Positions 1 through 64,000 of a stretch of 64,000 nucleotides of DNA are shown in pieces. Every line of letters begins with the position of its first letter. Position 1 is the first letter of the stretch. This DNA comes from Rickettsiales bacterium (lineage in GTDB: Bacteria > Pseudomonadota > Alphaproteobacteria > Rickettsiales > JAJNBL01): NCBI GenBank assembly GCA_021156175.1, contig JAJNBL010000002.1:197029-261028 (forward strand), in the 5' to 3' direction. A program made the translations under genes and the position numbers. The notes below the pieces were generated by a model. That model was given only the letters and a program-made list of their open reading frames with translations. It searched no databases and was not told where the DNA came from.

Positions 1-210
1 TTTCACCTCTATCGTATTATTTACAATAATCGATTGGCCGATTTTCCGCATCAGATACAGCATACGTTGCTTTGTCCTTCATCTAACCTGCCCAAAGAAG
101 GTTCTTTGAGTAGAATTATTTACCAAAAATTTACTTCAAAGTAGAATAAGGTATAAGGAGATAAACCAAAACACCAGAAAAATATCCTGGAAACTTGGAG
201 GGTTACTACA

Positions 211-618
211 ATGCCGTTCTTAAATAGCCCAATCATGGGTGCTGCTGCTGGAAAAATGGCCTATCTTGCCGAAAGGGAGGCGGTCATCTCGGAAAATATT
301 GCCAATGCCAATACTCCGGACTACCGCGCGAAAGACCTCCCTCCTGCCGATTTTAATGCCATGATGGTTAAGCATTATAACAAGCTCCCTATGACCCGCA
401 CCTCCTCCATGCATATGCAATCGGGCTTCACCCCAACCCGTTTTGAGGTCGTGGACGATCGCCAGGCAAGCGAAACCATTCCGGTGGGGAACAACGTGGT
501 ACTCGAAGAACAGGCCTTAAAGCTTTCCGAAACCGCCACCGATTACCAACTGGCATCCAAGCTTTATACAAAAATGCACGGGATGATGCGGTTAGCGGTG
601 CAACCGAGTAATCAGTAA
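211..618 (+). CDS. flgB: flagellar basal-body rod protein FlgB
   Basis: 135 aa; N-terminal rod-protein motif ENIANANTPDYRAKDL; followed by flgC and fliE in the canonical order. Confidence 0.9.
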   Translation: MPFLNSPIMGAAAGKMAYLAEREAVISENIANANTPDYRAKDLPPADFNAMMVKHYNKLPMTRTSSMHMQSGFTPTRFEVVDDRQASETIPVGNNVVLEEQALKLSETATDYQLASKLYTKMHGMMRLAVQPSNQ

Positions 619-640
619 ATAGGAAAGGTATCGATTCGCT

Positions 641-1051
641 ATGACAGACCTTAAAACAGCGATGCGCATTTCCGCCGCCGGCATGAGGGTACAATCCGAG
701 CGTTTGAAAGTCAGCGCACAAAATATCGCCAATGTTGATTCCACGGGCAGCGCCCCTGGCGCTGAGCCTTATCGCCGGAAAACCATAACGTTTGAGAATG
801 TGCTTGATCGCGAACTCGGAGTGGAAACCGTACGCGTACAAAACATTGGGGAAGATCAAAGTCCGTTTAAGATGATGTACGATCCTTCACACGTCGCTGC
901 GGATCAAAACGGCTATGTGCTAATGCCCAACGTATCAACCCAGATTGAAACGGTTGATGCAAAAGAAGCACAACGAAGTTACGAAGCAAATGTCAGCGCA
1001 ATTGAGGTTAGCAAAACCATGTTGCGCCAAACGCTGGACATGTTACGATAG
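641..1051 (+). CDS. flgC: flagellar basal-body rod protein FlgC
   Basis: 136 aa; SAQNIANVDST near the N-terminus and C-terminal PNVSTQIETVDAKEAQRSYEANV typical of FlgC. Confidence 0.9.
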   Translation: MTDLKTAMRISAAGMRVQSERLKVSAQNIANVDSTGSAPGAEPYRRKTITFENVLDRELGVETVRVQNIGEDQSPFKMMYDPSHVAADQNGYVLMPNVSTQIETVDAKEAQRSYEANVSAIEVSKTMLRQTLDMLR

Positions 1052-1075
1052 GACAAATAATGAGGAGAGGATTTT

Positions 1076-1423
1076 ATGGTAGCAGGAGTTGATGCGTTTA
1101 TAAGTGCAGCAGCCGCTTACGGCAATGCACGCAAAATGTCCGGCTTGACCGATCCAGGTTCTAGCGCGGCGATGGGACTAGCTCCTGCGCCGGCCGCTTT
1201 AAACGACTCCCAGTTTTTTAATATCGTTAAAGGCGTGGTTGGCGAAAGTATCAATTCACTCCGTCACTCAGAAAAAATATCCGCGGCCGCCTTGGTTGAC
1301 AAAGCACCGCTACACGAAGTGGTGACCCAAATTAATGAAGCCGAAATTGCGCTACAGACCGTTGTCGCTATACGTGATAAAGCGATCGGTGCGTATCAAG
1401 ACATCCTCCGGATGCCGATATAA
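1076..1423 (+). CDS. fliE: flagellar hook-basal body complex protein FliE
   Basis: 115 aa; conserved C-terminal helix ...ALQTVVAIRDKAIGAYQDILRMPI; sits after flgBC. Confidence 0.8.
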   Translation: MVAGVDAFISAAAAYGNARKMSGLTDPGSSAAMGLAPAPAALNDSQFFNIVKGVVGESINSLRHSEKISAAALVDKAPLHEVVTQINEAEIALQTVVAIRDKAIGAYQDILRMPI

Positions 1424-1436
1424 CGATCTAAATATA

Positions 1437-1558
1437 CTTTTCGCTAGGCTGAGTTGGAAAATGCCGTTTTTCCTTAAAGCCGGAGCGGAGCGTACTTCAA
1501 GGTATGTGAGCAACGGAAGTCAGGAAAACGGCATTTAACAACCAGCATTGTAGAAAAG
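1437..1558. repeat. nested-palindrome intergenic element, family A long form (copy A1)
   Basis: About 122 bp, near-identical in architecture to 45814-45935. Shared ends CTTTTCGCTAGGCTGAG...CAGCATNGTAGAAAAG. Core GAGCGTACTTCAAGGTATGTGAGC at 1488-1511. Arm 1459-1473 pairs with 1523-1536. Confidence 0.75.
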
Positions 1559-1565
1559 GATTGCC

Positions 1566-1841
1566 ATGGAAGGGATGGAATTGCTGGAAATTGGCAATAA
1601 TGCGTTGTGGGTGTTGATTAAAATATCCCTCCCACTCATGTTGGTTGCGCTCGTCGTGGGTCTTGCGATTTCGCTTTTTCAAGCCTTGACCCAAATCCAG
1701 GAGATGACGCTTTCTTTCGTACCGAAACTGTTGGCGATTTTCTTTTCATTGATGATACTGCTTCCTTATATCGGAAATGAGTTGATGACTCTTTCCCAAG
1801 AACTTAGCAAAAAAATTGAGCATATTTCGGATGCTCCGTGA
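1566..1841 (+). CDS. fliQ: flagellar type III export protein FliQ
   Basis: 91 aa two-TM protein; 4-nt overlap with the next gene fliR; AAGGA 5 nt upstream of the ATG. Confidence 0.9.
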   Translation: MEGMELLEIGNNALWVLIKISLPLMLVALVVGLAISLFQALTQIQEMTLSFVPKLLAIFFSLMILLPYIGNELMTLSQELSKKIEHISDAP

Positions 1842-2629
1842 TGATCACATCGCTTGACGCTATCACCACCCCCGATATCTATACGTTCCTACTGGTATTC
1901 TGCCGGATAGGAACCGCAATCATGGTGATGCCGGGAATCGGTGAATCCTATATCCCCCCGCGGGTACGGTTGCTTGCAAGCCTTACTATCAGCTTGGTGT
2001 TATTGCCTACCTTAACTCCTGTATTGCCTTCAATGCCCTCGGATGTACCCAGTCTTTTCTTGGATGTGGGAGGAGAAATTACCATTGGCGCATTTATAGG
2101 GCTGCTCACCCGGATGTTCATCAGTGTCATGCATATGGCCGGGATGATCATTGCCTATCAGTCTGGCCTTGCCTCCGCCGTGATGTTTGATCCCACCTCC
2201 GAATCACAAGGAACCACGATTGGTAACTTCATGGCGCTGACCGCTGTTGCGTTATTGATGATTACCGATTTCCATCATCTGATGCTTTACGCATTACGCG
2301 ACAGCTATCATGTCTTTGCCCCTGGAGCGAAGCTGCCGGTTGGAGATATGGCAGAAACCGCCACCGCCACCTTAGCCGATGCCTTTTTGATCGCGTTACA
2401 ATTTTCCTCTCCTCATATCGTGATCGGGTTGCTATTATATTTAACGGCAGGGCTAATGTCGCGCGTGATGCCAAACATGCAGGTATTTTTCATTCTGATG
2501 CCGTTGCAGATCCTTTTGAGTATTTTTGTCATGGCTGTTACGCTATCCGGCGGGATGTTATGGTATATTGGTCATATGCAAGAGCAGATCGGGATATTTG
2601 CGGCACCTTCATCCATCTCTACACGGTAA
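1838..2629 (+). CDS. fliR: flagellar type III export protein FliR
   Basis: 263 aa polytopic membrane protein between fliQ and flhB. Confidence 0.88.
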   Translation: MMITSLDAITTPDIYTFLLVFCRIGTAIMVMPGIGESYIPPRVRLLASLTISLVLLPTLTPVLPSMPSDVPSLFLDVGGEITIGAFIGLLTRMFISVMHMAGMIIAYQSGLASAVMFDPTSESQGTTIGNFMALTAVALLMITDFHHLMLYALRDSYHVFAPGAKLPVGDMAETATATLADAFLIALQFSSPHIVIGLLLYLTAGLMSRVMPNMQVFFILMPLQILLSIFVMAVTLSGGMLWYIGHMQEQIGIFAAPSSISTR

Positions 2630-2631
2630 GT

Positions 2632-2758
2632 TATAGCATTTTCGCTTTAAGTGTAGACCAGGAGCGCAAGGTGAGGAGGCCGTAAGCGTAGTCAATCTAC
2701 GTGCAGATCGACAAATCCGATGCACGACGACGTATACACTTAATTGGAGAATGCTATA
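2632..2758. repeat. palindromic intergenic element, family B (copy B1)
   Basis: 127 bp. Terminal inverted repeats TATAGCATT (2632-2640) and AATGCTATA (2750-2758). The central ~60 nt (2664-2723) is nearly identical to the reverse complement of 46952-47079. Confidence 0.8.
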
Positions 2759-2759
2759 A

Positions 2760-3836
2760 ATGGCTGATGACGATCAGGATGAGTCCCAGAAGACGGAGGA
2801 ACCCACCCACCGTCGATTAGAAGAAGCCTTTAAGAAAGGACAAGTTCCCTTCTCCCGTGAAGTCACAAGCTTCATGATGTTGCTCGCTTTCACGATTGCG
2901 CTCCTGTGGATTGCACCGTATGCCATGCGGAACGCCACGCTCTATCTCTCAAGCTATATCGAACATTCTTACAGTATTCCGGTTGACCCGGATTCCATCC
3001 GTCCTTTAGCATTGTATATGCTGGTGGGTACCGGCTCCATTATTGCCATACCTATTTTGCTCACCCTTGTCGCTGCCTTTGCAGGAGCGCTCATGCAAAA
3101 CGGGATTGTCACCTCTTCCGAGCCCCTCATCCCCAAACTTGAAAAGATTTCGCCGCTCAAAGGCTTAAAGCGGATGTTTTCATTAAAATCCTTTATCGAA
3201 CTCCTTAAAGGGGTGGTGAAGGTCACGCTTATTGGGGTGATTGCCTATATCGCCATCTTTCCCCATTTAGGTACGCTTGAAATCCTCCATACTTACAGCA
3301 TGGCCGGGCTGCTTGCCTTTATCTGGGAGCTGGCCAAACGTATTATGATCGGTGTCGCGTGCCTCATGCTCTTTGTTGCGCTTGCGGATTTCATTTACCA
3401 ACGTTTTGAGCATCGGAAATCCTTGCGCATGTCAAAGCACGATCTAAAAGAAGAATTTAAGCAGTCCGAAGGTAACCCGGAAGTCAAAGCCAAGCTTAGA
3501 CGGCTTCGTGCAGAACGTGCACAAAAACGTATGATGGCCGCGGTTCCTACCGCCGATGTGATTATCACCAACCCAACCCACTTTGCGCTCGCACTGAAAT
3601 ATGACGTAAAAGTGATGAAAGCCCCGATGTGCGTGGCCAAAGGCCAGGACCATGTGGCCCTTAAAATCCGGGAAGTCGCAAAAGAGCACAAGATTCCGAT
3701 TGTCGAAAACCCGCCACTTGCCCGGGCACTGTTTGAAAGCGTGGAAATTGACCAAGAAATCCCGGTGAAGCATTACCAGGCTGTCGCGGAAATCATCGGA
3801 TACGTTTACAAGCTCAAAGGAAAGATACCGCGGTGA
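2760..3836 (+). CDS. flhB: flagellar type III export switch protein FlhB
   Basis: 358 aa; acidic N-terminus, 4 TM segments, autocleavage motif NPTH (ITNPTHFALALKY). Confidence 0.92.
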   Translation: MADDDQDESQKTEEPTHRRLEEAFKKGQVPFSREVTSFMMLLAFTIALLWIAPYAMRNATLYLSSYIEHSYSIPVDPDSIRPLALYMLVGTGSIIAIPILLTLVAAFAGALMQNGIVTSSEPLIPKLEKISPLKGLKRMFSLKSFIELLKGVVKVTLIGVIAYIAIFPHLGTLEILHTYSMAGLLAFIWELAKRIMIGVACLMLFVALADFIYQRFEHRKSLRMSKHDLKEEFKQSEGNPEVKAKLRRLRAERAQKRMMAAVPTADVIITNPTHFALALKYDVKVMKAPMCVAKGQDHVALKIREVAKEHKIPIVENPPLARALFESVEIDQEIPVKHYQAVAEIIGYVYKLKGKIPR

Positions 3837-3905
3837 TATCCATCGTTGCCATCTAACCCAATATCCTATAAAACCAGCAGTATAACCTAATGTACTGATT
3901 ACTCC

Positions 3906-4673
3906 ATGAGCCACCCGCAAGAAGACAACCACGTCCCGTTCGGATTTACTTCGGTAAGTCCTCAAGAGAAAACACGCAAAGTGAAGGATGTTTTCTCACG
4001 CGTGGCGCGGAAATACGACATCATGAACGATCTCATGAGTGGCGGGCTGCATCATTTCTGGAAAGATACCCTCATCCGCACGCTTGCACCAGCTCCTGGC
4101 AGTAAATTACTCGATGTGGCCGGCGGAACGGGTGATATCGCCTTTCGCTTTATAAAAGCCACGGGCGGGGCAGCAACGGGCACAGAAGTCACCGTCTGCG
4201 ACCTCAACTCTTCCATGCTCGGCGAAGGCCGGAATCGTGCAATAGACAAAGGCTTAGCGAGTGGTCTCGAATGGGTGTGTGGCAATGCGGAATCCTTGCC
4301 CGTCCCCGACAGCACGTATGATTACTACACGATTGCCTTTGGAATTCGTAACGTCACCCGCATCGAAGAGGCCTTGCGCGAAGCTTACCGTGTCCTTAAA
4401 CCCGGCGGACGATTTTTGTGCCTGGAATTTTCGCATGTGAATAACCCCTTGCTTTCAACAATTTACGATGCCTATTCGTTCCAAATTATTCCCCGTGTTG
4501 GGCAGCTGGTGGCAGGGGATCGTGATTCGTACCAATATTTGGTCGAAAGCATCCGCACCTTTCCAACCCAGGCGAATTTCAAAAAGATGCTTGATGATGC
4601 AGGTTTCTCCCAAACCTCCTACCGGAATCTTTCCGGTGGAATCGTGGCGATCCATTCGGGTTGGCGGATTTAA
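3906..4673 (+). CDS. ubiE: demethylmenaquinone/ubiquinone C-methyltransferase UbiE
   Basis: 255 aa; [24 protein letters not shown] and SAM motif [12 protein letters not shown]. Confidence 0.92.
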
Positions 4674-6193
4674 GCATGTTAAAACCCCTCACCCACACGC
4701 TCCGCTTACTTCGCATTGTGACCGTCCTTGCGCGGCACGGAGCATTTCCGTTGCTGTTTCATAAACCGACCGAACCTTTTCCTTCGACCGTACGTCTTTC
4801 CCGCGCTTTTGAAAAACTAGGCCCAAGCTTCATCAAACTGGGGCAAACGCTTTCCACACGCCCCGATGTCATTGGCGAAGATGCCGCGCGCGACCTTGCA
4901 ACTCTCCAGGACCGCCTCCCACCGTTCGCTGGCGATATAGCCATTGCCTGGATTGAAAAGGAACTGGGAGCTCCGCTTGCCTCGCTGTTTTCCTCCTTCG
5001 ATAGCACTGCCATTGCCGCCGCTTCCATCGCACAAGTCCATAAGGCTGTAACGCTGGAAGGCAAAACCGTAGCCGTTAAAATCCTTCGCCCGCGTATTGA
5101 GAAAGCCTTCGCAAAAGATCTCGCCTTCTTTGCGTGGATTGCGCGCGTACTTGAACACTTCGTCCCTTCCGTCCGAAGGCTAAAACCTCGTGAAGTGGTT
5201 GCGATGTTTGCCGAAAGCGTGAAGCTCGAGATGGATTTACGTTTTGAAGCCGCAGCTGCGTCGGAACTCGCCGAAAATATGAAGAAGGATAAACACATCC
5301 GCGTGCCCGCCATTGATTGGCACCGCACCTCGCGCCGCGTGATGACGCTCGAATGGGCCGATGGCATCCCCATTCACGATCGAGAGGCACTCCTTGCCGC
5401 CGGACATGATTTAACCGGACTTGCGAACAAGCTCGCCCTCACCTTCTTTAACCAAGCCTACCGTGATGGATTCTTCCATGCGGATATGCATCCGGGCAAT
5501 CTGTTTGTGGATAAGGACGGCAATCTTGTGCCGGTCGATTTTGGTATTATGGGCCGCCTGGATCGCGAGAACCGGCTCTATGTCGCCCAAATCTTGCAAG
5601 GATTCCTCGAGCGGGATTACTTCAAAGTAGCTGAAATTCATATTAAAGCCGGCTATGTGCCCCCTTATACAAAAGTCGATTTATTTGCCCAAGCCTGCCG
5701 CTCGATCGGCGAGCCGATTATCGGCCTTCCCACCTCAAAAATCTCCGTGGCACGGCTGCTCGCCCAACTGTTTAAGGTAACTCAAGATTTCGCGATGGAA
5801 ACCCAGCCGCAGCTGCTTTTACTCCAAAAAACGATGGTACTCGTCGAAGGCCTAGGCGCTACTTTGAATCCTACTATCAATATGTGGCAGCTTGCCGAGC
5901 CCTGGATCAAAGAATGGGCGATCGACCATCTGGGCCCCGAAGCACGAATTAAGAACTACCTTAAGGACGCCTACCGTTCGGTTAAAAAACTCCCTAATCT
6001 TGTCACCACCCTAGAGCATGTGGCTTATGCCACCGCACGCGAAGGCTTTAGGCTCCATCCGGAAACTGTCCGAACGCTTGTCCGCGAACGCCACCGCCGT
6101 GCTCCGGGTGTTTCCCGTTACCCGCTGTTTCCCTGGCTGCTAGGGATCGCTATCGGCATTGCGGTAACGTTGACCCTTACCCATCTGAGCTAG
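4661..6193 (+). CDS. ubiB: ubiquinone biosynthesis regulatory kinase-like protein UbiB (ABC1 family)
   Basis: 510 aa; ABC1 motifs [11 protein letters not shown] and [12 protein letters not shown]; C-terminal TM. The track start is a TTG at 4661 overlapping the ubiE stop; an ATG at 4676 is an alternative start. Confidence 0.9.
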
Positions 6194-6272
6194 CTTCTTC
6201 ACTTTTTATCAACTCGTTTTCTGTATGATAAAGGCAAGATAACAGCTTCATTACCGAAGCAGATAGGGTGAT

Positions 6273-6692
6273 ATGATAAACGACCTCGAAGCCAAGAAAT
6301 TCAAACCAGGAGAGTATATCTTCAAGGAAGGCGATCCTTCTTGTGATGTATACCTCATTAATCAAGGCGAAGTGGAAATCACAAAAGAAAAGAATGGCAA
6401 GACCATTGTACTTGCCAAACGTGGCTTTAATGAGATTATTGGCGAAATGGCGCTGGTGTTAGAGTCCAACGAACGCTCTGCTTCCGCCAAAGCCGTCAAA
6501 GATACCTGGTGCTATGTGCTCACCGAAGATATGTTCCGCGAACGCTTAGATAAGCTTGATCCGTTCATGCAAGGGATTGTGAAGTCACTGGTCATGAATC
6601 TCCGCCTGATGAACGAACGCCACACCTCGCTACAAACCGCGGTGGATACGCATGGCAGCGGTGGTGAAGGCGGCCCGAAAACGTATTATTAA
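6273..6692 (+). CDS. stand-alone cyclic-nucleotide-binding domain protein
   Basis: 139 aa; cNMP-binding beta-roll signature FKEGDPSCDVYLINQGEVEI...IGEMALV...RSASAKA; no attached output domain. Confidence 0.7.
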   Translation: MINDLEAKKFKPGEYIFKEGDPSCDVYLINQGEVEITKEKNGKTIVLAKRGFNEIIGEMALVLESNERSASAKAVKDTWCYVLTEDMFRERLDKLDPFMQGIVKSLVMNLRLMNERHTSLQTAVDTHGSGGEGGPKTYY

Positions 6693-7618
6693 TCCCGTAT
6701 CTTATTATATGCCGCTGCTTTATAATTCGCAGGCGTTTCTTCACACCGGTCAATCCCATAGCATTCTCTCTCCAGCACCGCCACTGCATGGCCTATTGGC
6801 GCTTTGGCATAGGCTTTAATGGGGAGCATCTGCGCATCATCGCTTAAATAAAGATCAATCACCGGATCTTCTTCTTTCATCCGCTTCAATTCACCTGTCG
6901 TAAATCCTGCAACCGCCTCACGGCTTAGGGTCACGCGGATTGCCGATTGTTTTTTGCCATTGAATTCATCAACGACTTTGCCTTGAACAATAAGTTTATA
7001 ATCCCCCAAACGCCGTCCGTCATAGATAGGGAAATGGATTTCTTGTTTTTTTCCCGCTTTTACAGCGTCCCGGATCTGTTGATGCGCAATCAAAACCACC
7101 GTATGCGGGTCAAGTGCGCTCATTTTAAGCGTAAGTTCCACCGGCGGACGTTTTCCGGGATGATCCGCAGGTGTCACCGCTTCTTTCAGTAGCTGGCCTT
7201 TGGCGTCGTAATAAAGATCAATCGCGCGGGTTTTTTTGCGTAAATTCGATTTATTATGAAACTCTACCGGCTGGTAACCGGCGGCCGTTTTCTTCAGCAC
7301 GGACCGTGTTTCATTTCGATATTTAGTGACCTTCGCCATGCCTTTGGCCTCTAAGCGGCTGGTCATATAGTAAAGCCCGTCCTTCTCTTCAATTTGGACG
7401 AACATATTCCCCACATGCGCGTTCATCCAATAAGCCTTATACCAGCGCGTCACATTCGTACGTTCTTTCGGAGCCGTCAGAGAACTGACCGGAGGCTTTG
7501 TTTTTTTGACCGTGTTTTGTGTTGTGGCATGGGCCAACGGGCTAATACAGAGCATTCCCACAAGCCCAAGGATAATGGCTCTATTCCGATAGGCAGAAAA
7601 ATAAGAGTGTGTTTGCAA
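6689..7618 (-). CDS. secreted protein, DUF3108-like (tentative)
   Basis: 309 aa; N-terminal signal peptide (ILGLVGMLCISPLAHA). The overall pattern resembles DUF3108 proteins; assignment from memory only. Confidence 0.45.
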   Translation of the reverse strand: MQTHSYFSAYRNRAIILGLVGMLCISPLAHATTQNTVKKTKPPVSSLTAPKERTNVTRWYKAYWMNAHVGNMFVQIEEKDGLYYMTSRLEAKGMAKVTKYRNETRSVLKKTAAGYQPVEFHNKSNLRKKTRAIDLYYDAKGQLLKEAVTPADHPGKRPPVELTLKMSALDPHTVVLIAHQQIRDAVKAGKKQEIHFPIYDGRRLGDYKLIVQGKVVDEFNGKKQSAIRVTLSREAVAGFTTGELKRMKEEDPVIDLYLSDDAQMLPIKAYAKAPIGHAVAVLERECYGIDRCEETPANYKAAAYNKIRD

Positions 7619-7655
7619 GGAAGTAATCCTCGTGAGGTTGGACTTTTACAGCCTA

Positions 7656-7683
7656 CTTGAAACCCATAAAACATTTCTTATAT
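7656..7683 (+). promoter_or_regulatory. sigma-32 (RpoH)-type heat-shock promoter for clpB
   Basis: CTTG (7656-7659), 17-nt spacer, CTTATAT (7677-7683). This fits the alphaproteobacterial CTTG-N17/18-CYTATNT pattern and lies about 80 nt upstream of clpB. Confidence 0.5.
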
Positions 7684-7760
7684 ATTTTATATATGCCTTA
7701 GTATACTACCGGGGAGTGTAGCAGAACTCCCTAAAAGAAACAATTCGGGGTTAACACGTT

Positions 7761-10358
7761 ATGGACTTCTCAAATTATACCGAACGTTTACGCGGCTTCA
7801 TTCAATCCGCTCAATCCATGGCGATCGCACGCGGTCACCAACAATTCACATTAGAGCATATTTTCAAAACCCTAATGGATGATGAAGAAGGGCTGGCCGC
7901 TAGACTTATTTCCGCAAGCGGTGGTGAGCCTTCATTGGTTCTGCATCAGATTGAATCCGCACTCGAAAAACTTCCCAAAATTGGGGGCAGCGGTGCAGGC
8001 CAATTGCACCTAACGCCCGAAACCGCTAGGCTTTTTGAATCCGCCCAAACATTGGCCAAAAAAGCCGGCGATAGTTTCATAACAGTTGAGCGCATGCTCC
8101 AAGCGCTTTCTCTTGCAAAAGGGACTGCTTCCGCTGAAATTTTAGCCAAATCTGGCGTTACCCCACAGAATTTAGAGCGTGTAATCCAAGAAATGCGCAA
8201 AGGCCGTGCCGCCCATTCCGCCACCGCTGAAGATACCTACGAAGCACTCCAAAAATACACCAAAGATTTCACCGATCTCGCTGCCAAAGGCAAGCTTGAT
8301 CCTGTCATTGGCCGTGATGAAGAAATCCGCCGCACGATGCAGGTACTTTCCCGCCGCACGAAAAACAATCCTGTCCTTATCGGCGAACCGGGGGTCGGTA
8401 AAACCGCGATCATCGAAGGCTTAGCCCAACGTATGGTCGCAGGGGATGTACCCGAAAACTTGAAGAACAAAAAACTTATGGCACTCGATTTGGGCGCACT
8501 CGTTGCCGGTGCAAAATTCCGTGGAGAATTTGAAGAGCGCTTAAAATCCGTACTCTCTGAAATCACTGCTGCAGAAGGCGATGTGGTGTTGTTTATCGAC
8601 GAACTCCACACGTTAGTTGGCGCAGGTGCGGCAGAAGGCTCGATGGATGCCTCCAACCTCCTAAAACCAGCATTAGCGCGCGGAGAATTGCATTGTATCG
8701 GTGCAACAACACTTAATGAATACCGCAAATATATCGAAAAGGACGCAGCCCTCGCGCGCCGCTTCCAAACCGTATTTGTGAGTGAGCCCACCGTCCAGGA
8801 TACCATCTCCATCTTGCGGGGACTTAAAGAAAAATACGAACTCCATCATGGGGTTCGTATCACCGATGCCGCGATCGTAGCTTCAGCTACTTTATCGCAT
8901 CGCTATATCACCGATCGTTTCTTGCCCGATAAAGCAATCGACTTGATGGATGAAGCCGCCAGCCGTTTGCGCATGGAGGTCGATAGTAAGCCGGAATCCA
9001 TCGATGCACTCGACCGTCAAATCATCCAGCTTAAAATCGAAGCCGAAGCGCTTAAGAAAGAAAAAGACGCGGCCTCGAAAGAACGCCTCGAAACTCTTAC
9101 AAAGGAACTCCACGCGCTTGAAAAACAATCGGCGGAACTTACCAGCAAATGGCAAGCGGAGAAGCTTAAAATTGGGGAAGAACAAAAACTTAAAGAGCAA
9201 CTCGATAGCGCACGTATGGAGCTCGAGCGCGTCCAACGCGAAGGCAACCTCGCCCGCGCAGGAGAGCTCGCATACGGCATCATCCCGGAAACGGAGAAAA
9301 AACTTGCAGCGCTGCAAACCGCCAAGAACCATAGCGGCCTGCTTAAAGAAGAAGTAACCGACGAAGACATCGCCTCCATTGTCTCTCGTTGGACGGGCGT
9401 ACCTGTTGAGAAGATGTTGGAAGGCGAGCGCGAAAAACTGCTGCATATGGAAAACACCCTCGCCAAAACCGTCATCGGCCAGGATGATGCGATTAAAGCG
9501 GTGAGTAATGCCGTTCGCCGTGCTCGCGCTGGGCTACAAGATGCCGATCGCCCACTCGGTTCCTTCCTCTTCCTCGGGCCCACAGGCGTTGGGAAAACGG
9601 AACTTACCAAAGCGCTCGCGCAATTTATGTTTGATGATAAATCCGCACTCCTTCGCGTGGATATGTCCGAATTCATGGAAAAACATTCGGTGAGCCGATT
9701 GGTCGGCGCACCTCCCGGGTATGTGGGTTATGAAGAAGGCGGCGTCCTCACCGAAGCCGTTCGCCGTCGCCCTTACCAAGTTATCCTCTTTGACGAGGTA
9801 GAAAAAGCGCACCCGGATGTATTTAATATCCTGCTGCAAGTCTTGGATGAAGGCCATTTGACGGACGGACAAGGCCGCAAAGTTGATTTCAAAAACACGA
9901 TCATCATCCTCACCTCCAACCTCGGCGGCGACATCCTCGCGAACCAACCGATTGGCGAAGATACGACGCTTGTCCGCGAGCAAGTAATGGAAGTGGTACG
10001 TAACGCCTTCCGCCCCGAATTCTTGAACCGTTTGGATGAGATTATTCTCTTCCACCGCCTCAGCCGCGACCATATGGATGCGATCGTCAAAGTCCAGCTC
10101 GCACGACTGGAGAAGACGCTGGAAGACCGTCACATCGCCCTTACGCTGGATGAAGCCGCCACCACCTTTCTTGCCGATAAGGGTTATGATCCTATCTACG
10201 GCGCTCGCCCGCTTAAACGTGTGATCCAGCGGGAACTCCAAAACCCACTGGCGAATTTGCTGCTGGGGGGGGAAGTGTCGGAAGGGGATACGGTGCAGGT
10301 TTCTTCGGATGGAAAAACTTTAAGTATTTCAGCCAAGAAACGGAAGAAGAAGGCATAA
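7761..10358 (+). CDS. clpB: ATP-dependent disaggregase ClpB
   Basis: 865 aa; two AAA+ modules ([20 protein letters not shown]) separated by a long coiled-coil M-domain. Confidence 0.97.
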
Positions 10359-10456
10359 CCCGCCTTCTTTAAGCCCCTAGTTGTAAAACCTCCACTAAAC
10401 CCCATATTTTCAGCCTCTTAAACTCTGCTTTTGCGAGTATTTTTTACAATAATCCC

Positions 10457-10486
10457 TTGACTTTACCCCCCCTATTCCGTTAATAT
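10457..10486 (+). promoter_or_regulatory. sigma-70-like promoter for the small orphan gene
   Basis: TTGACT (10457-10462), 18-nt spacer, TAATAT (10481-10486). Confidence 0.35.
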
Positions 10487-10531
10487 AAAAACCTTCGCAA
10501 CGTAATAACAATGACATGGGGAGTAATTACT

Positions 10532-10852
10532 ATGGCTAAAGACATCACCGCTGCAAAACAAGTCGCTGACGATACCCTTAAGGCATTGAAAGACGCCGGT
10601 ATCAAATGTAACGACCAAGAGCTTAAAACCCACCTGGAAAGTTACCTTACAATCTGTACCATAGGCGCCGCCCCAGTAGGCGGTAAGCATTTCGACGGAA
10701 TAAGAGTATTTTTAAAAAATTGTGATAATTTATCTGCAATCGGCCTGGTACTTGCCGGTAAGCTTAAAGAATATGCCGTTAATAGGATACTATCCCAAAA
10801 TATTAACTATGCCGTAGGAACTACTGTAGGCTCGATATTACACAAGATCTAA
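10532..10852 (+). CDS. hypothetical small protein (106 aa)
   Basis: ORF 10511-10852. The ATG at 10532 has GGGGAG 8 nt upstream. I recognise no family. Confidence 0.45.
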   Translation: MAKDITAAKQVADDTLKALKDAGIKCNDQELKTHLESYLTICTIGAAPVGGKHFDGIRVFLKNCDNLSAIGLVLAGKLKEYAVNRILSQNINYAVGTTVGSILHKI

Positions 10853-11028
10853 CACGTACACATTAGTCGGAGACGACACCTGGCACTTTAATGCACCTGA
10901 GAGGGGCTTAACAACACAATCACAGCAAGCAGAAACACAAGGACAAGGTACCCATTCTGCACAATTAAGACACAGGACAAATACTTCTCAACCCGGACCT
11001 ACCTTATAGCCAATACCATAATACTCAT

Positions 11029-11061
11029 CAAACCCCGTACTTAGTTACGGGGTTTTCTTTT
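11029..11061 (+). terminator. rho-independent terminator
   Basis: AACCCCGTA / TACGGGGTT stem followed by TTCTTTTT. Confidence 0.65.
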
Positions 11062-11109
11062 TGCGCCTCCTATGCTATCCAAGAAGCATAACCTAACTCT
11101 CGAGGCCCC

Positions 11110-11685
11110 ATGTCCCCCAAACTCCTTTTCCTCTCTGGCAGTATCCGCAAAGAATCCTTCAACAGCAAACTCATCCGCGAAGCTGTCGCTCTCGCAAAAG
11201 AAGCGGGGGCGAAGGTCACCTTGATTGATTTAAAAGATTTCCCCATGCCCATCTATAATGGCGATCTGGAAGCCGAATCTGGTCTGCCTGAATCCGCCAA
11301 GAAGCTCAAAAAACTGTTTATTGAGCATACAGGCTTTATGATTGCCTCACCGGAATATAACAGCTCAATTTCGCCACTGCTTAAAAACTCACTCGACTGG
11401 ATTTCCCGGAAAGAAACTCCCGATGAGCCAGGCCTTATTGCTTTCACGGGAAAAGTCGCTGGCTTAGTTGCTGCCTCCACCGGTGGCTTCGGCGGTCTTC
11501 GCGGCCTTGTCCCGCTTCGTATGATGCTGAGTAATATCGGCGTATTCGTAATTCCAAGTCAACTTGCGATCCCTTTTGCCGATAAGGCTTTTGACGCCGA
11601 AGGCAAATTCGTTGAATCCAAACAACGCGAATCCTTACGTGGTGTGGTGAAGCAATTTATCGAGACAGCAAAGAAGTTTGCGTAA
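11110..11685 (+). CDS. NAD(P)H-dependent FMN reductase family protein
   Basis: 191 aa; LLFLSGSIRKESFNSKL N-terminus and EYNSSISPLLKNSLDW motif of the flavodoxin-like FMN reductase family. Confidence 0.8.
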   Translation: MSPKLLFLSGSIRKESFNSKLIREAVALAKEAGAKVTLIDLKDFPMPIYNGDLEAESGLPESAKKLKKLFIEHTGFMIASPEYNSSISPLLKNSLDWISRKETPDEPGLIAFTGKVAGLVAASTGGFGGLRGLVPLRMMLSNIGVFVIPSQLAIPFADKAFDAEGKFVESKQRESLRGVVKQFIETAKKFA

Positions 11686-11737
11686 TCATAAACCTTCCGA
11701 TATTATGCCTTGTTCTCGTATTTATAAGGTTCTGTGG

Positions 11738-11862
11738 AGATTCAAAAAAATCATGAGGTGATTTTTAGGAATTTTCGCACGCAGAGCCGCAGTGTACATA
11801 AAAGTACATGAGGATTCGAGTACGAAAATGACGCAAAAATTGACCATGAGAATTTGAATATC
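11738..11862. repeat. diverged family-A-like nested palindrome (copy A5)
   Basis: Outer inverted repeat GAGATTCAAA / TTTGAATATC; inner arms AATTTTCG / CGAAAAT. Core GTGTACATAAAAGTACAT (11792-11809) resembles the A core. Confidence 0.5.
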
Positions 11863-11873
11863 TTGGAACCTAT

Positions 11874-12863
11874 ATGACAGAACATTCTTTTTTCCTCGAA
11901 TCCCCGACCGTAACCGTATCAGTACGCGACGTATTTGGCATTGATTCTGACCTCGAGGTCAAAGCCTTTAGCCAACCCAACGAATACGTACCAGAAATTG
12001 ATGCGGCCTATCGCTTTGATCGCGATACGACGTTAGCGATTCTGGCGGGATTCAGCCATAATCGCCGTGTGATGATCCAAGGTTATCACGGCACGGGGAA
12101 ATCCACCCATATCGAACAAGTCGCAGCACGCCTTAATTGGCCATGTATTCGGGTCAACCTCGATGGGAACATCACCCGGATTGATTTGATCGGGAAAGAT
12201 GCCATTACGCTCAAAGACGGCAAACAAATCACGGAATTCCGCCAAGGGATTATCCCGTGGTCACTGCATCATCCGGTCGCGCTCGTATTTGATGAATACG
12301 ATGCTGCACGCCCTGATGTGATGTTCATTTTACAACGATTGTTGGAACTCGATGGCAAATTCACACTGCTCGATCAAAACCGTGTGATTCGCCCGCACGC
12401 CTATTTCCGCCTTTTTGCAACGGCCAATACAATTGGCTTGGGCGATACGACCGGCCTTTATCACGGCACACAGCCCATCAACCAAGGCCAAATGGACCGC
12501 TGGAATATCGTCGCAACGCTGAATTATTTGCCCGCTGCGGAAGAAGAGCGCATCGTACTGGCAAAGTCGCCTTCGTATAATTCTACGGAAGGCAAAAAGC
12601 AGATCAGCCAAATGGTGGCGATTGCGGATCTCACCCGCCAAGGCTTTATCGCTGGCGATATTTCCTGCCTGATGTCTCCTCGCACCGTCATCACCTGGGC
12701 AGAGAATGCTCGTATTTTCGGTGATGCCGATACCGCTTTCCGTTTAACGTTCCTCAATAAATGTGATGAAATGGAGCGGAGCATCATTGCGGAATATTAC
12801 CAGCGCTGTTTTGGCAAGGAGCTAAACGGCTTCACAACCACAAAAGAAACGATGTTGGCGTAA
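11874..12863 (+). CDS. cobS: CobS-type AAA+ (MoxR-like) ATPase
   Basis: 329 aa; Walker [14 protein letters not shown], Walker [12 protein letters not shown]; followed by its VWA partner. Confidence 0.85.
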
Positions 12864-12870
12864 TACCTAC

Positions 12871-14742
12871 GTGGCCTCACCTCCGACGAAACCCAGCTCT
12901 CCCTCTTCCCATACTGCCGAGGATGCGGTGGCAGCCACGTTACGCGCGCTTGCGCATGTACCTAACCTCACCGTTACCTTCCAAAGCCAAAACCATGGGG
13001 ATTACCTCTTAAGCCCACAGCGCGGCGAAGTTCGACTTCCGCATCTTGCCGCCTCTTCTACACAAGCAGAGCATCAACAGCTCCGCGGTATGGCTGATGC
13101 TGCTGCACTTAGCCTGCGTTATCACAATCCACAGCTTCATTCCAAACACGCGCCCGCGGATCGTTCCGCCCGTGCGATTTTCGATGCCGCTGAGCAAGCA
13201 CGGATCGAAGCCATCGGCACGTTACAACTCCCCGGCGTTGCACAGAACCTTAACGTACGTTTGGAACGTTATTGCTTGGATCAAGGTTATGATATCACCG
13301 GTGAAGCGCGGCCCGTTCCGCCGCTTGCGGATGTTGTATCGTTACTGGTGCGGGAACAATTGACCGGCCTTGCCGCTCCTGCTTCCACTCAAGGCATTAT
13401 GGAGAAATGGGGGAAATGGATTTCGCTCCGCGCAAGCTCGCAACTCAAAGCCTTGGCACATACACTCCACGACCAGGCAACATTCTCTGAACATATTCGG
13501 CACCTCATCCAGCTGCTTGATACCGATGGGGCAAACGATGCGCGGGAAGATACGGAATCAGAGCCCGAAAAATCTGAAAACGAAAACTCCGATGAACAAG
13601 GCGAGAACAACAATGTTGAATCCCTGCCATCAGGAAGCCTTTCTGGCGTGAGTTCGGACGACACAGACTCATCCCGCAAGCGCCAGCCAATTAAAGCAGG
13701 ATTGGCTTCTCAGGACCAGCAAGAGGGTGCCAGCGATTCGGATGAGGGAACAAGCGAAAGTGACACGCGCTTCCTTCCCAATTGGGATGAGGGAATTGAG
13801 CCTTCGTTCCATTACAAAGCTTTTACCACCGCCTTTGATGAAATTGTCCGCGCGGAAGAATTATGCTCTGCGGAAGAACTTACCAAGCTCCGGAGCCAGC
13901 TCGATCATAAACTTTCCGGCCTGCAAGATATCACGCGCAAGCTTGCTCATCGCCTGCAACGTAAGCTCTTGGCACAGCAAAACCGCTCCTGGGAGTTTGA
14001 CCGCGAAGAAGGCATCTTGGATAGCGCCCGCCTCTCTTCCGTGATTGCCGATCCCATGTTCCCGTATATTTACAAATGGGAGAAAGATATCGAGCAGATG
14101 GATACGGTTGTCACACTGCTCTTGGATAATTCTGGCTCGATGCGCGGCCGCCCCATCACCGTTGCGGCCTTGAGTGCGGATATTCTGGCCTGTACGCTCG
14201 AGCGCTGCGGAATTAAGGTCGAGATACTGGGCTTCACCAGCCGCGATTGGAAAGGCGGAGATTCCCGAAAACAATGGGAGAAACAAGGCAATCCGCAAAA
14301 TCCAGGACGCCTGAATGACCTTCGCCATATCATCTATAAATCCGCCGATCAACCCTGGCGCCGTGCGCGCAAGAACCTTGGGCTTATGCTGCGTGAAGGC
14401 ATCTTAAAAGAGAATATTGATGGCGAAGCCATCCTTTGGGCACATGATCGCTTGCTTGCTAGGCCAGAGAAACGTGCGATCCTGATGGTGATTTCCGACG
14501 GCGCGCCGGTGGATGACAGCACCCTTTCTACGAACACGGCACATTATCTAGACCGTCACTTGCGTGAAGTGATTGCGACGGTTGAGGCCCGTTCGCCGGT
14601 AGAACTCGTTGCTATTGGGATTGGCCACGATGTAACACGTTATTACCGCAAAGCCGTGACGATCCGCGATGTAGATCAATTAGGTGATACGATGTTTGGG
14701 CAGTTAGAGCAGCTGTTTGATCGGCCGCTGCGCGCAGCATAA
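12871..14742 (+). CDS. cobT: CobT-type protein with acidic linker and C-terminal VWA domain
   Basis: 623 aa; GTG start; acidic low-complexity segment ([23 protein letters not shown]); VWA MIDAS motif [11 protein letters not shown]. Confidence 0.82.
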
Positions 14743-14745
14743 AGA

Positions 14746-15549
14746 TCAATGCGCCGTCGGTATCCGACGTTTGGGAGGTAGATTTTCTATCAGCCGATTA
14801 AGCCAGGTCGCAAACACGCGACGATGGAACCATTCTTGCGTTAAACATCCCCAATCATAACCTTCCGGGATCGCTTCATATTCGCAGAGTTGCAACAAAT
14901 TATCTGTAATCACCTGGATGTCATTCACGTTATCGAGGTAAATATCAATCCAGCAATGGTGGTAATCCAAGTAGCTCTTAAGATCGAGCGGCATGTCGAG
15001 CGAAAAATCCAGCTCCCATTCCCCTTCTGCGAGCTCTCCTACGACTTCTAACTCCGATTGGAGTGCCATGTTGCCTGCCATTTCATAAAATTGATCCCCG
15101 CGGATTAAACGCTGTAACGCTTTACGGCTTTTCACCGTATAGACCACATTATCGTCCCGGTTAAAGAACCACATCAGCAGTGACGCCATCGTCAGCGGCC
15201 CACGCTTCTCTTCCTTATCCCCATAAGCCGTAAATGGCTCCAGCGCCTCACTCAAAGGGATGACATAATCGAGTGCGGCCTGCTCATTTTTGAATTTCGT
15301 TAGAATGCGCGCGATTTCTTTTTGCGCGGTGGGCGTGTCGCGATGTTTTTTTGGGAAAACGCTGGCTAACTTGGCATAAGCGAGCACTTTTTCGAACCAG
15401 GCATAGCTCACATCGGTTTCACGGCGCAATTGGTCATAAAGTGGCTTCTGGCGCACATTCCACTCCACCAACGCCTCCATGGCGTCCATAAGGCTTAAGG
15501 ACCGTAAAGACCGGTCACGGATGGGAGGAAGCCATACGATTTCTGCCAT
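14746..15549 (-). CDS. hypothetical protein (267 aa, acidic, Trp-rich)
   Basis: Long clean ORF that fills the whole cobT-folC gap apart from a 122-bp spacer before folC. No family recognised. Confidence 0.6.
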   Translation of the reverse strand: MAEIVWLPPIRDRSLRSLSLMDAMEALVEWNVRQKPLYDQLRRETDVSYAWFEKVLAYAKLASVFPKKHRDTPTAQKEIARILTKFKNEQAALDYVIPLSEALEPFTAYGDKEEKRGPLTMASLLMWFFNRDDNVVYTVKSRKALQRLIRGDQFYEMAGNMALQSELEVVGELAEGEWELDFSLDMPLDLKSYLDYHHCWIDIYLDNVNDIQVITDNLLQLCEYEAIPEGYDWGCLTQEWFHRRVFATWLNRLIENLPPKRRIPTAH

Positions 15550-15671
15550 AATACCTCTTAAAGACCGCGCCTTTCACGCGAAAACGGGGAAGGGGTCCCG
15601 ACAACGTTATGATCGTATCAGAGTGGCCTTAGCGAATGATTAACAGGCAAAGCGGGGAGCAGAGCGTTTTA

Positions 15672-16961
15672 CTATGCTGCTTCATTATAAAGCGTAATGT
15701 CGCCCGCCAGATATAATGATCCACAGACAATAATACGCCCTGGCGCATCTTTATACAATGTGGTTAAGGTAGAGATTGCATGTTCCACACTTTCAGCCGC
15801 AGTTGCTTTTATTCCCATTTCATGCGCCTCGAGTGCCACACGCTCCGCAGGATAGGCCGAAGGCTCCGATTCCACCCGCATGCCGCATAAATGTGTTATA
15901 CGGTGGCTAAACTGTTTCAGGAATTTTTTGATATCGCGTCCCTTGGTCATACCAAGAATACAATAAAGCGGCCGGTCTTTCCATTCTTCGGCCATATAAG
16001 CAATTAGCTCCGCCCCCGCCTCGTTATGCGCACCATCGAGCCATAATTCCCATCCTTCAGGGAGTAATTTCTTGAGTGCGCCTGACGTAATTGCCTCAAA
16101 CCGCGCAGGCCAGGTGGCTGTCCGAATCCCTTCCGCAATCGCTTCATCAGAAATCGCGAAACCTTCGGCACATTGTACCGCCGCCACGGCATTGCCCGCA
16201 TTGATATACTGATGCGGCCCAAGCAGCGACGGCTGCGGCAATAAGAGTTTTCCCTCTGTTTCCGCATAATACCAGCGGTCATCCGGCAACCGCTCCACGT
16301 TCCATTCATGCCCATAACGAAACAACGGCGCACCGACATTCACGGCTTCTTCTTCCACTGTCCGCATGCCTTCAGGGAATTGATAACTCACTACACACGG
16401 AACATCTTTTTTAAGGATGCCCGCCTTCTCCCGCATAATGCATTCAATCGTTGGTCCTAAATACTCCATATGGTCATAGGACACCGAACTGATTACGCTT
16501 ACCAGCGGACGGTCAATCACGTTCGTTGCATCCAGTCTTCCGCCCATCCCGGTCTCCAGCAGCAACACATCCGCCGGCACTTTCGCGAACGCGAGATACG
16601 CCATTGCGGTTGTTCCTTCAAAAAATGTCACGGGAATATCATCTTTGGCTGCAATTCGGCAGGTTTCTGCCATTTCATAAAGCATCTCATCGCTGATCTC
16701 TGATCCCGCCAGCACGATTCGCTCATTAAAGCGCACCAGATGCGGCGAGGTGTAACGATGAACGCGATACCCTGCCGCTTCAAAGATCGCTTTTAAAAAT
16801 GCAAGCGTCGAGCCTTTGCCATTGGTTCCGGCAACATGAATCACAGGGGGAATGCGATGGTGCGGATTACCTAAGCGCTTCAAGAGTTCGGTAATACGAT
16901 CGAGGTCAAAATCAATCGGACGGTTCCCAAGCGGGATGGGCCAATGGGGCATTTTCATCAT
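15672..16961 (-). CDS. folC: bifunctional folylpolyglutamate synthase / dihydrofolate synthase
   Basis: 429 aa; Mur-ligase P-loop VAGTNGKGST. Confidence 0.9.
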   Translation of the reverse strand: MMKMPHWPIPLGNRPIDFDLDRITELLKRLGNPHHRIPPVIHVAGTNGKGSTLAFLKAIFEAAGYRVHRYTSPHLVRFNERIVLAGSEISDEMLYEMAETCRIAAKDDIPVTFFEGTTAMAYLAFAKVPADVLLLETGMGGRLDATNVIDRPLVSVISSVSYDHMEYLGPTIECIMREKAGILKKDVPCVVSYQFPEGMRTVEEEAVNVGAPLFRYGHEWNVERLPDDRWYYAETEGKLLLPQPSLLGPHQYINAGNAVAAVQCAEGFAISDEAIAEGIRTATWPARFEAITSGALKKLLPEGWELWLDGAHNEAGAELIAYMAEEWKDRPLYCILGMTKGRDIKKFLKQFSHRITHLCGMRVESEPSAYPAERVALEAHEMGIKATAAESVEHAISTLTTLYKDAPGRIIVCGSLYLAGDITLYNEAA

Positions 16962-17016
16962 GGGAGACCTCTTGTCTTACGAATGGAACTGAGGTTTAAA
17001 TTTCCTAACACCTGAC

Positions 17017-17095
17017 GAAAAAAGGAGATTTCAAGACCTGTAGCGGAGCGTACCTTAAGGTACGTAAGCAACAGCAGCTTAAAAATCTCCTTTTT
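17017..17095. repeat. family A short form (copy A3)
   Basis: Core GAGCGTACCTTAAGGTACGTAAGC (17047-17069), flanked by GAAAAAAGGAGATTT ... AAATCTCCTTTTT arms. Confidence 0.7.
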
Positions 17096-17115
17096 GCAGT
17101 CCGTGACAGTAGAAT

Positions 17116-18519
17116 TTAAATATGAATCGCTTTGGAGAAGGCTGCTAGCGCTGCTTCTTTCACGGCTTCCGACAAATCCGGATGCGAGTGGCAGGTCCGC
17201 GCGATATCTTCCGAAGAGGCTTTATATTCCATCCCCAGCACCAATTCCGCCAAAAGCACACCGGCTTGCGGGCCAATAATATGTGCACCTAAAATCTGAT
17301 CGGTCTTTTTGCACGCGAGGATCTTCACGAATCCATCCGTATCCACGTTTGCACGCGCGCGGCTGTTCGCCAAGAAGGGGAACTTGCCCACATTATACTC
17401 GATCCCGGCTTCTTTAAGCTGCTCTTCGGTTTTACCGACCGCAGCGACTTCCGGATGGGTATAAATCACGCCTGGGACTTTATCATAATCCACGTGCCCT
17501 TTCTGACCCGCCATGATCTCTACCGCTGCAATACCATCTTCTTCGGCTTTATGTGCAAGCATCGGACCTGCAATTACGTCTCCGATCGCATAAATACCTT
17601 TCACATTGGTCTCGAAATGGTGATCAACGTTAATCCGGCCACGTTCGTCCTTTTGTACTCCCGCAGCTTCCAAGCCCAAACCATTTGTAAATGCCCTACG
17701 GCCAATCGCCACCAACACTACATCGGCTTTTAAGTTCTCTGCCGCTCCGCCTTTGGCAGGCTCTAATGTCAAGGTAACCGATTTCCCTGCCACTTTCGCA
17801 CCCGTCACTTTTGTGCCAAGCTTAAATATAACGCCTTGTTTTTCAAGAATTTTTTTGAATTCTTTACTCACTTCACCGTCCGATGTTGGCGCGATACGAT
17901 CCAAATATTCCACGACTGTTACTTCCGATCCCAAACGACGCCATACCGAGCCAAGCTCCAGGCCAATCACGCCCCCGCCAATCACCACCAATTTCTTTGG
18001 CACTTCCGATAACTCCAGCGCGCCGGTCGAAGACACAATCCGGTCTTCGTCAATCTCTACACCCGGGAGCGGCATCACTTCCGAACCCGTCGCAATCAGG
18101 ATGCGTTTGGTTTTAATAATATCCGATGCACCTTTCTCACCTTTCACTTCGACTTCGCCTGCGGATTTAATAATCCCGGTGCCTTTCAAATAGGTAATTT
18201 TGTTTTTCTTGAATAAGCCTTCGATGCCTTTGGTGAGGTTGGAAACTACGTTATCTTTGTTCCCCATCATCGCTTTAAGATCAAGCTCTAAGCCTTTGAT
18301 TTTAATCCCATGCCCTGCAAAATGCTTGCTCGCATCTTCAAATTTTTCTGAAGAATTCAATAGCGCTTTTGACGGAATACAGCCCACATTCAAGCACGTT
18401 CCACCCAATACTCCACGTTTCTCCACGCACGCGACATTCATCCCCAATTGCGCCGCTTTAATTGCTGCAACATAACCGCCAGGGCCACCGCCAATTACTA
18501 CGAGATCAAATGTCGTCAT
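17116..18519 (-). CDS. lpdA: dihydrolipoyl dehydrogenase (E3)
   Basis: 467 aa; FAD motif GGGPGGY and redox-active [13 protein letters not shown]. Confidence 0.96.
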
Positions 18520-18600
18520 TTTAGAGTACCTTTCTTTAGAACATTTTCACAATGCTTCTGAAATGTATCTCAGAAGCATTGTCTTACTATATCAATAAAA

Positions 18601-18616
18601 TGTTTCACGTGAAACA
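18601..18616. other. parS centromere-like site
   Basis: TGTTTCACGTGAAACA, a perfect 16-bp palindrome matching the parS consensus; extended palindrome 18599-18618. Confidence 0.85.
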
Positions 18617-18624
18617 TTCCGACA

Positions 18625-18652
18625 AGAAAAAGGCCGGATCTCTCCAGCCTCT
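18625..18652 (-). terminator. rho-independent terminator after sucB
   Basis: On the minus strand, AGGCTGGA/TCCGGCCT stem (one mismatch) followed by TTTTT. Confidence 0.5.
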
Positions 18653-18671
18653 TTTAAAACCTTTGTGCAAA

Positions 18672-19883
18672 TTACATATCCAAAAGCAAACGTTGCGGAT
18701 CTTCAATGCACTCTTTCACGCGCACAAGGAACGTCACCGCTTCCTTGCCATCAATAATCCGGTGATCATAGGACAGCGCAATATACATCATTGGACGCGC
18801 TTCGATTTTATTCCCTTCCACGACCACAGGACGCATCTGGGTTTTATGCATACCCAAAATTCCTGATTGTGGTGGGTTGATGATCGGCGTAGACATCAAT
18901 GAGCCGTACACACCGCCGTTAGAAACGGTGAAGGTGCCACCGGTCATATCTTCCATGGTCAATTTGCCATCGCGTGCTTTTTTGCCGTAATCGTTGATTG
19001 TTTTCTCAACGCCCGCAAAGGAAAGATGATCCGCGTTACGAACAACAGGTACCACAAGACCTTGCTCGGTTCCTACTGCCACGCCAATATCATAATGATT
19101 CTTGTATACGAGATCATCGCCATCAATTTCTGCATTCACCGCAGGAATTTCTTTAAGCGCATTCACGGCTGCTTTTACGAAGAAAGACATAAAGCCCAGC
19201 TTCACGCCATGCTTTTTCTCAAACGCATCTTTATATTGATTGCGCAGCGCCATGACGTTCGTCATATCAATTTCGTTAAACGTGGTGAGGATTGCTGCGG
19301 TATTTTGCGACTCTTTCAAGCGCTCTGCGATACGCTTACGAAGGCGGGTCATTTTTACACGCTCTTCGCGCGGGCCAGAAGTCACCGCCGCAGAAATATG
19401 CGCCACACTACCACCATCAATGGCTTTTAGCACATCGCCTTTGGTCACGCGACCATCTTTACCAGAGCCTGGAATCGATGCAGGATTGATGCCCTGCTCC
19501 GCGGCAAGCTTACGCACCGCAGGTGGGTTGTTATCCGCGGGAAGCGATACAGACACCGCCACAGGAGCGGGTGCAAATGCGGGAGCCGCTGGTTTTTGCG
19601 CTTTCGCATTGCTGTTTGCGACTTTCACTTCGCCTTCTTCAATCAGGCCAAGAAGCGTACCAACGCTCACCGTTTCGCCTTCTTTCACATTAATTTGAGA
19701 AAGCACGCCGCTGGCCGGAGCATTCACTTCCAAGGTAACTTTATCGGTCTCTAATTCGACCAAAATTTCATCGGCATTCACCGATTCACCAGCAGATTTA
19801 AACCACTTTGCAATGGTTGCTTCCGTAACCGATTCGCCTAAGGATGGAACCAGAATTTTTGCACTCATGTTGCTATGCTCCAA
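18672..19883 (-). CDS. sucB: dihydrolipoamide succinyltransferase (E2 of the 2-oxoglutarate dehydrogenase complex)
   Basis: 403 aa; lipoyl motif [11 protein letters not shown]; catalytic SYDHRIIDG. Confidence 0.95.
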
Positions 19884-19887
19884 TTAA

Positions 19888-22794
19888 TTATTTTACAGTT
19901 AGTGCTTGGTCGATCAGCGCTTTTTGCTCCACGACGTGTAATTTCATATAGCCTGCCGCAGGAGAAGCCGCCTCTTTGCGTCCCACATAGGAAGCACGTT
20001 TGCCTTTAATGCCTGCCGCGATCAACGCTTCTTCGATTTTTGGCTCCACAAAGAACCAGCCTGCCATATTTTTTGGCTCTTCCTGGCACCATACGATTTC
20101 AGCGTTTTTGTATTTTTGCACTTCTCGTACGACTTCTGCCGCCGGGAATGGATAAAACTGCTCCATACGCACGAGCGCTACATCTTGAACGCCACGCTTC
20201 TCGCGCTCCTCTAACAAGTCATAATATACTTTTCCGCTACAGAATACCACACGCTTCACTTTCGCATCTGCGGCAATCGTATGCGTTTCGCCGATAATTG
20301 GCTCAAAGCTTGTACCTTCTGCGAAATCTTTAAGCGCAGATACCGCGAGCTTATGACGCAGCAATGATTTTGGTGTTGCGATAATTAATGGCTTACGGAA
20401 TTTCCGGTGCAATTGGCGGCGCAGAATATGGTAGTAAGACGCAGGCGTCGTACAATTTGCCACCTGAATATTATCTTCCGCACAAGACTGCAAGAAGCGC
20501 TCAATCCGCGCCGAGCTATGCTCAGGCCCTTGGCCTTCATAACCATGCGGGAGGAGCATTACCAGGCCGCTCATACGCAACCATTTCACTTCGCCTGAGG
20601 TGATGAACTGGTCAATCATGACCTGTGCACCGTTTACGAAATCCCCGAACTGGCCTTCCCACAGGGTAAGCGCATTCGGCTCCGCCAAGCTATAACCATA
20701 TTCGAAACCCAGCACCGCAAACTCGGAGAGGTTACTATCCACGATTTCCAGGCTCGCCTGCTTTGGATCAAGCTGTGCAAGCGGCGTATAGCGCGCTTCC
20801 GTCTTCTGATCAATGATCGAGGAATGGCGATGCGAGAATGTCCCGCGCACGGCATCCTGGCCCGTTAAACGCACCGGATGGCCTTCTAACATCAAAGAAC
20901 CAAACGCCAGTGCTTCACCGGTTGCCCAGTCAAAGCCCCGTCCGGTTTTGAACATTTCCTGCTTCGCTTCAAACTGGCGGACGATTTTCGGATTCACATT
21001 GAAATCCTGCGGAATCGCGCTAATGACTTTTCCAATTTTTTCTAAGGTCGCTTTCTTCACACCGGTTTCAGATTTTTCTGCCTTTCCGCCACGCTTAGAT
21101 TGCTCTAACCCCGCCCATTTCCCTTCCAGGAAATCTGCTTTCTCAGGCTTGAATTTCTCTGCTTTCTTGCGCTCTTCTTCAAGGAAGGCTTTGAAATCTT
21201 CAACTTTCTTCTCGAACTCCGCCCGGGATATCACGCCTTCCGCTATGAGTTTTTCGCCATAAATGGACATCGGACGCTTATGCTCGCTGATTTCCGTATA
21301 CATCACCGGCTGGGTGAAGAACGGCTCATCCCCTTCGTTATGGCCATAACGGCGATAACAAATGATATCAAGCACGATATCTTTTTTGAATTCGGCACGG
21401 AATTCCGCCGCGATTTGCGCAACAAACGCCACCGCCTCAGGATCATCCCCGTTCACGTGGAAAATCGGTGCCTGAACGATCTTCGCCACTTCCGTTGGGT
21501 ATGGGCTAAGACGTGCATTTTTCGGGCTAGTCGTAAAGCCGATCTGGTTATTCACGATCACATGGATCGTACCGCCGGTCGTATAGCCTTTCAAATCGCC
21601 AAGAGAGAGCGTCTCCGCCACCACACCTTGTCCCGCAAATGCCGCATCACCATGGAGCAATACGCCCACAACTTTCGAACGGCTCGTATCGTTATGCTGA
21701 TTTTGCTTCGCACGCACGCGCCCCACAACAACGGGATTAACGGCCTCCAAGTGCGAAGGGTTCGGGCTTAAAGAAAGATGGATCGTATTGCCGTTAAAAT
21801 CTCGGTCCGCCGATTTACCTAAATGGTATTTCACGTCGCCTGCAATATCCATACTTGCAGGATGCGCCAGCTCACCCATAAATTCAGAAATCATCGAGAA
21901 ATATGGCTTTTGCACAACAGACGTCAGGACGTTCAAACGTCCACGGTGCGGCATCCCTATCACCGCTTCTTTCACACCATGTTCACCGGATTTTGCCAGC
22001 GCCATATCCATCGCAACAATCGTGCTTTCGCCGCCCTCGATAGAGAAGCGTTTGGTGCCTGGGAATTTCACATGCAGGAATTGCTCGAAGGTCTCAGCCT
22101 TCATGATTTTTTCAAAAATTTCGCGTTTGGCTTCCGCAGAGAAATTAAACTGCCCCTGCACAGGCTCCAGCCGGGCTTCAATCCACTCACGCTCCGCCAG
22201 CGACTCGATATGCATGAATTCCGCACCGATGGTCGCGCAATAGGTCCGCCTTAAGGTCGCCAAGATCTCGCGCACCGTGGCGCTCTCATGGCCCAACACC
22301 CCACCCAAATAGATTGGACGATCATAATCAGCTTCCGAGAAACCATAGGTGGCGGGATTAAGGTCTGGATGGCCTTTGCCGCCTTCTAAATTAAGCGGAT
22401 CAAGCTTTGCCATCAAATGGCCGCGCATGCGGTAGGCACGGACAAGCATAAGCGCTTTGATACTGTCGCTCGCACTTGACGCCGCTTCATTTTTCGGCGC
22501 TTTTGCCGCTGCCGCGGCGGCAGCTTTCGCTTCTTCAGGATCACGATAACCTACAATCCGTGGCGCTTTCTTTGCCCAGGATGGCCCTTGCGTTCCCCGC
22601 AAAACAGCCTGGATATCGTCGCCCAAGTCACGGAAAAAATGTTGCCATTTTTCATCCACCGACGAAGGGTCTTGAACATAGCGGTTATACAGTTCTTCGA
22701 TGAAGACGGTATTCCCACCAAAAAGATACGTGGTTGCATTGAGACTATCGGCCATAGCAGATTCCTCGGGTTTTACCTTTGCATTCATGTTCAC
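19888..22794 (-). CDS. sucA: 2-oxoglutarate dehydrogenase E1 component
   Basis: 968 aa; sits between sucD and sucB; ThDP-enzyme motifs. The start may be the internal Met at 22758 (MADSLNA). Confidence 0.95.
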   Translation of the reverse strand: MNMNAKVKPEESAMADSLNATTYLFGGNTVFIEELYNRYVQDPSSVDEKWQHFFRDLGDDIQAVLRGTQGPSWAKKAPRIVGYRDPEEAKAAAAAAAKAPKNEAASSASDSIKALMLVRAYRMRGHLMAKLDPLNLEGGKGHPDLNPATYGFSEADYDRPIYLGGVLGHESATVREILATLRRTYCATIGAEFMHIESLAEREWIEARLEPVQGQFNFSAEAKREIFEKIMKAETFEQFLHVKFPGTKRFSIEGGESTIVAMDMALAKSGEHGVKEAVIGMPHRGRLNVLTSVVQKPYFSMISEFMGELAHPASMDIAGDVKYHLGKSADRDFNGNTIHLSLSPNPSHLEAVNPVVVGRVRAKQNQHNDTSRSKVVGVLLHGDAAFAGQGVVAETLSLGDLKGYTTGGTIHVIVNNQIGFTTSPKNARLSPYPTEVAKIVQAPIFHVNGDDPEAVAFVAQIAAEFRAEFKKDIVLDIICYRRYGHNEGDEPFFTQPVMYTEISEHKRPMSIYGEKLIAEGVISRAEFEKKVEDFKAFLEEERKKAEKFKPEKADFLEGKWAGLEQSKRGGKAEKSETGVKKATLEKIGKVISAIPQDFNVNPKIVRQFEAKQEMFKTGRGFDWATGEALAFGSLMLEGHPVRLTGQDAVRGTFSHRHSSIIDQKTEARYTPLAQLDPKQASLEIVDSNLSEFAVLGFEYGYSLAEPNALTLWEGQFGDFVNGAQVMIDQFITSGEVKWLRMSGLVMLLPHGYEGQGPEHSSARIERFLQSCAEDNIQVANCTTPASYYHILRRQLHRKFRKPLIIATPKSLLRHKLAVSALKDFAEGTSFEPIIGETHTIAADAKVKRVVFCSGKVYYDLLEEREKRGVQDVALVRMEQFYPFPAAEVVREVQKYKNAEIVWCQEEPKNMAGWFFVEPKIEEALIAAGIKGKRASYVGRKEAASPAAGYMKLHVVEQKALIDQALTVK

Positions 22795-22828
22795 AATCCT
22801 GATTCAACATGCTTTCTTTGTGTATAGA

Positions 22829-23704
22829 TTATGCCGCAAGCAGATTTTTCATGGTTTTGCCAAGCGCTGCAGGCGAATCTGCAACCACGATCCCCGCGCG
22901 CTTCATCGCTTCGATTTTATCTTCTGCTCCACCTTTACCGCCAGCAACAATCGCGCCCGCGTGGCCCATACGCTTGCCTGGAGGTGCGGTACGTCCCGCA
23001 ATAAACCCTACTACTGGCTTCTTCACTTTGGATGTACGGAGGAAATCTGCCGCCTCTTCCTCTGCGCTACCGCCAATTTCTCCAATCATGATCATCGCTT
23101 GGGTTTCATCGTCCGCCAAGAATAATTCGAGCACATCGATGAAGTTCGTCCCATTTACAGGATCACCACCGATCCCTACGCAGCTTGATTGGCCTAAGCC
23201 CGCCTGCGTAGTTTGATGCACGGCTTCATAGGTCAATGTACCAGAGCGCGACACAATCCCGATTCTGCCTTTCTGGTGAATATGGCCCGGCATAATCCCG
23301 ATTTTGCATTCGCCTGGCGTAATCACGCCCGGGCAGTTTGGCCCAACCAGACGGGTTTTAGAGCCCGACAGCGCACGCTTTACGCGCACCATGTCTTGGA
23401 CCGGAATCCCTTCGGTAATGCAGATCGCAAGCTCGATCTGAGCATCAATTGCTTCTAAAATTGCATCCGCAGCGAACGGAGGCGGCACATAAATCACGGA
23501 CGCATTCGCGCCGGTTTTCGATTTCGCTTCCGCCACCGTGTTGAATACTGGCAAGTCTAAATGTTTTTCGCCACCTTTACCCGGAGTCACACCACCAACC
23601 ATTTTGGTGCCATAGGCAATCGCTTGTTCTGAGTGAAAAGTTCCTTGGGAGCCGGTAAATCCCTGGCAAATAACTTTGGTATTTTTATTGACGAGAATAG
23701 CCAT
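22829..23704 (-). CDS. sucD: succinyl-CoA synthetase alpha subunit
   Basis: 291 aa; [27 protein letters not shown] and SRSGTLTYE. Confidence 0.96.
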
Positions 23705-24903
23705 TACGCTGCCTCCCTTTGTACGGCTTTCACAATCTTTTCTGCTGCATCCTCAAGATTATCTGCAGAAATGACGCGAAGGCCTGATTTGTTGATAATG
23801 TCTTTGCCCAATTGCACGTTGGTTCCTTCTAGGCGAACAACCAGCGGCACATGGAGTGATACTTCTTTCGCCGCAGCGATAATCCCTTCCGCGATAATAT
23901 CGCAGCGCATGATTCCGCCGAAAATATTGACGAGAATTCCTTCAACGCTCGGATCCGAAAGAATAATTTTAAACGCTTTGGTCACGCGCTCTTTCGTCGC
24001 GCCACCGCCCACATCGAGGAAGTTTGCAGGCCCGCCGCCTTTAAGCTTAATGATGTCCATGGTTGCCATCGCAAGACCGGCACCATTGACCATGCAGCCG
24101 ATATTCCCGTCCATTTTCACATAGCTCAACTCATGGCGCTTCGCCTCGAGTTCAGACGGCTCTTCTTCCGACACATCGCGCATTTCTTCGATATCTTTGT
24201 GACGGAAAAGCGCGTTATCATCAAAATCAAATTTCGCATCAAGCGCGATAAAATCCCCTTCCGCGGTTTCCACCAGCGGGTTGATCTCCAGCTGAGAGGC
24301 ATCCGTATCGGTGAATGCACGATAAAGCGCGGCCACGAATTTCGAAAATTTCTTCACTTGATCGCCTGAAAGACCTAAGCCATAAGCAAGCTTACGAGTA
24401 TGGAAGCCTTGAATGCCGGTTACGGGATCAATAGAGACGCTAAAAAGCTTTTCCGGGTGTGAGTGCGCCACTTCTTCGATATCCATTCCGCCTTCGGTGG
24501 AGGCAATGAAAGTAATACGGCTATTTTCGCGGTTTACAAGCGCGCTTAAATAGTATTCTTTCGCGATATTGGAACCTTCTTCAATATAGACGCGATTCAC
24601 TTGCTTGCCTTCCGGGCCCGTCTGGATTGTCTCCAGCACCTCACCGAGCATTTCTTTCGCGTTTTCCCATACTTCCGCAGGAGATTTCACGACGCGTACG
24701 CCGCCCTTACCTTTCGGATTATTTTTAAAACGTCCTTTACCCCGGCCACCGGCATGGATCTGGGATTTCACCACCAATACCGGCACCCCCAACTCCTGAG
24801 CCGCGGTTTTCGCGTCATCCGCAGTAAATGCCACTTTTCCGTTAGGGACGGGCACTTGGTAGCGCCGCAAGATTTCTTTTGCCTGGTATTCATGAATATA
24901 CAT
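23704..24903 (-). CDS. sucC: succinyl-CoA synthetase beta subunit
   Basis: 399 aa; [16 protein letters not shown]-terminus, ATP-grasp domain. Confidence 0.96.
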
Positions 24904-24936
24904 GGACAGTTCCTTTTATGCTTCTTATTCAATCAG

Positions 24937-25887
<951 letters not shown>

Positions 25888-25973
25888 CTACCTCGTATGC
25901 AGAGTGGTTAAATTCATTCGGCAGCGCCTCTTTCTCTTAAGGAAAAAACGCTAGCCCCACTCCGTATATAACC

Positions 25974-27419
25974 TTACGAATTCATTGCGTCAAAGAATTC
26001 GTTGTTATCCTTGGTCGCTTTCATCTTGCCGATGAGGAATTCCATCGCATCCAGACTTCCCATCGGGGAAAGAATACGGCGAAGCATCCAGCTCTTTGTA
26101 AGGATTTCCTTATCAAGTAGCAATTCTTCTTTCCGTGTTCCGGATTTGGTGACATCAATCGCCGGGAAGACCCGCTTATCTGCGATTTTCCGATCAAGGA
26201 TAATCTCGGCGTTACCTGTACCTTTGAATTCCTCGAAGATTACCTCATCCATGCGTGAGCCGGTTTCAATCAGAGCGGTCGCGATAATGGTCAGTGATCC
26301 ACCATGCTCGATATTTCGTGCAGCACCGAAAAAGCGCTTAGGGCGTTGCAGCGCATTGGCATCCACACCCCCGGTTAATACTTTCCCAGACGATGGCACC
26401 ACGGTGTTATACGCACGAGCCAGACGGGTTATGGAATCCAGCAGGATTACCACGTCTTTCTTGTGTTCTACCAAACGCTTGGCTTTTTCAATCACCATTT
26501 CCGCTAATTGTACGTGGCGGGTCGCTGGCTCATCAAAGGTCGAGCTAACGACTTCGCCTTTCACGGAACGCGCCATATCCGTCACTTCCTCGGGGCGCTC
26601 ATCAATCAAGAGAACGATTAGCTCCACTTCCGGATGGTTTGCAGTAATCGCATGGGCTATATTTTGCATTAGCATGGTTTTACCGGTACGTGGCGGCGCA
26701 ACAATCAATGCCCGCTGGCCTTTACCGAGCGGCGCTACGAGTTCAATCACCCGTGTGCTAAAATCGGTTGCAGTCGGGTTCGGGAATTCGAGTTTCAGTT
26801 TTTGTTGTGGATAGAGTGGGGTCAGGTTATCGAAGTTAATCCGGTGACGGACTTCTTCCACAGGACCACCATTGATGCTGGTCACTTTTAGGAGCGCGAA
26901 ATAACGCTCACCTTTTTTCGGAGAACGAATTTGCCCATCGACCGTATCACCAGTACGAAGCCCAAAACGGCGCACCTGGCTTGGAGAAACATAGATATCA
27001 TCCGGGCCTGCACAATAGTTCGCTTCCGGTGAACGTAAGAATCCAAAACCGTCTTGAAGTACTTCGAGCACCCCCTCGCCGGTAATGATTCCGCCTTGTT
27101 CGGCGGATTTTTTCAAAATCGCGAAGATCATCTCCTGCTTTAACAAGCCGCCGACATTCTCCACTTTATATTCTTCAGCAATCGCAAGCAGCTCATCCGG
27201 TGCTTTGCGTTTGAGTTCTTTAATGTTCAGTTCTTTACCTGATCCTGGCAAGGGCGCTTCGCCATTGGCGCTCATAGCTTCATTCGCCTCTTCATCGTTG
27301 TCGCTCATCCCCATATCCTGCATCTGAGAAGAAGGGGCTTGCTCATCTCGTGAACGGCGGTGATGGGTGGAGTTAGAATGGTGCTGTCTTTCAGGAAAAT
27401 CTTTGTTAGGTCTGTGCAT
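25974..27419 (-). CDS. rho: transcription termination factor Rho, with about 60 aa of N-terminal low-complexity extension
   Basis: 481 aa; Walker A APPRTGKT; RNA-binding domain GFGFLR. The start could be a later Met. Confidence 0.95.
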
Positions 27420-27662
27420 AGAAACCTTAGGCTTAATGATTTATATTAAGGTGAGGGAATATTCTTGCTGCTTTTTAAAAGCGCTCCAACCGGATATTAT
27501 TCCTGCAATCCATGCGTATATTCACGGGTGTAGGGGATAATAAAAAAGGAGGATAATAACAAGAAGGACCTTTGCGGGACGCTGGTTTCACGCCCACGTG
27601 TCCTATTTGAGCTACCAGATAGTAATCTACGTGTCAAACAAAAAGATACGCTTTAGCTCTAA

Positions 27663-28103
27663 TTAGAATGGCTTCACCACCGCCAATACCACAATAATGA
27701 TCATCAAAACTGCCGGTATCTCATTGATAATACGGAAAAATTTCTCCGATTTCGTATTTTTCCCTTGAGCAAAGGATTTTCGGTATTTTGAGAACATTCC
27801 ATGGAGTCCAAACATCCCCAACAGCAATAGCGCCTTCGCATGGAACCACTTAAGCTCACCCGGATAACCCGCATGGGTAATATAAATCAGCATTAGACCA
27901 AAAATAAGGCTCAGAATCATCGCGGGATTGATAATTACCCGCATGAGTTTGCGTTCCATCAGCTGGAACCGTTGATCCTCTTTGGAACCCACTTTCACTT
28001 GGGTGTGATACACAAACAGCCTTGGTAAATAGAGCATTCCCGCCATCCAGGAAATGACCGAAATAATATGTAAGGCTTTGATCCATAAGTAATATTCTGT
28101 CAT
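27663..28103 (-). CDS. hemJ: protoporphyrinogen IX oxidase HemJ
   Basis: The track ORF runs to 28136. I prefer the ATG at 28103 (MTEYYLWIKALH...), one nucleotide beyond the hemH stop. Signature ALHIISVISWMAGMLYLPRLFVYH. Confidence 0.8.
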   Translation of the reverse strand: MTEYYLWIKALHIISVISWMAGMLYLPRLFVYHTQVKVGSKEDQRFQLMERKLMRVIINPAMILSLIFGLMLIYITHAGYPGELKWFHAKALLLLGMFGLHGMFSKYRKSFAQGKNTKSEKFFRIINEIPAVLMIIIVVLAVVKPF

Positions 28104-28104
28104 A

Positions 28105-29139
28105 TTATTCTCCTTTTGCACATACACATTTTCCAAATTCAGCCGGGCAATTGTTGCCTCCTGAAGCTCTGGATATCGGTTTTTCTGAGTCTTTTAATCC
28201 CAAACATAGCGACGCCAATGACGCTATAAAATGCTCATTCACCCCAAGCGCTGGAACCCGCGCATAATAGGGTATTCCCACTTCTTCGGCTTTTTTCCGG
28301 TATTCAATATCCAGCTCCACGAGCGTCTCAGAATGTTCCGACACAAACGCCACCGGCACCACCACCACCGGAACATTATCCTTCCCCGCCCGCGCTATCT
28401 CATCCCCAAGTGATGGGCCTATCCAAGCCAGCGGCCCTACCCGGCTTTGATAACAAATCGCATAATCAAGTTTCTCGATATTTAAGCGTTTCACGATAGC
28501 TGCAACGGTTTGTTCCACCTGCCATTGATATGGATCTCCGGCTTTGACGATTTTTTCTGGCAAACCATGGGCAGAAAATAAAATGCGTGGATTTCCCTCT
28601 TTTTTTGTTTCCTCATAGACCGGCCGAAGTAATGTTTCATACGCTTCTATAAACGCAGGTTCTTGTGGATAACACCCTATCGCCTGGGTAGGAACATCCA
28701 GTCTTTGTGCTTTTGCTTGCTCGTTCCAATCGTCCAAAGAGGATCCGGTCGTAGTAGTCGAAAATTGGGGATAGAGTGGAAGGAGTATCACCCGATCCGG
28801 CTGGTAGGTCTTCACCTGCTTCACCACTTCTTTGCTCATCGGATGCCAATACCGCATCGAGACAAACACACGATAACCTGTTCCCAATTTTGCTTCTAAG
28901 CTTTGCGCTTGCGCTTGGGTGAGTGGCAAGATCGGCGATCTTCCTCCCATTTCCTGATAAATTGCTTGGGCTTTTTGATTCCGTCCGCGGGAAATTATTT
29001 TTGCCAGCAAAAACCGAAAAGGTTGAGGAAGTGCAATGATCGCTTTGTCGCTAAAAAGATTGAAGAGAAACGGCTTCACTGATTCCAGACAATCAGGCCC
29101 ACCTAAATTAAATAAAACTACCGCAACACGTGCATTCAT
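28105..29139 (-). CDS. hemH: ferrochelatase
   Basis: 344 aa; VVLFNLGGPD N-terminus; SAHGLP motif. Confidence 0.93.
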   Translation of the reverse strand: MNARVAVVLFNLGGPDCLESVKPFLFNLFSDKAIIALPQPFRFLLAKIISRGRNQKAQAIYQEMGGRSPILPLTQAQAQSLEAKLGTGYRVFVSMRYWHPMSKEVVKQVKTYQPDRVILLPLYPQFSTTTTGSSLDDWNEQAKAQRLDVPTQAIGCYPQEPAFIEAYETLLRPVYEETKKEGNPRILFSAHGLPEKIVKAGDPYQWQVEQTVAAIVKRLNIEKLDYAICYQSRVGPLAWIGPSLGDEIARAGKDNVPVVVVPVAFVSEHSETLVELDIEYRKKAEEVGIPYYARVPALGVNEHFIASLASLCLGLKDSEKPISRASGGNNCPAEFGKCVCAKGE

Positions 29140-30191
29140 GCCGCTTGTTTCCTTTTCCAGCTTCGCACGGTTTCGACCAACAGCTCAACATTTTCGATCG
29201 GCGTCGTCGGTAGAATCCCATGCCCTAAATTCACGATAAATGGCCCGTGTTTTAATGCTTCTAGCAATGAAATAATCTGATCCCGAAGCATCCCCTTTTC
29301 CGCAAATAACATCACCGGATCCAAATTCCCTTGCACCGGTTTCTTTGTTTGGAGCTGCTTTGCTGCCCATATCAGAGGAATGGTGGTGTCGAGACCTACT
29401 GCATCCACGCCTGTTTGCTTGAGATACGCTTCGTAATAAAACCCAGCGCCGCGTGGGAATCCGATGATAGGAATCGCAGGATGCCGTAATTTAAGCTTTT
29501 CTACAATTTTGCGCGTCGGTTCAATTACCCATTGCGAAAACGCTTCTTCGGGTAATACACCCGCCCAGGAATCAAACAATTGCACCGTTTCCGCACCGGC
29601 TTGAATCTGAAGCGATAAATGTTCGACCGTCGCTTCTATCAAAATATCGATCAATTTTCCAAATGCAGACGGTGTGGCATAAGCCCAACGTTTGCTTTCC
29701 AAAAATTCTTTGCTGCTGCCGCCCTCGAGCATATAGGTTGCTACCGTCCAAGGGCTTCCTGCGAAACCAATGAGGGTGGTGTGTGTGGGTAATTGTTGTT
29801 TGATTTCTGCGACTGCTTCATAAACGGGGGAAAGATGGGAAGCGATACGTTCAGGCTTTAATCCTGCTAATGCTTTTTCCGATGTGATTTTTTCGAGTAT
29901 CGGCCCTTTTTTCTCTTCAAAGGTCACATGCATGCCGAGTGCATCGGGAATCACCAAAATATCGGAAAATAAAATCGCTGCATCAAAACCAAAGCGACGA
30001 ATAGGCTGCAACGTCACTTCAGCCGCGAGTTTCGGTGTATAGCACATCTGTAAGAAACTGGAGACATCTTTTCTGATTTCACGATATTCCGGTAAATATC
30101 GTCCGGCTTGACGCATCAACCATAACGGAGGAGTATCAAGTTGTTTCCCCTTCAATGTCTCTAATAATGGCTTTCCAGTCTGCTTTACCAT
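29136..30191 (-). CDS. hemE: uroporphyrinogen decarboxylase
   Basis: 351 aa; PPLWLMRQAGRYLPEYR signature. Confidence 0.95.
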   Translation of the reverse strand: MVKQTGKPLLETLKGKQLDTPPLWLMRQAGRYLPEYREIRKDVSSFLQMCYTPKLAAEVTLQPIRRFGFDAAILFSDILVIPDALGMHVTFEEKKGPILEKITSEKALAGLKPERIASHLSPVYEAVAEIKQQLPTHTTLIGFAGSPWTVATYMLEGGSSKEFLESKRWAYATPSAFGKLIDILIEATVEHLSLQIQAGAETVQLFDSWAGVLPEEAFSQWVIEPTRKIVEKLKLRHPAIPIIGFPRGAGFYYEAYLKQTGVDAVGLDTTIPLIWAAKQLQTKKPVQGNLDPVMLFAEKGMLRDQIISLLEALKHGPFIVNLGHGILPTTPIENVELLVETVRSWKRKQAA

Positions 30192-30650
30192 GATGACACT
30201 CTACAATTTCCCACGTCTTTTTGAAAAGCCCTTATACATTTTTTTTCACGAGAAGTATCCTACTATCTAATAAGTATTTATTAGAGAAATAAAGTAGAGG
30301 TAATAGTTGTCCTTCCGGATATGGGGATACAATAGTTTACACGGAGTTTTCCACATAGTGATGGGAGTTGAAAATAGTTGGGGATAATTATGGGGATATA
30401 GAGTATAAGCTATTGTTATTGTATTAAAAATAATAGGGTTTATATATATAGTTATAAAGGACATTACTACTTACTCCCATTATCCCGATCCCTACTTAGC
30501 AACTTATCCTCAGGGGATAAATCATGAATCACTTGTGGTATTTTTGTTGAGAAAACCCCTTTAGCTGCGTAAGATCACTTTCGCACAGAGTTATGCAAGC
30601 GGTTATCCTCACGCTTATCCACAATTTTAGAAATAAATGATTTAACACCT
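30192..30650. other. candidate chromosomal replication origin (oriC)
   Basis: 459-bp non-coding gap between hemE and the RP001/PDRP homologue. Perfect DnaA box TTATCCACA at 30615-30623; at least 7 one- or two-mismatch boxes; AT-rich core about 30400-30470. Confidence 0.65.
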
Positions 30651-31490
30651 ATGACAACTCAGACCGTCCACTTACATCTAGTTTCCGATTCGACAGGAGA
30701 AACGGTCAGCAGCGTATCCCGTGCCGCGTTAGCCCAATTTGAAGGGATAGAAGTCGAGGAACATGTATGGTCACTGGTGCGTACCTCCGGCCAAATGCAA
30801 AAGGTTTTAGACCATGTTCGTGATAATCCCGGCATTGTCATGTATACCATTACACAAAAAAAGCTTCGGGAAGAACTTAAACAAGGCTGTGCCAAGTTAA
30901 ATGTCTTGTGTATACCAATATTATCAAGAGTTATCAAAGACTTACAAGCATATTTTGGACAGAAAGTTTCCTCGAGCCGTCCTGGAAAACAACATGAAAT
31001 GGATGAAGATTATTTCGAACGCGTGGAAGCGATTAACTTTGCTTTAGCGCATGATGATGGCCAAATGACCTGGGATTTAGAAGAAGCCGATGTTGTCGTG
31101 ATAGGTGTATCGCGGACGTCCAAATCGCCGACCTGTGTGTATCTCGCCTATCGCGGCCATCGCGCGGCAAATATTCCCTTTGTTCCTATTGTCCCCTTCC
31201 CGATTGAGCCAGAGCAGGTGAAAAATACGCTTGTGGTGGGATTAACTATCAGCGCGGAACGGCTTGTCCAAATTCGCAAAAGCCGCTTACTGTCGCTTAA
31301 TGAAGACCGCGAAACGGAATATGTGGATATCGAATCCATCCGCGCGGAAATCGCGGAAGCGCGCAAACTCTTCCAGAAATTCCGCTGCCCAGTGATTGAT
31401 GTGACGCGCAAATCTGTTGAGGAAACCGCGGCGACCATTATTCAGCATATCCAAGAACGCAGAGAGCAGAAAAAAGAGGTCATTTCATGA
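30651..31490 (+). CDS. pyruvate,phosphate dikinase / PEP synthase regulatory protein (DUF299; RP001 homologue)
   Basis: 279 aa; HLVSDSTGET N-terminus and P-loop GVSRTSKSPT. Confidence 0.88.
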   Translation: MTTQTVHLHLVSDSTGETVSSVSRAALAQFEGIEVEEHVWSLVRTSGQMQKVLDHVRDNPGIVMYTITQKKLREELKQGCAKLNVLCIPILSRVIKDLQAYFGQKVSSSRPGKQHEMDEDYFERVEAINFALAHDDGQMTWDLEEADVVVIGVSRTSKSPTCVYLAYRGHRAANIPFVPIVPFPIEPEQVKNTLVVGLTISAERLVQIRKSRLLSLNEDRETEYVDIESIRAEIAEARKLFQKFRCPVIDVTRKSVEETAATIIQHIQERREQKKEVIS

Positions 31491-32317
31491 TTACTGGAAA
31501 TGCCCTTATTGCAGGAGTCATCGGATATCCTGTTCGCCATTCGCTATCTCCACGTCTGCATAATTACTGGCTGGAGTACTATAAATTATCGGGTGCCTAT
31601 ATCCCGCTTGAAATCGCGCCGGAATACCTTGCTTCCTTTATTCGTACCCTCCCGCTTATTGGCAATTGGCGAGGCTTGAATGTCACCGTTCCCCATAAAG
31701 AAGCGGTATTAGGATTAATGGATGAAGTCGATCCTGTCGCTAAACGTATTGGTGCAGTAAATACGGTGATTATCCGCGAAGGAAAACTCTTTGGGACGAA
31801 TACCGATGCCTATGGTTTTATCGCTAACCTTAAAGAACAGGCGCCCCATTTCAGTTTCCACGGAAAAACGGCATTGGTATTAGGTGCAGGTGGTGCTGCA
31901 CGGGCCGTATGTGCCGGCCTCCAAGATGCAGGCATCAAAGAAATTATCCTCGCCAACCGCACGATTGCCAGAGCGGAAGAAGTGGCTAATGCTTTAGGTG
32001 GAAACATCCGTGTGCATACCTGGGAACAGGTGCAAAAAATTCTTCCTGACATAGGGTTGCTTGTGAATACCACAACACTTGGAATGGAAGGCAAGCCGGC
32101 GCTTAATTTTTCGCTCGTCTCCCTGCCCCGCGAGGCGCTGGTATCCGATATTGTCTATGTCCCGCGTGTCACATCACTACTGGAAACCGCCAAAGCCCAA
32201 GGTAATCCGATTGTGACAGGATTAGGGATGCTGTTCCATCAAGCCGTTCCCGGTTTTGAAGCTTGGTTTGGGGTAAGGCCGGAGGTAGACCCCGCCCTTG
32301 AGGTGCTTATAAGATAA
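31487..32317 (+). CDS. aroE: shikimate dehydrogenase
   Basis: 276 aa; SLSPRLHN and NVTVPHK motifs; GAGGAARA Rossmann motif; 4-nt overlap with the upstream gene. Confidence 0.92.
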   Translation: MITGNALIAGVIGYPVRHSLSPRLHNYWLEYYKLSGAYIPLEIAPEYLASFIRTLPLIGNWRGLNVTVPHKEAVLGLMDEVDPVAKRIGAVNTVIIREGKLFGTNTDAYGFIANLKEQAPHFSFHGKTALVLGAGGAARAVCAGLQDAGIKEIILANRTIARAEEVANALGGNIRVHTWEQVQKILPDIGLLVNTTTLGMEGKPALNFSLVSLPREALVSDIVYVPRVTSLLETAKAQGNPIVTGLGMLFHQAVPGFEAWFGVRPEVDPALEVLIR

Positions 32318-32323
32318 GGGGTT

Positions 32324-32950
32324 TTACATCCCCACCCCTTGAAACCACCGTTCTAACTCCAGCGCATCCATAATAAGCTCCACCGAAAAAGCCGCCAATA
32401 TCATTCCCATCACTTTAACCAGGATCGCCGCTCCGTTCTGCCCAATCACCTTTAAGATATGGTCCGAGCAGATCATCATGAGATAGGTAATAGAGAGGAC
32501 AATTGCCATCATCCCGGTAGTAATCGCCTGTTGTGGCAAGCTAAACGCATTATTATCGGTCAGCATAATCACCGCCATAATCGAACCCGGCGCTGCAATG
32601 ACGGGAACCGCCAAAGGGAATACCGCCATATCGTGATTACCGTTGGTTTCGGCTCCCCAGTCGGTGGCAAGGATATTCTCAAAAATCATCTTGAGTCCGA
32701 AAATAAGAAGAATAATGCCGCCCGCAATTTCAAGCGCAATGAGCTTGATGCCCATGCCCGTTAAAATAATTTGTCCGGCGATGATAGAGACAAAAAGAAT
32801 GATAAAGGCATAGACCACGGATTTACGAGCGATCCGCCGCCGTTCTGCATAATCCTTGGAGGCAGTCAGCGCAGCAAAAATGGCAAGGGCACCGATGGGA
32901 TCTACGGTGGTCCATATCAGAAGAAAATCTCTGACAGTCTGATCGAACAT
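32324..32950 (-). CDS. MarC-family integral membrane protein
   Basis: Polytopic membrane ORF. I chose the internal Met (MFDQTVRDFLL) as the start; the 36-codon upstream extension looks non-genic. Confidence 0.7.
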   Translation of the reverse strand: MFDQTVRDFLLIWTTVDPIGALAIFAALTASKDYAERRRIARKSVVYAFIILFVSIIAGQIILTGMGIKLIALEIAGGIILLIFGLKMIFENILATDWGAETNGNHDMAVFPLAVPVIAAPGSIMAVIMLTDNNAFSLPQQAITTGMMAIVLSITYLMMICSDHILKVIGQNGAAILVKVMGMILAAFSVELIMDALELERWFQGVGM

Positions 32951-33228
32951 AGCATTTCCTGGGATGAGCTTACTAGAATACACCTTTGGAAGTATTTGTA
33001 CATATTTTAACGTATGCACTGAGAAATTTCTAACGTGTAGAACCGTACGGAATCCCAAGAGAAAGTTGCATAATTACCCTTTCAGGTTGTATAAAAATGC
33101 CATACGGTAGAATTGTGAATAATAATTATTCGTAGGATGTAACGTTAAAAGGAGAGTGAGCGGTTACTCGAGCAAAAGCAGACAAAAAAGAAACAGAAGA
33201 AAAACTGAAAAACGACAAGCTGGAGCTC

Positions 33229-33426
33229 GTGGAGGTAGTAGTAAAGGATCATAAAAATATTTCAAAAGAAGAGGCAAAAGTGCATATAGAAGATAAAATA
33301 GAAAAGGAACAAGAAAAGCTAGAAAAGGCGACTCAAACCTGGGCAGAAAAAAATCCAAACAGAGCTAATCTAAGAGCAAGCAACCGATGGGTATCTCACG
33401 CAAGCGACAGATGTAATATACTCTAG
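33229..33426 (+). CDS. hypothetical small Lys/Glu-rich protein (start uncertain; GTG 33157 or GTG 33229)
   Basis: Short ORF in an A-rich segment, followed by a strong terminator. No family recognised. Confidence 0.3.
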   Translation: MEVVVKDHKNISKEEAKVHIEDKIEKEQEKLEKATQTWAEKNPNRANLRASNRWVSHASDRCNIL

Positions 33427-33442
33427 TTTTTTAAGTGCTGGA

Positions 33443-33475
33443 ATTGGCCGGGGCTTATCCTCCGGCCAATTTTTA
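33443..33475 (+). terminator. rho-independent terminator
   Basis: ATTGGCCGG / CCGGCCAAT 9-bp stem followed by TTTT. Confidence 0.7.
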
Positions 33476-33553
33476 TTGGGATCGACAGAGAATAAAAAAA
33501 GCCCCATTCAAGGCTTTTACGCGTGTGGGTGCACGGTAGTTTATGGGAAGAAA

Positions 33554-33626
33554 TGGCTGGGGCGCCAGGATTGGCTTCGCCGTATCTCGGCCTGTTGGCC
33601 TCGTGGTCGAACGTCGTTCGAACCTG
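33554..33626 (-). pseudogene. partial, interrupted copy of the tRNA-Gln 3' end
   Basis: 33554-33572 is identical to the 19 nt at 33688-33706 (acceptor 3' strand, CCA and T-stem). TTCGAACCTG at 33617-33626 repeats the T-loop and stem. About 44 nt of unrelated sequence lies in between. Confidence 0.6.
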
Positions 33627-33687
33627 ACACTTAAAATCACTTAATAAAACAAGGCGCATTGTTATGCCTATGCCATGTTTTATTAAG

Positions 33688-33761
33688 TGGCTGGGGCGCC
33701 AGGATTCGAACCTGGGGTGGCGGGATCAAAACCCGCTGCCTTACCGCTTGGCTACGCCCCA
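33688..33761 (-). tRNA. tRNA-Gln (anticodon UUG), CCA encoded
   Basis: The reverse complement TGGGGCGTAGCCAAGCGGTAAGGCAGCGGGTTTTGATCCCGCCACCCCAGGTTCGAATCCTGGCGCCCCAGCCA folds as a cloverleaf. It closely parallels the E. coli tRNA-Gln(UUG) sequence as I recall it. Confidence 0.93.
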
Positions 33762-33846
33762 ACAAATGACGCAACTTACGGGGAAGCCCCGCGCGTGCGG
33801 GAGCATTACTACACCACCTTTTGGAAAGTTGCAAGCGCTTCACGCA

Positions 33847-34179
33847 CTATTTTATGCTCTTTTTAACCCACGAAAGAAAGTCGGGGTTTCCCTCTTCGAT
33901 AGGCAAGGTGACAATACAAGGGAATTCATAGGAATGCAGCGCTTTGACGGCCTCTATTGCAAGCTTCGCCTTATCCTTCGTCGTTTTGGCAAAAATCAAG
34001 GTTTCGGAGGCTTCCTGGAGTACTCCTTCCCAGTGATACAGGGAGGTCATCCCGGGCACAATATTCACGCAAGCCACAAGCTTTTTCTCAAGTAAGCGCT
34101 GGCCAATGGCCCGGGCCTCCTTGACAGAGCTTGCGGTCATATAGAGAAATACTAAGGAAGTAGATTCCATAACAACCAA
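33847..34179 (-). CDS. cutA: divalent-cation tolerance protein CutA
   Basis: 110 aa; LVACVNI...YHWEG...E motif pattern of the CutA1 family. Confidence 0.85.
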   Translation of the reverse strand: MVVMESTSLVFLYMTASSVKEARAIGQRLLEKKLVACVNIVPGMTSLYHWEGVLQEASETLIFAKTTKDKAKLAIEAVKALHSYEFPCIVTLPIEEGNPDFLSWVKKSIK

Positions 34180-34294
34180 TTATCTTTCAGGTACTTAACG
34201 TTATTTTAATATTAAAAGCGGAGAGTGGAAAACAGTAACGACTGCCTAAGATAAGCAGTATAACCAAATCAGAATGACATACAAGGAGAGGCAT

Positions 34295-34894
34295 ATGTTT
34301 GGCCGTAAACCGACCCACCCCGCGCAAGGCGCATCCGAAACCGGACAACGGGCGGGCCATGACGAAGAACAGAATGCCGCGGAAGCCCTCTTGCTACTCG
34401 AAGAAGAAATTATGGTCGATGGTATAGAAGAGACTGCATTAATGGCGCCCGCTCATGCCGCGTCAGAGAGGCTCCGGAGTTTCACGAAAGTAGAAGCTCC
34501 GATTGAGCGCGTGCTCACGGTTGGGTTTGAGACAGCCTTAAAAGGCGATATTTCGGGCTGCGATCGTTTAAAGATCGAAGGCCATGCGGAAGTGAATGTT
34601 ACCGAGATTGCCATTATGGAAATCAACGAAACCGGCACCTTCAAAGGCACGGCGATTGTTGGAACGGCGCTCATCGGCGGGATATTTTCAGGTGATTTGA
34701 CCGTAACCGAGCGTTTGGTGATACTCGAAACGGGCCGTGTGACCGGTACAATAAGCTACCATAGCCTTGAAATTCAGCCGGGCGGCAAAATTGCTGGTAC
34801 GATTGATGTAATTCCGGATGAAGCCGTTGCAGGAGAGCCTAGCCGCCAACGTGCATCTGGCCATCGCATACAAGAAGAACATTATTCGGCGTAA
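34295..34894 (+). CDS. bactofilin (polymer-forming cytoskeletal protein)
   Basis: The track ORF starts at 34274. I prefer the ATG at 34295 (AAGGAG 6 nt upstream), giving an N-terminus MFGRKP like the bactofilin membrane-targeting motif. Beta-helical repeats (IEGHAEVNV..., LTVTERLVILETGRVTGTISYHSLEIQPGGKIAGTI). Confidence 0.82.
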   Translation: MFGRKPTHPAQGASETGQRAGHDEEQNAAEALLLLEEEIMVDGIEETALMAPAHAASERLRSFTKVEAPIERVLTVGFETALKGDISGCDRLKIEGHAEVNVTEIAIMEINETGTFKGTAIVGTALIGGIFSGDLTVTERLVILETGRVTGTISYHSLEIQPGGKIAGTIDVIPDEAVAGEPSRQRASGHRIQEEHYSA

Positions 34895-34935
34895 AGGAGC
34901 GTCGAACTTTTAGGAACCCCCCACTAACCACTCAC

Positions 34936-34970
34936 AAAAATGCCCCAGATATCTATCGGGGCATTTTTGT
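34936..34970. terminator. bidirectional rho-independent terminator
   Basis: AAAAATGCCCC ... GGGGCATTTTT hairpin flanked by an A-run and a T-run. Confidence 0.75.
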
Positions 34971-35095
34971 TTAAATTCTTCTTCCCAAAATACCGAAAAA
35001 TAGATAAACAGCTTAACCACCCTTTAAACGCTAATATGTTAGAATATTTTTTAGCGGTTCTTGACATGATGCAAAGAATCTCACGGGAGATGGTA

Positions 35096-36856
35096 ATGTA
35101 CAAAGAATTGGATCACAGCAAAGCGTTATTCCGGGCATTGATGCTCGCGATGATCCTGTCCTTCTGCACGGTTCCTGCCATCGCTGCCGAGAACGAAGAA
35201 GAAGCGGAAACCGAAGAAGCGAACCCTTCCGATTTCCTTTCTGCCAAAGAATACCAAGTGTCAATGAAACTGGCGCTGGATAAGGCTTTAGGGCGTAAAG
35301 AGTTGGCCTCCCCCTATACAAGGAGCTTACGCGAATTTTATGTAAAACGCCATTATGTGCCCGCGTGGATCACGCGTTATGGATTAAACCGGCAGGCCCG
35401 CCAGGTGCTAAAAACCATCAGTGCAGCAAGTGAAGAAGGGCTTAACCCGTCGAATTATGCGCTCGATCGGATTGCTTCCTTACATGAAAGCAAAGTGCTT
35501 GAGGATGTTGCGCGGCTTGAGGCCTTAGTAAGTCTGGCGGTAATTGAATATGCCGCCGATATGCATTTTGGCCAAACACCGGCCGATACGATCAATAAAA
35601 TCAAAAATCCCCATGGTTCGGATCGCCTGAAATATGCGAAAGCAATACTCGAAACCGCAACCGAAAATGGCGATATGGAAGGCCTCGTGCCAGATATGGC
35701 AGAATATGCGATACTCAAAGCAACGCTTGCCAAATACCGGAAAATTGCGGAACAAGGTGGGCTGCCAACCTTGACGGAAGGCGATCCGATTGAACCAGGC
35801 CAGCAGGATCGCAGAATCGCCATCCTCCAAGATATTCTCATCAAAACAGGGGAGTTCTCGGGAGGATCGCTTCGCGGATTCTACCGCTCCGACCGTTATA
35901 CCTATAATTATCCTCTGGTGGAGGCTGTGCGCACCTTCCAGCGCCATCATGGATTGTGGGATGATGGGGTGATTGGACCTGAGACGGTGGATGCGCTGAA
36001 TCTTCCAGTGGAGGAGCGTATTGCCCAGATTATCGCGACCATGGAGCGTATGCGCTGGTTTGAAGATGATAAAGAAGGACGCTATATCCTGGTCAATGTT
36101 CCGGGCTATTACCTCAAAGCAGTCAGTGCCGGTAAAAAAGAGCTGGAGATGAAAGTGATTGTGGGCAGGGATTCCCGCCCTACCCCACTCTTTAGCAATA
36201 TCATTAATGCGGTTGTCTTCAGCCCAACCTGGGGAGTTCCGGATAAAATTGCGGCAACAGACATGCTGCCAAGAATCAAAAAAGACCCGACCTTCCTTGC
36301 GAAACAAGGGTTCCAACTGCTCGCCTATGATGATGGCGAAACCCAGGCCGTAAATCCTGAGGAGATCAATTGGGAAAAAATGGAAGAAAACGAATTTATC
36401 TCCCGTTACCGGTTACACCAGAAACCGGGCGAAGATAATGCGCTGGGTCGGGTGAAATTCATGATTCCGGATTCTTCGTCGATTTACCTGCATGGGACTT
36501 CGACACCCGTATTATTTGAACAGGTGGCGAGAAGCTTTAGCTCGGGCTGTATCCGGGTGGAATACCCAAAAGAGCTGACCCATTTTATCTTAGCGGAGAA
36601 TTCTGGATGGGATGTGGCGCGAATTGATGAGACGTATGATACATTCCAGAAGCCCCTCTACACGGCACTCACGCATCCTGTGCCAGTTCATCTGGTTTAT
36701 TGGACGGTATGGGTGGATGATGACGAGCAAGTGCATTTTAGCCCGGATATCTATAACAAGAATGCCAAACTCGTGACCAAACTTCTGCCTGCGGAAACCA
36801 GGAATAATGCGGTGCGGATGGCATCAATTAAAGACAATGAGCCTGCAGCGCAGTAA
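35096..36856 (+). CDS. L,D-transpeptidase with peptidoglycan-binding domain (YcbB-like)
   Basis: Signal peptide after MYKELDHSKALFRALMLAMILSFCTVPAIAA. PG-binding segment VRTFQRHHGLWDDGVIGPET. Catalytic HGTS...SSGCIRV. Start moved downstream of the terminator (GGGAGA 5 nt upstream). Confidence 0.85.
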   Translation: MYKELDHSKALFRALMLAMILSFCTVPAIAAENEEEAETEEANPSDFLSAKEYQVSMKLALDKALGRKELASPYTRSLREFYVKRHYVPAWITRYGLNRQARQVLKTISAASEEGLNPSNYALDRIASLHESKVLEDVARLEALVSLAVIEYAADMHFGQTPADTINKIKNPHGSDRLKYAKAILETATENGDMEGLVPDMAEYAILKATLAKYRKIAEQGGLPTLTEGDPIEPGQQDRRIAILQDILIKTGEFSGGSLRGFYRSDRYTYNYPLVEAVRTFQRHHGLWDDGVIGPETVDALNLPVEERIAQIIATMERMRWFEDDKEGRYILVNVPGYYLKAVSAGKKELEMKVIVGRDSRPTPLFSNIINAVVFSPTWGVPDKIAATDMLPRIKKDPTFLAKQGFQLLAYDDGETQAVNPEEINWEKMEENEFISRYRLHQKPGEDNALGRVKFMIPDSSSIYLHGTSTPVLFEQVARSFSSGCIRVEYPKELTHFILAENSGWDVARIDETYDTFQKPLYTALTHPVPVHLVYWTVWVDDDEQVHFSPDIYNKNAKLVTKLLPAETRNNAVRMASIKDNEPAAQ

Positions 36857-36866
36857 ACGCTTTAGG

Positions 36867-37412
36867 TCAGACGCGCGTAGACAGCCAAATGGCGGCCTTG
36901 CTTCCCGCTTTAATCACCTGGGATAGCACGTGATAACCCGGCGCCAGCTCTGCTTCATGTTCCAGCCCAATATCCCGGTGTTCCAGTTCTTCTTGGCGGA
37001 ATTGTTCGATCTTGCTCCGAAGCTCCGTCTCATTTTCAGGCAAATGGCCCAGCTGATGCCGATAATGTTCATCGATTACTTCTTCCACCGCGACCGTACA
37101 TGCCATTGCGGCGCGTTTTCCGAGTAGCGCGGTTGCGGCACCGAGTGCAAACCCTGCGATATTCCACAGCGGCGAAAGTGCGGTTGGGCGGACGTGACGT
37201 GCCGCAAGCTCTTTGGAGAAATAGTCTAAATGCACTTCTTCCTGTTCGGCCATATGGTGAAGCGTTGGCCCAAGTTCTGTTTTCTCAAGAATCGCTAATT
37301 GTCCGGCATAAATACGTTTTGCACCAAACTCTCCGGCATGGTTCACCCGAATCATTTGCGAAACCTGGTGGGAGGTATGTTTGTCGCCCGGAAGAATCAG
37401 TGGCCTAGGCAC
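36867..37412 (-). CDS. coq7: demethoxyubiquinone hydroxylase, COQ7/Clk-1 di-iron family
   Basis: 181 aa; RVNHAGEFGA plus EExH pairs (EQEEVHLDYF, QEELEHRDIG). Confidence 0.85.
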   Translation of the reverse strand: MPRPLILPGDKHTSHQVSQMIRVNHAGEFGAKRIYAGQLAILEKTELGPTLHHMAEQEEVHLDYFSKELAARHVRPTALSPLWNIAGFALGAATALLGKRAAMACTVAVEEVIDEHYRHQLGHLPENETELRSKIEQFRQEELEHRDIGLEHEAELAPGYHVLSQVIKAGSKAAIWLSTRV

Positions 37413-37932
37413 GGTAAATCACTCCTTTGGATCTCTTCGGACGCCACGCACGTAAGGCGGTGAGAAGCAGGATTGCCGCATAGATCATGTTCCAGGCGGC
37501 CATAGAAAGCCCTAGGAACACAAATGCAGGGATATCGCAGCGAACGGCATCCGCGGCCATTAGGCTTTCTAAAAGCGCTTGAGGATCGTCTACGGGCATG
37601 GTGTCGCCGGAACAGGTCTCAAGCCCGGCAAACCAATGATACTCCACACCCATATGATAAAATGCGAGTCCCGCATTCGCAGCCAGCGCAAGCAGGCACA
37701 GCACCAAAAGGGCGGGCGCAAGCCGTGGATTTAAAATTCTGAGCAATCCTAGGAGTGAAAGGCCAACCACTACCGCGTAAGGGATGCGTTGGTAAACACA
37801 GAGCGTACAAGGCTCCAGCCCAAAACGGTATTCACTGATAAAGGCCACTATGAGCGCAAGCAAACTTCCCACAAAGAGTATAAAAAATACTCGTGGTTTG
37901 GCAGTATGTGCTCGTCTGCTCATCTCGGTCAT
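37405..37932 (-). CDS. dsbB: DsbB-family disulfide bond formation protein
   Basis: 175 aa; 4 TM; CTLCVYQRIPY CxxC motif in the first periplasmic loop and a second Cys pair (C...C); 8-nt overlap with coq7. Confidence 0.7.
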   Translation of the reverse strand: MTEMSRRAHTAKPRVFFILFVGSLLALIVAFISEYRFGLEPCTLCVYQRIPYAVVVGLSLLGLLRILNPRLAPALLVLCLLALAANAGLAFYHMGVEYHWFAGLETCSGDTMPVDDPQALLESLMAADAVRCDIPAFVFLGLSMAAWNMIYAAILLLTALRAWRPKRSKGVIYRA

Positions 37933-37974
37933 GTGGGCTATTGTACAAGAGTCGTGCGAGTGTGCAACAGTAGT

Positions 37975-38742
37975 TTAGAAATGATCTTTTTCTTTGCGTA
38001 ATCGGCCAAAAATCTGGGAAGGCGGTAATCCTTTCACACCCAAATGCTTCTGAATTTCGGGCTGGTTGACGCGCAAGAAAGGATTCGTCGCGCATTCTAA
38101 TCCGATGGTCGAGGGAATTGTAGGGATTCCTTTCTCCCGTAAATCCGCTACTTCTTTTATCCGTAATTGTAGATCCCGATTGTTGGGCTCGACATGCAGC
38201 GCAAACCGTCCATTGGCTTCTGTATATTCATGCGCGCAAAAGACCCGAGTCTCGGGGGGCAGCGCCATAAGTTGCGAAAGGCTTTCCCACATCTGTTCCG
38301 GCGTTCCTTCGAATAACCGTCCGCAGCCGAGCGAAAATAACGTATCGCCGCAAAACAGTGCGGCCTCTGTTTTGAAATAAAATGCGATATGTCCCAGCGT
38401 ATGGCCAGGCAAGAACAGCATTGTCGCTTCACTCATCCCGAGTTTCCAGCAAGCACCTTTTGTGAGTTTTATATCAATGCCGGGAATGCGGTGGGCGTCT
38501 TCTGCAAAGCCCACAATCTTGCAACCCATTGCTTCTTTAAGCGCAAGGTTGCCGCCCACATGATCGCCATGGTGGTGGGTGTTGAGGATGTAATCGAGTT
38601 TCGGATAGCGGTATGTGTGAAGTGCTTCAAGTACTGGAGCCGCATCTGCAGGGTCCACCGCCGCCGTGGTGCCCGTGGAGTCATCGCGAAGGAGAAAAAT
38701 ATAATTATCCTGCCGTGCGGGAAGAAGGTGAATTGTCAGCAT
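37975..38742 (-). CDS. gloB: hydroxyacylglutathione hydrolase (glyoxalase II)
   Basis: 255 aa; metallo-beta-lactamase motif NTHHHGDHVGGN. Confidence 0.92.
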   Translation of the reverse strand: MLTIHLLPARQDNYIFLLRDDSTGTTAAVDPADAAPVLEALHTYRYPKLDYILNTHHHGDHVGGNLALKEAMGCKIVGFAEDAHRIPGIDIKLTKGACWKLGMSEATMLFLPGHTLGHIAFYFKTEAALFCGDTLFSLGCGRLFEGTPEQMWESLSQLMALPPETRVFCAHEYTEANGRFALHVEPNNRDLQLRIKEVADLREKGIPTIPSTIGLECATNPFLRVNQPEIQKHLGVKGLPPSQIFGRLRKEKDHF

Positions 38743-38783
38743 CGCTCTTTACTTTCTGTTAAAACGCAATTATGGCGAGGGAT

Positions 38784-38863
38784 TTTTTTGAAATCAGGTT
38801 CTTAAAAAGCGGAGCGTACTTAAAGGTACGTGAGCATTATTTAGGGTTCTGATTTCGAAAAAA
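38784..38863. repeat. family A short form (copy A4)
   Basis: Core GAGCGTACTTAAAGGTACGTGAGC (38813-38835), flanked by TTTTTTGAAATCAGG... / ...CTGATTTCGAAAAAA arms. Confidence 0.7.
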
Positions 38864-38882
38864 GCACCGGCAGAATTGTGTT

Positions 38883-39551
38883 TCAGCTGCTTGCCTCTGC
38901 AATCGCGCGGTTATAAGCAGCAACCGCCGCTTTCGGACCGTCTTTATGTTCCCATACGCCTGTAACGACCGCTAAGAAATCCGCTCCGGCGTTGACCAGT
39001 GGCGCGCAATTATCCGGCGTGATGCCACCAATCGCGCAGACCGGAAGTTCGGTGTGGGTCGTCCACCAGGAGAGGATCGAAGGATCCGGGCGGCCTTTAG
39101 GCGTTTTGGTTTTGGTGGGATAAAATGCGCCGAATGACACATAATCCGCATCCTGTTCGCCAGAGGCCATCGCAAAATCACGTGAGGCGTAACAGCTTGT
39201 GCCAATCACATAATCCTTGCCCAAGTCTTTGCGAATCTTTGACACAGCATGATCGCGCAAACTTTCTTCGCTTAAGCCCACATGTACACCGTCTGCACCG
39301 AGTTTTTTTACCAAGTTCGGTCGGTCGTTAATGATCAGTGCAATGCCCTGTTCGCGGCACAAAGGGAGGAGCGCTTCAGCCGTGCGGGAAATAGCACTAT
39401 CATTGGCAGGTGTATCGTTATCGTCTTCTTTCAAGCGCACCTGGAGGCAGGCAATATCGCCGCCATCGCGTGCTTTTTTAAATTCTTCGACCAACGTATT
39501 CAAAGCAAAACGTGGCGGAGTGATGAGATAAAGACGGCAAGCTGGCAGCAT
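38883..39551 (-). CDS. thiE: thiamine-phosphate synthase
   Basis: 222 aa; LYLITPP start, GADGVHVG and GGI motifs. Confidence 0.88.
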   Translation of the reverse strand: MLPACRLYLITPPRFALNTLVEEFKKARDGGDIACLQVRLKEDDNDTPANDSAISRTAEALLPLCREQGIALIINDRPNLVKKLGADGVHVGLSEESLRDHAVSKIRKDLGKDYVIGTSCYASRDFAMASGEQDADYVSFGAFYPTKTKTPKGRPDPSILSWWTTHTELPVCAIGGITPDNCAPLVNAGADFLAVVTGVWEHKDGPKAAVAAYNRAIAEASS

Positions 39552-39744
39552 TTATTTTGATAACCCGATTTTATCCATGAAATGAGGGAAAAATTCGTTT
39601 AGGCCTAAATAGATGAGGTAAAACACAAGGATGACAAAAAGTCCGCGAAAGATAAAAGCAAGCATGGGAGAACCATTGTTAAATAATGGGATAAGTTACA
39701 AGAATATTATATTCTTTACTAGTAAAGTCCAGTGTTTATAGCAA

Positions 39745-40851
39745 TTATTTCTTGCAGGATTGCTCAACGAGATCGGCCAAATTTTTTGCCGCTTCCGGTT
39801 GTCCAACCTGATAAGCCGCTTTCGCGGCTTTCTCAAGTCTTACCGGCTCCCTAAAAAGTGATTCTAATAGCGCGGTAAGGGCATTGCTGGTAAATTCCGG
39901 TTGCGGGATCACCCACGCTCCGCCCGCCGCCGCCAAAGCCCGCGCATTCTCGGTTTGATGGTCATCCATCGCATGCGGATAGGGAACCAAAATCGAAGGG
40001 CGGCCAGCAACCGCAAGCTCAGTCACAGTCGAAGCCCCTGCCCGCGCGATCACCAATTGTGCTGTTTCCATATGGCGTGGAAGATCGACAAAAAACGGTG
40101 CAACGGTGGCAGAGATGCCAAGCCCTGCATAATATCCGGTAATCTCCGCCTCATCGTCCTTGCGGCATTGTTGGGTAATCACCAATCGTGCGCGCAAAGC
40201 ATCGGGAAGTGCTGCAATGGCTTTGGGAACCACTTCGCCAAATACGGTGGCGCCTAAACTTCCGCCGGTGATGAGAATATGGATTTTCCCGGTATCTCTG
40301 GGGGGCATATAGGTCATTGAACGTAATGCCTGGACATTCGCCCGCACGGGGTTGCCGGTGGGATAAGTACGTGAACGGGCGGACGTTGGAATGCCTTTCA
40401 CTTCCGGAAAACCCGTGGCCAGTGCCGAAATTTTGGTGCTTAAGAACCGATTCACCCGGCCAAGCAGTGCATTTTGTTCATGGATAATCGAAGGCACGCC
40501 AAATTGCGTTGCCATTAACAGCGGCGGGAACGAAGGATATCCCCCAAATCCAACCACCGCATCGGGCTTAAGATGCGCGAGCAAATAACCCGAACGGATA
40601 ATCCCCAAGCCCAATCGTACTGCGCCTTTGAGTTTTCCGATCAAGCCGCCCGAGAGGCTTGCGCACGGGATCGTATAAATCGGGATATCCGCGAACGCGC
40701 CTTTCTTGTAACGATCATCGAAGCGTTTATCGGTGATGAGGATCGGCTTATGCCCACGCGCAATGAGTATTTCCGCTAATGCTTGTGCGGGAAAAATATG
40801 GCCGCCCGTGCCGCCGGTTGCGAGGAAAATCGTAAGAGGAGAGGTGCTCAT
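39745..40851 (-). CDS. murG: UDP-N-acetylglucosamine--N-acetylmuramyl-(pentapeptide) pyrophosphoryl-undecaprenol N-acetylglucosamine transferase
   Basis: 368 aa; GGTGGHIFPA N-terminal motif; GT28 C-terminal domain. Confidence 0.92.
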   Translation of the reverse strand: MSTSPLTIFLATGGTGGHIFPAQALAEILIARGHKPILITDKRFDDRYKKGAFADIPIYTIPCASLSGGLIGKLKGAVRLGLGIIRSGYLLAHLKPDAVVGFGGYPSFPPLLMATQFGVPSIIHEQNALLGRVNRFLSTKISALATGFPEVKGIPTSARSRTYPTGNPVRANVQALRSMTYMPPRDTGKIHILITGGSLGATVFGEVVPKAIAALPDALRARLVITQQCRKDDEAEITGYYAGLGISATVAPFFVDLPRHMETAQLVIARAGASTVTELAVAGRPSILVPYPHAMDDHQTENARALAAAGGAWVIPQPEFTSNALTALLESLFREPVRLEKAAKAAYQVGQPEAAKNLADLVEQSCKK

Positions 40852-40855
40852 AATA

Positions 40856-41662
40856 TTATCTCGATTTAAGTAAGCTGGAAATACTCATAGAAAGCATGAA
40901 CCCTATCACGCACACGACAACAATGGCGGGTCCGGCAGGAGCGTTAGTTGCAAGCGAACCGCCAAGCCCTCCGCACACGCCGATACATCCAATCAAAGAA
41001 GCATATAGCGCCATCTGTTCGGGTGTTCGTGCAAATCCGCGTGCGGCTGCCGCAGGAACCACGAGAAGTGCCGTAATCAGCAATACGCCCACGATTTTTA
41101 TCGACAGTGCCACAAGCAATGCAAGCAATAACATAAACACCAACCGCAACCGATCGACCGGAATGCCGCGTGCGCGCGCTAAATCGGTGTGAAGGGTGGA
41201 AAGCAATAACGGATTCCAAATCAACGCCAGGCCTAAGAGAATGCCCACGCCACTGAGATAAATCGTGATGATATCTTTATCCGAAATCGCAAGAATATCC
41301 CCAAACAAATACGGCAACAGATCAAGCTGGATCGTATCGACCAGTGCAATCGCCACCAAGCCCGTCGCCAGCGCTCCATGCGCCATGATGCCCAAGATCG
41401 TATCGCTTGAATAGCTTTTCCCGCGTTGTAAGTACGCCACGGCCACGGAGAAAAATAACGCAAAGATTACGATCCCCAACATAATGTGGATGTCGCATAA
41501 AATCGCAAGCGCGACACCTAACAAGGCTGAATGCGATAGCGCATCACCAAAATACGCCATCCGCCGCCAAACGACAAACGCACCGAGTGGACCCGCGACG
41601 ATCGCCACGCCCATTCCGCCGAGCGCTGCTCGTATGATAAAATCATCGAGTCCTAATATCAT
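40856..41662 (-). CDS. znuB: metal (Zn/Mn-type) ABC transporter permease
   Basis: Polytopic ABC-3 family permease (LGVALAILCDIH..., DTILGIMAHGALA). The preferred ATG at 41662 forms an ATGA overlap with the upstream gene's stop. Confidence 0.8.
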   Translation of the reverse strand: MILGLDDFIIRAALGGMGVAIVAGPLGAFVVWRRMAYFGDALSHSALLGVALAILCDIHIMLGIVIFALFFSVAVAYLQRGKSYSSDTILGIMAHGALATGLVAIALVDTIQLDLLPYLFGDILAISDKDIITIYLSGVGILLGLALIWNPLLLSTLHTDLARARGIPVDRLRLVFMLLLALLVALSIKIVGVLLITALLVVPAAAARGFARTPEQMALYASLIGCIGVCGGLGGSLATNAPAGPAIVVVCVIGFMLSMSISSLLKSR

Positions 41663-42438
41663 CGTTTTTCTGCCCGTTCTGCCCAAATCTGGTTGGGGTT
41701 AGTATGCGCATGATAGATCAGGCGTAAAGGATGCTGTGAGGCTGTAGTTAAGGGGATACGAATCGTGCGTTTGGTGTAAGGATACAGCAGTGAAACACCA
41801 CGCACTTCGCCAATCACTTTCTCGCCATCGAATACTTTAAAATCGCCATAAACGGAACGATTGCCGGTGCGGGTCAAGGTCGCATCCAATGTTTTTGCGG
41901 AAGCTTTAAGCGAATCAATCGTCGTGGTCGCGGAAAGTTCTCCTTGCTCTACAATCACCGGGATCGAGACCCCAAAAATCGGCGTGAGTTTAACCGACAG
42001 CTTTTCTTCGCCTGTTGCCAAAGATTCTGCGTCATTGCCGGTGTTTTCCGGAGGAACGGTTTGGAAATACAAATGCGAACGGTATTCACCCGCCTTAAGA
42101 TCCGCAGGTTTTGTCACCATCACGCGGACAATTTGCGACTCTCCCGCCTTTAACGTGATTTGCCGTGGGGCAAACCGTAAGAGCGTATCCGCAAATTGTT
42201 CGCCGTTGGCCGGAGCGGTGATTTCCTCAAAACTCCCATTTTCATGCATCCGCATATGTTTAAGTGACAGGCGGTAGGTGGCTTCTTTATCGCCCCGATT
42301 TACTAAAGTGACTTCTTGGGTGCGCGTTCTTCCTTCAAACACCAAACGCGTTGGTGCCACCATCAGTGTACCTTCGGACTCGGCATAGGCCGCATTGCCC
42401 AAAAGTATCAGCAGGAGGGTACTAAATAAAAATCGCAT
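41659..42438 (-). CDS. periplasmic PapD-like (pilus-chaperone fold) protein, orphan
   Basis: 259 aa; signal peptide ending AYA. LMVAPTRLVFEGRTRTQEVTLVNRGDKEATYRLSL resembles the N-terminal chaperone domain pattern. No usher or pilin is adjacent. Confidence 0.55.
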   Translation of the reverse strand: MRFLFSTLLLILLGNAAYAESEGTLMVAPTRLVFEGRTRTQEVTLVNRGDKEATYRLSLKHMRMHENGSFEEITAPANGEQFADTLLRFAPRQITLKAGESQIVRVMVTKPADLKAGEYRSHLYFQTVPPENTGNDAESLATGEEKLSVKLTPIFGVSIPVIVEQGELSATTTIDSLKASAKTLDATLTRTGNRSVYGDFKVFDGEKVIGEVRGVSLLYPYTKRTIRIPLTTASQHPLRLIYHAHTNPNQIWAERAEKR

Positions 42439-42575
42439 GTCATTCCCTTCGCAATCAATGGATTGGAATATATTCCTTATACGGAAATTTACGACTTGTA
42501 AACCTATGCTCGCCTATGGTGAGATCGTATAGTCATTTCGCTTCATGGGTAATTCTAAATTGAAACAACTATAAT

Positions 42576-43280
42576 ATGTACAAACACCATGATATTCCTT
42601 TGACGGCCTACCCCACGCGCGAAGCGTTAAGCATCGCGCTTGCCGATAAGGCAGAGCTCCTCCTTTCCCGTGCGATCATGGAAAAAGGTTATGCAAGTAT
42701 GGTGGTTTCCGGTGGTACAACGCCCAAACCCTTCTTTGTCGAACTTCACACGCGGAAACTTCGCTGGGATAAGCTGACGATTACGCTTGCCGATGAGCGT
42801 TGGGTGCCAGTGACGTCAGAGGAAAGCAACGAGCATCTGGTTCGCGAATATTTGCTTCATGAGGGTGTAAAATTTATCGGGCTTAAAAACGATGCGTTGA
42901 CGCCGGAAGAAGGGGCTGCTCAGGCTAACCAGGCAATTTTGGGGATTCCTCGTCCGTTTGATCTGGTGATTTTAGGTATGGGTGAAGATGGCCATACAGC
43001 ATCACTTTTCCCGCGGGTGGAGTCTGCACTCAAGGCGCTGGATTGTGATAATGACGCGCTCTGCATGCCCATTCGACCGGCGCAATCCTTAGCGCCGCGG
43101 ATGAGTTTAACGGCGTCTTGTTTGCTAAACAGCCATGCGCTGTGGTTCCATATCACCGGACAAAAAAAACGTGAGGTGATTGAAGCCGCATGGGAGAAAG
43201 GAAAGCCGGAAATGATGAGTCCGGTGAGTATATTTTTACACCAGGATACGGCTCCGGTATCGGTATTTTGGGCGGAGTAA
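42576..43280 (+). CDS. pgl: 6-phosphogluconolactonase
   Basis: 234 aa; SGGTTPKPFF and GMGEDGHTASLFP motifs. Confidence 0.9.
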   Translation: MYKHHDIPLTAYPTREALSIALADKAELLLSRAIMEKGYASMVVSGGTTPKPFFVELHTRKLRWDKLTITLADERWVPVTSEESNEHLVREYLLHEGVKFIGLKNDALTPEEGAAQANQAILGIPRPFDLVILGMGEDGHTASLFPRVESALKALDCDNDALCMPIRPAQSLAPRMSLTASCLLNSHALWFHITGQKKREVIEAAWEKGKPEMMSPVSIFLHQDTAPVSVFWAE

Positions 43281-43298
43281 TAAACATAAAGGAAACCT

Positions 43299-45134
43299 AT
43301 GCCCCATCCAGTGATTGAACAGGTAACGGCACGCATTATTGAGCGCAGCGAAACCTCGCGGGGAGCATACCTTGCCCGCATGCAGCTTGCGCATGAAGAA
43401 CATGTTGCGCGCGCAAGTCTCGATGCAGGCAATCTTGCCCATGGTTGTGCTGCCTGTGGGAGCGAAGAGAAAACCCGTCTTATGGGGAAGAAGGCGCCGA
43501 ATATCGCGATTGTCTCGGCCTATAACGATATGCTTTCTGCACATCAGCCGTATGAAGCCTATCCTGCCGTCATTAAAGAAACGGCGAAGGAATTAGGGGC
43601 AGTCGCCCAATTTGCGGGCGGGGTTCCGGCCATGTGCGATGGGATTACTCAAGGGCATGAAGGGATGGAGCTTTCGCTCTTTAGCCGCGATACGATTGCC
43701 ATGTCTGCCGGGATTGCGCTCTCGCACCGGATGTTCGATGGCGTGCTCGCACTTGGGATTTGCGATAAGATCGTTCCGGGGCTTTTGATGGGAGCGTTGA
43801 GTTTCGCGCATCTGCCTGTGGTGTTTGTCCCCGCAGGACCGATGCCTACAGGGATTTCCAATAAAGAGAAGCAACATATCCGCCAGCAATTTGCCGAAGG
43901 AAAAGTGGGGCGTGAGGCGTTGCTGCAATCGGAAATGGCGGCGTATCATAGTGTGGGAACCTGTACGTTTTATGGCACGGCGAACAGCAACCAAATGCTT
44001 ATGGAAATTATGGGTTTGCAATTGCCGGGAAGTGCTTTTGTGAATCCAGGTACACACTTACGCGATGTGCTCACCCGTGAAGCCACGCGTACGGTGATTA
44101 ATAACACCTCGCTTTTAGGAGAAGCAAAGCCGCTTTTTGAAATATTTGACGAGCGCACGGTGGTCAATGGCATCATCGGGTTGCTTGCCACCGGCGGCTC
44201 AACAAATCATACGCTGCATCTCGTTGCGATTGCGCGTGCCGCAGGGATACGCATTGATTGGGATGATTTCTCTAAGTTATCGAAAGTGATTCCGCTCTTA
44301 ACCCGGATTTACCCCAATGGTGAAGCGGATATCAACCATTTCCACGCAGCAGGAGGAATGGGTTTCCTAATCCGTAGTTTACTCGAAGCGGGATTACTTC
44401 ATGACGATGTCAGGACGATTACCGGAGAAGGGCTGGAGGCCTATACGCGTGAGCCATTCTTGGATATCGCTCGTCCGGGTCGTGCCACCTGGCGGGAAAG
44501 TCCTAAAGTAAGTGGAGATGAAGCGGTGGTGCGCAATGCCGCGACTCCGTTTAGTCCGCAAGGCGGCTTGGTGCTTATGGAAGGAGTAATTGGCCGCGCG
44601 GTGATGAAGATTTCTGCGGTAAAACAAGAGCATCACCGGATTGAAGCCCCTGCCCGCGTCTTTCCAAGTCAAGGAGCGCTCATTGCCGCGTTTAAGGCCG
44701 GGCAATTGCATGGTGATATGGTCGCGGTGATTCCCTATCAAGGCCCGAAAGCCAATGGAATGCCGGAACTCCATAAGCTGACGCCAACGCTTGCCAGCCT
44801 TCAGGATATGGGCTTTAAGGTCGCAATCCTGACCGATGGTAGGATGTCGGGCGCCTCAGGAAAAGTTCCTGCAGTCATCCATGTAAGCCCAGAAGCGGCA
44901 AGTGGTGGGTTAATTGGTAAGATCCGCGATGGGGATAAAATAACGCTCGATGCGACAACCGGAGAAATCACGATCGATGTCCCAACCGATGACTTGAGCG
45001 CGCGGCCTTCTTTGCCATTTAAGAAGGAAGCGAGCGAATTTGGTGTAGGGCGGGAATTATTCTCGACCATGCGTCAAACAGTCAATAGCGCCGAAGAAGG
45101 TGCTTCGTTTATTCAAAGCTCGTGGAAGGAGTAG
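43299..45134 (+). CDS. edd: phosphogluconate dehydratase (Entner-Doudoroff)
   Basis: 611 aa; IlvD/Edd family motifs (CDGITQG, CDKIVPG). Confidence 0.93.
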
Positions 45135-45137
45135 GCT

Positions 45138-45752
45138 ATGAAGGAAATATTCGCACTAAGTCCTGTTATGCCTGTCATTGCACTCGAACGCGAAGAAGAT
45201 GCGATTCCCTTAGGCGAAGCCTTGCTTGCGGGGGGGATTAAGGTCATGGAAATCACCCTTCGGACCCCTGCTGGGCTTCCCTCAATTGCGCGGTTACGAA
45301 AATCCTTACCAGAGATGACCGTAGGAGCCGGAACCATCACAACACCCGAACAATTCGGTGCAGCCAAAGAGGCAGGAGCTCAATTTATCGTAAGTCCTGG
45401 CGCAAGTTCGCGTCTTTTTTCGGTGGCAAAAGAAAGTTCGCGCCTTCCCTTTTTACCCGGAGCTGTGACTCCATCGGAAATCATGGCGGCACGCGAGGAA
45501 GGATTTACCTGCCTCAAATTTTTCCCGGCAGTCGCCGCGGGAGGAATTGCGATGCTTAAAAGCATTGAAGCCGTATTTCCGGATGTCTCTTTCTGCCCGA
45601 CCGGAGGGATTGATGCGGGAAATTATCGTGATTTCCTAGCGCTTTCCAACGTTGCATGCGTAGGCGGAACCTGGCTGGTTGCGAAACCGCTCTTGTCTGC
45701 TCGCGATTGGAAAGCCGTCACCGCTCATGCGAAAGCGATTCCTAAGCGGTAA
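45138..45752 (+). CDS. eda: KDPG / KHG aldolase
   Basis: 204 aa; GIKVMEITLRTP and LKFFPA motifs; directly follows edd. Confidence 0.9.
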   Translation: MKEIFALSPVMPVIALEREEDAIPLGEALLAGGIKVMEITLRTPAGLPSIARLRKSLPEMTVGAGTITTPEQFGAAKEAGAQFIVSPGASSRLFSVAKESSRLPFLPGAVTPSEIMAAREEGFTCLKFFPAVAAGGIAMLKSIEAVFPDVSFCPTGGIDAGNYRDFLALSNVACVGGTWLVAKPLLSARDWKAVTAHAKAIPKR

Positions 45753-45813
45753 AATATATTTACCCCCACCCAAATTCTGCTAGGATGCAGCCGAAATACC
45801 TTAAGATAACGTA

Positions 45814-45935
45814 CTTTTCGCTAGGCTGAGCCGGAAAATAGTAATTTTCCTAAAGCCGGAGCAGAGCGTACTTAAGGGTACGTGAGCACAGGAAGTTAGG
45901 AAAATTACTAGTTAACGGCCAGCATAGTAGAAAAG
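45814..45935. repeat. family A long form (copy A2)
   Basis: Same ends and core as 1437-1558. Arm TAGTAATTTTCC (45839-45850) pairs perfectly with GGAAAATTACTA (45899-45910). Confidence 0.75.
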
Positions 45936-45940
45936 AAACC

Positions 45941-46954
45941 ATGCGTATCCTAGCCATTGAGAGTAGCTGTGATGAAACCGCGGTCGCGATTGTAAGCGAT
46001 ACCCGCGAAATCCTTGCGCATACGGTCGTTTCCCAATTAGAAGAACATCGCCCCTATGGTGGTGTGGTGCCGGAGATTGCAGCCCGGTCGCATATTATGC
46101 ATCTGGATCAGCTGGTTGCAAAGACATTGAAAGATGCTGGTTTAAGTTATTCCGATCTCGATGCGGTGGCGGCAACGGCGGGCCCAGGATTGATTGGTGG
46201 CGTGATGGTAGGCGTGATGACCGCCAAAGCCATTGCGAGTGCGGCTTCCCTTCCCTTCATCGCTGTGAATCACTTAGAAGGCCATGCGCTGACCATTCGC
46301 CTCACCGATAACCTTCCCTTTCCTTATCTTCTCCTCCTTGTTTCCGGCGGGCATTGCCAATTATTGGCGGTGGAAGATGTTGGAAAATATCAGCGCTTAG
46401 GTTCTACGATCGATGATGCGCTTGGGGAAGCTTATGACAAGGTCGCGAAGATGCTGGGTTTGGGTTATCCGGGAGGTCCCAAGGTTGAGCAATATGCGCT
46501 TAAAGGCAATGCGAAGCGTTTTGCACTCCCTCGGCCATTGCTTGGGCGCCCAGACTGCAATTTTTCTTTTTCCGGCTTAAAAACGGCTGTTAAACGCGAA
46601 GTAGATGCATTGGGCGAAGGACTTTCCAGGCGAGATGCAGAAGATATCTGTGCCTCCTTCCAAGCGGCGATTGGTGATGTGCTTAACGATCGCGTTGCTC
46701 GGGCGTTAGTGCAGTTCTCAGCACTCTATCCCGATGCAAGACGCTTTGTCCTTGCGGGTGGCGTTGCGGCAAATCAGTATATCCGTGGAAGGTTAGAGTC
46801 GTTATTACGCGATCACGGATTTACACTTCATGCCCCTCCTCCGGCATTATGTACGGATAATGCCGCAATGATCGGTTGGGTCGGAGTAGAACTCTTCACC
46901 CGCGGCATTACCCATGACCTCGATATCGGCGCGCGCGCCATGTGGCCACTGTAG
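45941..46954 (+). CDS. tsaD: tRNA N6-adenosine threonylcarbamoyltransferase TsaD
   Basis: 337 aa; [15 protein letters not shown]-terminus; NHLEGH metal motif. Confidence 0.94.
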
Positions 46955-47079
46955 AGCATTTTCCATTTCCGTATATAGGTTGTCGGGCATCGGATTTGTC
47001 GGTCTGCACGTAGATTGACTACGCTTACGGCCTCCTCAGCTTGCGCTTCTAGTCTATACGGAAAGCGAAAGCGCTCTTA
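46952..47079. repeat. family B element, inverted copy (B2)
   Basis: Its reverse complement aligns over about 128 bp with 2632-2758. Its first 3 nt are the tsaD TAG stop codon. Confidence 0.8.
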
Positions 47080-47177
47080 TATGCTACCCTCACTTAATCA
47101 CCTTCTCTTAACACTTATCTTTTATACTGCTTTCCAAAGAGCGTATAAATTGCGCATCGTATAAGGAATGTACAAAG

Positions 47178-47876
47178 ATGTTATCTAGCCGCCGCCTAAA
47201 ACAAGGGTTTACCTTAGTAGAGATGAGTATCGTGCTCACGATTATTGGCCTGTTGATCGGTGCTGTAATCGGAGGATTAAAAGTGAAGCGCAGCCTCGAA
47301 GTAAACCAGGCGATGGAAGGGATCACAACGTTACGGGAAGCGATAGCGACCTTTAAAAAACGCTATAACGGCCTTCCGGGGGATTTATGGAATGCGCAAA
47401 CGTTATTTGGTACGACGAATACGAGCAATGGCAATGGGGATGGTCTTTTGACCGATACTTCCGCAGATAATTTGCGTTTCTTCCAACATCTATCATTAGC
47501 GGGCGTGATTGCTGGAGCCTATGATGGCGCAACGATTAAGCCAGGTGTAGGGCTTATGGCGGGAAGTATTCGGGGATCCGCCTATAGTATTGTTTCTCTG
47601 AATTCCTCTTCCCATTATCTCTTTTTTTCAAAATTTAGAGATACCGATGGAGACGGGGCCATTGAATGGATTTTTAGTGAGGATGCACTTGCGGTTTTGA
47701 CCCCTCAAGAGATGTGGAAAATTGATACAGAAAATGACGATGGCAATCCCGCTGCAGGCCGGATCCAAAGCTTTGATGGTTCGGATGTTACGGCAGGAAG
47801 CTGCGTTACCGGTGGAGCTTATAACCTTTCGTACAAATCAGACGCCTGCGTAGTGCAAGTACAGCTAAATGAATAG
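47178..47876 (+). CDS. prepilin-type N-terminal cleavage/methylation domain protein (type IV pilin / pseudopilin-like)
   Basis: 232 aa; class III signal KQG|FTLVEMSIVLTIIGLLIGAV; C-terminal Cys pair. Confidence 0.78.
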   Translation: MLSSRRLKQGFTLVEMSIVLTIIGLLIGAVIGGLKVKRSLEVNQAMEGITTLREAIATFKKRYNGLPGDLWNAQTLFGTTNTSNGNGDGLLTDTSADNLRFFQHLSLAGVIAGAYDGATIKPGVGLMAGSIRGSAYSIVSLNSSSHYLFFSKFRDTDGDGAIEWIFSEDALAVLTPQEMWKIDTENDDGNPAAGRIQSFDGSDVTAGSCVTGGAYNLSYKSDACVVQVQLNE

Positions 47877-47897
47877 CTGTAAAATAAATTTACCAAA

Positions 47898-47913
47898 TGT
47901 TTCACGTGAAACA
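47898..47913. other. parS centromere-like site
   Basis: TGTTTCACGTGAAACA; extended 22-bp palindrome 47895-47916. Confidence 0.85.
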
Positions 47914-47920
47914 TTTTAGA

Positions 47921-47955
47921 ATACCGACCGATAATTAAAAATCAGTCGGTATTTT
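47921..47955. terminator. bidirectional terminator between convergent genes
   Basis: ATACCGAC / GTCGGTAT stem followed by a T-run; abuts the gdh stop codon. Confidence 0.6.
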
Positions 47956-50900
47956 CTATTCCGCATTTCGTTGGGAAACCGCACAAATTGCTTCCACCCG
48001 TTTCGCTGCCACGACTAACATCGCGCTGTCAATATGCTCAGATGATTTAAGATCATTCACAAATTGATCGTAACGCGAAATCTCTTTGTTATTCGCCTCA
48101 CACCAATTCGCAACCGCTGTTAAGCAAAATACATCATTGCAATTATGTTTGATGACTTCTGCGGTCAGGCGCATTTGCTGATCGTACATATCTTCCGTCA
48201 ACATGCGCAAGGACAGACGATCCCAGTAGCCTTCTGCGGGTTGTTCGGCAATGTAAGAACGCAAGAGCCCAAGGCTTAAACGGCCACCGAGTTCGAAATA
48301 GATCTTCCCTACGGCATCGACGGGTAACGCACCATTTTGCGCCACTTTCACGATGTCGCACGCAGAGGCAAGTACGCCCAATCCTGCGATTTGACGCGCC
48401 AGTGTCTCCGGCACGCCCGCTTCGTGATAACGCGTAAAGCGTGCACGGTAATGTTTCATCGCGATGGGCGACAACAAGGTCTCTAGTGCGCTTGACAGCG
48501 TTTTCACGCCGGCAGCATAAACGTCCACGAGCTTCGCCACTTGCAGAGGCTGGCTATGGTTACGCAAGAACCACATGGCGTTACGTTCGATAAGTTTCTG
48601 GATTTCCAGGAAAAGCTCCACACCAATCGCGACCGGAACGGTTTCATCCAATGCTTCAATATCATCCCATAACGTCCTTAAACCAAAGGCATCGCGGGTG
48701 ATCGCATAGGCACGGGCAACATCACATCCTTTCATGCCGGTATCTTCCATCAAACTATGGAAGAAGGTAATGCCTGCACGGTTGACGATGCTGTTGGTCA
48801 CATGGGATGCGATAATTTCACGACGCAGCGGATGGGAAGTCAGTGCTTCCGGGAAACGTTCGCGCATTTGGGTTGGGAAATAAATCAGCAAATCTTCCAT
48901 GAAATAAGATTCATCGCCAAGATTCGATGGCAATAGATCCGTATAGATGGATTGTTTCGAGTACGAAAGAAGGATCGCAAGTTCAGGGCGGGTAAGGCCA
49001 CTTTTCTCCGCTTTTCTCCGTGCGATGACATGGCTATCAGGCAAGAACTCGATTTTGCGGTTTAAAAGCTTCTTAGACTCCAGGCGGGTCATGAGGCGCT
49101 CTTGTTGCTCAAGCTGACTATGGCCTTGAAGCTCTGCAACAGTCAAGGCCTGGGCCTGAAGCTCGTTATCACGGAGTACGAGGCGTGCCACTTCATCCGT
49201 CATTTCTTCAAGCAAGGTATTGCGTGCCGCTTGGGTAAGCTTTTTGGATTGTACCAATCCACCCAAAGCGATTTTGATATTCACCTCATGGTCAGAGCAA
49301 TCCACACCTGCGGAGTTATCAATAAAGTCGGTATTAATCCGGCCACCTTTTAAAGCGTATTCGATACGGCCTTTTTGGGTAACGCCCAGATTTCCGCCTT
49401 CGCCCACGGCTTTACAGCGAAGCTCGTGGCCGTTGATACGTAAATTATCGTTGGCTTTATCGCCTACATCCGCATGGCCTTCATCCGCCGATTTGATATA
49501 GGTCCCAATACCGCCGTTCCACAAGAGATCCACCGGCGCTTTCAAAATCGCACGGATGAGTTCATCAGGAGTAAGGGCATCTTCTTCGATATCCAGGCGC
49601 GCTTTGACTTCCGCAGTCAAAGGAATCGATTTTGCCGAACGTTCAAATATTCCGCCGCCTTGTGAGATCAAGGATGCATTATAATCCTTCCAGGTCGAGC
49701 GTGGGAGATTGAAGAGGCGTTTGCGCTCATCAAAACTCTTTGCTGCATCTGGGTTTGGATCAAGGAAGATATGTATATGGTTAAATGCCGCAACGAGGCG
49801 GATATGACGGGAAAGCAACATCCCGTTGCCAAATACGTCGCCCGCCATGTCACCAATCCCGGTGACAGTGAAATCGGTGGTTTGGGTGTTGATACCCATT
49901 TCTTTGAAGTGACGCTGAACAGAAACCCATCCACCGCGCGCAGTAATCGCCATTTTCTTATGGTCATATCCTGCAGAACCACCTGAGGCAAACGCATCGC
50001 CAAGCCAGAATCCGTAAGCTGCGGAAACGCTATTCGCGATATCGGAGAAGGATGCCGTCCCTTTATCCGCCGCGACTACCAAATATGGATCATCTGCATC
50101 ATGACGTACGACTTGTTTTGGTGGGACAACCGCACCGTTTATAATGTTATCCGTGATGTCAAGCAAACCGCTCAAGAACGTTTTGTAGCAGGCAATCCCT
50201 TCTTGTAGATAGGCTTCACGTCCGCCTTCCTGAGGGGGTTGTTTCACAACGAAGCCACCTTTAGAGCCAACAGGTACGATCACCGCGTTTTTGGTCATCT
50301 GTGCCTTCATGAGGCCCAATACTTCGGTGCGGAAATCTTCCGCACGGTCAGACCACCGCAAACCACCGCGGGCGACTTTACCGCCGCGCAAGTGAATTCC
50401 TTCCACACGCGAAGAATAGACGAAAATCTCAGCGTACGGCCGTGGCAATGGCAGGCCTGGCACAAGAGCAGAATCGAATTTGAAGGAGATATAGGCTTTG
50501 TGTACGTTCTCGTTGTCGCCCGATTGGAAATAATTGGTACGCAATGTCGCCAGGATTAAGTCCATATAACGGCGGATAATGCGGTCATCCGTCACATCGG
50601 AAACAGACGCAAGTGCGGCTTCAATTTCCTGCTGCAAGGTTTCCATCACGCTCACGCGGTCTTGCTTATTTGATGGGTCAAATCGTGCATCGAACAAGGC
50701 AACCAGTTTACGTGTAATGCCAGGATGGCGGCTCAGGGTTTGTTCAACAGAGGTTTGGCTATAGGTGAAACCAATCTGGCGCAAATATTTCGCATAAGCG
50801 CGCACTAATACGACTTGGCTCCATGCAAGGCCGGCACAGAGAATAAGTTGGTTAAACCCATCATTTTGCACTTCGCGTTCCCAGACTTTTGACAGCAAGG

Positions 50901-52869
50901 ATTCAAAGTTATCTTTAATATCTTGAATTTTCGGGCGAATTTGACCATCTGGAGGTGTCAATCGGAAATGGTGAACCCATACGGCCTGTTTGCCCTTTGG
51001 TGCCACTTTATAGGTATGCTCATCGATAATCGGGAAGCCCATATTTTCGAGGATTGGCATGATGTCCGAAAGGCGAAGCTGTTTTTCGCACGAGTAGATT
51101 TTCAGCTGCAACCAATCTTTATCATTGTCGTTAGTCTCATAGAGATCAAACAGAATGCCGCCTTGGGCATACATGCGTTCCATGCTTTTGATATCCCAAT
51201 AGGCATGGTAGGCAGTAAAGCGCTCGCAATAAGCTGCAGAGAAGGCTTCCGCATAGGTTTCAAATAATTTCTCGCGTTGGCCCTCATCGGCTTTTTGCGC
51301 GATCTCATCTTTTAAAGTATCTCCCCAAATCCGTGCGACTTCCGCGAGTTTGGCTTCTACATCGGTGATATCGTAGGCGGGAATCGCGCCCGGTTCGGTT
51401 TTCACAATCAGGTTAAGGCGAGCGAAAGGCGAATCGGTAACTTGGGTATAATAGTTGACCACATCGCCGTTAAACGCTTGCTCAAGCACGATCTGAATTT
51501 TCTTCCGAAGACCGGTGCTGAAGCGTTCCCGTGGGATAAACAGGATGCAGCTGATAAAGCGCTCAAATTTATCTTTGCGCGCGAATAACCGCACCCGGCG
51601 TTGAACCGCAAGCGACACAATTCCCATACAGGTTTCAAACAATTCGTCTTCCGAAATTTGGAAGAGCTCATCGCGCGGGAAGGATTCCAGCGCAGATGCA
51701 AGTTCCTTGCCGCTATAGCCGCCTTTCGGGAAGCCAGCACGGTTGAGTACGGAAGCCATTTTCTGGCGGATCATTGGAATATGGTCCGCACTTTGGTAAT
51801 ACACGATCGAGGTGAATAATCCGCGGAAACGGTGCTCCCCAATCACATTCCCTGACGCATCAAAGCGTTTGATGCTGATATCGTCCATATGAATAGGGCG
51901 ATGGATCACGGAACGGTTAGATTTGGTAATCTCAACGAAGTTCGGATTGCGTAAGAAATGCTGCACCTCTTTTGGGACGAGCTGGACGCTTTTTTGGCTT
52001 TCGTCCTTTAATATCCCAAGCTCATGGCTGCTTTTGATATCAAGCCCTTTGCCGGTCTCGACAAAATCATATTGGGCATAGCCCAAGAAAATAAAGTTCT
52101 TATCGCAAAGCCAGCGGATGAAATCTTGGGTCTCCGCGAGGTAATTTTCAGCAGAAACAGGACTTTCCGGGGTATAATGTTTTTTCAAAGCAGGAAGGGC
52201 GGATTCGGTTTCTTTTAACATCGATTCTGCTTGCGCAAGCATCGCCTTCCAGTCTTCCACGGCTTGGCGGATGGTGCTTAAGGTGTGACGAATATCCGCC
52301 GATACTTCTTCCAAGAAGACCGGATCATGAATGGCGGCCACACGGAAATGGATCACCGATTCTGCCGAGCCTTTAGGACTCGCGCCTGTGCCATTGGTGG
52401 ATTCAGCCGCGGGGTATATGGTTTCTAGTGCGCCCTTCGCATTCCGAGAAACGCGCAAGACTGGATGCAAAATACACTGAATTTGCAGGCGGTGGCGAGT
52501 TAAAGCCTCCGTGCAGGAATCCACTAAGAACGGCATATCATCATTGATGACTTCAATCACCGTATAAGGCCCGGTCCATCCATGTTCTTTGACAGAAGGA
52601 TTATAAACCCGGAGAGAGGGGGTATTGGGGGTGCGGGATTTTAAGAAATTAAAGCTAGAGCGGGCAATGGCGGCGAGTTCAGAAGGGCTAAATACGGCGA
52701 TATCGTCTTTCGGAGTTCGCAAATAGAGTTGTCGCGCAAACTCTGCCGCGTCGCCTTTTTCTTTAAAAACTGTCAGGATTTCCCCGATCAGTGGGCTGTT
52801 TGCAGTTAAATAACTCGTTGTGGAAGGAGACGTAATGGTCTCGTCAGTTGCGCGTTTTTCCTTAGCCAT
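47956..52869 (-). CDS. gdh: NAD-specific glutamate dehydrogenase, large (~180 kDa) class
   Basis: 1637 aa, a size characteristic of the giant NAD-GDH family. Central ELFV-dehydrogenase-like region (VPVGSKGGFV..., GDMAGDVFGNGML). Confidence 0.9.
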   Translation of the reverse strand: MAKEKRATDETITSPSTTSYLTANSPLIGEILTVFKEKGDAAEFARQLYLRTPKDDIAVFSPSELAAIARSSFNFLKSRTPNTPSLRVYNPSVKEHGWTGPYTVIEVINDDMPFLVDSCTEALTRHRLQIQCILHPVLRVSRNAKGALETIYPAAESTNGTGASPKGSAESVIHFRVAAIHDPVFLEEVSADIRHTLSTIRQAVEDWKAMLAQAESMLKETESALPALKKHYTPESPVSAENYLAETQDFIRWLCDKNFIFLGYAQYDFVETGKGLDIKSSHELGILKDESQKSVQLVPKEVQHFLRNPNFVEITKSNRSVIHRPIHMDDISIKRFDASGNVIGEHRFRGLFTSIVYYQSADHIPMIRQKMASVLNRAGFPKGGYSGKELASALESFPRDELFQISEDELFETCMGIVSLAVQRRVRLFARKDKFERFISCILFIPRERFSTGLRKKIQIVLEQAFNGDVVNYYTQVTDSPFARLNLIVKTEPGAIPAYDITDVEAKLAEVARIWGDTLKDEIAQKADEGQREKLFETYAEAFSAAYCERFTAYHAYWDIKSMERMYAQGGILFDLYETNDNDKDWLQLKIYSCEKQLRLSDIMPILENMGFPIIDEHTYKVAPKGKQAVWVHHFRLTPPDGQIRPKIQDIKDNFESLLSKVWEREVQNDGFNQLILCAGLAWSQVVLVRAYAKYLRQIGFTYSQTSVEQTLSRHPGITRKLVALFDARFDPSNKQDRVSVMETLQQEIEAALASVSDVTDDRIIRRYMDLILATLRTNYFQSGDNENVHKAYISFKFDSALVPGLPLPRPYAEIFVYSSRVEGIHLRGGKVARGGLRWSDRAEDFRTEVLGLMKAQMTKNAVIVPVGSKGGFVVKQPPQEGGREAYLQEGIACYKTFLSGLLDITDNIINGAVVPPKQVVRHDADDPYLVVAADKGTASFSDIANSVSAAYGFWLGDAFASGGSAGYDHKKMAITARGGWVSVQRHFKEMGINTQTTDFTVTGIGDMAGDVFGNGMLLSRHIRLVAAFNHIHIFLDPNPDAAKSFDERKRLFNLPRSTWKDYNASLISQGGGIFERSAKSIPLTAEVKARLDIEEDALTPDELIRAILKAPVDLLWNGGIGTYIKSADEGHADVGDKANDNLRINGHELRCKAVGEGGNLGVTQKGRIEYALKGGRINTDFIDNSAGVDCSDHEVNIKIALGGLVQSKKLTQAARNTLLEEMTDEVARLVLRDNELQAQALTVAELQGHSQLEQQERLMTRLESKKLLNRKIEFLPDSHVIARRKAEKSGLTRPELAILLSYSKQSIYTDLLPSNLGDESYFMEDLLIYFPTQMRERFPEALTSHPLRREIIASHVTNSIVNRAGITFFHSLMEDTGMKGCDVARAYAITRDAFGLRTLWDDIEALDETVPVAIGVELFLEIQKLIERNAMWFLRNHSQPLQVAKLVDVYAAGVKTLSSALETLLSPIAMKHYRARFTRYHEAGVPETLARQIAGLGVLASACDIVKVAQNGALPVDAVGKIYFELGGRLSLGLLRSYIAEQPAEGYWDRLSLRMLTEDMYDQQMRLTAEVIKHNCNDVFCLTAVANWCEANNKEISRYDQFVNDLKSSEHIDSAMLVVAAKRVEAICAVSQRNAE

Positions 52870-53112
52870 ATACCCCTACCTTTTCGTCGTATCTAAAATA
52901 GACGTAACGATCTGAATTGTCAGTGTTATTACGTTAAGTTTGTAAAATATTCTATTGTGTTTATTCCCTTTTTCAGGTAGTAAACACGACTGTTCTCATT
53001 GTCTTGAGATGAGAATATTTAGAATTTCTCACCCTACCTCTATAGGCTAGGGCGCTGAATAAATCAATTACTATCCGACATGAATGTACGCTTTAAATAG
53101 TTTATAGAGTAT

Positions 53113-54465
53113 ATGGCCGATACAATTTTTGCTCTTTCTACGGCTCCCGCGGTTTCTGGGGTGGCGATTGTCCGCATCTCGGGTGCGGGTGCGAAAGAGG
53201 CGTTGGCGCTTACCGAAACGTTTAAAAGGGAAGGGCTTCCTGCCCCTCGCCAAGCCCGGTTGGTCGCGCTTTCTCACCCCACAACAGACGAACTGATTGA
53301 TAAAGGATTGGCGCTTTGGTTTCCGGGGCCACACAGTTTTACCGGGGAAGATACGGTCGAATTCCATATCCATGGGAGTCGTGCAGTAATCCAGGAGTTG
53401 CTCGAGGTGCTTCGAAGGTTTCCCAACTTCCGTATGGCGGAGCCTGGTGAATTTTCGCGTCGTGCGTTCTTGAATGGAAAAATGGATTTAACCCAAGCCG
53501 ATGGTTTGGCGGATTTGATCGAAGCCGAAACCTCGCTCCAAAAGCGCCAAGCCCTTCGTCAAATGGAAGGGGAACTTTTCACTCTTTACGAAGGGTGGCG
53601 GAGTGGGTTGATTCGGATGTTGGCGCTGCTCGAGGCCTATATTGATTTCCCGGATGAAGATATCCCCGAGGATGTCCTGGAGGAACTGAAGGCGGGCGTT
53701 GCCGGTTTACAAGAAGAAATCCAGGCGCATTTACACGATGGGCACAAAGGGGAAAAGCTTAAAAGTGGCTTGCAGGTGGTGATTGTTGGCGCGCCAAACG
53801 CTGGAAAGTCCAGCCTTATGAACTGCCTAGCAAGACGGGATGTGGCAATAACCTCCCCCATTGCCGGAACCACGCGCGACACGATTGAAATCCAAATGGA
53901 TGTGGGCGGTTATCCCATTGTTCTTGTGGATACAGCAGGGCTTCGAGAAAGTAGTGATCTTATTGAAAATGAAGGAATAAAGCGGGCCAAAGCAAAAGCC
54001 GTTAATGCCGATCTGGTGCTGGCCTTGTTTGACCAAGATGCGCTTCCCCGTATGGATAAGGCGACGTATGAAATGTTAGGGCCGGACGCGCTGGTATGTA
54101 TCAGTAAAATAGATAAAAACCCTCAAAGTTCTAACCTAGAGTTGCCAGAGGCGCTTGCCTCCCATAAGCCCGTAAGGCTTTCCACCGAAACCGGAGAGGG
54201 CATCGACGCGTTACTTAAGGCACTGGAAGAAAAAGCAAAAACCTATCTCGGGGTGGGGGCGTCGCCGCTTATTACCCGTGCCCGGTACCGGGAGGCGTTA
54301 GGCCATTGTATGGAATCGTTGGAGCGTTTTAGTTTCGATATTCCGTTGGAGCTGGCGGCGGAAGATCTGCGGATGGCGGGTCGCTCGCTTGGGCGGATTA
54401 CGGGTCGGATAGATGTGGAAGATATTCTCGACAGCCTCTTCCAGCAGTTTTGTATAGGAAAATGA
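53113..54465 (+). CDS. mnmE: tRNA modification GTPase MnmE
   Basis: 450 aa; G1 motif GAPNAGKSSL; C-terminal CIGK. Confidence 0.95.
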   Translation: MADTIFALSTAPAVSGVAIVRISGAGAKEALALTETFKREGLPAPRQARLVALSHPTTDELIDKGLALWFPGPHSFTGEDTVEFHIHGSRAVIQELLEVLRRFPNFRMAEPGEFSRRAFLNGKMDLTQADGLADLIEAETSLQKRQALRQMEGELFTLYEGWRSGLIRMLALLEAYIDFPDEDIPEDVLEELKAGVAGLQEEIQAHLHDGHKGEKLKSGLQVVIVGAPNAGKSSLMNCLARRDVAITSPIAGTTRDTIEIQMDVGGYPIVLVDTAGLRESSDLIENEGIKRAKAKAVNADLVLALFDQDALPRMDKATYEMLGPDALVCISKIDKNPQSSNLELPEALASHKPVRLSTETGEGIDALLKALEEKAKTYLGVGASPLITRARYREALGHCMESLERFSFDIPLELAAEDLRMAGRSLGRITGRIDVEDILDSLFQQFCIGK

Positions 54466-54531
54466 GTGGTTTTCTGATATATGGTTCTTCCACTTTAAAA
54501 TTCCTCATGGCTGTAATGGATTTACAGAAAA

Positions 54532-54547
54532 TGTTTCACGTGAAACA
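54532..54547. other. parS centromere-like site
   Basis: TGTTTCACGTGAAACA; extended 24-bp palindrome 54528-54551. Confidence 0.85.
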
Positions 54548-54593
54548 TTTTATTACCAAGATTAACGATTGAATCCCCGGGAAGCGTAAAAAT

Positions 54594-56510
54594 ATGAGCC
54601 AATATTCCTATGATGTGATTGTCATCGGTGGTGGGCATGCGGGGACGGAAGCCGCCTCAGCGGCCGCGCGCGTGGGTGCAAAGACGCTTCTGATTTCACA
54701 TAGGCTGGAAACGATTGGCGAAATGTCCTGTAACCCGGCCATTGGTGGGGTCGCGAAAGGAACGTTGGTTAAAGAAATAGATGCGCTTGATGGCGTGATG
54801 GGGCGGGCAATTGACCGCGCCGGCATTCATTATCGAATGCTTAATCAGCGCAAGGGCCCGGCCGTATGGGGGCCTCGCGCGCAAGCTGACCGTGCGTTAT
54901 ACCGTGAAGCGATCCAGGATATTCTCCATTCGCAAGAGAATCTAACGATCCGCGCGGCATCTGTTGAAGACATTATAATAGAGAATAATGAAGTCCAAGG
55001 CATCGTAACTGCGGATGGCGAAACGATTCGTGCGCCGAAAGTGATCTTAACCACGGGAACCTTTTTAAGGGGACTTATCCATCAAGGGAAGACCCAAATC
55101 CCGGCAGGTAGGGTAGGTGAGGCTCCGTCCATTGGGCTTTCCGACACGCTCCATCGGGTCGGCTTCATGATGGGGCGCCTTAAAACCGGGACGCCCGCGC
55201 GCCTTGATCGCGAGACGATTAATTGGTCGATTTTGGAAGAGCAGGCGGGGGATAATCCACCGCGTCCGTTTTCGACCCTCACGGACAAAGTTTTGGTTCC
55301 GCAAATTTCTTGTTACATTACCTATACGAATGCGGCAACTCATGCAGTGATTCGGGAAAATATCCATCAATCGCCGATGTATTCAGGCCAGATTGAAAGC
55401 CGGGGACCGCGTTATTGCCCTTCGATTGAAGATAAGATTGTTCGCTTTGCCGATAAAGAGCGGCACCAGATTTTCTTGGAGCCGGAAGGTTTGAATGACC
55501 CGACGGTTTATCCGAATGGCATTTCGACGTCATTGCCGGAAGATGTCCAAAAAGCTTTAATCAAAACGATTCCAGGTTTGGAAAATGTTGTGATGTTCCG
55601 GGCGGGCTATGCGATTGAGTATGATTATGTCGATCCTCGCGAACTTCACCCCACCTTGGAAACGAAAAAAGTGCGCGGGCTTTATCTTGCAGGTCAGATC
55701 AATGGAACAACCGGTTATGAAGAAGCGGGCGGGCAGGGGCTGATTGCGGGTTTCAACGCGGCATTGTCGGCGTCAGGATCCGAGCCGTTTGTGGTGGATC
55801 GTGCGGAAGGCTATATCGGCGTGATGATCGATGATTTGGTGACGCTTGGCACCAAAGAACCGTACCGGATGTTTACCTCCCGTTCGGAATACCGTCTGTC
55901 GCTTCGCGCGGATAATGCAGATTTGCGTTTAACCGAGCGTGCGATTGCGATCGGTGCAACATCGATCAGGAGAGAAAAAGCCTTTACCGAAAAGAAAACG
56001 GCGCTGGATGCGGCGCGGGAATTTTTGCGTAGCCATAGCTTAACTCCGAACAAAGCGGAAGCCTATGGTATTGTGATAAAGCATGATGGTGTGCCGCGCA
56101 ATGGAATAAGCTTGTTGCGTTTTCCGGAGGTTACCATGGAAAAGCTGCGGAGCATCTGGCCAGAAATGCCTTCGTTCAATCCGGATGTGGCCGAGCAATT
56201 GATGATTGAGGCGACCTACGATGCCTATTTAGAACGTCAGGAAGCGGACATTGCTCTCTTTAAGAATGATGAGAAAATCCGTATTCCAGAAGGGTTTGAC
56301 TACCATAAGGTCGGCAGTCTTTCCAACGAAGTGCGCGAGAAATTATCAATGCTTAAGCCCGTGACGCTTGGCGCAGCGGGCCGTATTCCAGGTATTACGC
56401 CAGCGGCCGTGACGGCATTGATGGTGCATTTGCGTCAATCGGCAAAAACATCTCGGAATACGAAGCCAGAAAACAATGATTCAGATGAGGAGGACCATGC
56501 AGCCGCCTAA
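54594..56510 (+). CDS. mnmG: tRNA uridine 5-carboxymethylaminomethyl modification enzyme MnmG (GidA)
   Basis: 638 aa; [17 protein letters not shown] motif; acidic C-terminal tail. Confidence 0.96.
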
Positions 56511-57171
56511 GATACCTCCTACGGTAAAAGCACAAATTGATAAATATATTAGTGAAAATGTTTCACGTGAAACATTTGAGCGTCTCGATCAGTATGTCGT
56601 TGATCTTTTGCAATGGAACCAATCGATCAATCTTATCGGCAAGAATACGGAAGTTATGATATGGGATCGGCATATTTTAGATTCCGCCCAACTGCTTTCG
56701 CATATTCCTGAGCACACAAGAATCATTACAGATATCGGAAGCGGTGCGGGATTGCCCGGAATGGTGCTGGCGATTCTTGGGAATTTTTTGGAAGTACATT
56801 TAGTAGAAAGTGATCGAAGGAAAGCTCTGTTTTTGGAGGCGGTTGCTCCGCTTGGAGGAGATACGCGAGTGATCGTGCATAAGAGCCGGGCTGAAATTTT
56901 GGGTGCATCCGCGACATGGGAAAGCGATGTTATCACCGCGCGGGCCTGTGCGCCGCTTACCACATTGTTAGAACTTATCTCTCCTTTTATAGAAGGTAAG
57001 CAAAAAAAATGCTTATCACTCCTCCTAAAAGGGAGTAGTGTGGAGAAAGAGTTAGAGGAAGCAGCGCGTAAATGGAATATTCTTTCGTATGATGCCCATC
57101 CCAGCATTACACATGACGAGGGGCGAATTTTGGCGATTCAGGAATTTCATCTGCGTTCTAAAACCTCTTAA
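56497..57171 (+). CDS. rsmG: 16S rRNA (guanine527-N7)-methyltransferase RsmG (GidB)
   Basis: SAM motif [10 protein letters not shown]. Start ambiguous (ATG at 56476, 56485 or 56497). Contains a parS site read as NVSRETF. Confidence 0.88.
56559..56574. other. parS centromere-like site inside the rsmG coding sequence
   Basis: TGTTTCACGTGAAACA, identical to the four intergenic copies. Confidence 0.85.
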
Positions 57172-57203
57172 GAAAAAATCGGTAAATAGGCGGAGGCACG
57201 GCA

Positions 57204-58037
57204 ATGGGTAACGAAAAACCAAGTTGTAAAGTCATCGCGATTGTAAACCAAAAAGGCGGCGTGGGGAAAACCACGACGGCAGTGAATTTGGCAACCGCGC
57301 TCGCGGCGGTGCGCAAACGGACATTATTACTCGATCTTGATCCTCAAGGGAATGCAAGTACCGGGGTGGGAATTCCACCGGATAATCGTAAGGTAACGAT
57401 ATACCAGGTGATTTCAGGATTAGAAGCGCCGGAATCAGCAATTCTCAAAACGGCGGTGCCGTATTTAGATGTGATTCCTGCCGATATGGATTTGGCAGCG
57501 TCGGAAATGGAGCTGGCGCCGATTGCGCGTCGAGAATTTGTCGTCCGTCAGATTATCGACATACTTGCTCCCAAATACGACTATATATTAATTGACTGTC
57601 CGCCCTCATTGAGTTTATTGACGGTCAATGCATTGGTCGCGTCCAATACCGTATTGATCCCGGTGCAGTGCGAATATTTTGCACTCGAAGGCTTAAGTCA
57701 TTTGTTAAAGACGATTAAGCTTGTGAAGAAACGTTTGAACCCGGCGCTTCGGATCGAAGGCCTGGTGTTGACCATGTATGATAAGCGCAACCGCCTGACG
57801 GAACAAGTGGAAGGCGAGGTGCGGGAGTATTTTACGGATCTGGTTTATAAGACGGTGATTCCACGTAATGTTCGATTGTCGGAAGCGCCCTCGCATGGGA
57901 AGCCGGCAATTATTTATGATTTACAATGTCCGGGCTCGAAGGCCTATCTGCATTTGGCGCGCGAATTATTGAAGCGTCAGACAGAGATGAAAAAATTACG
58001 GCAAGACGAAACCATGGAAGAGGAGAAAGTTGCATGA
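57204..58037 (+). CDS. parA: chromosome partitioning ATPase ParA
   Basis: 277 aa; deviant Walker A NQKGGVGKTTT. Confidence 0.95.
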   Translation: MGNEKPSCKVIAIVNQKGGVGKTTTAVNLATALAAVRKRTLLLDLDPQGNASTGVGIPPDNRKVTIYQVISGLEAPESAILKTAVPYLDVIPADMDLAASEMELAPIARREFVVRQIIDILAPKYDYILIDCPPSLSLLTVNALVASNTVLIPVQCEYFALEGLSHLLKTIKLVKKRLNPALRIEGLVLTMYDKRNRLTEQVEGEVREYFTDLVYKTVIPRNVRLSEAPSHGKPAIIYDLQCPGSKAYLHLARELLKRQTEMKKLRQDETMEEEKVA

Positions 58038-58972
58038 TCCCAGGGAAGAATCAAGGTTTAGGCAAGGGGTTGGCTGCGCTCATTGGCGATATTGAAGAAG
58101 AAACAATTGCCATAGAAAAAAGCGGGCGCGTACCGCCGACCGTTGAACGGAGAAAAGGGGAGTGGCAAGTCGAATTCCTTTCCGTGGATTTGCTTGAGGC
58201 GGGGCCGTATCAGCCACGCGCCTATTTTGACGAAGAGGCACTTCGCGAACTTGCGGATTCTATTAAAGAGCGCGGAGTGTTGCAGCCGGTGGTCGTTCGT
58301 CCGATGGGAGGAAATGGAAAACATCCGATTATTGCGGGAGAGCGCCGGTGGCGTGCTTGTCGGTTAGCGGGACTTTCCGTGATTCCAGCGATCGTTCGGG
58401 ATCTTACCGAAAAAGAAGCGCTGCAAGTTGCACTGATTGAAAACATCCAACGTAAAGATCTTACGATTGTAGAAGAAGCAGAAGGGTATAGCCGACTGAT
58501 TGAGGAATTCTATTATACCCAAGAACAGCTTGCCGACCAGTTAGGGAAAAGCCGTAGCCATATCAGCAATTTGCTGCGTTTGTTGCAATTGCCGGACGAA
58601 GTGAAAAATATGCTCAATGATGGGGTGCTCTCAATGGGGCATGCGCGGGCGTTACTCAATGCACATAATCCTTCCGAGGTGGCGCGTTCGATTGTTGCGC
58701 GAGGATTAAATGTTCGGCAAACGGAAGCTTTGATGCGCGGCGAGGCGTTGGACAAGGAACATGAGCGTCAGGATCGGAACCGCCAACCCTTCGGTGGAAA
58801 AGTACAAAAACCCAAAGACGAAGATTTGGTACAGCTTGAGCAAATGCTTTCCGAGCGGATGGGATTGCCGGTCACTATTTATGAACAAGAAAAAGGTGGT
58901 CAAGTGCAAATCCAATTTAGTAATCTTGAAGAGCTCGATAAAATTCTTCAACGCCTTACCGCCACTGTCTAA
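58034..58972 (+). CDS. parB: chromosome partitioning protein ParB
   Basis: The track ORF starts at 57926. I prefer the ATG at 58034 (ATGA overlap with the parA stop; N-terminus MIPGKNQGLGKGLAALI). ParB box GERRWRA; HTH segment. Confidence 0.93.
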   Translation: MIPGKNQGLGKGLAALIGDIEEETIAIEKSGRVPPTVERRKGEWQVEFLSVDLLEAGPYQPRAYFDEEALRELADSIKERGVLQPVVVRPMGGNGKHPIIAGERRWRACRLAGLSVIPAIVRDLTEKEALQVALIENIQRKDLTIVEEAEGYSRLIEEFYYTQEQLADQLGKSRSHISNLLRLLQLPDEVKNMLNDGVLSMGHARALLNAHNPSEVARSIVARGLNVRQTEALMRGEALDKEHERQDRNRQPFGGKVQKPKDEDLVQLEQMLSERMGLPVTIYEQEKGGQVQIQFSNLEELDKILQRLTATV

Positions 58973-58974
58973 AA

Positions 58975-58990
58975 TGTTTCACGTGAAACA
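58975..58990. other. parS centromere-like site
   Basis: TGTTTCACGTGAAACA, starting 3 nt after the parB stop. Confidence 0.88.
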
Positions 58991-59062
58991 TTTGGTTAAC
59001 AAAATTAATTGGGAGGGGCTGTATAGCCTCTCCTTTTGTACAAATAGGAATGAGTAAAACAA

Positions 59063-60643
59063 ATGAGCAACCTACGCGAAACCGCACTCTTAAGCACCGC
59101 TTGGCCGTTTGTCGAAGCGAAAAAGATTTTGGAACGGATAGAAGGGAAGACTCCAAAGAAAGGATATGTCCTGTTTGAAACAGGGTATGGCCCTTCAGGG
59201 TTGCCACATATAGGAACGTTTGGTGAAGTCGCGCGGACACAAATGGTGCGTAAAGCTTTTGAGGCGATGTCCGATATTCCGACCAAACTCATTTGCATTT
59301 CCGATGATATGGATGGACTCAGGAAAGTGCCGGAAAATCTTCCGAACACGGAAATGCTAGCGAAATATATAGCAAAGCCGCTGACCTCGGTGCCGGATCC
59401 ATTTGGAACCCATGAGAGTTATGGGCATCATATGAATGCGCGGCTGCGCGCGTTTTTGGATCATTACGGTTTTGATTATGAGTTCAAAAGCTCGACCGAA
59501 TGTTACAAAAACGGCGAGTTTGATGAGAAGCTTTTGGCGTTGCTGAAACGTTATGATGATGTGATGAAAGTAATGTTGCCAACCTTAGGGGCTGAGCGTC
59601 AGGCAACTTATAGTCCGTTTCTCCCGATTTCACCAAAAACCGGAAATGTGCTCTATGTCCCGGTGGTGCCGAATGTCGCGAAAGGGACGATTTCTTTTGC
59701 CGATGAAGATGGAACCCCGACGGAATTACCAGTGACGGGCGGGCATTGTAAGTTGCAATGGAAACCCGATTTGGGCATGCGTTGGGCTGCGTTTGATGTG
59801 GATTTTGAGATGTATGGGAAAGACCATTTGGCGTCGGCTCCGCTTTATACCAAAATTTGCGAGATTGCCGGAGGCAAAGCGCCAGAACAATTTAAATACG
59901 AATTGTTTCTTGATGAAAAAGGCGAGAAAATTTCGAAGTCAAAGGGGAATGGGATCACCATTGACGAATGGCTGCGTTATGCACCAACGGAAAGTTTGTC
60001 GCTCTATATGTATCAAAGTCCGAACAAAGCAAAGCGTCTGTATTTTGATGTGATCCCTCGTCAGATGGATGATTACCTGACGTTCTTGCAAAAATATCCT
60101 GAGCAAGATGACGCGACGAAATTGGCCAATCCGGTATGGCATATCCATCAAGGAAAACCGCCCATATCCCAACTTTCTGGACTGTCGTTTAGCTTGTTGT
60201 TGAACTTGGCGAGCGCCTGTAACCCCGAAGACCCTTCGGTATTATGGGGCTTTATTTCTCGTTATGCACCGGGTGTGACAGAAGAAAAAGATGTGATCCT
60301 TAAAGACATGGTGAAGCACGCGCTGGTCTATTACCACGATTTCATTAAGCCAAATAAGCAATACCGTGCACCAAGCAATGAAGAACGTGAAGCATTGATC
60401 GCGCTGGCGGAGGCACTTAAAGCTGTGCCGGCGGGTTCCTCTGCGGAAGAGATCCAGAATGTCGTGTATGCGGTGGGGCGGGATCGGTTTGCGGATCAGA
60501 AATTGTGGTTCCAGGCGCTTTATGAAGTCTTGTTAGGTGCAAGCCAAGGTCCGCGTTTTGGTTCATTCATTGCGCTGTATGGCATCAAGGAAACGCTTGG
60601 GCTTATCGGTAAGGCACTCGAAGGCAAAGACTTAGCGGCATAA
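59063..60643 (+). CDS. lysK: lysyl-tRNA synthetase, class I
   Basis: 526 aa; HIGH-type motif PHIGTFGE and KMSKS-type motif KISKSKG. Confidence 0.9.
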
Positions 60644-60695
60644 AGGGAATCCCTCTTCGGGTGTTGTGATTTCCTTGGAAAAGGAGTCATGCACC

Positions 60696-61427
60696 ATGAA
60701 GAACAAAAGCCAATCCTACTGGAGCCATGTGCGCACAGTAATTCTGCAGTTAAGTGGCAAGATTACGCGCATTCGGGTAATTTGGCTGTTGGTGATTTTC
60801 CTGACCCTTAGCGTATTCTTTTTAATCCCCTCTTTTTTTCTCGAATCCCTGATCGAGATGCTAGAAAAAATTTGGCACTCTCCCTTGATCCAGGGCATTA
60901 AAGTAACCGACCTCTTTATGCTTAGTGTCATGACTGGAGGGCTCGCTATATCGCGGCGCCAAAAAGAAATTCAGGTACAGCAAGCCCATATTCTCGTTGA
61001 GCAGCATCAGATCCAAAAAGGACGGCTTTATCCGTTTGTTATACGGTACCGTAAACAGGGAGATTTGCGCGTGGAAATCCACAATGAATCGGATTGTACC
61101 TGTGGAATTTCGGGGATTTCCTATCACTTTGCAGAAGAAGATAATCTAGAGATGCGGGATATTGACGAATGCGGGACGGGAGGAGCCAAGCAAGAACCCT
61201 ATGATGTGGCGACATGGGATAAAGAGGAGTGGGTTCAAAACGGTAAGAAGACGGTAGAATATCGGTTTGCAGTAATCCTGCGGCGTAATACCATGTTTGG
61301 ATTCACGATGAGGAAATTAGGTAAAGCAGATCCTTCATGGGATAATGTAAGAATATGGATTAGATTTCAGCTTGCCAGCGGCGAAAAAGAAGCGTTGATC
61401 ACCAACGAGCGAATTGAATGGCTATAA
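60696..61427 (+). CDS. hypothetical membrane protein
   Basis: ATG at 60696 with AAGGAG 8 nt upstream. Two predicted TM helices, then a Cys-containing soluble domain. No family recognised. Confidence 0.55.
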   Translation: MKNKSQSYWSHVRTVILQLSGKITRIRVIWLLVIFLTLSVFFLIPSFFLESLIEMLEKIWHSPLIQGIKVTDLFMLSVMTGGLAISRRQKEIQVQQAHILVEQHQIQKGRLYPFVIRYRKQGDLRVEIHNESDCTCGISGISYHFAEEDNLEMRDIDECGTGGAKQEPYDVATWDKEEWVQNGKKTVEYRFAVILRRNTMFGFTMRKLGKADPSWDNVRIWIRFQLASGEKEALITNERIEWL

Positions 61428-61470
61428 TAAGTCATTCCACTTTAGAAATCCCCCTGACTGCAAATGCTGC

Positions 61471-63279
61471 TTATGTTGCCTTTGCGTAACGTCCCGGTGC
61501 TGCTTCGATAATCGGCATTTCTCCTTCTCCCGGACGCGGTGCGGGAACAAGTGCTCCGGCGTAATCGCGTTGCCAGCGATCCCAATGTATCCACCAGGAG
61601 CCGTCATGTTGAGTGGCTTGCTCAAGCCAGCGATCAGCAGGAAGAGCGGTGTTTGAATTTGTCCAGTAACCGTATTTTTGTTTGGCAGGAGGATTCACCA
61701 CGCCAGCCACATGGCCCGACATCGACAGCACAAAGGTCAACGGGCCTGAAAATCGTTTTGTGATGGTGAAAGTGGAAGCCCACGGCGCGATATGGTCTTC
61801 GCGCGCGGAGAGGAAATAGCAAGGTGTATCCACGGTCGTAAGATCGATCGGTACACCGTCAAATACAAGTTTCTTCGGCTTTATAAGGTTGTTCTCCAAA
61901 TACATATTCCGCAGATAAAAACTATGGGTTTTGAGCGGAAGGCGCGTAGCATCGCTGTTCCAATAAAGAATATCAAACGGGAAGGGCGATTTGCCAAGTA
62001 GATAATTATTCACTACGAATGACCAGATGAGGTCATTGGCTCGCAAAATACTAAAGATGGCGGACATATCCGCGCCATCGAAATAGCCATCATGTTCCAT
62101 GCGCGCTTCAACGAGCGCAAGCTGCGCTTCATCAATAAATACGCCGAGTTCACCGGATTCTTCAAAGTCGGTGAGGGTGGTGAGGAAGGTTGCGCTCGCG
62201 ATGCGATCGGATTGTTTTTTTGCTTTTAAATATGCCAGGGTAATGGAAAGGAGTGTTCCGCCTAAGCAATAGCCCATCGCGGCGACTTGTTTAGCGCCCG
62301 TGGCGCGTTCAATCGCATCCAGTGCGGCAATCGGGCCTTCTAAGAGATAATCCTCAAAGGCTTTATTTCGGTGTTGTTGGGTAGGGTTTACCCAGGAAAT
62401 CATGAAGACAGTATAGCCCTTCTCGACCATCCAGCGGACAAGGGAATTTTCTGCCTGGAGATCCAAAATATAATAGCGATTGATCCAGGCAGGGATAATC
62501 AACACGGGATTTGCGTGTGCCTGTTCGGTGGTGGGGGAATACTGAATCAGCTGCATGAGATCGTTCTGGAAAATCACTTTTCCCGGTGTCATGGCGAGAT
62601 TTTTTCCCACACCAAAGGCTTTCATGTCGGAGGTGGTGATTGTAAAGCCGGATTCGCTGATATTCAGATCATGAATCAAGTTTTCCAAACCGCGCACCAG
62701 GCTCTCTCCGTTCGTCTCCAGCGCCTCTTTCATCGCTACAGGATTGGTCAGCACAAAGTTGGTAGGCGAAAGCGCATCGAGCCACTGGCGGGTATAGAAA
62801 TCGAGTTTGCGTGCTTCTTTGGGAGAAAGGTTAGCGGTATCTTTCACCACTTCTTCGACCCAACGGGCATTGAGTAAATAAGATTGCTTCACGAAATCAT
62901 AAAAAGGATTTGTCGTCCAAGCAGGATCTTGGAAGCGTTTGTCGCGCTGTTCGGGAGTATAGAGCGGTTCTGCCTCATCGCCTAGCATTCGGAGCGTGAC
63001 GTTGCTCAGCAGGTTCGTATAACGTTCCGCAAGGGTGATTGTATGTTCCGCACATTTCTCGGGTTTCCCCAGCATGGAAATCCACATGTCTGTAAAGGTT
63101 TCGGAGACATGTAAGGGATCAATAGAACCAGAACTATGGCGCGCAAGATGCTGTTGTTTATCCATCAATAGGCTAACAAATTCCTGATATTTTTCAGCAG
63201 CCTTCGCGAGGTTCTCGGCAAAGAGAGCGGCATCGGTAGTATCGTGATGGTCAGACGCTTTGTGTGCACTCATACCCAT
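61471..63279 (-). CDS. phaC: class I poly(3-hydroxyalkanoate) synthase
   Basis: 602 aa; lipase-box-like GYCLGG; alpha/beta-hydrolase core. Confidence 0.92.
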   Translation of the reverse strand: MGMSAHKASDHHDTTDAALFAENLAKAAEKYQEFVSLLMDKQQHLARHSSGSIDPLHVSETFTDMWISMLGKPEKCAEHTITLAERYTNLLSNVTLRMLGDEAEPLYTPEQRDKRFQDPAWTTNPFYDFVKQSYLLNARWVEEVVKDTANLSPKEARKLDFYTRQWLDALSPTNFVLTNPVAMKEALETNGESLVRGLENLIHDLNISESGFTITTSDMKAFGVGKNLAMTPGKVIFQNDLMQLIQYSPTTEQAHANPVLIIPAWINRYYILDLQAENSLVRWMVEKGYTVFMISWVNPTQQHRNKAFEDYLLEGPIAALDAIERATGAKQVAAMGYCLGGTLLSITLAYLKAKKQSDRIASATFLTTLTDFEESGELGVFIDEAQLALVEARMEHDGYFDGADMSAIFSILRANDLIWSFVVNNYLLGKSPFPFDILYWNSDATRLPLKTHSFYLRNMYLENNLIKPKKLVFDGVPIDLTTVDTPCYFLSAREDHIAPWASTFTITKRFSGPLTFVLSMSGHVAGVVNPPAKQKYGYWTNSNTALPADRWLEQATQHDGSWWIHWDRWQRDYAGALVPAPRPGEGEMPIIEAAPGRYAKAT

Positions 63280-64000
63280 GCAGTTCTCCTGTATCCTTGC
63301 GCGTAAAGAAGGGCGGTTAAATCCGTATGGTTGATGCGGGCAGAGGCTTCTTTCTGCACAGAAGGTTTCGCGTAGTAGGCAACACCGAGTCCAGCAGCTT
63401 TGAGCATCGGAAGATCATTCGCACCGTCGCCGATTGCGAGAATATTTTCAGGACCAAATCCCTTCTCCGCGGAATGGGACTCTAGACTCGCAAGCTTCGC
63501 GTGCTTATCTTTGATGGGATCGAGTACGATGCCGGTGAGCTTGCCATCTTTAACTTCCAAAACGTTACTCTCATGAAAATGAAAGCCCAAATCTTCCGCT
63601 ACACGATGCGTGAAAAAGGTGAATCCACCTGAGACTAACATGCAATGCGCACCCGCTTTTCGCATAGTCGCGACGAGTGTTTTTGCGCCTGGAGTGAAGG
63701 TGATGCGCTCTTTATAGGCGGTCAGCAGAGTCGCTTCCGGTAGGCCTTTTAAGAGATGCACCCGTTCCACTAAAGCGGCTTTAAAATCTAGATCGCCATT
63801 CATTGCACGTTCGGTGATTTCGGCGACTTTCGCTTTCACGCCTACGAAATCCGCAAGCTCATCAATACATTCTTGCTGGATCATGGTGGAATCCATATCT
63901 GAAATTAGCATTTTCTTCTGCCGGGATGCGGTGGGCTGGAGGATGAAATCGATGGGAAGATCGCCTAATTCCTGTTCAATCGCCTCTTGCGCTGCGGTAG
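63270..64000 (-). CDS. serB: phosphoserine phosphatase SerB (5' end beyond the window edge)
   Basis: HAD motif I DMDSTMI; GDGANDLPM motif. The frame stays open upstream of the track's Met (…DFILQPTASRQKKMLISDMDST) to position 64000, so the gene is truncated by the window. Confidence 0.88.
   Translation of the reverse strand, partial: TAAQEAIEQELGDLPIDFILQPTASRQKKMLISDMDSTMIQQECIDELADFVGVKAKVAEITERAMNGDLDFKAALVERVHLLKGLPEATLLTAYKERITFTPGAKTLVATMRKAGAHCMLVSGGFTFFTHRVAEDLGFHFHESNVLEVKDGKLTGIVLDPIKDKHAKLASLESHSAEKGFGPENILAIGDGANDLPMLKAAGLGVAYYAKPSVQKEASARINHTDLTALLYAQGYRRTAWV

Follow-up and report, generated by a model that had tools for sequence, protein, structure and literature searches.

Does the 16-bp palindrome repeated around the mnmG-rsmG-parA-parB genes of this bacterium belong to a chromosomal centromere, and how is the copy that lies inside a reading frame to be understood? 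In the window (the whole 64,000-nucleotide stretch of DNA that was analysed), a motif scan placed exact copies of TGTTTCACGTGAAACA at 54532-54547, 56559-56574 and 58975-58990. An exact re-scan returned the same coordinates for the three identical 16-mers of the initial annotation, but not the same count, since copies at 18601 and 47898 had been missed and the window contains five. The contexts first described are borne out. The first copy occupies the spacer between mnmE, which ends at 54465, and mnmG, which starts at 54594. There, it forms the core of a perfect 24-bp palindrome, AAAATGTTTCACGTGAAACATTTT (54528-54551), with the mnmG start 47 nt downstream. The second copy (plus strand) falls within codons 21-26 of rsmG, where it is translated in frame as (N)VSRET(F). 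The third begins 3 nt past the parB TAA stop (58970-58972), between this stop and the operon terminator.

All of these palindromes match the parS consensus TGTTNCACGTGAAACA, exactly at five sites in the window and at seven in the genome. One hundred shuffled windows contained a mean of 0.01 matches to TGTTTCACGTGAAACA, and the 2.015-Mb genome holds seven exact copies, versus about 0.0005 expected, together with two one-mismatch copies. Cumulative GC skew along the contig reaches its minimum at window position 30267 and five DnaA-box-like 9-mers are found at 30-31 kb, which places oriC at about 30.3 kb (30192-30650). The skew minimum and the DnaA-box cluster both fall in a 40.4-kb span, 2% of the genome, which holds five of the seven exact copies, spread from -12 to +29 kb of oriC. 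The motif is not evenly scattered around the genome, in line with the initial annotation. The copy at 18601-18616 is in the sucB/lpdA intergenic spacer, approximately 11.8 kb left of oriC, and that at 47898-47913 lies between two convergent genes, at +17.5 kb. The two distal copies are on contig C3, at C3:200804 (intergenic) and C3:354020 (inside ybeY); their distances from the origin, bounded by GC-skew polarity only, are at least ~254 kb and ~407 kb. A parS copy was absent from the ybeY genes of 29 relatives, and a terminus search returned no dif-like site within seven mismatches of E. coli dif. With two exact copies so far from the origin, a centromeric role is not required of every copy.

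The genes next to the three clustered copies encode the expected partners. On the plus strand, mnmG (gidA; 54594-56510; TIGR00136, 858 bits) overlaps by 14 nt the start of rsmG (gidB; 56497-57171), whose likely ATG at 56497 is preceded by an AGGAGGA Shine-Dalgarno sequence. On the same strand, parA (57204-58037) encodes a Walker-type ParA/Soj ATPase (PF13614, 216 bits) and shares an ATGA stop/start overlap with parB (58034-58972), so that the Soj-type ParA is adjacent to its three-domain cognate ParB in one operon. This ParB, the only one in the genome, comprises ParB_N, HTH_ParB and ParB_C domains, the latter for dimerisation, and contains GERRWRA (the CTP motif) and GKSR...MGHAR. It matches the solved parS-binding ParBs of M. 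xanthus, C. crescentus (6t1f), B. subtilis and T. thermophilus with E values of 1e-50 to 1e-57, and both motifs were aligned to these solved proteins. The residues that set parS specificity, R173, N178, G201 and R204 (Jalal et al. 2020, PMC7383237), all have equivalents in it, as judged from positions counted from the GKSR motif.

The positions of the sites recur in relatives, whose loci were gathered by genome searches and with MnmG as anchor. Among 29 order-level relatives, one per family, the homologous rsmG position carries an exact site in 13 and a site with at most two mismatches in 6 more. A sample of 80 named loci from Alphaproteobacteria gave, for the rsmG site, 39 exact copies and 18 with one mismatch among 75 (57/75) and, for the site ahead of mnmG, 28 exact copies and 19 with one mismatch among 78 (47/78). 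At the level of the class, parS in an rsmG context was found in 84 of 201 sampled genomes, with none for a reversed-pattern control; the genomes sampled are related, not independent, and all these tallies count more retentions than occurred independently. The order parS-mnmG-rsmG(parS)-parA-parB is repeated in order-level loci, only a few of which have the extra parS downstream of parB, and in the Pelagibacteraceae loci examined the rsmG-embedded copy is the only parS found. By this comparison, the parS within rsmG is an old site common to the Alphaproteobacteria at large, and the arrangement of three parS copies around mnmG-rsmG-parA-parB follows an ancient layout of the class.

The parS reading proposed at the outset stood up to each computational check that could be made: the exact consensus, the adjacent canonical ParA and ParB, the clustering at the origin and the positions conserved in Alphaproteobacteria. 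We put at roughly 93% the probability that the palindromes are the parS centromere sites of this chromosome, part of a type Ia ParABS system. Following established ParB biochemistry, ParB dimers (58034-58972) would recognise each 16-bp palindrome through their helix-turn-helix. On binding CTP through GERRxR, the dimers would close into clamps that slide along to the DNA on either side. Together, the five sites from -12 to +29 kb relative to oriC would build one partition complex, and the adjacent ParA ATPase would move it, thereby segregating newly replicated origins. The observation holds, but it is an ordinary one, a ParABS centromere of the textbook type, and it leaves the current understanding of chromosome segregation unchanged.

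Very improbably, the main function of the palindromes could be not ParB binding but the formation of terminator or attenuator hairpins in RNA, or they could be operators at which some other regulator that recognises CACGTG controls the mnmG-parB operon. The extended parS palindrome does form a 9-bp RNA hairpin on folding, one copy stands in the mnmG leader and another in the parB 3' UTR, and a weak promoter-like site (54474-54501) lies upstream of the palindrome at 54528-54551, 31 nt from the first copy. However, the stem is AT-rich and is not scored as terminator-like, and the mnmG-rsmG-parAB unit has a separate, strong intrinsic terminator downstream, at 59011-59038 (plus strand), with a 10-bp GC-rich stem, a 4-nt loop and UUUU; on these two grounds the terminator reading was rejected. 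A consensus terminator scan did not list 59011-59038; the 86-nt segment 58965-59050, which spans this stem and the parS hairpin, folds with a z-score of -4.1. Moreover, the sequence is the exact ParB consensus, and its conservation is just as high within a reading frame, a place where termination would do harm.

This coding copy could also be read the other way round, with RsmG needing VSRET and the parS match being a by-product of protein-level selection, a proposal to which we give slightly less credit still. VSRET is encoded in 67 of the 104 alphaproteobacterial rsmG loci examined, as such a need would have it. Yet its codons are GTT-TCA-CGT-GAA in 67 of 67 carriers, with zero synonymous variation over four codons for which 288 synonymous alternatives exist, in genes whose GC3 over the rest of rsmG ranges from 0.15 to 0.82. 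In addition, the 22 rsmG loci with at least five parS mismatches encode unrelated peptides at this position, RFAPEAI, LDNDTTQ and GASDAQV being examples from loci with a decayed site, and the segment is not conserved in solved RsmG orthologues. Of the other frames of the palindrome, one contains TGA and one reads FHVK, leaving VSRET as the only useful frame.

Because the codons are frozen wherever VSRET occurs and the peptide is unrelated wherever parS has been lost, it is the DNA site that determines the peptide and not the peptide that determines the site. The parS site thus imposes VSRET on an N-terminal stretch of RsmG that is under little constraint, and selection on the DNA keeps this copy in place. 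The initial annotation had held that the copy must satisfy ParB binding and the RsmG sequence at the same time. The DNA side of that constraint stands, and the protein side does not, the peptide being freely replaced; in the alignment of RsmG orthologues, the VSRET segment is not retained where parS is absent. The rsmG copy is a very clean case of a protein motif that exists only through a DNA-binding site in its codons, and VSRET could be mistaken for a functional RsmG motif by annotators or by conservation-based methods. A literature search for VSRET returned nothing relevant, one on parS with gidB or rsmG returned only a statement on Thermus, and coding-embedded parS sites are not discussed in the Caulobacter paper and the ParB review consulted.

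Identity between the copies at 54532, 56559 and 58975 extends to 23 bp (AAAA + 16-mer + TTT), for which selection on flanking positions or recent homogenisation had been offered as explanations; the former is favoured and the latter is not needed. Class-wide, A is found at positions -1 and -2 of parS in 52-57% of cases versus a background of 26%, as read from the retrieved loci of the relatives. In this genome, AAA/TT(T) flanks are present on all five origin-proximal sites and not on the two distal ones. The AAAA/TTT(T) flanks seen here extend the class-wide AA/TT preference, which refines the parS consensus in a minor way that can be tested. A generic dispersed repeat (REP- or MITE-like), or recent gene conversion without centromere function, might account for 23 common bp in excess of the 16-bp consensus and for two exact copies outside the origin region, but is most improbable with only seven copies in 2 Mb, five of them within 40 kb of oriC, with the same 16-mer at homologous positions in other families and orders, which homogenisation within one genome cannot explain, and with a flank bias that is class-wide. 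Longer mobile units with target-site duplications were not seen around the sites, and the homogenisation reading was rejected on the positional conservation and the flank bias.

For the parS sites themselves, it is possible, if on balance doubtful, that the functional alphaproteobacterial parS is about 20 bp long (AA-TGTTTCACGTGAAACA-TT), reaching 22-24 bp in this lineage, and that the rsmG copy is the ancestral core centromere of the class; its position is fixed by the coding sequence and it is the sole parS in the Pelagibacteraceae loci. With A/T-tract flanks, ParB might nucleate at a higher affinity or load more clamps, for instance via DNA shape. If parS is indeed of about 20 bp, the flanks would tell centromeric copies from origin-distal ones.

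SMC loading is the usual second role of ParB-parS. No gene for an SMC or MukB/MksB condensin was found in this genome, whose completeness is rated at 100%. The best match to TIGR02168 scored 23 bits, and an SMC hinge model, which also missed Caulobacter, had no match. SMC_N matches above the cut-off were limited to frames of 566 and 390 aa, the sizes of RecN and RecF. Among open frames of at least 500 aa, none carried a G.NG.GKS Walker A motif besides two of 619-633 aa, which were judged ABC-F-like. With neither SMC nor MukB found, ParB-parS probably has no SMC-loading role in this genome. In this uncultured alphaproteobacterium, labelled Rickettsiales-like, the sites show where the centromere is and confirm the origin region; the segregation machinery is of the standard ParABS type, apparently operating without SMC.

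Three known systems can be compared with this one. The Spo0J/parS system of Bacillus subtilis uses the same 16-bp palindrome, with sites concentrated near the origin and, reportedly, one parS within a coding sequence of the par locus, that of spo0J itself. There, ParB-parS serves to load SMC. Opposite VSRET, the aligned GidB of B. subtilis reads LSPRQ, and thus has no parS at that position. Caulobacter crescentus, of the same class, shares the 16-bp parS consensus (Tran et al. 2018, PMC5815017; Jalal et al. 2020, PMC7383237, PMC7053999) and has several parS sites a few kb to tens of kb from the origin, around gidA-gidB-parA-parB; its ParB has the same domain order, GERRxR motif and R173/G201 specificity residues. 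In contrast, Caulobacter has an SMC, whereas none was found in this genome, and the three Caulobacteraceae loci examined have parS upstream of mnmG and none in rsmG, whereas this genome keeps the rsmG copy. A comparable case comes from a different phylum: in Thermus thermophilus HB27, the single chromosomal parS (parSc) lies inside gidB, which encodes the 16S rRNA methyltransferase and directly precedes parA (Li et al. 2015, PMC4409726).

The chromosomal centromere site parS, a 16-bp palindrome (TGTTTCACGTGAAACA) bound by ParB, has exact matches at window positions 54532, 56559 and 58975, where the initial annotation had placed it. Two further exact copies lie in the window, at 18601 and 47898; shuffled windows gave a mean of 0.01 matches to the 16-mer. 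Genome-wide (2.015 Mb in 12 contigs, rated 100% complete), seven exact copies were counted, namely these five and two on contig C3 (C3:200804 and C3:354020), where arithmetic from base composition gives ~5e-4 expected. The window copies are located in the sucB/lpdA spacer (18601), between convergent genes (47898), in the mnmG leader (54532), within rsmG (56559) and in the parB 3' UTR (58975), and the C3 copies in a divergent intergenic region (200804) and within ybeY (354020). In addition, two one-mismatch copies are found within a 320-aa ORF (C3:47420) and within a 652-aa membrane-protein ORF (C6:49664), which from its motifs looks like CcmF.

On the contig carrying the window (C4:197029-261028), cumulative GC skew reaches its minimum at window 30267, at a cluster of five DnaA-box-like 9-mers. 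The window sites are offset from it by -11.8, +17.5, +24.1, +26.1 and +28.6 kb. Hence, the genome-wide count proposed in the initial annotation places five of the seven exact copies around the origin, in a region making up 2% of the genome. GC skew is negative throughout C3, and contig geometry would separate its two sites from the origin by at least ~254 kb and ~407 kb. The ybeY copy (L131:1809-1824, corresponding to C3:354020-354035), for which the minimum is ~254 kb, reads IVSRETL and is without AAA/TTT flanks. In 29 order-level relatives, ybeY has no counterpart (>3 mismatches), so this is a lineage-specific distal copy. One relative with a 1.3-Mb single-contig genome (G033), in which no rsmG match was found, has its only exact parS at C1:945292-945307, ~100 nt away from where its ybeY match ends, which could be coincidental or reflect a relocated centromere.

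Gene calls agree with the labels first assigned: mnmE (53113-54465), mnmG (54594-56510), rsmG (56497-57171), parA (57204-58037) and parB (58034-58972, with an ATGA overlap with parA), followed 3' by a class-I lysyl-tRNA ligase gene (59063-60643). Within window 56476-56510, the start of rsmG is most likely the ATG at 56497, immediately behind AGGAGGA, and not the longest-ORF ATG at 56476; it gives a 14-nt overlap with the end of mnmG. The last parS copy starts 3 nt past the parB stop and is followed by a strong intrinsic terminator at 59011-59038 (a 10-bp GC-rich stem and UUUU), so that it lies in the operon 3' UTR. This terminator was missed by a consensus terminator scan. Three of the sites are inside a single mnmG-parB transcription unit, in its leader, in rsmG and in its 3' UTR, and ParB would therefore load straight onto its own operon. 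Autoregulation of the par operon by ParB is possible.

The rsmG copy is translated in frame as N-V-S-R-E-T-F. All four coding-embedded copies in the genome (in rsmG, ybeY and the 652-aa and 320-aa ORFs) read VSRET, a consequence of the palindrome's own sequence, of which one frame contains TGA, one gives FHVK and one gives VSRET. Across 104 alphaproteobacterial rsmG loci, VSRET is encoded at this place in 67. Its first four codons are GTT, TCA, CGT and GAA in 67/67, with GC3 elsewhere in the gene ranging from 0.15 to 0.82, and variation is confined to the last base of the site (ACA 53, ACT 7, ACG 6, ACC 1). At 22 loci whose DNA differs from the site by 5 mismatches or more, unrelated peptides are encoded (RFAPEAI, LDNDTTQ, GASDAQV, LKNTYNF), and the segment is therefore not kept where parS is gone. 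B. subtilis GidB has LSPRQ aligned at this position, and other solved RsmG structures can be aligned only downstream of it. From the invariant codons and the unrelated peptides at drifted sites, VSRET is a side effect of purifying selection acting on the DNA site, and RsmG puts up with almost any sequence here. Of the proposal that this copy must serve ParB and the RsmG sequence at once, the DNA constraint holds but the peptide constraint does not.

The organism is an alphaproteobacterium, and the reference set contains no other representative of its family; its best MnmG match, in a MAG labelled Rickettsiales, is 68% identical. Among 29 order-level relatives, one per family, the rsmG position carries an exact parS in 13 and one with at most 2 mismatches in 6 more. 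The layout parS - mnmG - rsmG(parS) - parA - parB recurs in 20 larger order-level loci, with a site 20-120 nt 5' of mnmG in most and an extra site 3' of parB in few. Class-wide, 201 genomes were sampled evenly, and 84 of them contain parS with the TGG...AAY of the conserved W-N-x-x-I-N motif correctly spaced after it; a few of these 84 matches lie outside rsmG. A reversed control pattern had no matches in the 201. In 80 named loci, taking in Sneathiella, Thalassospira, Skermanella, Brucella, Rhizobium, Magnetospirillum, Hyphomonadaceae and Pelagibacteraceae, the rsmG site is exact in 39/75 (one mismatch in 18 more), and a site within 400 nt 5' of mnmG is exact in 28/78 (one mismatch in 19 more). 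Pelagibacteraceae loci (L095-L100, L109, L112-L118, L122, L125, L127, L129) mostly have the rsmG parS alone, exact or with one mismatch, in the ~9 kb examined, in keeping with a role as core centromere in these streamlined genomes. Several alphaproteobacterial lineages (L051, L055, L069, L072, L074, L091, L114 and L124, at ~4885-4928) have another parS, with one mismatch or none, ~1.4 kb into the mnmG CDS, which suggests that a second site is conserved within coding sequence; it is absent from this genome.

Identity between the copies at 54532, 56559 and 58975 extends to 23 bp, and the first with its flanks is a perfect 24-bp palindrome, AAAATGTTTCACGTGAAACATTTT (54528-54551). Either selection on flanking positions or recent homogenisation had been proposed. 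The five ori-proximal copies have AA at 10/10 half-sites and AAA at 9/10; the two distal exact copies are without such AA flanks. In 32 order-level exact sites (64 half-sites), A occurs at -1, -2 and -3 in 56%, 70% and 59% (background 29%). Class-wide, 27 exact intergenic sites upstream of mnmG (54 half-sites) have A at -1 in 52% (binomial p ~4e-5) and at -2 in 56% (p ~3e-6), with -3 unbiased, and 40 rsmG sites (80 half-sites) have 56%, 57% and 31%, the last not enriched (background 26% for both). The longer identity is therefore best explained by flank selection common to the class, which leaves recent homogenisation unneeded.

ParB has ParB_N, HTH_ParB and ParB_C domains, is the sole ParB_N match in the genome, and aligns with solved parS-binding ParBs at E-values of 1e-50 to 1e-57. 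Its N-terminus contains LGKGLAALIG, the usual ParA-contact motif, and ParA is a standard Walker-type ParA. ParB also carries GERRWRA and GKSRSHISNLLRLLQLP...SMGHAR, the equivalents of R173, N178, G201 and R204 (counted from GKSR), and L and Q at tolerant positions 179 and 184. R173 and G201 set parS versus NBS specificity (Jalal et al. 2020, PMC7383237). Searches of the genome, rated 100% complete, for an SMC, MukB or Mks-type condensin gave none: its best TIGR02168 match scores 23 bits, and SMC_N matches above cut-off are solely frames of RecN or RecF size. In this organism ParABS seems to operate without SMC, and parS probably has no part in SMC loading. ParB dimers would nucleate at each palindrome, bind CTP and form closed clamps that slide; the five sites would assemble a single origin-linked partition complex, the copies of which would be separated by nucleoid ParA-ATP.

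Overall, by its sequence the arrangement is a textbook chromosomal ParABS, real, rightly read and ordinary. Worth keeping are the clean demonstration of a DNA site dictating a peptide and the AA/TT flank preference; our literature search found no paper spelling out the dual coding of VSRET and parS. As here, parS has been reported within gidB/rsmG in Thermus thermophilus (PMC4409726), and an ori-proximal parS cluster around gidAB-parAB is likewise standard in Caulobacter and others (PMC5815017, PMC7022226).
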